Source of the DNA: Hemiscyllium ocellatum
Taxonomy: Eukaryota
Assembly: GCF_020745735.1 (NCBI RefSeq)
Contig: NC_083417.1
Coordinates: 17,112,001 to 17,176,000 of the forward strand
Length of the DNA stretch: 64,000 nt
Direction of reading: 5' to 3'
Each line of letters starts with the position of its first letter. Position 1 is the stretch's first letter. This document shows positions 1 to 64,000 of this stretch, piece after piece. Under the pieces are notes generated by a model. The model saw only the letters and a program-made list of their open reading frames with translations. It was not told where the DNA came from and ran no database searches. The position numbers were made by a program, and so were the translations under genes.

Positions 1-334
1 AAAAAACACATACTAAACTGTGTTTAAGTCATATTAGTGAAGATATAAATGGGGCCAGCACACTGGCTGAATTCCCCTGTTCTCCAAGGAATGCCAGGTC
101 AAACCTATTTGAGGGGACAGTATATCTTTCAGTCTTATTGGACAGTGCAATGCTCCATCAGATTTTCTGCTCCACTCTATAGAGTAGGACTTCATTTAAA
201 TCACTTTTTGAATCAAAGAGTGCTCTCACTAAGCCATTGCTGATGAAACCAAACAAGAAATCCACCATCTGTAACAATACATTGCACAACACAAGTTCAA
301 TACCCTTGTCTATTTCATTGGAGTAAAAACTCAC

Positions 335-429
335 ATGTTAGGGTCTTTGCATCGCCATTTATTTTCATGGTGTTCATATACTACAATTGATTGTTCTTCA
401 CACTCCATCGTAAATTTGTGATTGTCCAC
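335..429 (-). CDS. EMC8: EMC8 coding exon 4 ([31 protein letters not shown]); gene continues beyond the left edge
   Basis: Minus strand reads ttttaaatag|GTG GAC AAT...CCT AAC AT|gtgagt; 95 bp; phase matches exon 3; peptide resembles vertebrate EMC8 (VDN.KFTM.C...YEHHEN.W.C.DP). Confidence 0.95.
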
Positions 430-659
430 CTATTTAAAAAAAGGATAAGACTTAGCACTAGAAGTCAAATATTACAAACAACCCTGTAGATTAATATCCG
501 AAATGGATGAAAACTTAGTTTTCCCTTCTCTTGAATCAGCTCAGACTTGCTCAACTACAAGTACTGGCAGTGATCCAATACCCTGCCCCAGTGCCCATGA
601 AGATCTGCCAGAGTGGAAATGAAATCCAGAAGTTGGGTTTCAAATATGATCAAGTTCAA

Positions 660-1232
660 AAGCAGAATTTGTACAGGGCCCTGGTAAGACCGCACCTAGA
701 GCGCTATGTGCAGTTTTAGTCTCCAAATTTGAGGAAGGACATTCTGGCTATTGAGGTTCACGAGGTCAATTCCCAGAATGGTGGGACTATCAGATGTTGA
801 AAGATTGGAGTGACTGGGCTTGTATACACTCGAGTTTAGAAGGATGAGAGGGGATCTGATTGAAACGTATAAGATTATTAAAGGATTGGACACACTGGAG
901 GCAGGAAGCATGTTTCTGCTGATGGGTGAGTCCAGAACCAGAGAACACAGTTTAAAACTAAGGAGTAGGCCATTTAGAACAGAGTTGAGGAGAAACTTCT
1001 TTACCCAGAGAACAGTGGATATATGGAATGCTCTGCACCAGAAGGCAGTGGAGGTCAAGTCTCTGGATACTTTCAAGAAAGAGATGGATACAGCCCTTAA
1101 AGATAGTGGAATTAAGGATTATGGGGATAAGGCAGGAACAGAATAATGATTGTGGATGATCAGCCATGATCATAATGAATGGTGGTACAGGCTCAAAGGG
1201 CTGAATGGCCTACTCCTGCATCTATTATCTAT
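660..1232 (+). mobile_element. CR1-clade LINE 3' fragment in EMC8 intron 3
   Basis: LYRALVRPHLE and TLEFRRMRGDLIETYKI...NFFTQR..WNAL ORF2 C-terminal motifs; gggctgaatggcctactcctg tail. Confidence 0.88.
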
Positions 1233-1377
1233 TTCAATCCATATTTGAACGTTTTCCAAAGACCAGTACCCCAAAGCTGACATTTCAGTAACTGTCTTGA
1301 AAGTCAACACACTGAATTAACACTTCTTCCTCTGCAACTTGTGCAGCAAGATACGAGAAAATCGCACAATACTGTAC

Positions 1378-1447
1378 CATGATTAGGGCAGCATCATTGA
1401 AGTTTTCTGCAATCCGAGAGGCAACCTTTTCAGCAACCTGGTTTGGG
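1378..1447 (-). CDS. EMC8: EMC8 coding exon 3 (PNQVAEKVASRIAENFNDAALIM)
   Basis: ttgtttgcag|C CCA AAC CAG...ATC ATG|gtacag; 70 bp; completes the Ser codon split from exon 2. Confidence 0.95.
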
Positions 1448-3424
1448 CTGCAAACAAAAAAAAGATGGAAATTACAACAAAACTATCAGCCTGACACACG
1501 CTGCAGGTTTTTCAGAACTGGGGTCAGAAATGTACAAGGCATCACTGTTGGGGCAAAATAAAAACACTGGACACTCATTGGCATTACTGAATACTCATGG
1601 CAATTATTCTAAAATACAAACTTACAAAAATGCAATTATTCTCATTTCACATTGAATTGATTTAACCAGAATAGAGTAAATGGCCAAGGATGCAGTCAGG
1701 TCTCAAGACTGTGGATCTGTACCTATTAGAACTATTTCACAATAAGATCCTCAGAGGAGACAATGGTTTGAAGCACAGTCCCCAGGAGGGAAGATCAACA
1801 AACTGTGAAAGCACTGCAACATCAATGCAAACACAAATTAAGTCTTTAAAATGTATACCTCGAAACCAGTGTGACTATTTTATTACCCCCCCCACCCAAA
1901 TTTTAGATCAACAGTATCCCTACACATATTCTGTGTGAGCAGCCTGTGCAGGTGGTGTACACAGACATAATATTAAACCTTTCATCCGAAAAGAGGTAAA
2001 AGACTAAAGCATTTAAATTGATAATGAAGGCACAATACTTAGATTAATGTTGCCAAGTACAAATGAAGCAGTGGTTTTTGTTGTGGGATCAAGTCTTCAG
2101 AATTATACCACAATCAAAACATCTGACACAAAACATGAAGTGTAGGGTGTCATGCTGGGATCTACTCAAGTATTTCTTACTTTCCATTAAGACTCATTTC
2201 TCAGAAAGTAATATTTCAGCATGTCAAACATTTAAAAACACAATCTTGAGTACTGGGAGAATTGTAATCATGAGACCACATATGCAAAGACTTGCAGGTA
2301 AACTAAACCCAAATAATCAGAAATAGAAGATAGAAAATAATGGTGTGAACACAGGCCTGTAGCAGGCAATCTGGTTGATACATTCAACAGAAACAGAGGA
2401 AAGAGATTTAAAATCACAAGATTGGACTACGAGAACATGAAAGGATTGGCTTTGCATTTGATTCTACTTTTTAAAAAAGCTCATAACAGAAACACATCAG
2501 TTGGTATCAGGCCTTTGACAATATTATCGAGCAAACAATCAAGAATCTGTTCAGTGATTGTTAAATAATAGTCACAGAATTAGACTCCAGGATGTGTCTG
2601 CTCCTGGTCCACATCTAGCCCTTTAGAATATTAAAAAACTGGTCTCAGTTTACGAACACAAAAACTCAATGTTTAGATCACACATTAAGTGTGTTTTCCT
2701 CTGGTTCAGCATAATTATAAAATTCCCCAAACAAACCTCTTATAAAAAAGGTGTTGGGCATTTGCCTGTCAGAACAAGCAAAGGCTGTACACGGAATCGT
2801 CAGAAACATTGACAAAGCTTGGGAAATCTTTAATCCGTCCCAAGTCCCTATCTTGCAGAGCACTGCTTATTAACAATGCCAGCAGATGCCTATAACTTTT
2901 GTAACCTCTCCACTTCACTGCTTCCTGCTAATTGCTAGCACCCAGCCCAGAAATCATTCCTGTTTCAACACTCAATATGTAGTGATTACAGGTACTACAA
3001 AGTGTGAACTGTGACACAGTTGCACAAACCTTCCTAAAGTGTCTCCAACTCAAAACAAAAAGAAAGGCACAAACAGTGACTCAAGAGGTGCATTCATGGA
3101 CCTTTGGGTGCTGAGCCCATGGGATGTAGTTTTTTTTAAAATATTGAGCTTGTGAATCATCTTACCCCCCCTCTGCTCTCTTGGGTACATAATCCAATAA
3201 CAAACAGGAAGCCAAGCCAAGCATGTTGTTTTTGTACATTTCAGGTACATCAGTTGCTGAATCTCATTCACAGGAATTGATCAACCATCCTCCCTAATCA
3301 AAGAGGGTAACAGGCAGAGAAATGTGAAACTTTTAATTAAAATGTTATCAAATTTAAGCTTAAGACTTTTAAAACTTGTTGGTACAATATAGCTCATCCC
3401 ACATCCATCAAAACATTTACACAC

Positions 3425-3501
3425 CTGGTGTCCTTCATACGCTCATTTGCCTGGTAATATCCTGCTATTATGTAGTTATTCTCTTTGCACCAAGAGTCAA
3501 C
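3425..3501 (-). CDS. EMC8: EMC8 coding exon 2 ([25 protein letters not shown])
   Basis: tgctttcag|GTT GAC TCT...ACC AG|gtgtgt; 77 bp; [10 protein letters not shown] motif of the EMC8/9 family. Confidence 0.96.
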
Positions 3502-6414
3502 CTGAAAGCAAAATGAATAAAAGAAATTTAGAAAATAGCTTTCTGTATAGTAACAGCAGTTATGAGAGAAAAAAAACATACGGTATTTTATTTCATGCAT
3601 TATATTTCACAACTCTTTGGCTCTCCAATTTCCAGAGAAAATCCTACAAAATCTTGAGGCTTTTAAATAGAGACTGGATTGAGTTGGCAAGGGCAAACAT
3701 ACATACAACATGAACAGAGAAGCAGAGGAACATTGCTGTTTCGCAATATTTGAGGGGTAGAGATGGGACTGCAGAAGAGAAATGGAAGAAATGGACAGGG
3801 TTACCCAACAATCTCAAAAGCAACACAGGGATAGCAGAGAAGAGAGTGAAAAGCAGTGACAGTTCCACAGGATCAAATGTTACTTTGGCTGTTGTAAACT
3901 TTAGCACTATGACCAGTGCAGAAATCAGGTGGGACAGGACTGAATGTGAAGTGATGGAGGAGTGCTAATTCTATGATTGAGGCGAATGCTTGCTTTGATC
4001 CCGGAAAATGAAGGTCAGGGATTGAGCAGCACTCTATGGTCTAAAGAATATGAAGGGCAATGTAACCAAGGTGCATAGAAGCAATTAAAGACAGATCAGC
4101 CACAATATATGAATGGCAGAAATGACTCCAGGGACTGAATGATATTATACTGCCATTTTTAAAAGAAAAGGAGCAAAGGATTAAACTGGAGGTAGAGTGA
4201 AAACATGCACAATATTTGGGGGATAGGATAACTGCCTTCCAAGGCAAAAAGCGTGGTCAGTGAATGGAGGCACTATTCAATAACAAACCTGGGCAATTAT
4301 GATGGATTGTGATCATCTTGACAAATTTCAGATGGCAAAATCAAGGAGGCAACTGTGTAGAGTAGGAAAAGGGTTATGAAAGAGGAAGTGGAGTGAAGAA
4401 GTGTTCTGTCAAGAATGAAAAATTATTTAGCACAAGCTATTTACTGATTGACAGTAGGAAGGTTTAGATGAAACTGTGGACTTGAACAGTTTAGGAGGAT
4501 CCTAAAGGAGAGAAGGATTGTGTGTTACATCTGAACATGACTTAGCTGGAGTAGCAGAAACATTAGCGCTGATGTGCAAACATGGCAAGTATTTTCAAGT
4601 AACTAGCTAGGTTTACACAAGCCATTAAAAAAAAACTAACGGAGGACATAGGACAGAGCACATTGCAAGAGAGCACACGTAAGGGGCTGTCTGAAAAGGT
4701 GGAGTTATCAGGGAGGTTAAACAGTTGTAACAAAAACATGTTATTGTCATAATGTTTGAGAAAATGACATCTAATATGCTTTACCGTTTTGTCAGTGTGA
4801 TACCCTCTCTGACCCTAATTCATTATCCAGTTTCCATGTGATTAATAGAGTGATTAGAAGATCCCGAGTCCCAGCATCTGCAGCTTATGTCAATTCTCAT
4901 CCAAAGAAACTTGCCTAACTTTCAGTTATTTTAAGAAGAAGGTACTGGTCCCAACAATTTTACTCAGCAATATATTCCTTGAAGCAGATCTTTTCTGCCA
5001 CCACCCTGCCACCCCCCCCCAACCCCACAACAAACCTACCTAAGTAAACCAATTCTCACCTTAGTAATTGGCTCTTGACTTCAGTTTATTCATTTGAGAA
5101 TCTTGAATCATATCCAAACCTCTGCTTCACTAAGAAATCCAAAACAGTGAACATGTTTTCTCTCAGTTCCCTTATACGTTAGTTCTTCATGGTACCTTGC
5201 CCAGTTCAGTCACATCATTCTGAGAGTGTGAGTACCAGACTTGTGCAGAATTCAAAGGCCTTGGCATTGTTCAATTGAGAATGGTTTGGATCTACACTGT
5301 CTTTTGCAATTTAACATGATTTGGCTTAAAGAGGAGATGCTGATCTCATTTCACCAGTCAATAATTTCCCTGTTCATTCTGTATTGCTTTGGCTGTCCTA
5401 TATTCCCAAAATATAAAAACTAGTTATCTGCATTAAAATTGCAGATAGAAAATTTCTGCCCACATCCCTATTCGATCTAAATTCATCATCGCTGGTTAAG
5501 TCCATTGAGCTCAGCTCACTGTGGGACTGCACTTTATACATCCTTTCATTCAGAATAATTCCCAGTTACATGTACCAACATACACGAATGACTGGCAGTA
5601 AGAGCAGGAGAAATACCTGGTCATTCATGCTATAGCTCCCAGCTGCAACATGTGAAAGTGCCTACTGCCACATCAACTTCCCTCCAGAGACGGATCTGTG
5701 AAAGCACTACAACACAAACCCAATGCTTCCCCCCGCAACCTACCCCAATTCAGTCAGCCAATCTAGTGGGGGGCCATCAATATCAATTCCATGTATATCC
5801 TGGACTAGACTTCTCATGAGACACCTTATCACAACAAAGTCTGTACATCATCTTAAAAGACACAAGTCAAGAGTGTGATAGACTATTCTTAATTACCTGA
5901 GGAGCAAAGCTTCAAACAGCTTGACAACATCCTGGTCAAAGCAACCAGTTTGATTGGGAACTCATATACCTACTTCAATATGCAATCCCCTCAAAGTGGC
6001 AGCAGAGAGCATCATTTCTAAATCCGATTCAAGGTTCTTCAAACAGCATTTTCCAAACCCATGACCTCAACCAGGAGGTAGCAGGTGCACAAGACTACCA
6101 CCACCTACCTGCAAGTTCTCTTCCAAGCTACATACCATCCTGACTTGGAGGTATACCACTGTCGCGGAGTCAAAATTCTGGAACTTCCTATCCAACAGCA
6201 ATGAGGGTGCCTCCCATCATCAGTGGTTCAGAAAGTAGCTTACCACTGCCTTCTTTGGGACAATTACGGATATACAACAGATACTGACCTAATCAGCATT
6301 GATAGCAATACTTTAGACCATTTTACAACATGCATTTACAACACTTGGCAAAAGTTTTCAAAACATTTTACAAAATAAAAAAAAAGGAGCATGGATGCCT
6401 AACCACAGAACCGA

Positions 6415-6562
6415 TTTGAAGAGTGTGGTGCTGAAAAAGCACAGCTGGTCAGGTAGCATCAGAGGAGCAGGAGAGTCGTCATTTTGGACATAAGCCCTTC
6501 ATTAGGAATGAAGCTTTTCTAGCACCACACTCGACTCTGATCTCCACTCCTCACTTTCTCCA
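6415..6562. mobile_element. Degenerate Penelope-like short element (family A) in EMC8 intron 1
   Basis: gtggtgctgaaaaagcacagc...aagcccttcattaggaat followed by a partial inverted arm; ribozyme core mutated. Confidence 0.65.
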
Positions 6563-7540
6563 CAGGACAGATTTGATAAAGTGATCAAGGCAAGACTGAT
6601 AAAGGAAACTACTCGTGTTGGAAAAATGTTTACAATGAATCGGAGAACTAAGAGATTTAGAGGGAATTCCATAAAATATGAAGACTCCTACAAAAGCATT
6701 AAACGTCTGCCTTCAAAAACCAGGGTGAAAGGAGGAGGGAGAAGATACTCAGGTGGCAACAGCTAAAAAAGGAAGATGTCTGGTTGGAGAACAGTATTTA
6801 GGTAAGGGAGGGAGGGTGTCAAGCAATAACGATATTTTAAGAGTGACAGAAATAGCATTTTGAGCAACAGAATACCAATGTAGATTGTCATATGGAGCTT
6901 AATGTGGAACAGAATGGAGATCTGGACAACTAGCAAGAAGAGGAGAACCCAGTATTAGGGTGTTACTACACATGACAACTGATGTAACACATGGGGTGGT
7001 GGGATAGGAGAAGAAAACAACTGATATGGTCAAATGAAATATGTGGAAATACATGAATTTGCAGCTGCAGACGATACAGGGGTTAAAGCTCAGCTCTGAA
7101 TCACATTTGACAAGCACCAAAATGAACCCTGGATGTTGTGGTCAGCAGTAAGTGAAGATCACTTGTTTTTTCCATCCATCCCCTGACTGGGTTTTGTTCA
7201 CTGCAACTTGCAGGAGTTAGACACTGGAAACAGTACACCGCCCTCTACAGGAAATCTGGGGAACTGATCATCATCAGATCTCGACCAAATCAAATTGAAC
7301 AAACTGAGATTAATCTATACCCAGTAGTTTTAATTCAACGTCAATGCCCTTAAAAATAATTGAAAAGAGAAAAGTGGAAAGGAAGATGTGATTAAGAAAG
7401 TTAGAAGAAAATGTCCAATAATTGAAGGTAGAGGAATAAGACTCCACATTTTCAACATTAGAGAAGTTGCTCTGGAGTAGAGGAGACCTATCATGCTGTT
7501 AAAAATCCACTTATCTTTAAAAGTGCCTACTTATCACAAA

Positions 7541-8366
7541 ATGCGAGGTGTTGCATTTTAGTAAGGCAAATCAAGGTAGGACTTATACACTTAATGTCGG
7601 GTGCTGGGAAGCATTGCCGAATAGAGATACCTTGGGGACTGCATGTTCATAGATCCTTGAAGGTGGAGTCACAGGTAGATAGGGGAGTGATGGAGGCATT
7701 CGGTACGCTTGCCTTTATTGGTCAGTACACTGAGTATAGGAGTTGGGACGTCCTACTGTGGGTGTGTAGAATAGCTTAGGCCGCTCTTGGAATAATGTGT
7801 TCAATTCTGGTTTCCCTGCTATAGGAAAGATGTTATTAAACTTGAATGGGTGCAGAAAAGCTTGGGAGGAGGATGCTGGGACGGAGGGTTTGAGTTAATA
7901 GGGAGAGGCTAAATAGAGCTGGTGCTATTTTCTCTGGAGCATCGGAGGCTGAGGGGTGACCTTACAGAGGTTTATAAAATCATGAAGGGCATAGATAGAT
8001 GAACAGTCAAGTTTATTTTCTCTCCAGGACAGGGGAGTCCAAAACTAGAGTTTAAGATTAGAGAGGAAAGATATAAAAAGGGACCTAAAGGACAACCTTT
8101 TCACACAGAGTAAAAAGTGAGGTCTGCAGATGCTGGGGATCAGAGCTGAAAATGTGTTGCTGGTGTGGTGTGTGTATGGAATGAGCTGCTAGGGAAAGTG
8201 ATTAAGGCTGGTGCAATTACAACATTTAAAAGACATTTGGATGGGTATGTGAATAGGGAGGGTTTAGAAGAATATGGGCCAAATGATGGCAAATGGGGTT
8301 ATATTGATTTAGGACAGTATGGACGAGTTGGCTCAAAGCGTCTGTTACATGCTATTCAACTCTGAC
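7541..8366 (+). mobile_element. CR1-clade LINE 3' fragment with a short family-A fragment inserted at ~8111-8163
   Basis: VHRSLKVESQVDR and WNEL...FKRHLDGY motifs, frameshifted. Confidence 0.85.
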
Positions 8367-10066
8367 TTTAAGGTATCAGTGCAGCAAGGATTAAGCAAGA
8401 GTGGCACTAATTTCAGCTCAACATCCAGACTTCATTTAATTCACTGCTCAGATGACTCCTTAAATTTGAGTTTTTGACAGCCACCATTTTATCCTTAGCC
8501 AGAAATCTAAATGGATTGCTTTGGTCATCCTTGTGATCATCTGAAGGAGATAGTGACTCATCCAAGACTTAATCCTTAAATGATTATTTTCAAATGGAAT
8601 TGAAAAGCAATTAGAACTGGTTGTCAGCACCAAGTGGAACCAATGTCATGTTTGCTGGTGACACTACCCACTAGTAAGGAGGCAAATGAGGTACAGAAAT
8701 GTTAGTTATGAATCTATAAATTATATGTGGGGAAGGCCATTCAGCTCCAGCATTCAATCTGATCATTGCTAATCTGATTATAATCTCAAATCTGCATTCT
8801 CCCCTATCCCTGATAACCAAGGACAGGAACAGTTAACAAGGATTGAATGCACCTCTGACTATAAAATATTCAAGGACTCTCTTCCTAAACGTCACTTGGA
8901 AGCAGAGTTTCAAAGACTCTCAATCCTCAAACAAAAACACCCCACTTCTCTTTTAACGGAGTGACCCCTAGTTTTAGATTCTCCTGCAAGAGGAAACACC
9001 CTCTTCACAGCTAAGACAACCAATCAGCAAAAGGTAGTTATTTTTCAGGAATCACAGAGAACCCAAGTTACTACAGTAACAAACAAAAACAAATTGCTTG
9101 AAAAACTCAGTATGTTTGGTGCATCTGTAAAAACTTTTATGTCCAGTGATCTTTCTTTCATATGACCCTTCATTGCTCTGGAGGGTCACAGGACTCAAGG
9201 TTAACTTTCTCTTTACAGATGCTACTATGCAGGCTGAGTTTCTCCAGCAATTTGTTTTTGTTTATTTCAGATTTCAGCACCTGCAATTGTTTGGTTTTAC
9301 GACAGTAATGTAATTTTTTGTGCATGTTATAAACTAGTTACAAATAATGACAACAGAGATGCCAACACTTCTTTCCATCAGATACCTGCTCAAACTGGCC
9401 ATTTGAATCTGTAGGTTGAAAAGCTGTTTGACAGCTTTATGTAAAAACATGCTGTGACCAAAGTCTATGCCAGGACTTGAAGTTTCTGGATGAGAGGCAG
9501 ATTCAGTACATACTGAATCAAGACCTCCAGGTGTCATTCTAAACAATGTGAAAGTAATCAAAAATACAACAACTCAACACAAACTACTTCGCTAGGAACA
9601 GTGTGGAATTGCAAAGACCTGTATTTAGGTAGGATGAGATTACATCCCCCACCAGCACTTAGACACATCACATACAGCAAATCAAAGAGATTCCAACTTG
9701 GAAACATTTACACATGAAATTCTAGTGATGACACTGGTGTGCAGATGTTTGCAGGTTTATGGAAAATGCTGGAAATCCTGAACAGGTGAGGCGAAGATAG
9801 GTTAACATTTTGAACGGGGAGGAGAGGGAGAAGGGGGGGGATAAAAGTGACATTTCCGAGTACAAAAAAAAAGAAAGCCTCTCCTTCCTCTCGACCCCCT
9901 CTCATACAGGTACTCCAGACTCTGGCAGCAACGTCCCCTTGGCACAACATGAACCACAAGAGGTTAGCCGAGGACTCCGATGCTGCCAGGCCTGCTGCTG
10001 GGGAAGGGGTGGGGGGAAGAGAGAGTCCCCAGCAGCTTCCCTCTGAGCGCGCTGCTCTTCTCTTAC

Positions 10067-10270
10067 CAGAGTCAGGGCCACCTCCAGCATGGGCGCGAGG
10101 GCCAGGGTGCCATGGAAGAGGGGGACGCAGTCCACGAAGAGGACGGGCTGGCCGTCCTTCCTCTTGTGCTTCTCGGCCACCAGGATGCCGTTGACGGCGC
10201 AGTGCGGGTACTTGGCGGCGTGCAGCAGCATCTTGCAGTAGGCCTGGGTGGTGAGTCTGAACAAGGTCAT
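10067..10270 (-). CDS. EMC8: EMC8 (ER membrane protein complex subunit 8, COX4NB/NOC4) coding exon 1, 68 codons
   Basis: ATG in strong context (gcggccATGA); [31 protein letters not shown]...[24 protein letters not shown]|gtaaga. Head-to-head position with COX4I1 favours EMC8 over EMC9. Confidence 0.96.
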
Positions 10271-10274
10271 GGCC

Positions 10275-10415
10275 GCGGGTGGGGGTGGGGGAGGGAGAGG
10301 GGGAGGGCTGGGGGAAGAGTAGGAGTTGGGGGTGGGGGAGGGGGGTGGGTGTGGGGGTGGGGGTGGGGGAGGGGGGTGGGGTGGGTGTGGGGGAGGGGGG
10401 TGGGGGTAGTGGTGC
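10275..10415 (+). repeat. G-run tract in the presumed EMC8 5' leader (C-rich on the mRNA strand); potential G-quadruplex
   Basis: Many consecutive G3-G7 runs with 1-3 nt loops immediately upstream of the ATG. Confidence 0.75.
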
Positions 10416-10419
10416 TGAC

Positions 10420-10745
10420 GACGACGACGCCGCCGCTTTCTCTCCTTCCCTCAGGCCCGGCCTCAGTAAGCCTCCTCGAGTTACTCGATCGCCCTGTTAA
10501 CGCACGGTCATCACCCGCCCGCCCGCTCCCTTTCTCTCTCCCTCGGGTTGGGGTATGGGGGAACACGGCCTCTCACATTCCCCCGATCTCGGATACCCGA
10601 ATCCCCGCCGCACGCTCTGGAGGCAGCACCAGCTCCACTCACCAGGCCCCGGCGCCCATTCACCGGCAACCGCCGTAAACCGTCAAAGAAAATGTCGCAA
10701 AGTCCTCAGTCGCGGGCGGTGACAGTTTGAGGGCGGGGCTTCTGT
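10420..10745 (-). promoter_or_regulatory. EMC8 CpG-rich 5' end / core promoter with a GC box (GGGCGGGG at 10731-10738)
   Basis: Local CpG enrichment in an otherwise CpG-poor window, directly upstream of exon 1; exact TSS not determinable. Confidence 0.7.
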
Positions 10746-10747
10746 TA

Positions 10748-11505
10748 TGGACCAATAGTAGCGAGGTGTCCATATTTTAATGCCCAATAGCAGTAAGGGA
10801 TCAATCCTATCTAGACCAATAGAATTGTAGGTCTATATTTATCGACCAATAGAATCGAGGGACCTGCCTTTCAGTACCAATAAGTACAAAGGAACTATTT
10901 TTTATTGACCAATCGGATTGTCGCGCTATATATAAATAAAATATTTATTTATATATTTATTTATATATAAATGATCCAATAGAGTTGGGGCCTATTTCTA
11001 ATCACCAATAGTAACAAAGGAACTATTTGCTATGGACCAATAGGATTGCGGGGTCTGTTTTAATACAACACTAAGAATACTTCAGACACTTTTATTGACC
11101 AATAGAATTGAGGCATCTACTTCTATGGACCAATTGGAACAAAGGAATTATTTTCTATGACCCCCCCAGACGATTAGCCGACTTTTTATGGACCGGAAAG
11201 ATTGAAGGGTTTGTTGTTATGCACCAATAGGATTGAAACATTTAATATTATCAACCAATAGAATTCAAGTATTTATTTCCATCGACCAATAGCATTAAAG
11301 GATCTATTTTAACGACCCAATTATATTGAAAGATAGTGGACCAATAATCTTGCCTGAAGCTCAATTCTCTTGCTCCTCAGAAAGCTGCCTGACCTGCTGT
11401 GCATTTCCAGCACCACCACCTGCAGTTCCAACTTTCTTCCAGTCTATTGAAAGGATGATTTGTTTCGACCAATAAGATTAGAGGACGATCTTGATAGCCC
11501 AATGG
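10748..11505 (+). promoter_or_regulatory. Degenerate ~31-bp tandem array of CCAAT boxes (NF-Y-type, mostly GACCAATAG)
   Basis: CCAAT at 10752, 10784, 10816, 10846, 10877, 10909, 10976, 11005, 11037, 11099, 11130, 11224, 11255, 11286, 11317, 11341, 11469, 11499, all in the same orientation. Confidence 0.85.
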
Positions 11506-11756
11506 AATATGAGAGGCGGAAGTGGGTACTACAGATGCTGGAGATTATAGTCTAGATTAGTGTGGTGCTGTAAAAGCACAGCAGGTCAGCCAGCATCCAC
11601 ATAGCAGGAAAATCAACGTTTTGGGCAAAAGCCCTTCATCATATGAGAGTCTAGTTGTGATGAGCCAATAACAGATGGGAACGTATGGAGTAACATGTGA
11701 AGTTAGTTTAAGTCTAGTTTAATGGATCAGTGAATAACCTTTTACTTTTATCGCAC

Positions 11757-12169
11757 TAGAATTCCTACAGTGTGGAAACAGACCCTTTGGGCCAACAAGT
11801 TCACACTGACCCTCTGAAGAGTAACCCACCTCGTCTCATTTTCCTACATTTATCCCTGACTAATGCGCCTAACACTTTAGCATAGCCAATTCACCTGACC
11901 TGCACATCTTTTGAAACGTGGGAGGAAACCACAGCACCAAGAGAGAACCCATGCAGAAATGGGGAGAATGTGCAAACGCTGAAAATGTGTTGCTGGAAAA
12001 GCGCAGCAGGTCAGGCAGCATCCAAGGAACAGGAAATTCGACGTTTCGGGCACAAGCCCTTCATCAGGAATGTGCAAACTCCAAGCAGACAGTCGCCTGA
12101 GGCAGGAATCAAACACAGGTCCTTGGCACCGTGAGGCAGCAGTGCTAACTGCTGAGCCACCGTGCCACC
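11757..12169 (-). mobile_element. HE1-type tRNA-derived V-SINE, interrupted by a family-A element at 11978-12071
   Basis: Reverse complement reads ggcacggtggctcagcagttagcactgctgcctca...tggagtttgcacattctcccc...tgtttccacactgtag; duplication gaatgtgcaaac at 11966-11977 and 12068-12079. Confidence 0.85.
12036..12071 (-). ncRNA. Minimal type I hammerhead ribozyme motif (family A)
   Basis: AUUC-CUGAUGA-A-GGGC(UUGU)GCCC-GAAAC-GUC-GAAU: stem I AUUC/GAAU, stem II GGGC/GCCC, palindromic ACGU helix III, GUC cleavage triplet. Confidence 0.8.
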
Positions 12170-12829
12170 TGTTACTTGCTGGATCAGCAATTTGATAGGC
12201 TTTTCCTGTTAGACTAATTAGGCAGAAAATACTATTTTGACATGAGGGAAGGGCCAATTTTCTACAGACCAATATGACAGAGTCAGTTTTGATGGACAAA
12301 TACACTTTAATACGATAGTTCAAAATCACACAACCTAGGTTAAAGTCCAGCAGGTTTATTTGGAAGCACTAGCTTTCGGCAAGTGGCTACTTCATCATTA
12401 AATACAATATTTTGATATTCTAATAAAAGAAGTGGACCAATTTTAATAAACCATGAACCAGAAATGCCTCAAAACAGCCCCTTTTTGATGGTCTCATGGG
12501 AAGTGTGGTTTGTCCCAAGGACACCAAAACATAAATCCACACAAATGTTTGTTTAGCGCATTACCAATGTAAGAAAACAGTTAATAACTTCTGAACATAA
12601 CAAAATTCTATATGAACAAGAGGAAAGGAGCCATTACAACTAGATTACAATGTCAAGTTAGTTGGGCGTCTTGCAATTTCTTCACAAAAAGCATAATACT
12701 ACAGATGTTGGAAATTAGAAACAAAAAAAACAGAAGATGCCAGAAATAGTCTGGATCTAGTTGGAAAGAAACAGCAAAGAGCCAAGATATCCATTAGTCT
12801 GTTGAAACAAGGGTACACAGAGGAAAAAA

Positions 12830-14245
12830 AGTTAGTTGAAGAGGTATTAGAAATCCTGCAGAGTGTGAAAATAGATAAGTCCCCTGGGCTGGATGGGTTT
12901 TATCCTAGGATCCTCTGGGAAGCCAGGGAGGAGACTGTCAAGCCTTTGGCATTGATCTTTAAATCGTCATTGTCTACAGGAATAGTGCTAGAAGACTGCA
13001 GTATATCAGATGTGGTTCCCCTATTCAAGAAGGGGAGTAGGGACAACCCTGGTAATTATAGACCAGTGAGCCTTACTTCAGTTGTTGGTAAAGTGTTGGA
13101 AAAGGTTATAAGAGATAGGATTTATAATCATCTAGAAAAGAATAATTTGATTAGGGATAGTCAGCACGATTTTGAGAAGGGTAGGTCATGCCTCACGAAT
13201 CTTATTGAGTTCTTTGAGAAGGTGACCAAACAGGTAGATGAGAGTAAACCGGTTGATGTGGTGTATATGGATTTCAGCAAGGCATTCAATAAGGTTCCCC
13301 ACAGTAGGCTATTGTACAAAATGCGGAGGAATGGGATTGTGGGAGATATAGCAGTTTGGATCAGTAATTGGCTTGCTGAAAGAAGACAGAAGTGGGGTTG
13401 ATGGGAAATGTTCATCCTAGAGTCCAGTTACTAGTGGTGTACTGCAAGGGTCAGTATTGGGTCCACTGCTGTTCGTCATTTTTATAAACGACCTGGATGA
13501 GGGCGTAGAAGGGTGGGTTAGTAAATTTGTAGATGACTCTAAGGTCAGTGGAGTTGTGGATAGTGACGAAGGATGTTGTAGGTTACAGAGAGACATAGAG
13601 AAGCTGCAGAGCTGGGCTGAGAGGTGGCAAGCAGACAAGTGTGAGGTGATTCACTTTGGTCAGAGTAACTGGAATGCAAAGTATTGGGCTAATGGTAAGA
13701 TTCTTGGCAGTGTAGATGAGCAGAGAGATCTCAGTGTCCATGTACACAGATCTTTGAAAGTTGCCACCCAGGTTGACAGGGTTGTTAAGAAGGCATACAG
13801 TGTTTTAGGTAAAAACAATGTCTGCAGATGCTGGAAACCAGGTTCTGGATTAGAGTGGTGCTGGAAAAACAGGAGCAGGAAAATCGACGTTTCGGGCGAA
13901 AGCCCTTCATCGGGAATACAGGCAGAGTGCCTGCCTGCAGGGTGGAGAGATAAATGAGAGGAGGATGGGGTGGGGAGAAAGTAGCATAGAGTACAATAGG
14001 TGAAGAGCTGTTCTGCAGTCATTGTTTTTACCTAGTTGATTTTAACCCTACTGCAAATCCTCTTGCAAGGACACCTGCCTTGAAGAAGTTTTCTTCCTCT
14101 CTCTACAAGAATCTCAGGGAATCCCTCTCCCACTGCAACTCCCAGGTCATTTCCTCTGCCCCTGAAGCTCTTCACCTATTGTATGCTATGCTGCAGCTGT
14201 ACAAAACTCTGATGTGGCCCCATTTGAAATATTGTGTACAGTTCT
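12830..14245 (+). mobile_element. CR1-clade LINE ORF2 (reverse transcriptase) remnant, interrupted by a Penelope-like insertion at ~13810-14175
   Basis: KSPGLDG..PRIL, NYRPVSLTSVVGK, VYMDFSKAFNKVPH, GPLLFVIFINDLD, KFVDD motifs with stops and frameshifts. Confidence 0.9.
13810..14175. mobile_element. Penelope-like element fragment (family A): inverted terminal-repeat portion plus adjacent forward segment
   Basis: Same terminal sequence as other family-A copies; hammerhead-like motif on minus at 13882-13917 with CCGAUGA core variant. Confidence 0.65.
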
Positions 14246-15451
14246 ATGTTCTAACTGTATTTTCTCATTTTTATTTGTCAAATGTATATTTGCACATGAG
14301 AAAGGAATGCCAAGCACTTGTAGTTTCTGCTATTGTTATTTTAAAGTTCTAGAATTGGTTGATCCCTTTATGGCCATTGATCACAGCAGAGTTTTAAAGG
14401 AAATTATGAATGAATTATATTTTCATAACACTTCTACTTACAAACCATTGGTAGTACAATGGCTTGTGATTCTGTACATGTTTATGAATTCAGGACTGAT
14501 GGACATGGGAATGTTATGATTTGGCATGGAAGATATGGGGGACTAAAGGAGGTACAGTAGATGGGCATGGCCTAACATGGAGGATAGGGGGATCTTTGGG
14601 GGTAGGTAGGAGAATATTTTTTGGCATGTATTGCGTGAGCAGCCATTGGGTGTGGATGGGCAGTATGAGTTAGTCCGGGGGCATAGGTTAAGAATTCTTG
14701 AAGTTATTTTTCAATGGTACCCTCTTCTAGACTCCCCTGAGGGGCTGTGGACCACAAGTTTTCAAAACATTGGTTTGACTCCAAGAAAAATGTGTGTGCT
14801 AGGATTTGGGTATTGTGCAATAGAACCAGCCAGTAGTGAGTGTTAGTAGTTGGTTCATTGCGAGCATGGTAGGACATTGGCATCTGACGGGAGACAACCA
14901 ATGGTGGAGTGATTTCAAATAAAGGTACAATACATCTCAGGGATACAACCCACAAATTTGTGTTAAATGGAGATAACTGAGGAATCTCTCAAAAAATTCA
15001 ATTTGACTACAAATGTGTTTGAGGTCAAAAATGAAAATTGATCATGTAAAAATGTGGTAAATGTCTTTATTTTTCAATTTCTTCAAATCTTGTCTTGGAT
15101 TAGCTTGGCAGGGCAATGAAAACTCTTGGGGGTCATATCTGGAAAACATCCAGAAATTTTCTTTATCTTCTTAGTGATTGCCTTCAAATAAGTGTGGGTC
15201 AGTACATCATCTTAACAAGTAAGTTAAACATGACCTTTGAGTATTTGTCATGAAATGTGAAAACCTGGAGACTTTATCACTTCACATTGGGAAAGAGGCA
15301 GGTGGGTAGGTTGATGTTCATTGGACTCTTCATGGTCACCAGCCTCCTCAGCTGAAACATGTACTGCAGTCATGATTGCTTTATCTATTAGTTCCTTTGA
15401 GCAGTATGATGTTTTCCATCAACTCTATGTTTCTGTAGTTGTTTCTTAAAG

Positions 15452-16655
15452 TTATAGAGACATGGAGATGTACAGCACGGAAACAGACCATTCAGTCCAA
15501 CTCGTCCATGCTGACCAGATATTCCAACCCAATCTAGTCCCATTTGCCAGTACCCGGCCCATATCCCTCCAAACCCTTCCTATTCATACACCCATCCAGA
15601 TGCCTTTTAACCGTTGCAATTGTACCAGCCTCCACCACTTTCTCTGGCAGCTCATTCCATACACATACCACCCTCTGCACGAAAATGTTTCCCCTTAGGT
15701 CTCCTTTATATCTTTCCCCTCTCATCCTAAACCTATGCCCTCTTGTTCTGGACTCCCCCACCCCAGGGAAAAAACTTTGTTTGTTTATCCTATCCATGCC
15801 CCTCATGATTTTATAAATCTATATAAAGTTCAACTCTCAGCCTTTGATGCTCCAGAAAAACAGCTCCAGCCTGTTCAGCCTCTCCATACAGCTCAAATCC
15901 TCCAACCCTGGCAACATCCTTGTAAACCTTTTCTGAACCCTTTCAAGTTTCACAACATCCTTCTGATAGGAAGGAGACCAGAATTGCACACAATATTCCA
16001 AAAGTGGCCTAACCAATGTCCTGTACAGCTGCGACATGATCTCCTACCTCCTGTCCTCAATACTCTGACCAATACAGGAAAGCATACCAAAGACCTCTTC
16101 ACTATCCTAACTATCTGCGACTCTGCTTTCAACGAGCTATGAACCTGCACTCCAAGGTCTCTTTGTTCCGCAACACTCCCTCAGACCTTACCATTAAGTG
16201 TATAAGTCCTGCTAAGACTTGCTTTCCCAAAGTGCAACGCCTTGCATTTATCTAAATTAAACTACACCTGCCACTTCTCAACCCATTGGCCCATGTGATC
16301 AAGATCGCATTGTAATCTGAGGTAGCCTTCTTTGCTGTCCACTACACCTCCAATTTTGGTGTCATCTGCAAACTTACTAACTGTACCTCTTATGCTCACA
16401 TCCAAATCATTTATATAAATGACAGAAAGTAATGGACCCAGCACCGATCCTTGTGGCACTCCACTGGTCACAGGCCTCCAGACTGGAAAACAACCCTCCA
16501 CCACCCTCTGTCTTCTACCTTTGAGCCAGTTCTGTATCCAAATAGCAAGTTCTTGCTGTATTCCATGAGATCTAACCTTTCTGATCAGTTTCTTACGGGG
16601 AACCTTGTCAAATGCCTTGCTGTACTCCATATAGATCACGTCCACTGCTCTGCCT
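15452..16655 (-). mobile_element. CR1-clade LINE 3' portion
   Basis: SKAFDKVP, GVPQGSVLGP, KFADDTK, LYRTLVRPLLEYCVQFWSP motifs and 3' tail on minus. Confidence 0.92.
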
Positions 16656-16659
16656 GGAA

Positions 16660-17195
16660 TTTCCATGCTATCCTTTTCCAGATGAGCAAAAACAACTTCA
16701 CCATTGAGTTGGTTGGTCTCATCCTGCACTACCGTGTTCTTGGTATTTGTGCATTTGTCGCCTCTTTGAACCCAGAAGCAGTAGGCAATTGTAGCTTCCA
16801 TCACTGTCTTCCATGCCTTCTTCATGAGCAGTTGGGTTGCACCTTTTTGATGGCCTTGGTCACCTGAAAGACCAGCTGCCTACAGCAGTAGAGCAAGCCT
16901 TTTTGTCTTCACTTCACTTTATCTCCAATCAATGGCTTTATTAATCTCCTCTCAGGTTGAGCCAGAATGTCTGAACATTCTGTCAGACTGATCTTGATGT
17001 CAAATGATGCTTGACTGGTTTTCTTTTCACTTTGGTGGGCAAAATTCCCATTAGGCTGCATGGCCACAAGGAGAGAACACACATGCTGATTGACATGCAG
17101 GTGATGGAAGACACTAACACACGTGGACCTGCATAGCACTCAAAAAAATTAGAGGGCACATAGCTAATATGGCATAACTCCATTCTGAATGGTAG
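16660..17195 (-). mobile_element. Possible degraded pogo/Tigger-like DDE transposase remnant
   Basis: Minus-strand peptides MQP..GI and KAWKTVMEATIAYCF resemble the QP.D.GII and AW..V...TI.NCF blocks of Tigger transposases; heavily frameshifted. Confidence 0.4.
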
Positions 17196-17212
17196 GTGCT
17201 GTCATCAGAAAA

Positions 17213-17448
17213 GAGATAAATACAATGACTGCAGATGCTGGAAACCAGATTCTGGATCAGTGGTGCTGGAAGAGCACAGCAGTTCAGGCAGCATCCAACG
17301 AGCAGCGAAATTGACGTTTCGGGCAAAAGCCCTTCATCAGGAATAAAACTTTATTTCTGATGAAGGGCTTTTGCCCGAAACGTCGATTTCGCTGCTCGTT
17401 GGATGCTGCCTGAACTGCTGTGCTCTTCCAGCACCTCTGATCCAGAAT
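17213..17448. mobile_element. Fold-back Penelope-like element (family A) with ~100-bp inverted arms and a hammerhead motif on plus at 17353-17388
   Basis: 14-bp direct repeat ctgtcatcagaaaa at 17199-17212 and 17449-17462; ctgatga-a-gggc(tttt)gccc-gaaac-gtc. Confidence 0.85.
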
Positions 17449-17896
17449 CTGTCATCAGAAAAACATGCTTGAATTTGGCTAATCTGAAGTTACCAGTTTG
17501 AATTATCAGTCCTGGCCATCATTCTATTGGATTTATTATAATTCTGGTAGGAATGACAACTTCTCCCCAACTACCATTCCAGCTTATCTGAATTTGATTG
17601 TCAATTTACAGTGAAATCACGAATGCTCAAGCATCAGTTTTGGAGGCTTACAGCACTGGAGAAAATGACAGAGAAGACAAGGTGGCAAGGCATGTTCTAA
17701 CAAGGAGGAGCATTTTAACATTAAGGTTTTGATGAATCAGGAGCAGTGTAAATAAATGAGCACACAGTGGTGGTGGATGGGCAGGTGATTCATTGGTGAA
17801 CAAGATTGGGTGCAAGTTACAACACAGGCATTTCAGGTGATCTTAAATTCAAAGAGGATTGCGTGTGAGAAGCTGCCTAGATATATATTGGAATAG

Positions 17897-18089
17897 GTGA
17901 AAGTGAGGACTGCAGATGCTGGAGAGTAGAGTCCAGAATGTGGTGCTGGAAAAGCACAGCAGGTCAGGCAGCATCCGAGGGATAGGAAAATTGATGTTTC
18001 GGGCAAAAGCTTTCCCTGAAACATCGATTTTCCTGCTCCTCGGATGCTGCGTGACTTGCTGTGCTTTTCCAGCACCACACGCTTGATAC
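17897..18089. mobile_element. Fold-back Penelope-like element (family A), ribozyme core deleted at the centre
   Basis: Direct repeat attggaatag at 17887-17896 and 18090-18099; inverted arms. Confidence 0.8.
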
Positions 18090-18849
18090 ATTGGAATAGA
18101 CTCATTTCTAAATCCCTTCTGTCACAGAGGCACTCAACCCCATCTGTATCTCTTGAATGTCGTGATCTTTCCATATAGAAATTCTCTTATCCTCTAAACC
18201 TATATTAACTCTCTCCCCTTTCCCTCAACCTCTTTGATATTATCTTGCCTCTCTTCTCTACCAATTCAGTTGCTTTGTTTTATATCAGCCATTTTGCTAA
18301 GTCATGCTGGCACTTTTTCACCAGCTCCATCACAGTTTTTCACTCTTTTTAGTCAAGTGTAGCATGTCCTTCCTCATAACCAGGGGCAGCCAAACATTTA
18401 ATCTTCCCCCAATTCCATTTTTAAAAATTCTCTGAATGTTTCTTTTCTTTCCAAACATCATCCCTATCTCTTCCATTCTTATTCAATCGCTCACACTGCA
18501 TTCCATTGTCTCCTCTTTTACTGCCACTTATTTACCCCACATTCGCCTCCTGTCTAATAAAGGTCATGATTGAGAACGTCTACAGTCTTAAAACTTGTCC
18601 TTGAACATTTAGACTAAAATGTAATGTTGAATTAAGGAACACATTTGCTGAACACTAGAAAATAGACAGGCAGGTAGGCTCAGAAAAAAGGGGGGATCCC
18701 AAGTTATGCAGAAGATAAAGACACTGGTCATACTCCTGCTCTCCATTTGTTAATACACTTGAACACCTGAACATTTGATAGCACTTACTGTTTACAAGAT
18801 TCAGCTCTCGCTCTGAGTGGACTCGTCATTCACTCACTGAAGTGCACTC

Positions 18850-19560
18850 TTGGAACTCCTTTTAGGGTTCATTGGATATGCAAAAACAAAGCCTACCCAT
18901 ATTTATCCAATGACTGGTATGGACAGTGTGCCCTCGTACACATCTTACCACTTTTCACCCTCCACCACAAATTACCTTAAGTAGGTGACGAATGGAACGC
19001 CCACCAACATGTAAATCAGTACGGAGCCAAAGGTTGAGGAAAAGCAAAACGGACTTACATAACATCTTCCATCAACACACCTAGTGGTCTAGATTGCTGG
19101 GAGACCTTATTCCTGCCTGAGGTGTTGAGATGGCCCTAGATCAGATAACTGACCTTGCGTAAGACATAGAAAAACTTGCCAACTTGACTGCCCATGCTCT
19201 CAAGCTGGTGAACAAAGAGTTACAGGAGACCCGGATGATGACGCTTCAGAATCGACTAGTGCTAGATTTCCTCCTTGCCAGAGAAGGAGGTGCTCATTCA
19301 GTCATTGTTTCATCTACATTAATGATTTCTCAAAAGACATTTTGGATGACACAGATGTTATCAACAAAGCGGGTCAAGATGCAGGGAAGATACCTGCCCT
19401 ATCATGTGGATGGAGTTTTACTTGCTGGCTATGGTCGCTGTGTGGATGGACATATGGGACGTATTGATAGTCTTTGGTCTCATCCAAGGAATATATATTA
19501 TCGTCCACTTATAAATGAAATGGACCATACATTGCTTTTTGCCAAAGCCATAGAGGAATC
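18850..19560 (+). pseudogene. env: Retroviral env remnant (class I, gamma/epsilon-like): SU C-terminus and TM ectodomain
   Basis: WICKNKAYPYLSNDWYGQCAL; basic cleavage-like KAKR; heptad region; immunosuppressive domain LQNRLVLDFLLAREGG (19244-19291); CFIYIND after a frameshift; several stops. Confidence 0.85.
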
Positions 19561-19830
19561 TGGTTAATCGACCCTTGTCTACCCCTGTACCTCCATGCCT
19601 GAACTTTCATGCTGAAATTCAGTATCTTTCAGACTCTGAGAGAAGATGACTCACCAGAGGAGGCACTTGACTTATTGAGAATACAAAATGACTGAACTGA
19701 CTAATTATATTTATATAAGCCAAGTGGTTGTCATGAAATGACAAAAGGAGGGAATGAGAAAGTCTATAGCCTTAAGGGAGGCAGGGAGGCTCAGAAAAAG
19801 GGGAACCCAAGTTATGCAGAAGATAAAAAC

Positions 19831-21360
19831 ATCTCTGTGGAAGCTAGAGAAGTGATTGCTGGGCCTCTTGCTGAGATATTTGTATCATCGATAGTCACAG
19901 GTGAGGTGCTGGAAGACTGGAGGTTGGCAAACGTGGTGCCACTGTTTAAGAAGGGCGGTAAAGACAAGCCAGGGATCTACAGACCGGTGAGCCTGACCTC
20001 AGTGGTGGGCAAGTTGTTGGAGGGAATCCTGAGGGACAGGATGTACACGTATATGGAAAGGCAAGGACTGATTAGGGATAGTCAACATGGCTTTGTGCAT
20101 AGGAAATCATGTCTGACAAACTCGATTGAGTTTTTTGAAGAAGTAACAAGGCAGATTGATGAGGGCAGAGCAGTAGATGTGATCTATATGGACTTCAGTA
20201 AGGCATTCGACAAGGTTGCCTATGGGAGTCTGATTAGCAAGGTTATATCTCATGGAATAAAGGGAGAACTAGCCATTTGGATACAGAACTGTCTCAAAGT
20301 TAGAAGACAGAGGGTGGTGGTGGAGGGTTGTTTTTCAGACTGGGTGCCTGTGACCAGTGGAGTACCACAATGATCAATGCTGGGTTCTCTTTTTTTGTCA
20401 TTTACATAAATGATTTGGATGCGAGCATAAGAGGTACAGTTAGTAAGTTTGCAGATGACACCAAAATTGGAGGTGTAGTGGACAGTGAAGAGAGTTACCT
20501 CAGATTACAACAGGATCTGGACCAGTTGGGCCAATGGGCTGAGAAATGGCAGATGAAGTTTAATTCAGATAAATGCGAGGTGCTGCATTTTGGGAAAGCA
20601 AATCTTAGCAGGACTTATACGCTTAATGGTAGGTCCTAGGGAGTGTTGCTGATCAAAGAGACCTGGGAGTGCAGGTTCATAGCTCCTTGAAAGTGGAGTC
20701 ACAGGTAGATAGGATAGTGAAGAAGGCGTTTGGTATGCTTTCCTTTATTGGTCAGAGTATTGAGTACAGGAGTTGGGAGGTCATGTTGCGGCTGTACAGG
20801 ACATTGGTTAGCCCACTGTTGGAATATTGCGTACAATTCTGGTCTCCTTCCTATCGGAAAGATGTTGTGAAACTTGAAAGGGTTCAGAAAAGATTTACAA
20901 GGATGTTGCCAAGGTTGGAGGATTTGTGCTATATGGAGAGGCTGAACAGGCTGGAGCTGTTTTCCCTGGAGCGTCGGAGGTTGAGGGGTGACCTTATAGA
21001 GGCTTACAAAATTATGAAGGACATGGATAAATAGACAAAATCTTTTCCTTGGAGTCGGGGAGTCCAGAACTAGAGGGCATAGGTTTAGGGTGAGAGGGGA
21101 AAGATATGAAAGAGACCTAAGGGGCAACTTTTTCACACAGAGGGTGGTACGTGTATGGAATGAGCTGCCAGAGGAAGTGGTGGAGGCTGGTACAATTGCA
21201 ACATTTAAAAGGCATTTGGATGGGTATATGAATAGGAAGAGTTTGGAGGGATATGGGCTGGATTCTGGCAGGTGGGACTAGATTGGGATGGGATATCTGG
21301 TCGGCATGGACAGGTTGGACCAAAGGGTCTGTGTCTATGCTGTACATCTCTATGACTCTA
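19831..21360 (+). mobile_element. 5'-truncated CR1-clade LINE inserted in the ERV 3' LTR
   Basis: Near-continuous RT motifs (YRPVSLTSVVGK, YMDFSKAFDKV, KFADDTK, LYRTLV.PLLEYCVQFWSP) and tctatgactcta tail. Confidence 0.93.
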
Positions 21361-24264
21361 TCTGTGCTCACCAAGTGATAACAGGATGCTCTAAGGCAAT
21401 TAAGAACATTTGCCTTAACATCAGTGAATCTGTGTAAACAGGACACCGAGTAATAACATTCATGGCTGTTCCCTTGTGAAATTTATGACGGAGTTTGATT
21501 CTGATCTCGAAACGAAACTTGGTACTATCAAAAGCTGTGTAATTAATGGTCAAGTCCTATAAATTATAACGGATTCTTATTACCCCTTGTAAGCTAGGCT
21601 GAAACAGAGGAAAACACATCTTTGCTTTTATAAGTCCTTGACTTGAGAGTTCAAAAGGAATGAGAGAGAGAGAGAGAGAGTGAGAGAGAGAGATCATTTT
21701 AGTAACTGGGGCTGCCAGCAAAAAAAAACTCTTTATGCTTATCTGCTATGGATTGAACTTAATTACATTTTTGAGATTTTATGATGATTTTGTGTTGCTA
21801 TTACTGGTTATGAAATGCAAACTCTGTAAAAAGTAATATTGATGAAGCTTTAACTTACTTGCTGAGCTTGCAGACCATCCTACAGGCTGCCCCACTATCA
21901 ATTCTAACTAGTCAGATCTTATGTCTTATTTGAATTTGAATCACAACCCCAAAAAGAAAGCATGTTTAATTCACGATTAATGAATCAGTTTAAATACAAC
22001 CTTAGAGTAACATCTCAGCCTCAGGCACAGATGATTCTGTGCTTAAGAGTAAAAGCAGGAGTCTGACCTAGCTCAAAAAATATTCTAAACCCAACATTGA
22101 AGAGATTCTGGCACAATGTGTCTGGAAGTCATTTTATGTTCAAAACTTTTGATCTCCTTGCTAAGAAGCCGTTTTGTAAAAGATTGTATCTGACATGTGA
22201 GATGTGCAAGGTTACCTTATGAACTCTCCAATTAGCTCAGACTGGTACCTCGTTATGATACTAACTTATCTCAACAGGCGCCTAACAGCTGGATTTGTTT
22301 ATCCCACCTGATGAATGGCTTAGGGCCTGTAGATGTGATTAGTCGAGCGTACACAGACCTGTCAATTAACTTCTCTTCCTTACGAATTGTTGTCTTTCAC
22401 TGTTGTCTGCCTAATTAAGAACATGCAATGCTTTTGTAAACTTTTTGTATAAAGGAAGACACTTTGTGTCAGTACATCGGAGTAGCCTGCTGGGCTCTTG
22501 AAGAGCTGGTGCCCTACTCTTCTGGGTTTTTAGAACCTACTTAGTTTAGCTTATAGGTATCAGTGTTATGTTGTAATAGTGATGCTATTGGTAAATAAAG
22601 GGGATGACTAAAATTAAACTAAACTGTCTGTAAGAGTTTTCTATTCCAGACTATCAATGAGAACTATCTCCAGGATGACCAAAGAGAGGCTTACAGGTTG
22701 AGTCCATAAGGGATTCCTTGGGTCATCTCAAATCTGTACTTCAACATAATCTTGTCCCAACTGCGCTTCCAGCACTAATGGCTCATACACGTTGTCGATG
22801 AGGGGTTGGTTTACTCACAATATTGTTCCCATCTCCATCTGTCAGCTTCTCACTAATCTAGTCATTAGATATGGGTTTTGTGATGGGGGCTGGGCTAGCA
22901 TTTGTTACCCATCCTTAATTACCCTGGAACTTGCTCAGGCAATTTCGGAGTCAGACAAATTACTTTGGGTCTGGAGTCACATGCATAGGAAGGATATCAG
23001 ATTTTCTTCCCTAAAAGGCATTAGTGAACCAATTGGTAATAATTTAATGGGCATCACAATTGAGACCAACTTTATATTGCAGGTTTTTTGAATAGCAGTG
23101 ACAGAATTTTATACTTGTGTCTGGAGAACATGAGCCTGGGACTCCTGGATTAGTTCAATGATATTGCTGCTACGCCACCAAACCCTCTCCCCCCATCCAA
23201 AAGAAGTAATTACTGTAAAATTAATCAAGGCGTGGGAACCAATCGATTTAATACTAATTCCATATCTGAGGCTTCAAAGTAAATCCTAACCTTTTTTATA
23301 AGTGGAAAGCTGTGAATGGAACACAGTTCTCTGGGAGAACATCTTTTTATCACAGCATAATGACAGACTCATTGTAGCTCAGTTCTCTTTAAACTTCTGC
23401 CAAGTATTTCCTGAAATGTGGCAAACAATCCTTGGAAACTAAATAAAAGAATCCAGTTTCCAGAATTGATATCCCTCACAAAAACAGATGCGCTAATGAA
23501 CTCAGCTAGTTAGTGTAACCCTGTAGACATCCCAGAGGTTTTAGTAATTAGATTGCTCTCATCAAATTAGATATATAATGAATCACAAATATCCCATCAA
23601 AGCAGCCCAATTAAGACACTGTTGTCCAGTGATATTTACACTCTGGCTTAAAACATTTGTCTCCACATCATATTTCAACTCTGGCCAAGTAATTGCTTCA
23701 CAGACATGACACATCTGGAGAGACTACCTCACTAATTTCAGTACTTGACATCTCTGGATTTAGAATATTTATTCGGATATGCTCCAATGAGGTGAAAGTG
23801 ATGCAACATAAAAGAAACATATGACCAAGTGTTGCTTCAAGAAGGCTGAGCAAAATTGAAGTCAATGGAAATGTGGGCAAAATTATCCAATTGTCAGGTC
23901 AGACATAGCACAAAGGAAGATCGTTGTGATTGTTGAAAGTCATTTATTCCAACCCCAAGTCATCGTTCCTCACAGAAGCGTACCATGCCCAAATATCTTC
24001 AGCTGCATTACCCATGACCCCCTCTCCAATGTAATGTTATTTGATAATTACACAATGTTATGTAACATTTGTGAATCTTCAGATACTGGAGCAATATACT
24101 GAACCGAGATGCAGCAAGACCTGGACAACATTCAGGCTTGGATCAACATGTGACAAATAATATTCACACCGCACAAGAGACAGGCAATGACTGTCTCTTA
24201 TACAGAAAATCTACCATGTATTGCATATTGCATTGAGCCTAGAGACAATCCTTTGGCAGCACTA

Positions 24265-24780
24265 AGATAGAGTCATACAGCATGGGAACAGAACCTTTGG
24301 ACCAACTCGTCTGCGCCAACCAGATTTCCCAATCTGACCTAGTCCCATTTGCCAGCATTTGGTCATATCCCTCTAAATTATTTCTGTTCATGTACAAAAT
24401 GTTGTAATTATATCCATCTCCAACATCTCCTCTTGCAGCTCGTTCCATACAGGCACCACCCTCTGCATGAAAAAGTTACCCCCTCAGTCCTTTTCAAATC
24501 TTTCCCCTCTCACCTTAAATCTATGCCCTTCAGTTTTGGACTCTGACACATAGGAAAAAGACCTTGGCTATTCGCCCTATCCATGCCCCTCATGATTTTA
24601 TAAACCTTTATAAGGTCACCTCTCAGCCTCCAACACTTGAGGGGAAAGATGCCCCAGCCTATTCAGCCTTTCTCTATAACTAAAACTTTCCAACCCTGGC
24701 AACATCCCTGTACATATTTTCTGCACACTCTCAAGTTTAACAATGTCCTCCCTGTAGCAGGGCAACCGGAATTATACAGA
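24265..24780 (-). mobile_element. CR1-clade LINE 3' fragment
   Basis: Same 3' sequence as the copies at 15452 and 41385. Confidence 0.85.
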
Positions 24781-26189
24781 ACGATGGGTCACACTGGGCA
24801 AACTGTTTCATCAGGGAAAATTCATCACCCACTCTCTGTGTGACAGCAGACAAGAAATGAGTGCTGGATTCAGTGCTTAAGGATTCCCTGTTCAGTCAGC
24901 CTCCAACATGAGTTGGTTCTCCAGTCTCTGTCTCAATTCAACACAAACTTACTTTCAACAGAGGTACGGGGAAAGATGCAATTGGATACTGGCCCTGTGG
25001 GGTTCAGTTAAAACTCATTGTTAGGAAACTGATTGTTTCTCCCACTGTTCCTTTATAATTTGATTTGTTGTTGTCACATGTACCTACGTACAGTGAAAGG
25101 TTTTATTTTGTGTGTAGTAGAGGCAGATCATAACACAAGAACATATAGATCAAGAACATATAGATTAAACAGAGATTTAAGAGAATATTGTTAGTAATTT
25201 TTACAGACATAGAATTGAGATTTAATAGTGCTACCGATTAAAGAAATGTGGAAATAAGAACTGTTGTAGACAGCACGCAAAGAGTTGCCTGGTGTTGACA
25301 CCATCTTGAATCCAAGAATGGTTGAAGAGACTATGTGAGTGTCGTTCATTGCTGTCTCTGAGTCAGCCCCAATGAACACAATAAATACAGTCTGTACTGT
25401 TACTGCAATCTACTGGTTTTTAAACCATTCTGTCAGTTTAATACTACAGCATAAAACTGTGTCAGGGTACAAACAAATCAGCCTCAGACTCATTACTGAG
25501 ACTTTGGTATTAATCACACTAATGAGGGAGAGCTGGCCGGGCTTCAGTCAAGCAGATAGATCTGTCCTTCTTCTCTGAACTCTGTGCTCAAGGTCCTGCT
25601 TCTGCAATAGTTATTCCTAAGTTACGTGGCCGATGTATTCAAAATACTTATTTTTATGTGTTTTCTCTTTCAAAGTTCCATAAATTTTGATTCCTACCCA
25701 AGGACCCTTGTGACTCTAAGACCATCCATCCAAGGGTTGTATAGAAAAGATACATCTGTCTCACTGTCCTACCTTCTTTCTTTAATTTAGAAATCTTGAT
25801 AACCACAAAGGTCAAGAAGCGTTGGGCAGCCCCTAATCACCAAATTCCTGCTTAATGAGCAGTGCTTGGCTCTGTTGTTCACAGCAATTGTTCCTCTGAA
25901 GTTGGCCACTTTTTCCCATCAACATTGTAGATTCTTAGCGGTTCACCATTCTGGTACAGTGTAGGAATTAAGATGCAACAATACAGTTATATTTCACCCT
26001 TTTTATCCCATCAGCGTCCACATATGTATTCACCATTGCTGGTCTGACCCATTCCTTTCATGAGTCAATGCTTACATAGTTTTCATACACAGTATTAATC
26101 ATTACATTTTACAACATCTGCACTCAACTCCATACATTGTCACAGTAATTTAATTGACTCTTGGTCTGTCTTAACCATATAACCATCCT

Positions 26190-28670
26190 GTTATATTCAG
26201 TCCCACATACAGATGGTGAGGATATTCCATACTCACTCCACTCACACATTCTATATGAGAATAACTCAAATCCAGATCATAACATTGTGTATAAGAATAT
26301 CTCACTCCCAGTCCATATAAACTTGGTATGAATATTTCTCACACCAAGAACATATGCACGCTATGTAAAGATATCTCACACCCAGTCTATACACACAATA
26401 TGAAGCTTTCTTACTCCTAGTCCTATAGACACTCTGTATGAGGCTATCTCACACCCAGTCCATATCCTCATTGTATGAGGCTATCTCACACCCAGTCCAT
26501 ATACTCATTGTATGAGATATCTCACACCCAGTCCATATAAATGCTGGTTGTAGGTATCATTCGAGATGGCGTTGGAATAACAGGGCTGAGCCCAGGTCTT
26601 GTCCACTCCTGCCTGCATTTTTTTTATGTTGCTTTGTTTTTAACTTCTACTCTTTTCCTTTACTTTTCTCTTTGTTTTCTTTTCTTTAAAGACTTTTGCA
26701 GTGATTCAGTGGCATTGGCACTGCAGTGAGACCGGGATGTGCATGGATTGGCAGCCGCCCGGCAGTTGGAGGTGGTGACGGGATGGGAGACAGAACAACA
26801 TTGGCATTGATAGGGGACCTTTTGTGTAATGATGACAGCCTCCAGGCTAGTCTTGGTTGCCTGCATGGTGGATGGGTTTTCCAAATACCTTCATGGAGAT
26901 AAATCTTTAGACTTTCAGATCTGGATGTTTCCTTACCTTATGGCTCTTTTTTCAAATAAAAATTGTGTTTTTTTAAATTCTGGTTTTGTAACTAAGATGA
27001 TGTTGAAGATTGGCAATGTGACTGCTCTTTTCACTGTACTCCTGTATTCCTATACTTGAGTACACATGACAATAACATTTAATTTTAATCTCACACCCTG
27101 TCATATAGACACTTGATGAGGATATTTCAAAGCCAGTGGCACATACACAATTTGGATGAGGATATCTGACACCCAGTCCACATACAACAGACTATAGGTG
27201 CAGGAGTAGGCCATTCGGCCCTTCGAGCCAGCACCACCATTCATTATGATCATGGCTGATCATCCACAATCAGTATCCTGCCTTATCCCCATAATTCTGG
27301 ATCCCACAATCTCTAAGAGCTCTATCCATCTCTTTCTTGATGTATATACATTCTGGATGTAAGACCATAAGACATAGGAGTGGAAATTAGGCCATTCAGC
27401 CCATTGAGTCTGCTCTGCCATTCAATCATGGCTGTATAAGTTTCTCAACCTCATTCTCCTGCTTTCTCCCTGTAACAGTTGGATCCCCTTGACAATCAAG
27501 AACCTATTTATCTCTCTTTTAAATAGACTCAATGACCTGACTTCCACAGCCTTCTATGTCGATGAATTCCACAGAATCACCGCTCTCTGTCCAAAGAAGT
27601 TTCTCCTTATCTCTGTTCTAACGGATCTTCCTTTTACTCTGAGGCTGTGTCCTCGGATGCTAGTCTCTCCTGCCAAAGAAACATGGATGAGGATCTCTCT
27701 CAGTCACTGCATACACACTTTATGATAAGATTTCACACCCAATCCATATACACAGTGCATAATGATCTCTCACACCCAATGCCTATAAACTGCGTGAATA
27801 TACTTCTCACCCAGTCCACATACATGCTCTACAAGAAGATATATCACACCCAAGGAATGTACTCACTCTGTATTGGGATATATCACACACAGAGCTGAAA
27901 AGTGTGTTGCTGGAAAAGCGCAGCAGGAGAATCGACATTTCGGGCAAAAGTCCTTCTTCAGGAATCTCACACTCAGTCCATATACATTCTGTATGAAGAT
28001 ATCTCCCACCCAGTGCATGTACACACTCTGGATGAGAACATCTCATTCCTAATGGTGTGCACACTCTGGATGAGAATATCTCACACCCAGTTCATACACA
28101 CTCTGTACGAGGATTTCTCACACCAGTCCATCGACACATTTTGTAAGGAAATCTCACACCCTGTCCATATTCACACTTTATAAGGAAATCTCACAACCAG
28201 GCCACGTACACAGTGTATGAAGATATCATACATTTGAACCTTGCAGATATTTTATGGGGATGTTTGACATTCAGTCCAGAAACACATTTTACAGGAATAT
28301 CTGATATCCAGTCTGTATACACACTTTATGTGGATATCTCACACTGAGTCCATATACACACTTTATAAAGATATCTCACACCCAGTCCATACACAGCCTT
28401 AATGGTAAAATCACACACCCAGTTCATGTAGACACTTTATGGTGATATCTCACACCCAGTCCATATACAGCCTATATGGTGAAATCTCACACCCAGTCCA
28501 TATACAGCCTATATGGTGAAATCTCACACCCAGTCCATATACAGCCTTTATGGTGATATCTCACACCCAGTCCATATACAGCCTATATGGTGATATCTCA
28601 CACCCAGTCCATATACAGCCTATATGGTGAAATCTCACACCCAGTCCATATATACTCTTTATGGGGATGT
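26190..28670. repeat. 37-bp minisatellite (atctcacacccagtccatatacagcctatatggtgaa), degenerate distally and near-perfect proximally, interrupted by several TE fragments
   Basis: cacaccc at 28451, 28488, 28525 (37-bp period); decayed units back to ~26200; insertions at ~26540-27088, ~27188-27680, ~27890-27965. Confidence 0.9.
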
Positions 28671-28689
28671 TTGACACATACATCGTGCA

Positions 28690-28815
28690 TTTGAATGTGT
28701 GCGCAACCTACACCCCCTACTGTTCACTCCCTGAACTGCTGCCTGCCGCCCGGGGTGCCATTTGACCCTGACTTCCGGCGGGGTGGCGTCAGTTCCGCCC
28801 TCTCCTCCCTCGGTA
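28690..28815 (+). promoter_or_regulatory. COX4I1 TATA-less CpG-rich core promoter
   Basis: ACTTCCGG ETS/GABP motif (28771-28778), GCCATTT YY1-like (28757), TGACCCTGA ERR-like half-site, GGCGGGG GC box, CGTCA CRE half-site, upstream of a splice donor. Confidence 0.75.
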
Positions 28816-28852
28816 ACTAGCTTTCCCGTTGCTGTGGTGACTGATCGCTCGA
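28815..28852 (+). other. COX4I1: COX4I1 non-coding exon 1 (5' boundary approximate)
   Basis: Donor cga|gtgagt at 28853 just downstream of the promoter motifs; vertebrate COX4I1 has a short untranslated first exon. Confidence 0.7.
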
Positions 28853-28979
28853 GTGAGTGACCGCCTCTGTGTTCGTCCGGGGCCTCGGCCTGGGGGTGGA
28901 GACGGTGGATTTAATTCGCGGTGGCTGCCCTCCCGCCTTCGGGAGCCGCTGGAACAGGGTCTCAGGCATAGGCGCCGAG

Positions 28980-30020
28980 GGGAGGGGCTGGGATTAGGGG
29001 GATGGGGTATTGGGATTGGGGTGTGGGGTGTGGGGTGTGGGGTGTGGGGGTTAGGGTGTGGGGTGTTGGGGTTAGGGGGTTGGATGTTGGGGTTAGGGGG
29101 TTGGATGTTGGGGTTAGGGGGTTGGATTTGGGGTTAGGGTGTGGGGTGTTGGGGTTAGGGGGTTGGATTTGGGGTTAGGGTGTGGGGTGTTGGGGTTAGG
29201 GGGTTGGATTTGGGGTTAGGGTGTGGGGTGTTGGGGTTAGGGTTAGGGTGTGGGGTGTTGGGGTTAGGGGGTTGGGGTTAGGGTTAGGGTGTGGGGTGTT
29301 GGGGTTAGGGGGTTGGATTTGGGGTTAGGGTGTGGGGTGTTGGGGTTAGGGGGTTGGATTTGGGGTTAGGGTGTGGGGTGTTGGGGTTAGGGGGTTGGAT
29401 TTGGGGTTAGGGTGTGGGGTGTGGGGGTTAGGGGGTTGGATTTGGGGTTAGGGTGTGGGGTGTTGGGGTTAGGGTTAGGGTGTGGGGTGTTGGGGTTAGG
29501 GGGTTGGGGTTAGGGTTAGGGTGTGGGGTGTTGGGGTTAGGGGGTTGGATTTGGGGTTAGGGGGTTGGATTTGGGGTTAGGGGGTTGGATTTGGGGTTAG
29601 GGTGTGGGGTGTTGGGGTTAGGGGGTTGGATTTGGGGTTAGGGTGTGGGGTGTTGGGGTTAGGGGGTTGGGGTTAGGGTTAGGGTGTGGGGTGTTGGGGT
29701 TAGGGTGTGGGGTGTTGGGGTTAGGGGGTTGGATTTGGGGTTAGGGTGTGGGGTGTTGGGGTTAGGGGGTTGGATTTGGGGTTAGGGGGTTGGATTTGGG
29801 GTTAGGGGGTTGGATTTGGGGTTAGGGGGTTGGATTTGGGGTTAGGGTGTGGGGTGTTGGGGTTAGGGGGTTGGATTTGGGGTTAGGGTGTGGGGTGTTG
29901 GGGTTAGGGGGTTGGATTTGGGGTTAGGGTGTGGGGTGTTGGGGTTAGGGGGTTGGATTTGGGGTTAGGGTGTGGGGTGTTGGGGTTAGGGGGTTGGGAT
30001 TGGGATTGGGGTTGGGGAGG
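28980..30020 (+). repeat. G-rich telomere-like minisatellite in COX4I1 intron 1
   Basis: Interspersed units GGGGTTAGGGTGTGGGGTGTT (21 bp) and GGGGTTAGGGGGTTGGATTT (20 bp), with occasional GGGTTAGGGTTAGGG. Confidence 0.95.
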
Positions 30021-30992
30021 GACATTGAGGGGGTGATCGGTGACCTGCCTGTTCCGTTTCACAAGGTCTGTCAATGAAGGCAGTAACTCTGCGGCTTCAG
30101 CACGGTGGGGCTGACTGCAATTAAACTGAAATAACCCCACCCTCCTTCCCCGCCCCAAACACATCGGTTATATCAAGGTGAGGGAGGTTATCTATACTGG
30201 GCACTGTGTGAGGCAACATCAGCAGCAATGTGCACAGCGGTGGTCACACAACAGTGTTGGAAGTGGTCCACAAAGGTTTTATCAGTTTGATATCTGGAAT
30301 CCCCGAGGATGTCCCATCGCACAGTGAAACTATGTATTTGCCATTGAGCTGTCTGTCTTTTCTTGCAGCCTTTAACGACTTAAACCAGGATGTACATGTC
30401 GGTATTATTGTAAGGAATTACGGAGCCAAAAGTATTTTTCTTTCTCCAGCGCTGAGGTGTTTATCATGAGATGGACCAAATATTATTATTTTTCTGAAAC
30501 CCTACTCATCTGATATAACCATTCCTTAGTTCCCTCAGGCTAATCTGATGTCAACGGGTTTTCTGAACAGATAATGTTTGAAAGAATGACGATACTTTTA
30601 GTACAATTATCGACTAATAACAAGGTTGGAGTGCAGTAGATCAATATCAAGATTTGAGAGCAGAGCATAAGTATTTGTCAGGATTATTTTAAATATTCAA
30701 ACTAGAATCCATTACATAATTAGCAGTTGACATTTGAAATATTTATTAATCTTTTGATATTTTATTGAAGTTAAGTTGCTGGCATAGCCAATGGATCATC
30801 CATTATATGCACTTTGATCTTTCACCCTAGATGCTGGCAACATGAGTTGTCTACAACAGCCCCAGTTGAAGTCATAGAAACAGGTGTAGGTAGGCAGTGC
30901 TGCTCAACATGATAGTTACTGCAGCCTTTTTTTGATTTAGGAAGAAAGTACACTGAAATGATAAAGTCTACTCCAAATATCTGCTTCTTCCT

Positions 30993-32722
30993 CATAGAGT
31001 CAGAGATGTAGAGCATGGAAACAGACCCTTCTGTCCAACTCATCTATGCCAACTAGATATCCCAACCCAATCTAGTCCCACCTGCCAGCATCTGGCCCAT
31101 ATCCTATTCATATACTCATCCAGATGCCTTTTAAATGTTGCAGTTGTACCAGCCTCCACCACTTCCACTGGCAGCTCATTCCATACACGTACCACCCTCT
31201 GTGTGAAAAAGTTGCCCCTTAGGTCTCTTTTATATCTTTCCCCTCTCACCCTAAACCTATGCCTCTAGTTCTGGACTTTTGGTGTCATCTGCAAACGTAC
31301 CAACTATACCTCCTATGTTCACATCCAAATAATTTATATAAATGACTAAAAGTAGTGGACCCAGCACCAATCCTTGTGGCACTCCACTGGTCACAGGCCT
31401 CCAGTCTGGAAAAACAACCCTCCACCACCACCCTCTGTCTTCTACGTTTGAGCTAGTTGTGTATCCAAAGGGCTAGTTCTCCCTGTATTCCATGGGATCT
31501 AATCTTGCTAATCAGTCTCCCATGGGGAGCCTTGTCAACTGCCTTACTGAAGTCCATATAGATCGCTCTGCCCTCATCAATCCTCTTTGTTCCATCTTCA
31601 AGAAACTCAGTCAATTTTGTGAGACATGATTTCCCATGCACAAAGCCATGTTGACTATCCCTAATCAGTCCTTGCTTTTCCAAATACATGTACATCCTGT
31701 CTCTCAGGATTCCCTCCAACAACTTGCCCACCACCAACGTCAGGCTCACTGATCTATAGTTCTGTTTTCCTTACCACCTTTCTTAAACAGTGGCATCAAG
31801 TTAGCCAATCTCCAGTGTTCCGGCACCTCACCTGGGACTATCAATGGTACAAATATCTCAGCGAGGGGCCCAGCAATCACTTCCCTAGCTTCACACAGAG
31901 TTTGAAGGCATACCTGATCAGGTCCTTGGGAATGTACCCAGTCTTGTGTTTCAAGACGTCCAGCACTTCCTCCTCTGTAATATGGACATTTTCCAAGATG
32001 TCATCATCTGTTTCGCTATGTTGTATATCTTCCATGTCCTTTTCCACAGTGACACTGATGCAAAATACTCGTTTAATATCTCCCCAGTCTCCTGCGGCTC
32101 CACACAAAGGCCGTCTTGCTGATCTTTGAGGGGCCCTATTCTCTCCCTAGTTACCCTTTTGTCCTTCATGCATTTGTAAAAACCGTTTGGATTTTCCTTA
32201 ACTCTATTTCCCAAAGCTATCTCATATCCCCTTTTTTCCCCTCCTGATTTCCGTCTTAAGTATACTCCTACTGCCTATATATTCTTTTAAGGATTCACTC
32301 CATCTATCTTGTCTATACCTGACATATGCTTCCTTCTTTTTCTTAACCAAACCCTCAATTTCTTTAGTCATTCAGCATTCCCTACACCTACCAACCTTTC
32401 CTTTCACCCTAACAGGAATATACTGTCTCTGGACTCATTTCTGAAGGCGTCCCATTTTCCAGCCATCCCTTTACCTGCGAACATCTGCTCCCGATCAGCT
32501 TTTGAAAGTTCTTGCCTAATGCCATCAAAATTAGCCTTCCTCCAGTTTTGAACTTCACCTTTTAGATCTGGTCTATCCTTTTCCATCACCATTTTAAAAC
32601 CAATAGAATTATGGTCGCTGGCCCCAAAGTGGTTCCCCACTGATACCTCAGTCATCTTCCCTGCCTTATTTCCCAAGAGTAGATCAAGGTTTTGCACTTT
32701 CTTTAGTAGGTACATCCACATA
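30993..32722 (-). mobile_element. CR1-clade LINE with internal deletions, in COX4I1 intron 1
   Basis: SDHNSI.F, NWRKANFD, KENPNGFYK, SLT.VVGKLLEGILRDR motifs and 3' tail. Confidence 0.9.
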
Positions 32723-33469
32723 TTGAATTAGGAATTCTTCTGTGAAGTTATTGCTTATCTGTTGCTGGTATGCATTTTGCAATTTAATTTTGCTTTGTTG
32801 CCCTACAACCATGATGGATGTTAATTTTACAGGATTATTTACCTCTGTCTTTATTATAGTACCTTTTTTAATGATTGTGGTCTAGTCTACCAAGTGTGAG
32901 CTACAAGTGTCAGTTCAAATGAATTACATGTAAATTGGGAAATGAAATCACAGAATCAAATAATTATTATCGTTTATTACAGTAGATCTTTTGGCGAAAT
33001 GATTAAACTGGACACACTGGATTGTACAGCAATGTTACAATATAATTTCACTTTAGCATGGGTGTCTGTCTAAAATTATCCATAAGTCAATACAGGGTTT
33101 TGTTCACAACTCTGCTGCAGATGTATATGGCTAACATAAAGTTACCTTGCAAGAATTGCATTTGATGTTTATTAATCTGAATGCTTATGTGTGTTATATT
33201 TTTGTGTATTTACACATACCTTTACTTTGCTCTATGACCATGGTTAAGTAGTCTGCAGTAAAACTGGAAGGTTTCTCTGAATTTAGAAGGGAGGACAATC
33301 GAGGAAGTGATTGTGGTCAGGCTGTGAGAGGTTTCCCTGTCCCTTACATTACTTTCGACCATTATTAATTACACTTAATCTCTGAGGGGTTATATGTAAT
33401 TGATAAATGTCAATAATGATCTTTAGCTCTACAGCTAACAATGAAGTTGTTAAGGTGCAAAATTTGACC

Positions 33470-33526
33470 TGGGAGAGCATTAGACTGAAGATTTCTTGGT
33501 CTCTGGTTCAATCCCAGGTTTCAGTA
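33470..33526 (+). pseudogene. 5'-truncated tRNA-Phe(GAA)-derived fragment
   Basis: tgggagagcattagacTGAAGAtttcttggtctctggttcaatcccaggtttcagta aligns to vertebrate tRNA-Phe (tgggagagcgttagactgaagatctaaaggtccctggttcgatcccgggtttcggca); acceptor 5' strand missing. Confidence 0.75.
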
Positions 33527-33564
33527 TAAAGAGCGTTTCCTGACCGCTCCAGCCTTTGTTTACA

Positions 33565-34070
33565 TAGGTTCAGGGCGAGAGGGGAAGGATATAAAAGGGA
33601 CTTAAGGGGCAACTTTTTCATGCAGACGGTGGTGTGTATGTGGAATAAGCTGCCAGAGGAAGTGGTGGAGGCTGGTACAATTACACCATTTAAAAGGCAT
33701 CTGGATGGATATATGAATAGCTGCAAATGTGTTGCTGGTCAAAGCACAGCAGGCCAGGCAGCATCTCAGGAATAGAGAATTCGACGTTTCGAGCATAAGC
33801 CCTGAAGGGCTTATGCTCGAAACGTCGAATTCTCTATTCCTGAGATGCTGCCTGGCCTGCTGTGCTTTGACCAGCAACACATTTGCAGCTGTGATCTCCA
33901 GCATCTGCAGACCTCATTTTTTACTCGGATATATGAATAGGAAGAGTTTAGTGGGATCTGAGCCAAGTGCTGGAAAATGGAACTAGATTAGGTTAGGATA
34001 TTTGGTCAGCATGGATGAGTTGGACTGAAAGCTTTGTTTCCATGCTGTACATCTCTATGACTCTATGACT
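33565..34070 (+). mobile_element. CR1 3' end interrupted by a fold-back family-A element (33721-33926)
   Basis: 14-bp duplication ggatatatgaatag at 33707-33720 and 33927-33940; inverted arms 33719-33803 and 33806-33890. Confidence 0.9.
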
Positions 34071-34360
34071 TTTTCGTTAATGGAAGAAGCTTGGAATTAA
34101 GAATGTGACTGGATGTATTTAATATGTTGAGTTTCGGTTTTACAGGTGAATGTTCATTTCTCAACATTGGTCTTCCACTTTGTTGTGAAAAGGTGATCTT
34201 TAGAACTTTGGCCTTGCTTGTGAATTGTTAAAGCGTTGGTAGTTTGGAACTGGAACTACGTGGTGTACTTGATGCTTCAGACTTTTACCATATAAAACTT
34301 TCTATGTGTCACTGACAGACACATAACTCTGACAAATGTCCTTTGTAAAATCTTTGCAGA

Positions 34361-34433
34361 ATGTTGGCTTCAAGAGCTCTGAGCCTGATCACCAAGTGTG
34401 GAATTTCTACTTGTATCCAAGCCCGTGGACATA
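34361..34433 (+). CDS. COX4I1: COX4I1 first coding exon: mitochondrial presequence MLASRALSLITKCGISTCIQARGH
   Basis: tctttgcag|A ATG...CAT A|gtaagt; 73 coding bp. Confidence 0.95.
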
Positions 34434-36766
34434 GTAAGTTGTAAAACAATTGTGGTTGGAGGATCTAAATTCTAGTGCTACATTAGATGATCCAATATTG
34501 ATTGTTTGCACATTCTGAATCTCCATTGCTGATTCTTTGTCTTAATTCACAACTTATTTGGTGTTGCATGTTTTGGTAACAGATAAGATTTCAATAAGGT
34601 TTGTTTGGTTTTAATACAATGTATATTGTATATATACCATAAAATTGATTATGTTTTGGGTGATACCACATTTTATAATATTTTATTGACTTTTGCCAGG
34701 TAAATTTCAGCTATTCATAATTTACTGTGATACCTCTCCTTTCACTTTGTGAAGGAGCAGTCGCAGAATATTTGCATCAAAATCAGTCTATATATTTCTG
34801 TGCCTAACCTTTTTGATAATTTTGTGCCTAAATTGAAACAAGGAGCTATTTGTATAGAGCTTGGATCAATAGTCAAAGTATTTAGCTAACTTTATTCAGT
34901 CAAAATTTGTATACTTATGTCAGTGTTCAGCGAGTGAATTATAGTTGGGCTGAAAGTTTGAAATGTGTTTTGATTTGAGAAAAACATAACCTCACAATTG
35001 TTAATCTTTATAACAGAAACAGTGGTACTTAGGAGCAGGCCAATCAGCCCCTCAAGTCTGTCCCTCTATTCAATGAGATCATGGCTGATCCATAGCATAA
35101 TTCCATATTCCATATTGGCCCAACTCCGTATAATTCATCTTGGCCCATATCCTTTAGTAATAAAACTTTAACCTATCTCTAAAATTAATAGCTGATCTAA
35201 CATCAACTGTCATTTGTGGAAGAGCGTTCCAAACCACTGCCACCCCTACCCCTTCTGTGTCGGAGTGTTTCTTAACTCCTCCCCTGAGCGGTCTCTGGCC
35301 CTAATTTTTAGGTTTGACCTCTTAGTTCTAGAACCTTCAAACAGTGGAAATAGTTTATCTTTGTACTACTAATACTCTTCAATGGTTTTGATTTGGGCAG
35401 GTGATTAAGTGTGCAGTGCTTTTGTTTTTTGTGCAGCTATGAAGATGCTGTAACCTTTGTGTAGCCTTTGCAGGTATTTTGAGTCAGTATGTGGGTGCAT
35501 AAGCTTGTCTGAGCCTTATTGAGAGCCCTTTACATCATCTTTTGGAGTTGAAATACTATCTACGACAGGGTTAGCATCACTCAACTCCTACCACATGCAC
35601 AGCTAACATCCTAATCTTAAATTTGCAATGAGTGTATCATGAGAATGATACCCGTGTTTAAAAGAAATTATTCTATTGACAGACCTGAAAAGTAATATAC
35701 TCACAAGGACTAGACATCTGTTTGAATATTCTAACTCTGCAGTATCCAATTGCACAGAGTATGTCTCTAATAATTTTGTATCTACCTCATTAGCCAGATG
35801 TTCAAAGCTGGGTTTCCAAATACTAATTTAAAATGCGTGAAGGTGTGGTTGTTGGATTCTTATTTGCACTATTTCATCTTTCATGCAAACTGCTAGGGAC
35901 CACCTTTACTTTACCATTTTAGACAGTAATCCTTGAACATCTCTAATCATGAAATCCAGTTTGTCATCATTGTAATTGCAATAAATTTTGTTCTTTTGTG
36001 GACCTTTTGAAATGTATGCTAAATGTGCTTCAGTGCTTTTGTGTAGTGAACTGCACAGAATTAAGTAATTTAAATGTGGACTGACAAAACCATAATCTCA
36101 AGATATATTGTAGTGTTCTGCCTATATTCTCCTGCTTCAATTGTTTTACCACATTTACCTGTCTGGATACTAAAAGTGATTACTCTTCTTCATTCTAAGT
36201 GTCTTCCGCTTGCAGTCTTTTTTTAAAAAAATCTTGTATGTATTAGCACAATGTGGAAAACATCAAGTTTTACATTTAAATTAAATTGACTTTTCAAGCC
36301 CTTTTCTATATTGTACGCGCCATTATATTTTTAATGTGTTAAGGAAACCTGAACTTATGTTGGAAATCCATATTTCGATTGTAAATATAGATCAGAAACT
36401 CTAGCATTCTTGTCAAAATACAATCTTATCAAAAACACCAATAGCAGGAAAATCACTACAATCATTCACTTATAGACTGAATATAGCAGATGATAAAACG
36501 CAAGTGAAACTGGTCACTAAATTATAATTTAGCCAGAGGCATTTGCTTAGCACTCTTTGCAAGTGATGTGAATACTGAACTTATGATCAGTAACTGGTTT
36601 CAGCATATTTTAACCAAGATTTAGAGATTTATCAGAATACTACAGAAGGAAACCCATGAGGTGATCAGAAATATTTTTAACACTGATTTTCCTTTGTGGG
36701 TGTGTATGCCTATGTTTAATGTTATTGTGTGCTGATGTAATTGAGAAATGTCCTGGTTTTCTGTAG

Positions 36767-36931
36767 GTGTAGCAAAGGTTGGAGCCAGTTCACTTTCACC
36801 TTACTATGATCGTAAAGATGATCCACTTACTGCTGTTGACTTTGTGGAACAACTGTCCAGAGAGCAAAAGTCCCTGAAGGAGAAGGAGAAAAGTTCTTGG
36901 GTTTCTCTTTCCACTGATGAGAAGCTGAAGT
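36767..36931 (+). CDS. COX4I1: COX4I1 coding exon (VAKVGASSLSPYYDRKDDPLTAVDFVEQLSREQKSLKEKEKSSWVSLSTDEKLK)
   Basis: ttttctgtag|GT...AAG T|gtaagt; 165 bp; LKEKEK..W..LS..EK signature of COX IV. Confidence 0.96.
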
Positions 36932-39718
36932 GTAAGTAACTAAAATGATGTATAAACTACATGTTGGCATTGAACCTGTCTGATTAGTGGGAGTAGTTGA
37001 GGAGGGAGAATGCGGAGTAATTAATTATGGAGGAGAATGTGGGGCAAGAGAGGATGGAGTCTGATTTTGCTCCATTCACCTATGATTTGACTGCATGGAT
37101 TGCTAGGTGGCTTTGATTAGTACAGGACATGAATATACTCAAGGAAGAGATCTGTTTACTTGAATTATTAATATCCAGAATCAAGGTCTGAAAGCTCATG
37201 TTAGTATGTCTTGAGCCTCATTCACTGGCAACGCAAGCATTTTAAAGTTATCGATTGTTTTCACCATGCCTGAAGGTGCTGAGAAATCTTTGTAGGCACA
37301 AACCTGTCTCAGATGTCAAATTCCTGATATCTATTTGGTGAAGAAATAGATAGAAGTCAGTCTTTACTCAGTTTTAGATTTGTTCATAGTGAAATAGTAT
37401 AACTGTATAGGTCCTATCTCTATTACCCAACTCCAGTGTCAGTAAATGTTTCACTAAAATAAGACAAAAATCTGCGAGCAATCTGAAATAAAAACAAAGA
37501 TTGCTGAAGAAACTTAGCAGGCCTGGCAGCATCTGTGGGGTACAACAGGGTTAAAGTTTTGAGTCTAGCCACCCTTCGTCAGAACTCATTCTGTTAACTC
37601 TGTCTCCAGATGCTGCCAGATCGGCTGAGTTTTCCATCAATTTCTGCTTTTGTGTCAATAAATGTTTCTGTATTTAAAATTATCAGCCTATTTGGACATG
37701 TTATGACACAACTCTAAATATTGCTACCCTGAAAGTTTCACTCCCTGATTGACAGTTAGAGTCCAGATCTTCACCACGAAAGTTAATCGACCTGCTTCGA
37801 CTTACATCTGGGGTAATTAGGAGTTGAACCTGGACCTTTTACAGTTGATCCTCCACTCAGTTCATCCCTCCAATAATATTCAGATAGGATTCATTTTAAT
37901 CAAAGTTGATGTTTTAACTGTCCTCAGTAATTGTAAACCATTTGTTTTTATTCACTCGTGGGACGTGGACGTTGCTGGCTGTTCAGCATTTTATTGCCTG
38001 TCTCAAGTTGCTATTGAGAGAGTGGTGGTGAGCTGCCTTCTTGAATTACCACAGTCCACATGTTGTAGGTTGATCTATAATACCTTTTGAGTGGGAATTC
38101 CAGGAGGCCATTATTGTGGAACATGCAGACATGAGGTTAATAACATAAGAAATAGAAACTTGCATAGGTGATGCAGCCTTTTGAATCTTTTCGCCCATTC
38201 AATATACTACGACCAGCCTGCTTCATCTCCACCTTCTTGCGCGATTCCCTTGTTCCTTATTGTCAGTGGTTTCCAAATAGTCATTGATCTCAGTCATTGA
38301 ATATACCCAACAACCAAGTATGCACAGTTCTCTGTGGTAGAAAATAATTTGCTCTGATGTCAATAGGAAGTGGCTGACTCCTTATTGTGAGACTGTTCTA
38401 TGCTTCCCAGTCAGGTGAATGATCAAGCATTAAACATCTTAAAAATTTTCTTTCAAAAGGATCGCCCTTCATTGTTGTTGATGTTGTGCTAAGTATCTGA
38501 ACAATTATTTGTGTCCTACCTTTCTACCCCTTTTCATCAGTCAAATGTATCCTTAATTTGATGTTTAATTTTCAGGCTTCTTTCCAAATCATAACTGAAA
38601 TATGAAATTTTAAAAAAAGACAATTACTTGGTTACATCCCATTTTATTTTGAAATATTTGCGTGGCAGCTGATTTTTAAAATCCATTGCATTTTTTGTTT
38701 GCCCCTCTGAAGTTCTTTCTCCTTTGTGGTTCTAAGAATTAGGTGTATAGGAACAAAAGAACACCATTTAGCCGTTCAAGTCTGTTCTTCCATTCAGTAA
38801 GATTATTGCTGATTTATAACTCCATTTATCTGCTTTTGGCCTATATTGTTTTAAGGCCTTTGCTTGACAAAAATTTGTCTAGCTCAGATTTCCAAGTGAC
38901 AACTGACCTAGTCTCCACTGCCAACTGTGAAATAGTGTTCAAAGCATCTATCACCTTTCTGTGTAGAAGTGCTTTCTAATATTGCTCCCAAATGGTCTAG
39001 CCCTAATTGTCAGGTTATTCCCCCTAATTCTAGAACCCTCACCCAGTGGAAATAGTGTATTGGGCAATGGTTATGAACTTGTTCCAGGGCTTTTGGTGAT
39101 AATTAATTGATTCTTCAAAGTGAAGAGCCCTTACATTGAGACAAAATGCAGAATTCTTCTCCATCTCTCCTCAAATGCAATACCTGACTCAATGCATGGC
39201 CTTTTCTTTTCTAGTAGCCTAGCACACAAACAAAATAACTTCTAACAAGCAGGTGGAAGTGAATGAAGTTCAATCTTCAGAACATATTGATTGTGTAACT
39301 ATACTTTATTGCATTTCGGTTTTAAGCCTAGAATAATGCAGAACTAAAGATGGTCATTTGACCCAGTGCACCTGTGCTGGCTCCCTGAAATTGTTTTTGG
39401 GGTAGTCCTATTCCCATTGCCTTATTTCTTCAGCAGTGCAACTTTTTCCCCTTTATTATTTATCCTATTTGCTTTTGAAAGTTATTAAATCTGCTTCCAC
39501 CATCCTTTCAGGCAGTATGTTCCAGCTCATAATGTGCTGCATTACAAAATAACTTCTCTTTGTGGCTCTCGTTCATCTGGTAAATAAGGCGTCCAATGGT
39601 TTCTGACTGCCATTGGAAGCAGTTTCTTATTATTTCATCAAATGTTTTCTCATTTTGTTCACTTATATTAAAGCTCTAACCAAATTCTTATTCAGATAGT
39701 TTTTGTTTATTTCTTCAG

Positions 39719-39850
39719 TATATCGCATTCGCTTTCACCAAAGCTTTGTGGAAATGAACAAGGGATCAAATGAATGGAAATCTGTTATTGGTGGAGCTTT
39801 ATTCCTGATAGGTTTAACTGGACTGTATTTTGCCTGGCAGAGAGTGTATG
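39719..39850 (+). CDS. COX4I1: COX4I1 coding exon with the transmembrane helix ([43 protein letters not shown])
   Basis: ttcttcag|TA TAT CGC...TAT G|gtaagt; 132 bp. Confidence 0.96.
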
Positions 39851-40607
39851 GTAAGTGAAGCTGAGTCAGCTGCATAAGATTAGTGAAGTTATGTAAATGG
39901 TGGCAATGAATGATACCCAGTATTGGGAAGAGTGGTTTAGCACTGCACTTTGCTTACCAATCAAGGCATTTTTCAAATTTTATTTTTCTTCATTATTTGC
40001 CTGGGATGTTAGTGTTGTCCATCGTCAACTGTCTTTGAACTGAGTGGCTTGTTAGACCATTTCAGAGGTCAGGTAAAAATCAGGCATTGTTGGATCTGAG
40101 TCCCTTGCTTGCCAGACCAGGATACAATGGCAGATTTCCTTCTCTGAAAGGATTTTAGTGAACCGAATCACTTTTTATGACAGTCAGTAGTTTCATGCTC
40201 ACCATTACTGTGACTTGCTTGCGATTCCAGATCTTTATTAATTGAATTCAAGTTCCACCAGTTGCCTTGGAGAGATTTGAACCTATGTTTCCGGAGCATT
40301 AGCCTTAGGCTGTGTACTACTTGTCATGTCACAGTACACCACATTTTCTGTGTAAATGAAATTTTCAAGCCACAGATTGGTTAAGGGAGATTGTACAGCA
40401 GATTAGGGAATGGTAGGTTGTGCTGATTGTTGAGGCCACATTGGAACATTAATGCTGACATGGATTGTTGAGCTGGGTTGAGTATGTGCTGTATATTCTA
40501 TATAGTAATTCTGCACCATTTCAATGACAAAGACTTCATTCTATTTCCAAATGTCTGGGCATATGAAAATGTCATTGAGTTAGGAATATGAACATTTATA
40601 TTTCTCA

Positions 40608-41208
40608 TTGCCACAGAAAGGCTGCAACATCAACATCACCAAGGATCACACCCATACCAGTAACACACTCCTACAACCTCTTCCGTCAAGCAGAAGATAC
40701 AGAAGCTTGAACACATGCACCAACAGGTTCAGGACCAGTTTCTTCCCCGCTGTTATTAGATTGATGAATGGACTCTCTAATTTCAAATAATGTTGAGCTT
40801 GTTAATCTCCTGTGCATTGTTGCCTGTATGCGTCACTCTTGCTAAACCCCCTATGATCCGTATGCCCCTGCTTACATTGATCTGCCTGTAGCGCATGAAA
40901 ACAAAGCTTTTCACTGTACTAACGCACACATAGAGATGTACAGCATGGAAACACATCCTTCAGTCCAACCTGTCCGTGCCGACCAGGTATCCCAACCCAA
41001 TCTAGTCCCACCTGCCAGCACCTGGCCCTATCCCTCCAAACGCTTCCTATTCATATACCCATCCAAATGCCCCTTAAATGTTGCAATTGTACCAGCCTCC
41101 ACCACTTCCTCTGGCAGCTCATTCCATACACGTACCACCCTCTGTGTGAAAAAGTTGTCCCTTGGGTCTCTTTTACATGACTACAATACATGAAATCAAA
41201 TCAAAATC
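40608..41208 (+). mobile_element. Rex1/Babar-type LINE 3' end, with a CR1 3' fragment (minus, ~40930-41172) inserted in its tail
   Basis: DHTH.SNTLLQPLPSSRRYRSLNTCTNRFRTSFFPAVIRLMN resembles the Rex1 C-terminal LPSGRR.RS...T.R...SFFP.AIRLLN block. Confidence 0.7.
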
Positions 41209-41384
41209 GCTGGCAACATTTTCTATTGTATAAAACTGACAATATTCCTTTCCTTCACTGTAGTGACACATGTGCTTTATGAAGTAAACATGCCTGTAAT
41301 AAAACAAATTGAAATGCTACCATTGGTAAAGGTCAAATCACTAACAAGCTAGCAAGATTTCCAAGCAGAGGAATTACATATCCA

Positions 41385-42875
41385 TATAGAGTCATAGAAA
41401 TGTGCAGCATGGAAACAGACCCTTTGGTCCAACTTGTCCATGCTGACCAGATATCCCAACCCAATCTAGTCTTATCTGCCACCACCTGGACCATATCCCT
41501 CCAAACCCTTTATATACCTATCCAGATGCCTTTTAAATTTTGCAGTTGTACTATTCTCCACCACTTCCTCTGGCAGCTTATTCCATTCATGTACCACCCT
41601 CTGTGTGAAAAAGTTGCCCCTAGGTCTCTTTTCTTTCTTTCCCCTCTCACTCTAAACCTATGCCCTCTAGTTCTGGACTTTCCCCCCCCAGAGAAAAGAC
41701 CTTCCCTGTTTATCCTATCCATGTCCCTCAGGATTTTATAAATCTCTGTAAGATCACCCCTCATCCTCCGACCTTCAAGGAAAACAGCCCTAGCCTATTC
41801 AACCTCTCCCTATAGCATATCTCCTCCAACCCTGGCAACATCTTTGTAAATCTTTTCTGAACCCTTTCAAGTTTCACAACATCTATCCAATAGGAAGGAG
41901 ACCAGAATTACACGCAATATTCCAACAGTGGCCTAACCAATGTCCTGTACAGCCGCAACATGACCTTACAATTCCTGTACTCAATACTCTGATTAATAAA
42001 GGAAAACATACCAAACACCACCTTCACTATCCTATCTACCTGCGACTCCATTTTCAAGGAGCTATGAACCTGCACTCCAAGGTCCGTTTGTTCAGCAACA
42101 CTTCCTAGGACCTTACCATTATGTATATAAGTCCTGCTATGCTTTGCTTTCCGAAAATGCAGCACCTCAAATTTATCTAATTTAAATTTCATCTGCCACT
42201 TCTCAGCCCATTGGCCCATCTGATCAAGATCCTGTTGTAATCTGAGATAACCTTCTTCGCTGTCCACTACACCTCCAATTTTGGTATCATCTGCAAACTT
42301 ACTAATTATACCTCTTAGGCTCATATCCAAATCATTTATATAAATAACGAAAAGTTGTGGACCCAGCACCAATCCTTGTGGCACTCCACTGGTCACAGGC
42401 CTCCAGTCTGAAATACAACCCTCTATCACCATCCTCTGTCTTCTACCTTTGAGCCAGTTCTGTATCCAAATGGCTAGTTCTCCCTGTATTCCATGAGATC
42501 TAACCTTGCTAAAGCAGTCTCCCATGGAGAACCTTGTCAAAAGCATTACTGAAGCCAATGTAGATCACATCTAACACTCTGCCCTCATCAATCCTCTTTG
42601 TTACTTCTTCAAAAAACTCAATAAGGTTTGTGATTTCCCAAGCACAATGTCATGTTTACTATCCCTAATCAGTCCTTGCCCTTCCAAGTACATATTCATC
42701 CTGTCCCTCAGGATTCCCTCCAACAACTTGCCCACCACTGACGTCAGGCTCACTGGTCTATAGTTCCCTGGCTTGTCCTTACCACCTTTCTTAAACAGTG
42801 GTACCATGTTAGCCAACCTCCAGTCTTCCAGCACCTCACCTGTGACTATCGATGATACAAATATCTCAGCAATAG
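41385..42875 (-). mobile_element. CR1-clade LINE 3' portion in the last COX4I1 intron
   Basis: RT motifs in ORFs 41908..42558 and 42601..42834; 3' tail. Confidence 0.92.
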
Positions 42876-43005
42876 GTCATACATAACTTTCTCAATTATG
42901 CTCATTTAACTTCTGATTAAAAGGCTGAACAGCTTTTAGAAGTGTTAGATTCTAGCTGGAGAGTCTCGTTATTGTGGGTGGTCTAATATGTGTTTCTATT
43001 CACAG

Positions 43006-43142
43006 TGTATGCAGATGCTCCTCACACTTTTTCTAATGAATGGAAGGCTAAGCAGACCAAGAGAATGGTGGACATGAGGATAAATCCAATTCAAGGCTTT
43101 GCTTCAAAATGGGATTATGAACACAACAAATGGAAGAAATGA
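43006..43142 (+). CDS. COX4I1: COX4I1 last coding exon ([44 protein letters not shown]); total CDS 507 bp, 168 aa
   Basis: tattcacag|TG TAT...AAA TGA; conserved NPIQG..SKWDY..N.WKK C-terminus; all exon phases compatible. Confidence 0.97.
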
Positions 43143-43248
43143 ATATGCACTGAACGTTTTAACTATTACTTGTTTAACATTTCAAATACTAGCTTGTGCG
43201 TTTAGGAAGTAAATTTAACAGTCTAGAGTTAATCTGCAAAATTTTGAT

Positions 43249-43254
43249 AATAAA
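43249..43254 (+). terminator. COX4I1 polyadenylation signal AATAAA
   Basis: About 107 nt after the stop codon, followed by GT-rich sequence. Confidence 0.75.
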
Positions 43255-43369
43255 TTTGACTGGTTCATGTGAGTTTGTCTGTGAGCTGTAATCTTTTTAA
43301 AAAGCAGTAGTTCTAACTTTGGTTGAGAGGGATGAGATGGACAAGATTAAAATTTAAAAATTTAAAGTT

Positions 43370-43950
43370 AAAAGCACAGCACAGAACAGGCCCTTTGGCC
43401 CACGATGTTGTGCCGAGATTTAATCCTAATGTAAAATATAATAACTTAACCTGTGCACCCCTCAACTCACTGCTATCCATGTGCATGTCCAGCAGTCGCT
43501 TAAATGTCTCAAATGACTCTGCTTCCACCAGCACCACTGGCAACCCATTCAATACATTCACAGCTCTCTGCATAACGAACCTACCTCTGATGTCTCCTCC
43601 ATACCTTTCTCCTAATATCTTAAAACTATGACCCCTCGTACTAGTCAATCCTGCCCTGGGGAAACGTCTGTGGCTATTCACCCTATCTATTCTGCTCATT
43701 ATCTTGTATACCTCAATCAGGCCTCCTCTCTTCCTTCTTCTCCCCAGAAAGGAAGGTCCGAGCCTATTCAATCTTTCTTCGTAAGGCAAGCCCTCCAGTC
43801 CAGGCAGCATCCTGGTAAACCTTCTCTGCACCCTGTCAAAAGCCCCTGTATCTTTCCTATAGTAGGGCGACCGGAACTGGACACAATATTGCAAGTGTGG
43901 TCTCACCAGGGACTTGTAGAGCTGCAGCAAAACCTTGCGGCTCTTAAAGG
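43370..43950 (-). mobile_element. CR1-clade LINE 3' end (different subfamily) just downstream of the COX4I1 poly(A) signal
   Basis: LQLYKSLVRPHLQYCVQF...VQRRFTRMLPGL...YEERLNRLG. Confidence 0.88.
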
Positions 43951-45081
43951 TGCAGAACCTATAAACAAAACCCAAGTATTTTGTTACACTTAAAAAGTTT
44001 TATTACAGTTTTTTGACCAAAGAGTTGAAATGCTTCAATCTGTTTTTCTACATGGTTTTTCAATGTGTTTAAAGACTCTTTCTTGGACTAACCACTGACT
44101 TATATCCTCTAACTTTCTTTATAACACCACATAATGGTAGAAGGGGAAATTCCTTTCAGTTTTGGTGCCAGTTTCAAGTCCTATTGCCAGAGATGAAAGC
44201 AAGGTGGTTGTTTTCTCATTTGTTTAATGTAAATAATTTCTTTTGAGCTATGAGAACAATTGAAGCAGCTTGATGTGAGTCATTGACATTGCATAATTTG
44301 GAGTGACACTAAATGCTTCTATGAATGTTTGTAATATTGGTGGGCTAGATGTACATTTATCACTTGTGATGTTGAGTTTTATTTCTTACCCTCTAAACAT
44401 CGAAATTGTACCATGCAAGGTACAAGAGAGGTTATTTGACTGTAAAGTATGTCAGAGCTGAGCCCAGCAGCTATGCGCTCTGAACAACCACAGGCCAGCC
44501 AGTTTAACTGCAGTGGTGGAGTAACTTCTAGGAACAATAGTCAGATAGGCTGAGCAACTTAATGCTGAAACTTGTGACATGATGCTTTTGGAAGGATGAA
44601 CGAGGGCAAGGGAGTGCATGTTGAATGTAGGACCTTGGGCAGTACAGAGACCTTGTTGTGCATGTCCACAGATCCTTGAAAACAGAAGAAAAGGTAGATA
44701 AGGTGACTTGGAAGGCATTGGATTACTTTATTAGTGGAGGTATCAAGTATGAGAGCAAGGTGGTTATAGTGAAGCTGTATGTAACATTAATTAGGCCTCA
44801 CCTGGAGTATATGTGTATCTCTAGTCATCACACTAAAGGCTGAATCTGATTGCACTAGAGTGGGCATAGAAGAGATTCACCAGGATTATGCCTTGTTAAG
44901 AGCAATTCTACTCTGAAGACAGAGAGAGGCTACTTACACTGGGGTTGTTTTCCTTAAACAAAGACGACTAAAGGAAATCTGACTTGAGGTATATAGTACT
45001 TAGTTATAAGGCACAAACACAGGGGAGATGGGGTGAAACATTTCCCCATATTAGAAGGGTCAGTAACCATAGAGCAGAATT

Positions 45082-45492
45082 AGCAAGTTTTGAGAAGATT
45101 TGTAGCTCAGGTTGAGGTTCTGGATGTAGATTTGCTCACTGAGCTGGAAGGTTCATTTTCAGACATTTCACCACCATACTAGGGGTAACATCTTCAGTGA
45201 GCCTCCTGGCTAAGCACTGCTGATATTTCCTGCTTTCTATTTATATATTTGAGTTTCTTTGGATTGGTGACGTCATTTCATGTGGTGACTTCATTTCCTA
45301 CAGTGTCATTTCAAGTTATTTTTCTCAGGCAGTGGTAAATGGGTCCAAGTCAATATGTTTGTTGATACATAAATAAAAAGCAGGAAACCTCAGCAGTGCT
45401 TCGTCCAGAGGCTCACTGAAGATGTTACCTAGTACGGTGACGAAACGTCTGGAAATGAATCTTCCAGCTCAGCGAGCAAACCCATATCCGTG
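45082..45492. mobile_element. Fold-back Penelope-like element (family B)
   Basis: Direct repeat gagcagaatt at 45072-45081 and 45493-45502; inverted arms; minus strand carries INKHIDLDPIY, resembling the end of a Penelope ORF. Confidence 0.8.
45413..45452 (+). ncRNA. Minimal type I hammerhead ribozyme motif (family B)
   Basis: UCA-CUGAAGA-U-GUUACC(UAGUAC)GGUGAC-GAAAC-GUC-UGG. Confidence 0.75.
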
Positions 45493-46894
45493 GAGCAGAA
45501 TTTTAGGGTAGAAGGTTTAGAGGGGTTTCGTTATCTGCAACTCACTGCTCGATAGGGTGGTAGAGGGTGGAACCTTCATGACATTTAAGAGCTATTTAGA
45601 TTAAAAATTCAAAATGCTGTAGCATACAAGGCTACATGCCAGTGCTGGAAAACAGAAATTGAATAGATGGATATTTGAGTAGAATGGACATGGGGCCAAA
45701 TGGCCTCATTCTGTGCTGTAACGATTGTACTGACACCAAGACACTAAAAATCATTCAAGACTAAGTTAATATTGACGTGGACAAATGCAGAGAAATTAAG
45801 GAAAATCAGTTTAGATTTGTTAAGGGTTTTTTTTAATTAGCTGGAGCTTTGAAGAGAAAAGTCAGGGTTGATGGGGCAATATTGTTGATGTTCTGTCCGT
45901 GGACTTCCAAAAGGCATTTGATGCAGTGACACAACAAAGAAAATTAGACCTCATGGGGAAAAAAAGGGGCAGTATCAACAAGAATGCAAAATTGTCTGAG
46001 TGACAGGTAAAAAGGTTGTGGTTAATAGATACTTTTCAAGCTCCAGGAAGGAACGGAGAGGTGCTTCAGTATTGGGATCCATGTTTTTCGTGATGTGTTA
46101 ATGACTTAGACTGTTACACTCTGGTGGCTAGTTTGTTCAGCAGGCACAGACGGAATGGGCTGAACAGTTTCTTTCTGTGCTGTAATCTTTGTGGTTCTAT
46201 GATATAGGGGCTCAATTTCAAAATTTGCAGATGATACAAATCTTGGAAGCAATGAGGAACATATTGTACTTCAGAAGGATGAGTTGGTGGAATTTAATGT
46301 GGAGAAATGACAGTTGATTAATTTTGGTAGGAAAAGCATGGGGAAGTAACAAAATAGTACAATTCTAAAGGGATGCAGTATCAAAAGGGCCTGCATGTAT
46401 GAGTAAAGATGTCAGGACAGTGCGAAAGCATAGCTGATAGCCTCCAAAAAAATCAATTAGAAATGGATAGTAAATGCCAAGAATGGCCAGATTCCAAGAA
46501 TGAATTTAAAATAGTATTTAAAACACAAACATGCTATAAAATGGAATGTTTTCTGCATGAATTATTCCCACTTTCTGACATCTGAAGAATAAAATGAGAT
46601 AGAAATGATTCATGTCCAAATGAGAGTCTAAAGCAGCTTGAAGTATAATCCTATTGAAGTGATAATTTTCTGTTGTTGGAAGTTGTGTTGAATGGATTTT
46701 ATTCGTTTTGACCTTGTTTGCTGTGCTTCTTGCCTTCCTTTTTAAATACAAACTGTAACATTGGTCTCACTTCCAAAGAGCTGATAAAGTTATTGCGACT
46801 AGAAAAATATTGGGTCTTTAGGATCAAATTAACATATGGTGAAAGCTGATTCTATAAATTGTTTGAAAAAGTACTTGAAGACAAGATTTAGATA

Positions 46895-47357
46895 ACGAGT
46901 TTTGAGAAGATTTGTAGTTCAGATTGAGTTCTGGATGTAAGTTTGCTCACTGAGCTGGAAGGTTCGTTTTCAGACATTTCATCACCATATTAGGTAACAT
47001 CTTCAGTGAGCCTCTAGTGAAGCGCTGGTGTTATGTCCCGCTTTCTATTTATTTGTTTAGGTTTCCTTGGGTTGGTGATGTCATTTCCTGTTCTTTTTCT
47101 CAGAGGATGGAATGCCATATTTCTATCAACAAACACATCGATTTGGACCCCATCTAACACCCTCTGAGAAAAAGAACAGGAAATGACATCACCGACACAG
47201 GAAATGACATCACCAACCCAAGGAAACCTAAACAAATAAATAGAAAGTGGGACATAACAGCAGCGCTTCACTAGAGGCTCACTCACGGTGTTACCTAGTA
47301 TGGCAACAAAATGTTGGAAACGAACCTTCCAGTTCAGCAAGCAAATTTACATCCATG
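46895..47357. mobile_element. Fold-back Penelope-like element (family B)
   Basis: Direct repeat agatttagata at 46884-46894 and 47358-47368; long inverted arms; SINKHIDLDPI*HPLRKR peptide at ~47123-47180. Confidence 0.8.
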
Positions 47358-48888
47358 AGATTTAGATAGCTAGGGCAAACAAAAATGGGATATGACTAAG
47401 CATAACAGCCCTTTCAAAAGGTGAGCTCATGCATAATGAGCTGCAAGGTTCTGTGACTTCAATCCCTTTACCACTGAAACCCTTCTTGGTATATGCCAGT
47501 TGCAGCTTCAATTTCAATGCACAATTGTTGATGTCCAAAGGTGCAAAATACAGCTTCCTGTCCCAATCATCTATTACCAAATATTGCAGAACAAGTTTGA
47601 GGGGCTAGGAGCAAATTACTGCAGATGCTGGAATCTGAACTGAAAACAAAAAATGCTGGAGATCACAGTGGGTCAGGCAGCATCATAGAGAGAAAATAAG
47701 CTAACATTCTGAGTCTAGATGACTCGAAACATCAGCTTGCTTTCTCTCCATGGAGCTGTGATCTCCAGCACGTTTTGTTTTCAGGTTTGACTAACTTTAC
47801 CTAATGATATGATTTCTTCTGGGTTCTTCTCTGACAATGCAATCAGTTTAAAATCCTTGTTGGCCATGGAATTTTTAAACTAAACTGGATGTTGACTCTT
47901 TGGTGACAGTACTCCGAAATTTCCTAAAGTCTTGCCTTATCTCCTTGTTATTTTTGGTTTTCTATGGGTTTCCACTCTTTAATTTCACTGATGCTGGAAC
48001 CTTAAATTGTTTTATCCCTATTCTCTGTAATTTCTGCTTTAAATAATCACAGGCTGCTATTAAAAAAAATTCTCAAGTTTTTTTAATGTAATTCTTCTTG
48101 GCTCAGCTTGGTACCTCTACTTCTTCAAGATACATTGGGAAGTCTTTAACATTAAAGATCCTACATAAATTCATATTAATGTCCAACTAAAGTGTATAAA
48201 TCTGGAGTGGGTCTTCTGTTTGTGATGCAACAAGATTCTTTGCAAGTGTAAAGCTCCTTAATTACTAACAAAGTACATTTTATATTCCAGCTATTGCTTT
48301 ACTTTAGTTGTTTTGTCAAATTCAATTACTGGAGATGGCATTTTGAAACTAGTAATATGCTTGTAAAAATGTAGCCAATTAATGAGTTTAAAAAAAAATC
48401 TGTGGGGCATGACAACTAAATATCACACCAAAGGTAACTCATTTGTGCGTCAACATGAGGTATTGACTACCACTTGTGATTTTTCTCACATTAGGATTGA
48501 AATCTTCACCAGTGGGCCTTAAACAAATTCATAGTGAGATACTCTTGCAGGGCTGTGGGATTAGAACATGAAAGTGGAACTAATTGGAAAACAATTTCAG
48601 AGTTGTCACAAATATTTCATCACGCTGCACAAGTACTTGCAGTACAAACAAGCTATTAAGCACAATAGTTTTATATCCACATGTTCTTTTCTCCATTGGA
48701 TTATCCCACTTGCTCCTGAAACATCTATGCCTCGACTATTTGTTGCAATAGAAATTTCCAATCTCTAAAGAAAGTTCCCCATAATTTTTTAATGAGATTA
48801 GTGACTACCTTATTTCCAGAGCCCTTACGTTTCGTTTGCAATAACCCTACAATCTGTTCATGTCTTGATGTAATTTGTTTTTTTAAAA

Positions 48889-49028
48889 ATTAGATTACAA
48901 ATTAGATTACTTACAGTGTGGAAACAGGCCCTTCAGCCCAACAAGTCCACACCGACCCGCCGAAGCGCAACCCACCCATTCCCCTACATTTACCCCTTAC
49001 CTAACACTACGGGCAATTTAGCATGGCC
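48889..49028 (-). mobile_element. HE1-type SINE 3' fragment
   Basis: Reverse complement of ...ggcctgtttccacactgtaagtaatctaat tail. Confidence 0.8.
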
Positions 49029-49466
49029 TTGCTGTCCTCTATTATTTAAACCCCCAATTTGTTAACATATATAAATTTTAGGACTATGCATCCAACTCCT
49101 GTGTAAATAATGAGTAGCTTTAGGCAAGACTAATTCACAACTTTTGCCAGTCTGATGGAACTTCGTGTAACATTCTGTTTTTTCAGTTAGGAGACAGGTT
49201 GCTAATTACTCTGCTGCCATGTTCACTGACTCTTTGTTCTTGCTTGCATCATGAGTCTATTAGCATGAACGTCTTTACTATATTGAAATTAGTTTGAAAA
49301 TCAGAATTTATTATGCCTACAGCATTATGCTTCCTTGTTCTGTTACTTAAACTGATTCAATAAGGTTGGTTAAGTTTGTATAATACAATTACTGTATTAT
49401 ATTCTCAGGTTCTTTATAGTTTTCCAAATTTAGTTCTTTAAATAAGGACTAAAATTATATTTCCTA

Positions 49467-50239
49467 TGTTATGACATGAAGGTGAACCCCTTTGTTAATG
49501 AAGCCCAGACACCCAGAAAAGCTCCCTCGCTTTGTAATCCGTTTAAAATATGAATGCCAGCGAACTCCCAAATTCCACTATTTAAAGTAAATAACATCAA
49601 TTTATTATTTAACTCTAAAAGTGAACATTAAAAAATAACTATTCACAACTCTAAGTCCCCTTTTCTTTTAACTGCTTATTACCTGCCTCCAACTCTATAA
49701 CAAGATGCTCTTCCAATAAGACACTTATTAAAATTACATCAACTTAATTTCAAAATCTCACAGGCACTGTCATCTTCTGTGACTTCACTCTTCCAGCTGC
49801 TGAATTGCCTGGATCATTGACTTTCTTTTTACTGTGAGTATGTTTCATGTGAAAAGGTACTCTTGATGGAGAATGTTTCCTAATTTCTTAGGTTTGTCTT
49901 GATGGCAATTACTCTCTTCCCAATTTTCAAAATGTCTATTTTTATATCCCCAACATCAAATCATCTCATTGATTCGATGTTGGCAAGACAATAAATCCAT
50001 CTCAACTGGTTTTAATGTCCTGAATATCATTTAAATTGATTGCCTAAATTTGAATTGTCGTCAAAACAGCAACCAAAACTCAGGTATCCATTTCACAGCC
50101 AAATGTTACATGTTTTCAATTTCCAGTACAATATGAGACTGCTATCTAGTTATATATGTACAGCTGCTTGTAATCTGTCAGATCATAATAGCATTCACTC
50201 TCTCTTAAAGGTCTTGTACATATTTTCAACTTCATAACA
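49467..50239 (-). mobile_element. Probable solo LTR (773 bp)
   Basis: Perfect 8-bp terminal inverted repeat tgttatga...tcataaca; flanks ccta / ccga (4-bp TSD with one mismatch); AATAAA on the minus strand near 49600. Confidence 0.65.
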
Positions 50240-51124
50240 CCGATCATTGAAGTTAAGATAATTGGTCTATAATTTACTGGACTTGTTCTATCAGTCATCT
50301 AGCACTGCTTTTTCTAATGATTCTTAAATATGTTTTAACAATGCCTCTGCAAACATTTCTCTCACTTTTAATATGTATGGAGGTAATTCACTCAGATCAA
50401 GATTTCTGTCAATCCAGATTTATTAATGATTTCTCCCTGTTCTCCCTTAAGTGCATTTCTATTCCTTTTGATCTCTTCTTCGCTTCCCATTTATGACAAA
50501 GGCAACAAGAAATCCATGAGGACATCACCTGGTAATTCCTCTCCAAACCACACACCGTACTGATTTGGGATTATATCCTTCATTGTCACTGGATTAAAAT
50601 TCTGGAGCTCCTTTCCTAGCAGCGCGATAGGTCTACCTCTATGCCAGGGATACAGTGGTTTGAGAATGCAGCTCAGCACTACCTTCTCTGGGGCATTTAG
50701 GGATCTGATTCTGATCTAGCAAATGACATCCACACCCCATGAACCAATATAAAAAATGCCTACCATTTAGGTTATTTTTCTGGTGAATATCAAGGCAAAA
50801 TAATTAATATTTTTGCCTTTTCACAGTCATTACTTAATTGTATGTCTATCCGTGGTCCTTTACCTATTCCCATTTTCCCTTAGTTAGTTTTGTGCTCGTT
50901 AAATAATTTGCTATACCTTTTTGAACTCCTGTATCATTTTGTGTTGTGGTTTCTTTATCTTCAATTTTTAAAACTTATTCCTGACCTCTCTGTATTCCCT
51001 TTTGTTGAGCCTTCTTTTTTTGAAAAGTGTTTGCCTTTTTAAGATTTCACTGTTAACCTTATTTCCTGTGCATCCTTAGTATGTCATCACTGGCTAGTAC
51101 TTGCCATCAAGTGGAATTTATTTA

Positions 51125-52050
51125 GTCATAGTCATACAGATGTGCAGCACGGAAACAGACCCTTTGGTCCAACCCATCCATGCCAACCAGATATCCTAAC
51201 CTACTCGAGTCTCTTTTGCCAGCACTTAGCCCATATCCCACCCATTTCATATTGTCTCGCTATCACCATTATTAGCAGCTAACCCAAGAATGCAACTTTA
51301 AAAAGGGTTTTGTGATTTACACATGAAAGAAGTGAAACTATCACTGTATTCTAACAGATGAAAGGCTTAACAGACAATCAATTTTTCAATGTATAATTTC
51401 AGTTACATCACACTGCAAAATTTTGCTATAAATTCTGTGTTACAATCGAGCCCTCCACAATCACCTGATGAAGGAGCGTCGCTCCGAAAGCTAGTGTGCT
51501 TCCAATTAATCCTGTTGGACTATAACCTGGTGTTGTGTGATTTTTAACTTTGTACACCCCAGTCCAACACCGGCATCTCCAAATCATGATTTTATAAACA
51601 TTATAAGGTCACCCCTCAACCTCTGATGCTCCAGGGAAAACAGCCCCAGCCTATTCAGCCTCTCCCAGTAGCTCAAATCCTCCAACCCTGGCAACATCCT
51701 TGTAAATCTTTTCTGAACCCTTTCAAGTTTCACAACATCCTTCTGATAGGAAGGAGAACCACAATTGCACGCAATATTCCAACAGTGGCCTTACCAATGT
51801 CCTGTCCAGCAGCAACATGACCTCTCAATGCCTATACTCAAAACTCTGACCAATAAAGCAAAGCATACCAAACGCTGTCTTCATTATCGTATCCACCTCC
51901 CACTCTACTTTCAAGGAGCTACGAATCTGCACTTCAAAGTCTCTTTGTTCAGCAACTCTCCCTCGGACCTGACCATTAAGTGTATAAGTCCTGCTAAAAT
52001 TTACTTTCCCAAAATGCAGCACCTTGCATTTATCTAAATTAAACTCCACC
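51125..52050 (-). mobile_element. CR1-clade LINE 3' portion, with a Penelope-like family-C element replacing ~51240-51590
   Basis: KCKVLHFGK and SSLKVE motifs; the CR1 tail resumes at 51125-51238. Confidence 0.85.
51462..51496 (+). ncRNA. Minimal type I hammerhead ribozyme motif (family C)
   Basis: CAC-CUGAUGA-A-GGAGC(GUC)GCUCC-GAAAG-CUA-GUG: stem I CAC/GUG, palindromic AGCU helix III, CUA triplet. Confidence 0.78.
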
Positions 52051-52059
52051 AAATAGAAT

Positions 52060-52555
52060 AGAATTGAAGGTTTTGGGGTGTTTTTTAAACATGCGAGTCA
52101 TACATACATGGGAGTGAGTTACACATTGGAATGTAATTGAGAGATTCATATAATCCCGACAGTGGGGAAACAAGTCCTTCAGCGCAACAAGACCACACTG
52201 ACCCTCAGAAGAATAACCCATCCAGACCCATTTCCCCACATTTACCCCTGACTAATGCACCTCACCTACACTTCCCTGAACACTGTGGGCAATTTTAACA
52301 GGATTTGGATTGAATGTTTAATATACAAACTAACAGATATCCAGGAGTGTGATACAGACTGGAATCTAATCAAAGGATTGAGGTGGCTAATGTACAGGGT
52401 CCCTTAAAAATGGAAGTCAGTTACAGATTGGAATTTTACCAAGGGGATTCAGGATGATTATGTGTAGAATAACAGATACTCAGGAGTGAGATGCAGACTG
52501 CAGTCAAATTTAGGGGATTGGGTGATCTATAGGCAGAGCAATGAGATACGAGAGG
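52060..52555. repeat. Degenerate ~69-70-bp tandem repeat (aacagata...ggagtgagttacagactggaat), split by an HE1 fragment (~52148-52298, minus)
   Basis: cagactg/cagattg cores at ~52354, 52423, 52493, plus a unit at ~52110. Confidence 0.65.
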
Positions 52556-54143
52556 AAAGAAAGCAGAGGAGAAAGTACCCACCATGGACCAACTCAGCAA
52601 TGAGCTGAGCCAGACAGGATTCAACTGCTCTATGTGGAGGTTTCCATGTATTCTGAAAGATGGGAGAGAAACAGGCAGATACTTACATTTTCTATTATGT
52701 TGCAGTCATATATATGAAGGACAGGGAATCCCTAAGCAGAGACGCAGAGTTAAACTCAGTTTAAACTCTCTCCATCACACACACCCACACATAGAAACTG
52801 AATTTATTCTCCTGAACTCTATTGATTATCGCCTTAAATGTTTCCACTTCTGATTAATTTCTTTGTTTGTCTGTAATACTTCCTCTTTTATTTTCCCTAG
52901 TTTCGTTCTCATCCCTGAGAATCACTTAGAGTCAGAATTAAGGGGTGTGAATTTAAGATCTCAGAGAGGATTGACAGTCTTTGGAACTCCTTGCAAAGAG
53001 AGCTGCGAGGGCAGAGTCCTTGTGTATATTTATGGCTTAGATCAGCGGAGAATCAAGGGTTACAGGAAAAGTGCAGGAAAGTGGACATGAGTAAAGTCAG
53101 ATCAGCCAAGATGCTACTGAATGGCAGAGCAGTATTGAGGGGCTGAACAGTGTACTCCTGTTCTACTTTGTCATGGCCTTATGGCCGATTATTTTGTTTC
53201 TTATTTATTCTTTTGAAATGTCTAATCTTAATGTTTATCTTAAATATTGTTATTGTTATAGCCACATAGTCCCCAATGCATCCTACACTTTCCATTTCTT
53301 TTCCTATCATTAGATCCAGCGGTGTTCCCTCTCATGGGTGTTTTACATTACAGGTAGGATAACTACAGTCTACGTGCTACAATCTAGCATAAATGTTCAA
53401 TTCTCTGTATTCCTTTTAGTACTTCTTGCCAATTTATTTCGGTCATTAAAATGTGCCAAATGGCTTCCCTTTGTTCCTATAGCAACAGTTACCCTGTAGA
53501 TAAATTCTGGCTGACTGCCTTCAGTCCTCTTAGAGGTATATTAGAGAAACCCATGAATAAAATATTAATAAAATAATCCTGCATGCCTAAAATGATCTGT
53601 GAATCATGTGATGCCTCTCAGCTCTGGATCCTTTACGCATGTGGGTGGGAAATGTTAATGTACTGTGGCCAATACAATACTCTTCACTTCCAATAATTTC
53701 CATCCTGTGGTTATGATAGAAATAGATTCTAACTCTGAAACATTGGATGGAGAATGGTAAGTGCAGCTGGTAAAATGCCTGGCAATGAATTGCACTTCAT
53801 TATGCAGGAGAGAGCTCTATTGGTACCTTTTCATGCATTCCCAAAATTTTGAAAATAGTTTGAGTTAACTTCCAGGGGGCCAAGGATCTCTGAAGATTTT
53901 CTTAAAATTCTGAACTTGATACCAGATTGAAGTCATGCTCAATATATGATCATACTACTAGATAGTATGAGGCATTCTTTCCAAGCAATCCTAGAGTCAA
54001 ATCAGGAAATGATTCTAACTGTCATTTTCATCTTTATGTGTATCTGAAGCTCCTCTATATTAAAAAAGATGCTCTTGTGGTAGCCTTTTCCTCTCTCAGT
54101 ATTGTGGTGGTGACTCTGCATTGAGCATCACGTAGTGTAGTCT

Positions 54144-54183
54144 GAGTTCTGAGGAAGGGTCACTCAACCTGAAACATTAACTC
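54144..54183 (+). ncRNA. Hammerhead-like motif (family D), probably decayed
   Basis: GAGUU-CUGAGGA-A-GGGU(CACUCA)ACCU-GAAAC-AUU-AACUC: 5-bp stem I; ACAU would be ACGU before CpG decay. Confidence 0.65.
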
Positions 54184-54460
54184 TCATTTTTCTCCACAGA
54201 CGCTGCCAGACGTGCTGAGCTTTTCCAGCAATTTCTATTTTTGTTTTTGTTTTACCGTGTTCACGGTCCTTTATTAGTTTTTATCACCTGGAGTGGCTGC
54301 AGTCTGCCTCAGCTGCTGAAGAGGAAGACAGTGGGATGAGAAAGTGCATGATTCACTGGACTCTGTTTTCCTGGGCCATTAGCTCAGCCATGTGAGTTGT
54401 TTGTTTCTGGTCACCTCTTCCAGTACCCTTCCAAATAGTCTGCCTCCAGTGGTGTATCCA

Positions 54461-54778
54461 GGGTGGCACGGTGGCTCAGTGGTTAGTACTGCTGCCTCAT
54501 GGCGCCAGGGACCTGGATGATTGTATGTGGAATTTGCACATTTTCCCTGTGTCTATGTGGGCTTCCTCTAGGTGCTCTGGTTTCCTCCCACAATCCAAAA
54601 GATGTGCAGGTAAGGTGAACTGGCCATGCTAAATTGCCATAGTGTTCAGAGATGTGTAGGATAGGTGTATTAGTTAGAGGTAAATGTAGAGTAATAGGTT
54701 CAGGGTTACACTTCGGAGGGCTAGTGTGGACTTGTTGGGCCGAAGGGCCTGTTTCCACACTGTAGCGATTCTATGATA
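54461..54778 (+). mobile_element. HE1-type V-SINE
   Basis: ggtggcacggtggctcagtggttag head, V-domain, ggcctgtttccacactgtag tail. Confidence 0.85.
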
Positions 54779-55686
54779 ACATTTTTTGTCAATATCTGTC
54801 ATCTTAATATCTTCCTTGTAGTGGAAATTTAGATGCCTAGGAGGTCATAACTCAGTGGCTAATTCACCATACAGAAGGTCTAAGTATACAGCCATCACCC
54901 ATTATTAGCCTGGCAATGACTGTAAGTTGATAAAATATGCATGCCCAAGGAACTCTGAGTGATGATGTTGTCTTATCGAAAGATGCTGAAAATACATCAA
55001 CAGCATCAGGACAAGAGAGGCCATGGTCCAACATGTTGGCATCGTGCTATTTATCAGCATTGACAAAATGACACTGGAGGTTGTTTAGACATATTCACAT
55101 ATGTAGGCTCCACAGTTCTCAACTGTATGGCTCTTGTTGCTGAAATCAACAGATATATCATAAAAACTGGAGCTGCTATGTCCCGTTGAGTAAGAGTGTG
55201 GACCAATAGCAAAGTGACTAAAAAAAAATAAACATTTTCCTTGTCAGTCTCCTCTACAGTGGCGAGACCTGGACAAAATATGCTGGAAAGGCAAAAAGAC
55301 TTAATCATTTCCACTTTTACTATCTCAGACATATCATTGGATTTCCTTGGTAGAACATCAACTGTACCCTTTCAGTGAATATTAATATCAAACAAAATTA
55401 AGATTTTAAAGTTCACCTGTATTCTTTATTATTTTACATACATACAAGCCAAATTTATACCTTTATATATTACTGTGCAAAATAATAAAGAAGTAAAGGC
55501 CTTGGATTCTTGTTTGTCTTACTGGTGGAACTAAGTCTCTGAGTGCTTGTTTGCATTTGTATATATATTTAACATATGTTACATAAGGAAATATCCTGAA
55601 GTATTGGACTATGGATAGAATAAAGCCATAGTAGGTTGTTTTATTTGTAACTTGTGGATAAATTTAATTTCATTATTATGACGGGT

Positions 55687-55913
55687 GTTGGGTGTAGGTT
55701 TGCTCGCTGAGCTGGAAGGTTCATTTTCAGACATTTTGTCAGGACACTAGATAACATCTTCAGTGAGTCAGCCTTTGGTCGAAGCTTCCTCCGGAGGCTC
55801 ACTGAAGATGTTACCAGTAGGGTGAGGAAACGTTTGAAAATGAACCTTCCAGCTCAACGAGCAAATCTACATCCAGAACTTCAACCTGAGCTACAAATCT
55901 TCTCAAAACTCAC
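55687..55913. mobile_element. Fold-back Penelope-like element (family B)
   Basis: Direct repeat tatgacgggt at 55677-55686 and 55914-55923; ctgaaga-t-gttacc...gaaacgtt motif. Confidence 0.8.
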
Positions 55914-56134
55914 TATGACGGGTATTATTAAACCAGTCTCAATATCTGCAACGCAATTGAAATGATTTGGTATCAAACACTTGGATATAACCCTGGACTT
56001 TGAATTACTTTCTAAAATACTCTTCCCTTAGGTTCGCACATTTAAAACTTTGGGCTAGTTATTCACAGTGCTGCACACAGACAAAATGTATTTTTCAGGT
56101 CAAGTATAGTTAGAAGGCAGAAGATACTTGGAGC

Positions 56135-56228
56135 TGAAAATGTCTTGCTGGAAAAGCGCAGCAGGTCAGGCAGCATCCAAGGAACAGGAGATTCGACGTC
56201 TCGGGCATAAGCCCTTCTTCAGGAATCG
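56135..56228 (-). mobile_element. Single-arm family-A element
   Basis: 16-bp direct repeat agaagatacttggagc at 56119-56134 and 56229-56244; hammerhead motif at 56191-56226 with a GAAA>GAGA change. Confidence 0.8.
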
Positions 56229-57011
56229 AGAAGATACTTGGAGCAAGGCATATAGTAATAAAACTTTGAAGATATGTAGCATTGTTCATAATGCATTCTT
56301 CATGCAGTAATGTTATAGAAGTGTTGCAGTGTAGAAGGAGGCCAATCAGCATATTATGTGTGCACCAGCTCTTCACATAAGCATCATTACCAGTGTCAAT
56401 TTCTTGCTTCTCCCCCTTACTGCTGCAAATTATTTATTTCGAAATAGTCATCCAATGCCCCCCTGAATGCCTCAGTTGAACCTGCCTTCCCTACATTTCC
56501 AAAGTGTATTCTAGACCCTAACTACTCACTGAGTGAAGAAGTTTTTCTGGAATCGCATTTGCTTCTATTGCAAATGACTTTAAATCCATGCCTTCTGAAT
56601 CTTGATCCTTTTATGAGTGAGATCAGTTTGTCCCTATCTACTCCATCAAGTCCGGTCTTGACTTTGAAAATCTGTATCTGATCTCCACTTAGCCTTCTTC
56701 CCTGCAAGGGGAAAACCCCCCAACTTCTTCAATCAATCCATAAGACTAATTACTGGAATTCCTCCTGCAAATCGCTTCTGCACTCTCCAATGTGTTGATA
56801 TCCTTCTTATAATGGGATGTCCATGTGCTGAACAGGAATTAAAAAAAAACACAGGGAAGTGCTGTGAAATACTCAGACAGTTGGTCAACACATCTGGAGG
56901 GAGAGAAGAGATAAAACTTCATGTCTCAGGTCCATGATCTTTGCATTTTGTTTTAACTCCTGTTCAGCATGCGGACACCCCATTATACAAAGGATGAGAA
57001 AACATTGGAGA

Positions 57012-57303
57012 GAGCACGGTGGCTCAGTGGTTAGTACTGCTGTCTCACAGCACCAAGGTCTCAGGTTCAATCCCAGTCTCAGGTGGATGGAGTTTGCACA
57101 TTCTCCTCATGTCTGTGTGGGTTTGGATTTCTTCCCACAGTCCAAAGGTGTGCAGGTCAGGTGAATTGGCCATACTAGATTGCCCATAGTGTTAGACTGC
57201 AATAGTCAGAGGGAAATGGGTCTGGGTGGGTTACTCTTCGGAGGGTTGATGTGGACTTGATGGGGCAAAGGGTCTTTTTCCACACTGTAGGGAATCTGAT
57301 CTA
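57012..57303 (+). mobile_element. HE1-type V-SINE
   Basis: gcacggtggctcagtggttag...ggttcaatccc head, V-domain, tail. Confidence 0.85.
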
Positions 57304-57629
57304 AAGAGCCCAGAAGCTATTTGCAGGAATAATTCCAGGACTAAGGAACTTCAGTTATGAGGATTGATTGAAGACATTGGGGCTGTTCCCCTTGGGAGAA
57401 TAAGACTAAGTGGAGGTCTGATAGAAGTTTTCAAAAGTTTAGAGAGAGATGTACCAGCAGATTGTCTGGATGTACAGAGGCAGATTGGTTACACAGCTTT
57501 GGGAGAAGGGATTGGGAGGAGAAGGAGTAAAACATGGGGCTGGATGAGAGGATGAAGAGAAGGAATGAGTGAGAAGTGTTAGACAAGGGAAAGATGAAGA
57601 CAATGTTGTGTCCCCTTTAACTGAAGTTG

Positions 57630-58900
57630 GAGACACCTAGTGGTGATGTCACCGCGCTGATGTATTTTCCAGGGAGTGCGGAAGCGGATCGGAATTCCAG
57701 CTCCAGCTGAAGGGAAAACGGGTGGCATTGGCACGTTGCAAATCCGAGTTCAGCCCGGCACCGGTCTCAGAGCGGTCCATTAACGAGAGCAGTTCTCCAC
57801 CGCTCAGCGCCGGGCTCCCTTTGCACCGAAAGCTCGGCCGTAGCCTTGAAACCTTTTATTTTTGTAACCGCAGCTCCTGTAGGAGCCCGAGTCTGTGTGT
57901 CATGGGCACTGGAATGAGTAAGGTATGTGGTAGACATGGGGCGTGTGTGTGTTGACAGTGTTGCCGAGAGAGAGAGAGAGAGGGAGGGAGAGGGTGGAGA
58001 GAGATGGGAGAGACAGATTGTTACAACTTGCTGAAATCGAATGGATTCCTTTGGGTGAAATTGCAAGCTCTGCCCTTTGGCGGCTCGCGTTTCCCACCGA
58101 TGTAATGAGAGCAATTGCTGACATTTCCAAAACACCACGGCGTTTGATCGGAAGTGAACAGGGTGTCTCCGCTGCGTGTTTGAACCACCGCTGGAAGGAG
58201 CCTCGCAAAAAGTTCACCAATTGCCCCCTCACCCTCTCCCATCCCACCCTGCCCCCCCCAAAAAAACTCAAATAACAGTTTGTGACGGTCGGTCGAAACG
58301 ATCTGGGTGGGTGGGGAATAAACAGTGCTTTTAAATCACCCTAAATTTAGGATTTGCTTTGAGACTGATCTCACCCCCACCCACCCCCTTTAAATGTCCC
58401 AGACAGGAAACTAACATGTTCATCCAGCGTTGCCTCGGATGGGATTTGTTGTAGCAACCAACAAAAATAAAACCCGAGAGTTCACAGGAAAGGTTAAGTT
58501 TGAAATCATTGATGTATTTTAAGGGGCGAGGCGAGGGAGAAGACTTCGCTGGGGGTGGCCTGAACCCCTCTATCCATTTCGCCCGAGGGACCTGCGTTTT
58601 TGGTCAGAATCCAGTCAAGGTGGTGATTGAAATGTGACCCGCGGTGGACGGCAAGGACAGTCCGACTGGTGTCAGTCAGGGAACACACTGGTCTTGACCC
58701 ACGCTGTCCTTGAATCTCAACCCCAATCCAACACTCTCTTCCTCGATTTCTACCCCACTCCCCTCTCGCTCCCTCAGAGATGAGCGGATGAACACCCACC
58801 TGTCTTAAAAGAGGCAGGAGGCTCTTGTGTTTCCAGGAGCAACCAGTGGGGGAATACAGACTTCACATTCTGTTCAAAACGAAACGAGGTTAAGTGTTTT
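57630..58900. promoter_or_regulatory. CpG-enriched, TE-free candidate promoter or enhancer
   Basis: Local CpG excess; CTCF-like CCACTAGGTGTC (minus, 57632-57643), GGAATTCC, TTGCAAAT, GGAAGTGAAC (58150-58159), TTCACAGGAA (58481-58490); no recognisable coding exon. Confidence 0.55.
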
Positions 58901-60893
58901 GTGCCTTTTAAATAAAAAATATGAGTGCACTGGCCTCACTCCTCTGCGTTTCTCTGCTGCACAGACGATATGCAGTAATTTTGTTGTCAACATTGCTGTT
59001 AGCATTTCTTCAGTGAATGTATTTGGAAGTTAGCACGCCATTGTGGTGCTGCATCTGATCCCAGCAGGCGACTTGGCAGTTGTTCATGCGGCAGGCTATT
59101 CTGGGAGCTTGGTCTGTTTAAATATATCTCCATGTACTCAGGCCTTGGGATACTTACTGTGAGTGCAGTAATAACAACTTTGATCTTCAAAGACCTGAAC
59201 GAGCCCACATTTTATCAGCCCAGCGTAATTAGGAACAGCGTACAGGTTAATGGAAAATAAGTAATGGTGCTCATTTGAAGAGCTGGTGCAGACATGGTGG
59301 GCCGATTGGCCTCCTTCTACACTGTAACACTTCTGTGATCAGTGCTAAACTTCTTTTACTCATTCACGGGATGAGGCTGTCGCTGTCTAAACCTAATTGC
59401 CCAGAGGGCTGTTAAGAGTCAACCCCATTGCTGTGGATCTGGAGTCACATGTAGGCCAGACCAGATGAGGATGGTAGTAGTTTCCCTTCCTTAAAGGACT
59501 TTGGTGAACTAGATAGGTTTTACTCTCACAATTGATAATGGTTTCATGGTTGTCATTAGATTCTTAGTCTCAGACTTGTATTGAATTCAAATTCCACCAC
59601 CTGCCATGGTGGGATTTGAACCCAGGTCCCCAAAACACTTCCTGGATCTCTGGATTATCAATCAAGGTTATCACATCCATGGGACTGTTCTTTGGCAAAA
59701 AAAAACATGGGGTTGCTTATATAGTTGATTGTACAAAAGATTGATTGATCAGAAACTGAACTGGACTAACCAGATGTAAATACTATGGCTGCAAGAGCAG
59801 ATCAGAGGCTGCGCATTCTGGAGCAACTAGTACACCTCCTATCTTCCAAAACCTTTTCCACTGCCTACAAGGCAAAAGTGAGGACTGTGAGGAAATAATC
59901 CCTACTTGCCTGAATGAGCACCTTTCTAATGTAATCCAACATGTTCAACCGCAGCAAGAGAAAGTAGCCTGCTTTCTTGGCATTTTGTCCTTGACCTTGC
60001 TCTCTCCACCACTGACAGTCTGCAGCAGCAGAATATTATCATCCACAAGACATACTACACCAAAGCTTCTTGGCAGCATCTTTAGAAATTGTGAAAATTC
60101 CAATCTCAATGGAAAAGGGCAGCAGGCCTATTTGAACAGCATCAAGTTTCTGTCTAAATCATCCATCATTATGACCTGGAAGCATGTCACTAATCCATGA
60201 TTGATAGTGCTTTTTGTGGGGAATCCCTACCTAACGTCACCTTGGCTGTCCCTTCCCATTAAAACTTCAGCGATTTAAGAAGCTTCCTCACCACCATATC
60301 CTTAAAGAAATGAAGGATGGAAAATAATGCAAGCATTTCTCAAAATGCTCACATCCTGTGAATGAATTGTAAAATAAAACTTTTTGCTTTTATTATTTAA
60401 GAGCAATGCATAGGGTATTAATTTTGTCAGCCCATGCTATCAGACGGTGGACTCAATTATTAATAGTACAATGGGAAAATTGCCTAAAGCTTCCTGTCTG
60501 TTTTGTTTTCAGCAGGTTTCTGTATATCTGATGAAGGGCTTTTGCCCAAAATGTTGATTTTCCTGCTCCTCGGATGCTGCCTGACCTGCTGTGCTTTTCC
60601 AGCACCACTCTAGTCTTGATTTTGCATATCTTAGATGATTGAATTATCTTAGAACAATGCACTGATGACTCTAGTTTTGAGTATTTGTTTGTAATACTTT
60701 TAAACATCTCAGCTTATATGATTTCCAGCACAAATAGTCTTTGTTAGTTCCCAGATAATTTTCTGAAAGATGTCCAGTCTGGTATTGGTACTTAATCTCT
60801 GGCTCTACTTGTAGTTTTAGGCAATCTACAGGGATCTGTGAACCAAACTAACTAATGAAACTCAGAGGAATTCAGTTATTAAATCCTATATGT

Positions 60894-61210
60894 GGGCGGC
60901 ACGGTGGCACAGTGGGTGGCACGGTGGCACAGCGTCAGAGACCCAGGTTCAATTCCCGCCTCAGGCAACTGACTGTGTGGAGTTTGCACATTCTCCCCGT
61001 GTCTGTGTGGGTTTCCTCCGGGTGCTCCAGTTTCCTCCCACAGTCCAAAAATGTGCAGGTGAGGTGAATTGGCCATGCTAAATTGCCTATAGTGTTAGGT
61101 GAAGGGGTAAATGTAGGCGAATGGGTCTGTGTGGGTTGTGCTTTGGCAGGTCGGTATGGACTTGTTGGGCCAAAGGGCCTGTTTCCACACTGTAAGTAAT
61201 CTAATCTAAA
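60894..61210 (+). mobile_element. HE1-type V-SINE, well preserved
   Basis: gggcggcacggtggcacagtgg (A box), ggttcaattccc (B box), V-domain, gtaagtaatctaatcta tail. Confidence 0.9.
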
Positions 61211-61409
61211 AACTAACCATTTGGGGATATTGTGGGAACAGTGCTCAGCTGTTGTGAGGCACGCCTATTAGACCTCCTGCCTGATGCATGTAGCAAAAGT
61301 GAGCCCTTGTCCCTCAGTCAAAGTGCTGCAGTCATAGTTTTTGGATCAAAAGGTAATAATCTATATTGGATACCAAAAATATCAGCAAGCCTTTTACTCA
61401 GCTATTAGA

Positions 61410-63845
61410 ATTAGAAATGCAGGAAGAGGAGTGGGCCATTTGGCCCCTTGAGCTTGCTCTACCATTCAAAAGACCATGGCTAATCTGTACCCTAACTCCA
61501 TATCCTTTGATACCATTGCTTAATAAAATGTGTTCACCTCAGATTTAAGTTTAACAAATTGAATTAGCATCGACTGCTGTTTAAGGAAAAGAGTTTCAAA
61601 CCTCCATCTTTCTTTGAATGTAGAAGTGCTTTCTCGATCTCCCCTGGTCTGACCCTAATTCTCAAGCTATACTCCCCATTCTAGGATCTTCAACTAGTGG
61701 AAATTGTTTATCTTTAACTACCCTGTCTTTACTGAAGATCTAGATTAGATCACTTTTTAACCTTCTAAATTCTAGAGAATAAAGGCCTCATTTGTCTAAT
61801 CTTTTTTCATAACTTAACCCCTGAAGTCCAGATATCGCCCTTGTGATCCTGTGTTGAACTCCCTCCAGGGTCAAAATATCCTTCCTAAGGTAGAATACTG
61901 TTAGCCCACATCTGCTAACAGTATTCTAAGTGGAGTCTAAATTTTTGATTACCGCAGCACAATGTATACATCTTAATACTTCAGCCTTTTAGACATAAAG
62001 CATTTCATGAGTCTTCTTGATTTCTTTCTGGACCTGTTTGTGGCATTTTAAAGACCTAAGCACCTGAACCCCCAACTCCCATTGAACATCCACTATGTTT
62101 GACTTTGTGCCTTCAAAAAAAACCCTAATCTATCCTTTTTTGGTCTGAAATAGATAATCTCACACTTGCTTATATTAAAATGCATCTGCCACAGCTTTGC
62201 CTGTTCACCAAATCTATCCATATCTTCTCGTAATTTTATGCTGCCATCAATCCTGTCTACAATGCTGCCCAATTTTATCAGCAAATTTGGATGTTTGACT
62301 TCTTAACGTAGTTATCCAAGACGTTAATGAATATTGTGAATAACTGAGGCCCCAACACATTTCACTGTGGAACATCCCTTGTCACTCCCTGTCAATTTGC
62401 ATACTTACCCATTATTTCAAATCTCTGATTTTTGCCACTCAACTAATTTTCGATCCACATCAGTAATTTGCCCCCAGTTCTGTGCCCTTCAACCTTAACT
62501 AACAGTCTTTTGTGTGGCACATTATTAGAAGCTTTCTTGAAGTCCACATAAACACCATCCATCAACCTATCTCTGTCCACCACCTTTGTTACATCTTCAA
62601 AAAACTCTACAAGGTTTGCCAGACATGACTGACCCTTCATGAATCCATGCTGACTCTCCCTAATTAACCAAAATTTTTGAGGTGATCAGTTCAGCTATCC
62701 TTAATTATAGATCCCAACAATTTCCCTACCACATGTCAAGGTAACTTGTCTGTAATTTCCTGATTTCCCTCAGTGACCTTTCTTAAAGAGTGGAGCTATG
62801 TGAGCAACTTTCCAAACCTGAGGTACAACGTCTAAATCTAGGAAACTCCGAAAGATTCTTGTTCGGGTATTAGTAATGTTTTCCCTTACCTTTAATGCCC
62901 ATGGTTGGGCATTAAAGTCCTGCAGACTTCTTATTCTTAACTTTCACTAATTTCCCCATTATTGATGATTTACTTCAGCTAATTTTATTTAACCCTGTTC
63001 CTGATCCTCTGTTAATTTCTTTGAAACGTCCAGGAAATTGTCCTCCTTTTCTGCTCTAAATACTGAAATAAAATAATCATGCGAAAAGAGGCCATTCAGC
63101 CCATCAAATGTGCACTGACCTTCCAAAGTGCATCCCATCCAGACCTAGCTCCGCATCCTATCCCTGTAACCCCTGCATTTACCATTGCTAACCCACCTCG
63201 CCTATACATCCCTGGGACACCACAGGGCAATTTTAGGGTGACCAGTCCACCTAACGTGCACAGGCTTGGAGTGTGGGAGGAAATCTGAGCATCCAGTAGA
63301 AACCCACACAGACACAGGAAGAATGTGCAAACACCATGCAAACAGTTGCCTAAGGTTGGAATTGATTGTGGGTCCCTGGCATTGTCAGGCAGCAGCGCTA
63401 ACCACTGAGCCACCATGTCACCCATTATCCAGTATGTCAATGGTCAATGCTAATATTCCTGATTATTATTGCTCTGCTTTTGCTTCACGATTGCCTAACA
63501 TCAACATTTATCTGATCTGCTACAGGTGGTCTATTGTGGTTTCAGTTCTTTTATGATTCCTCACTTCCCATAAGGCCTTCACTGGGGGCTTTCCCCTCAT
63601 TACATCCTCCCTCACCATAGAAGTGATTCTGTTTCTAACACGTAATGAAACTCTACCTCCTTTGCCTTTTTCTCTATCCCTTCTGTAAACCTTTATGAAG
63701 TGGTATGTTTAGTTCACAGTCCTGACCACTGTGCAGCCATGTCTCCATAATGGCTACAATACCACAGTTTCCATTTTGAAGCTGAGTCTGTAGCTCATTT
63801 AATTTGTTCCATACACTCTGTGCATTTGTATAAAGAACCTTAATG
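61410..63845 (-). mobile_element. Old degraded CR1-clade LINE, interrupted by an HE1 SINE (minus, ~63078-63423)
   Basis: LYTNAQSVWNKLNEL..IVAIMETW (endonuclease N-terminus); SCLANLVEFFEDVT..VYVDFKKA..VPH; WQMHFNISKCEII. Confidence 0.8.
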
Positions 63846-64000
63846 TAGACTGTGCAGTCTGTTCTGACCTTCGGCATCTTTTTATTATTTCTCCCTCCTG
63901 TCTTTCGCGATACATTTTTTATAGTCCTATCTTATTCATTATACTGGTTCCGCTTCTTCATCTTATTAACCTCTACCATCTCATCACAAGCTGACCTGCT

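What the first reader, a model, noticed from the sequence alone, without database searches (positions are those of the whole stretch)
10748..11505. Helically phased array of 18 CCAAT boxes abutting the EMC8 promoter
CCAAT recurs at intervals of 32, 32, 30, 31, 32, 67, 29, 32, 62, 31, 94, 31, 31, 31, 24 bp, mostly about three helical turns or near-multiples of it. The linkers are highly diverged while the RACCAATAG core is kept. Established: NF-Y binds this motif, and promoters with two or three CCAAT boxes about 32 bp apart are known. Inference: an array this long, with phase roughly kept across skipped units, looks like a minisatellite-built NF-Y platform under selection, perhaps keeping the promoter nucleosome-free or shielding it from the adjacent TE-dense spacer.
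Basis: partly seen in the sequence, partly recalled or inferred. Interest (0 to 1): 0.7.

Follow-up and report, generated by a model that had tools for sequence, protein, structure and literature searches.

The report
Ancient phased CCAAT-box array, EMC8 promoter
Just upstream of the housekeeping gene EMC8, this shark carries 18 same-direction CCAAT boxes about 31 bases apart; skates, a sawfish and a zebra shark have a 6 to 10-box version at the same spot, so it is an old, selectively kept multi-site promoter, most likely for the factor NF-Y, that sharks later expanded.

Summary
There are 18 plus-strand CCAAT pentamers at 10752-11503, where about 1 is expected. They form a decayed 31-bp tandem repeat beside the EMC8 CpG-island promoter (EMC8 ATG at 10270, minus strand).

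The intervals of 62, 67, 94 and 128 bp are not selected skips. They are units that lost their box, a TA microsatellite and a transposon-fragment insertion.

The array is orthologous across elasmobranchs:
- zebra shark: 10 boxes
- two skates: 6 boxes each
- sawfish: 7 + 3 boxes
- chimaera: none
- gar: one box

Adjacent boxes are 30.97 ± 1.12 bp apart (n = 29). Between skate and sawfish all 6 aligned boxes are identical (30/30 bases), while linkers are 63% identical (p about 1e-6). Between the two sharks the core is 91% identical and the linkers 76% (p = 0.004), but individual distal boxes have been lost in each lineage.

Template-switch-tagged skate cDNAs put the nearest box about 53 bp upstream of a transcript start. 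A 31-bp spacing is the published preferred distance of NF-Y twin sites.

Verdict: a conserved NF-Y-type multi-box promoter, with about 6 boxes constrained, that expanded in orectolobiform sharks. NF-Y binding itself is inferred. Earlier notes of this scan report similar arrays elsewhere in this genome (PLPBP and others).

The parts
10748..11529 (+). Whole 31-bp tandem array: 18 intact CCAAT boxes plus about 4 decayed units. CCAAT reads on the + strand, so it is ATTGG in the EMC8 sense.
   Evidence: Colinear with the zebra-shark array.
10752..10913 (+). Proximal regular block of six boxes (intervals 32, 32, 30, 31, 32). The first four are intact in both sharks. This is the most likely constrained core.
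10927..10969 (.). TA-rich microsatellite grown inside unit 6. It explains the 67-bp interval.
   Evidence: absent in the zebra shark.
11068..11098 (+). Phased unit that lost its CCAAT (now ACACT). It explains the 62-bp interval.
11161..11223 (+). Two phased units that lost CCAAT (now CCCCC and CCGGA). They explain the 94-bp interval. The zebra-shark orthologue of the second still has CCAAT.
11360..11438 (.). Fragment of a dispersed shark repeat inserted in the array (approximate limits). It explains the 128-bp interval.
   Evidence: its 19-mer has 14 copies in the window against 0.02 expected. Absent in the zebra shark.
11439..11468 (+). Decayed unit (CCAGT). The zebra-shark orthologue keeps CCAAT.
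10731..10738 (.). GC box (GGGCGGGG, Sp/KLF type) between the nearest CCAAT box and the predicted start site. Conserved in the zebra shark.
10670..10702 (-). Conserved twin motif (TTTGCGAC and TTTACGGCGG in the gene sense). It aligns with the skate cDNA 5' end, so this is the predicted EMC8 start-site zone.
   Evidence: The start site in this species is inferred by homology only.
10271..10747 (-). CpG-island 5' region of EMC8 (GC 0.68, CpG observed/expected 0.68), including a (GGGTGG)n repeat at 10277-10407.
10064..10270 (-). EMC8 exon 1 coding part (69 aa).
   Evidence: 100% identical to catshark EMC8 over 69 aa.

Best explanation
The array is the upstream promoter of EMC8. It is a head-to-tail stack of NF-Y-type CCAAT boxes, all in one orientation and spaced about 31 bp (about three helical turns), ending some 55-80 bp upstream of the transcription start.

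Origin (shown): tandem duplication of one 31-bp unit in the elasmobranch stem lineage. The array is present in sharks and batoids and absent in a chimaera and a gar.

Selection (shown): about 6 boxes have been kept box for box in batoids while their linkers drifted. In the orectolobiform shark lineage the array expanded to about 17-22 units before the epaulette/zebra shark split. Its distal part has since been eroding through lost boxes, a microsatellite and a transposon fragment.

Mechanism (inferred from published NF-Y biochemistry): each box binds one NF-Y trimer. That footprint, positions -7 to +17 and so about 24 bp, fits the 31-bp period, so all sites can be occupied together. Each trimer bends the DNA about 80 degrees towards the same side. 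The stack then holds the region upstream of the start site nucleosome-free, fixes where transcription begins, and makes promoter output robust through redundancy.
For: The array is real and non-random.

Orthologous arrays sit at the same place and in the same orientation relative to EMC8:
- zebra shark: 10 boxes
- Amblyraja and Leucoraja: 6 boxes each, spacing 31, 31, 33, 31, 31
- Pristis: 7 + 3 boxes
- Callorhinchus: no box within 1.9 kb
- gar: a single box

Adjacent-box interval: 30.97 +/- 1.12 bp, n = 29.

Core versus linker:
- skate versus sawfish: 30/30 against 97/153 identical, Fisher p = 6e-6; 6 of 6 boxes kept against 0.10 expected per box, p = 1e-6
- epaulette versus zebra shark: 67/74 against 303/400, p = 0.0035

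Sawfish linkers still resemble the shark unit profile (z = 4.3, 0 of 5000 shuffles), so the arrays share an origin.

Flanks fit the NF-Y preference: purines before the box, and C/A/G then A/G after it. Skate boxes are mostly CCAATCA.

Skate cDNA contigs begin with the SMART template-switch oligo. Their 5' ends lie 209 and 161 nt before the Leucoraja ATG, about 53 and 101 bp downstream of the nearest box.

Literature:
- PMC4982600: direct CCAAT dimers in human promoters peak at 31 bp with further maxima every 10-11 bp; the minimum is 24 bp; NF-Y bends DNA about 80 degrees.
- PMC1802594: a 4-box NF-Y array drives a mouse promoter.
- PMC6624317: NF-Y maintains the nucleosome-depleted region and start-site fidelity.

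CpG observed/expected is 0.57 in the array against 0.26 in the window.
Against: There is no binding, chromatin or expression data for any elasmobranch here, so NF-Y occupancy is inferred from sequence alone.

The start site in this species is not measured.

In the two sharks individual boxes are clearly dispensable. Of the aligned boxes, 4 are epaulette-only and 1 is zebra-only; 5 more epaulette boxes fall in alignment gaps. A transposon fragment sits inside the array. Most of the 18 boxes may therefore be near-neutral.

Shark boxes mostly read CCAATAG, which is acceptable but not the optimal NF-Y flank.

Alignments of repeats can favour matching the CCAAT cores, though the batoid linkers are unique enough to align unambiguously.
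Confidence: 0.72

Rival explanations
1. The array is a functionless, slowly decaying minisatellite that merely persists because elasmobranch DNA evolves slowly. On this view the CCAAT cores look conserved by chance or through alignment bias.
For: The distal part of the shark array is visibly eroding, with lost boxes, a TA microsatellite and a TE insertion. Within this species the linkers keep about 70% identity, so the core excess is modest.
Against: In batoids the linkers have diverged to 63% identity, yet all 6 aligned pentamers are identical and the spacing stays at 31-33 bp (p about 1e-6). The array has stayed at one promoter, in one orientation, in five species of two deeply split lineages.
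Confidence: 0.07
2. The boxes are selected, but for something other than NF-Y-driven EMC8 transcription. Candidates are another CCAAT/ATTGG reader (a Y-box protein, C/EBP, CUX), a boundary element, or an enhancer for the divergent neighbour COX4I1.
For: COX4I1 lies head-to-head on the + strand from about 14250 (COX4 annotated). No binding data exist. PMC1802594 also saw C/EBP in the complex on one CCAAT array.
Against: Strict retention of all five bases is the hallmark of NF-Y rather than of the looser C/EBP, CUX or NF1 sites (established knowledge). The 31-bp period equals the NF-Y twin-site optimum (PMC4982600). The array abuts the EMC8 start site, about 55-80 bp away, but is about 3 kb or more from COX4I1. 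In the three batoid loci no COX4 gene is called within the 8 kb upstream.
Confidence: 0.12
3. The array is the internal tandem repeat of a transposable element that happened to land beside EMC8.
For: The spacer to the right is full of dispersed repeats, and one fragment lies inside the array. Many TEs carry minisatellites, and human LTR12 carries NF-Y site arrays (PMC4889920, PMC4982600).
Against: No other copy of the unit exists in the 64-kb window. There is no other phased run in about 185 kb of orthologous loci. The array is at the orthologous position in five species. No terminal repeats or element boundaries were seen. If it ever was a TE, the insertion predates the shark-ray split and has been exapted.
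Confidence: 0.04

Closest known systems
Twin or multiple NF-Y CCAAT-box promoters of mammals (direct CCAAT dimers about 31 bp apart, for example TOP2B; cell-cycle promoters)
   Same: Same orientation of boxes. The same roughly 31-bp, three-helical-turn spacing, above the 24-bp steric minimum. A promoter-proximal position and an accompanying GC box (PMC4982600, PMC4889920).
   Different: The papers read here describe two boxes, or four in the mouse array. This array has 6-7 strictly phased boxes conserved box for box in batoids, and 10-18 in sharks. It was visibly built by tandem duplication of one unit.
Mouse Mrps12-Sarsm bidirectional promoter with an array of 4 CCAAT boxes bound by NF-Y (PMC1802594)
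   Same: A housekeeping gene next to a mitochondrial-function gene, head-to-head. All boxes lie on one strand. The array is needed for output and directionality, and NF-Y binding was proven there.
   Different: The mouse array fills an intergenic region of under 200 bp and serves both genes. Here the array abuts only EMC8, COX4I1 is about 3 kb or more away, there are more boxes, and the period is regular.
CCAAT promoter minisatellites noted earlier by this scan in the same genome (PLPBP 26-bp/28-box array s1-147332; SNAPC5 s1-147312; TAF15 s1-178359; s1-147480)
   Same: The same genome, and the same idea of a tandem repeat of transcription-factor boxes at a promoter. The PLPBP note reports the same pattern: 6-7 boxes in a skate and a sevengill shark, amplified in the epaulette shark.
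   Different: A different gene, a different unit (31 bp against 26, 20 or 42 bp) and no sequence relation. Those notes are AI notes that I did not re-test.
LTR12/ERV9 NF-Y site arrays in human
   Same: Several same-strand CCAAT boxes bound by NF-Y in a repeated unit.
   Different: Those boxes are spaced 24 bp apart, lie inside a dispersed retroelement and are mostly distal (PMC4982600). Here there is a single locus, a 31-bp spacing and a promoter position.

Membership tests
NF-Y multi-CCAAT promoter module | Intact CCAAT pentamer at every site | tested here: met
   18 sites in the window and 6-10 in each orthologue. 30/30 core bases are identical between skate and sawfish.
NF-Y multi-CCAAT promoter module | Flanks fitting the NF-Y preference (purines 5' of the box; C/G, less often A, then A/G 3' of it) | tested here: met
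   In the window, position -2 is G in 12/18 boxes and position -1 is A in 14/18. Skate boxes are mostly CCAATCA. Shark boxes are mostly CCAATAG, which is acceptable but not optimal. The consensus comes from my own knowledge; no PWM was run.
NF-Y multi-CCAAT promoter module | Spacing of at least 24 bp, with a preference near 31 bp (whole helical turns) | tested here: met
   30.97 +/- 1.12 bp, n = 29, compared with PMC4982600. The one 42-bp interval in Pristis is 31 bp plus one helical turn.
NF-Y multi-CCAAT promoter module | Position just upstream of the transcription start (classically about -60 to -100) | tested here: inconclusive
   Met in Leucoraja: template-switch-tagged cDNA 5' ends place the nearest box about 53 and 101 bp upstream. 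In the window the start is only predicted by alignment, at about 10672-10695.
NF-Y multi-CCAAT promoter module | Physical binding of NF-YA/B/C | not testable with these tools
   Needs ChIP, CUT&RUN or EMSA.
Minisatellite / promoter VNTR | Head-to-tail units of 10-100 bp derived from one ancestor | tested here: met
   A 31-bp consensus recovered by wrap-around alignment of 22 units. TRF sees the best-kept 2-2.5 copies.
Minisatellite / promoter VNTR | Copy number varies between individuals | not tested
Between species the number does vary: 6, 7+3, 10 and 18.
TE-internal tandem repeat | The same repeat occurs at many unrelated loci within a definable element | tested here: not met
   No second copy in the window or in about 185 kb of related loci. 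A whole-genome test was not possible.

The most novel reading that the evidence does not exclude
Elasmobranchs may have a lineage-specific promoter architecture. In it, a single CCAAT unit was tandemly multiplied into long, helically phased NF-Y stacks of about 6 sites (roughly 190 bp, about one nucleosome's worth of DNA). These would be bent the same way at every site and would act as a sequence-encoded, histone-fold 'pseudo-nucleosome' that permanently replaces the -1 nucleosome. Such stacks would have been kept for roughly 300 million years at several housekeeping genes (EMC8 here, PLPBP and others in earlier notes) and would be free to expand in some sharks.
Probability: 0.25. Interest if true: 0.75.

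Novelty: new variant of a known kind. Interest (0 to 1): 0.58.

Why it matters
Promoters with two to four or five NF-Y boxes, and the 31-bp twin-site rule, are known from mammals. This is a natural 6- to 18-site version whose boxes can be followed one by one across the shark-ray split.

It is a rare case in which homotypic site number, spacing and turnover can be read directly from evolution. About six boxes and the period are held fixed, extra boxes drift, and linkers are free.

It offers a ready-made natural deletion and expansion series for asking how many phased NF-Y trimers a promoter needs, and whether they form a higher-order bent structure. Together with the scan's other notes, it suggests that box-carrying promoter minisatellites are a recurrent feature of this genome.

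Tried and rejected
- **Reads.** I therefore have no read-level start site, no expression data and no copy-number polymorphism. Later queries used 10300 and upward, or EMC8 residues 75-201.
- **Word shares in putative RNA runs**. They show only that some of the 5' region is held by two runs of the same organism. They cannot place the start site.
- **Other shark and ray genomes.** Rhincodon had no record. Only one shark order is therefore sampled.
- **Unit-by-unit reciprocal best hits** between the two sharks were too noisy for 26-nt linkers. I rely on the colinear global alignment and the blastn blocks instead.
- **Skate linkers against the shark unit profile** were not convincing on their own (z = 2.2, matched by a rotated control). 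The link to sharks rests on the sawfish.
- **Rfam** found nothing in 10300-12600.
- **Literature.** No paper was found on the EMC8/COX4NB promoter or on shark CCAAT repeats.
- **A MEF2/TATA-like AT tract** in the shark linker was considered as a second site and dropped, because batoids do not keep it.

Full report
**1. The observation**

The window holds 18 CCAAT pentamers, all on the + strand, between 10752 and 11503. The intervals are 32, 32, 30, 31, 32, 67, 29, 32, 62, 31, 94, 31, 31, 31, 24, 128 and 30 bp. The background density is 1.27 per kb per strand, so about one box is expected there. The next densest 760-bp stretch has 5-6. Runs of three or more boxes spaced 28-34 bp occur nowhere else in the 64 kb, and in only 1 of 200 shuffles.

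EMC8 exon 1 lies on the minus strand with its ATG at 10270. Its 69 residues are 100% identical to catshark EMC8. A CpG island (GC 0.68, CpG observed/expected 0.68) fills 10271-10747. The array begins about 480 bp upstream of the ATG and reads ATTGG in the gene's sense.

**2. Anatomy**

A wrap-around alignment gives a 31-bp consensus unit and 22 units. The five core positions match the consensus in 86-95% of units. The other 26 positions match in 36-91%, with a mean near 0.7. In this species the linkers are therefore moderately conserved, not 'highly diverged'.

The long intervals have plain causes:
- 62 bp: one phased unit whose box mutated (11068).
- 94 bp: two such units (11161, 11193).
- 67 bp: a TA microsatellite (10927-10969).
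- 128 bp: a fragment of a dispersed repeat (about 11360-11438) plus a decayed unit (11439). The repeat's 19-mer occurs 14 times in the window against 0.02 expected.

A GC box (10731-10738) sits between the nearest CCAAT box and the gene.

**3. Related sequences**

The EMC8 protein search and the cluster listing gave orthologues from many cartilaginous fishes. Genomic DNA could be fetched for six species:

| Species | Locus | ATTGG boxes upstream of EMC8 |
|---|---|---|
| Zebra shark (Stegostoma) | L001 | 10, at -824 to -405 from the ATG |
| Skate Amblyraja | L002 | 6, spaced 31, 31, 33, 31, 31 |
| Skate Leucoraja | L003 | 6, spaced 31, 31, 33, 31, 31 |
| Sawfish Pristis | L006 | 7, spaced 31, 31, 42, 31, 32, 29, plus 3 more beyond a 390-bp interruption |
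| Chimaera Callorhinchus | L007 | none within 1.9 kb |
| Gar Lepisosteus | L008 | a single box at -310 |

In every elasmobranch the boxes have the same orientation relative to EMC8 and sit directly upstream of its 5' region. Over the four independent species, adjacent-box intervals average 30.97 +/- 1.12 bp (n = 29). No other phased run exists in about 185 kb of these loci.

**4. Is the core selected?**

Skate and sawfish arrays align box for box. All 6 aligned pentamers are identical (30/30 bases), while the aligned linkers are 97/153 identical (Fisher p = 6e-6). With a neutral chance of 0.10 per pentamer, 6 of 6 has p = 1.2e-6.

The epaulette and zebra shark arrays are colinear from the GC box to the far end (blastn blocks). 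Most of the expanded array therefore predates their split. In that comparison:
- the core is 67/74 identical against 303/400 for the linkers (p = 0.0035)
- 9 boxes are shared
- among aligned boxes, 4 are intact only in the epaulette shark and 1 only in the zebra shark
- 5 epaulette boxes fall in alignment gaps, through lineage-specific duplications or deletions

The first four boxes next to the gene are intact in both sharks. Sawfish linkers still score against the shark unit profile (z = 4.3, 0 of 5000 shuffles), which ties the batoid and shark arrays to one origin. The skate-only test was not convincing (z = 2.2).

The data also show that single distal boxes in the long shark array are expendable.

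**5. Position relative to transcription**

Two skate transcript contigs (L004, L005) begin with the SMART template-switch oligo. I recognised this adaptor from my own knowledge. Their cDNA 5' ends map 161 and 209 nt before the Leucoraja ATG. That places the nearest box about 53 bp, or about 101 bp, upstream of a transcript start.

The sequence around that start is a twin motif conserved in all five elasmobranchs. It aligns to window 10670-10702. By homology this predicts a start about 55-80 bp from the first box at 10752. I could not measure the start in this species.

**6. Mechanism**

Shown here: a tandem origin, deep conservation of the pentamers and of the period, a promoter-proximal position in skates, and erosion of the distal shark units.

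Inferred: - All five bases are strictly retained.
- The flanks are purine-rich on the 5' side and C/A/G then A/G on the 3' side.
- Published work shows that direct CCAAT pairs in human promoters peak at 31 bp, with further maxima every 10-11 bp. NF-Y contacts span -7 to +17, which gives a 24-bp minimum. Each trimer bends DNA by about 80 degrees, so sites three turns apart bend the same way (PMC4982600; also PMC4889920).
- A four-box array is bound by NF-Y and sets the output and directionality of a mouse promoter (PMC1802594). NF-Y keeps the region upstream of start sites nucleosome-free and fixes start-site choice (PMC6624317).

On this reading the array is a redundant, fully occupiable NF-Y stack that holds the EMC8 promoter open. 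CpG observed/expected of 0.57 in the array (0.85 in its proximal part), against 0.26 for the window, fits partial protection from germline methylation. The counts are small, at 6-15 CpGs.

**7. Surroundings**

COX4I1 lies head-to-head on the + strand from about 14250 to beyond 23255. This follows from colinearity with the zebra-shark COX4 gene. The array therefore sits at the EMC8 end of an intergenic region of about 3 kb or more. It is not a compact shared promoter.

**8. Comparison and novelty**

The element works like the known multi-CCAAT NF-Y promoters and shares their spacing rule. It differs in three ways:
- site number: 6-7 conserved, 10-18 in sharks
- its evident origin as a minisatellite
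- traceable box-by-box conservation across the shark-ray split, roughly 270-300 million years by my recollection (not tested here)

Earlier notes of this scan name this genome as the epaulette shark. They describe other CCAAT-bearing promoter minisatellites in it. One is a PLPBP array with the same pattern of 6-7 boxes in outgroups and amplification in this shark. I did not re-test those notes. The EMC8 exons in the window are compatible with that species but do not single it out.

I rate the finding a new variant of a known kind and of moderate interest. The class-wide 'NF-Y pseudo-nucleosome' reading is possible but unproven.

Noticed in passing
window 10277-10407: A (GGGTGG)n hexamer repeat, about 22 copies, lies immediately upstream of the EMC8 start codon. 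It reads C-rich (CCCACC)n in the mRNA sense, inside the presumed 5' UTR. The zebra shark has a C-rich but non-repetitive stretch at the same place.
   Followed up: partly
window 10670-10702; L001, L002, L003, L006 just downstream of their arrays: A twin motif (TTTGCGAC ... TTT(A/G)CG(G/A)C in the gene sense) is conserved in all five elasmobranchs at the mapped or predicted EMC8 start site. I could not assign a factor to it.
   Followed up: partly
window about 14250-23255 (+ strand): COX4I1 lies head-to-head with EMC8, colinear with the zebra-shark COX4 gene. The old COX4 / 'COX4 neighbour' pairing is kept in shark, chimaera and gar, but with several kb between the genes in the sharks.
   Followed up: partly
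L004:1-24 and L005:1-25: Public skate transcript contigs still carry the SMART template-switch oligo at their 5' ends. This is adaptor contamination, but it is useful because it marks the cDNA 5' end.
   Followed up: yes
window 11560-11600, 11985-12030 and 12 other sites: A dispersed shark repeat with a characteristic GCTGCCTGACCTGCTG core occurs 14 times in 64 kb. Pairs in opposite orientation lie about 100 bp apart at 17274/17405, 17954/18046 and 33744/33847.
   Followed up: no
L006 (Pristis) -344 to -386 from the ATG: The one irregular interval in the sawfish array is 42 bp, against 33 bp in skates. The insertion adds about one helical turn and so keeps the rotational phase.
   Followed up: no
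window 10877, 11005, 11130: Three units share an ACAAAGGAA signature and recur every four units (125-128 bp apart), against one such unit in the zebra shark. This suggests an epaulette-lineage duplication of a block of about 125 bp, or deletions in the zebra shark.
   Followed up: partly
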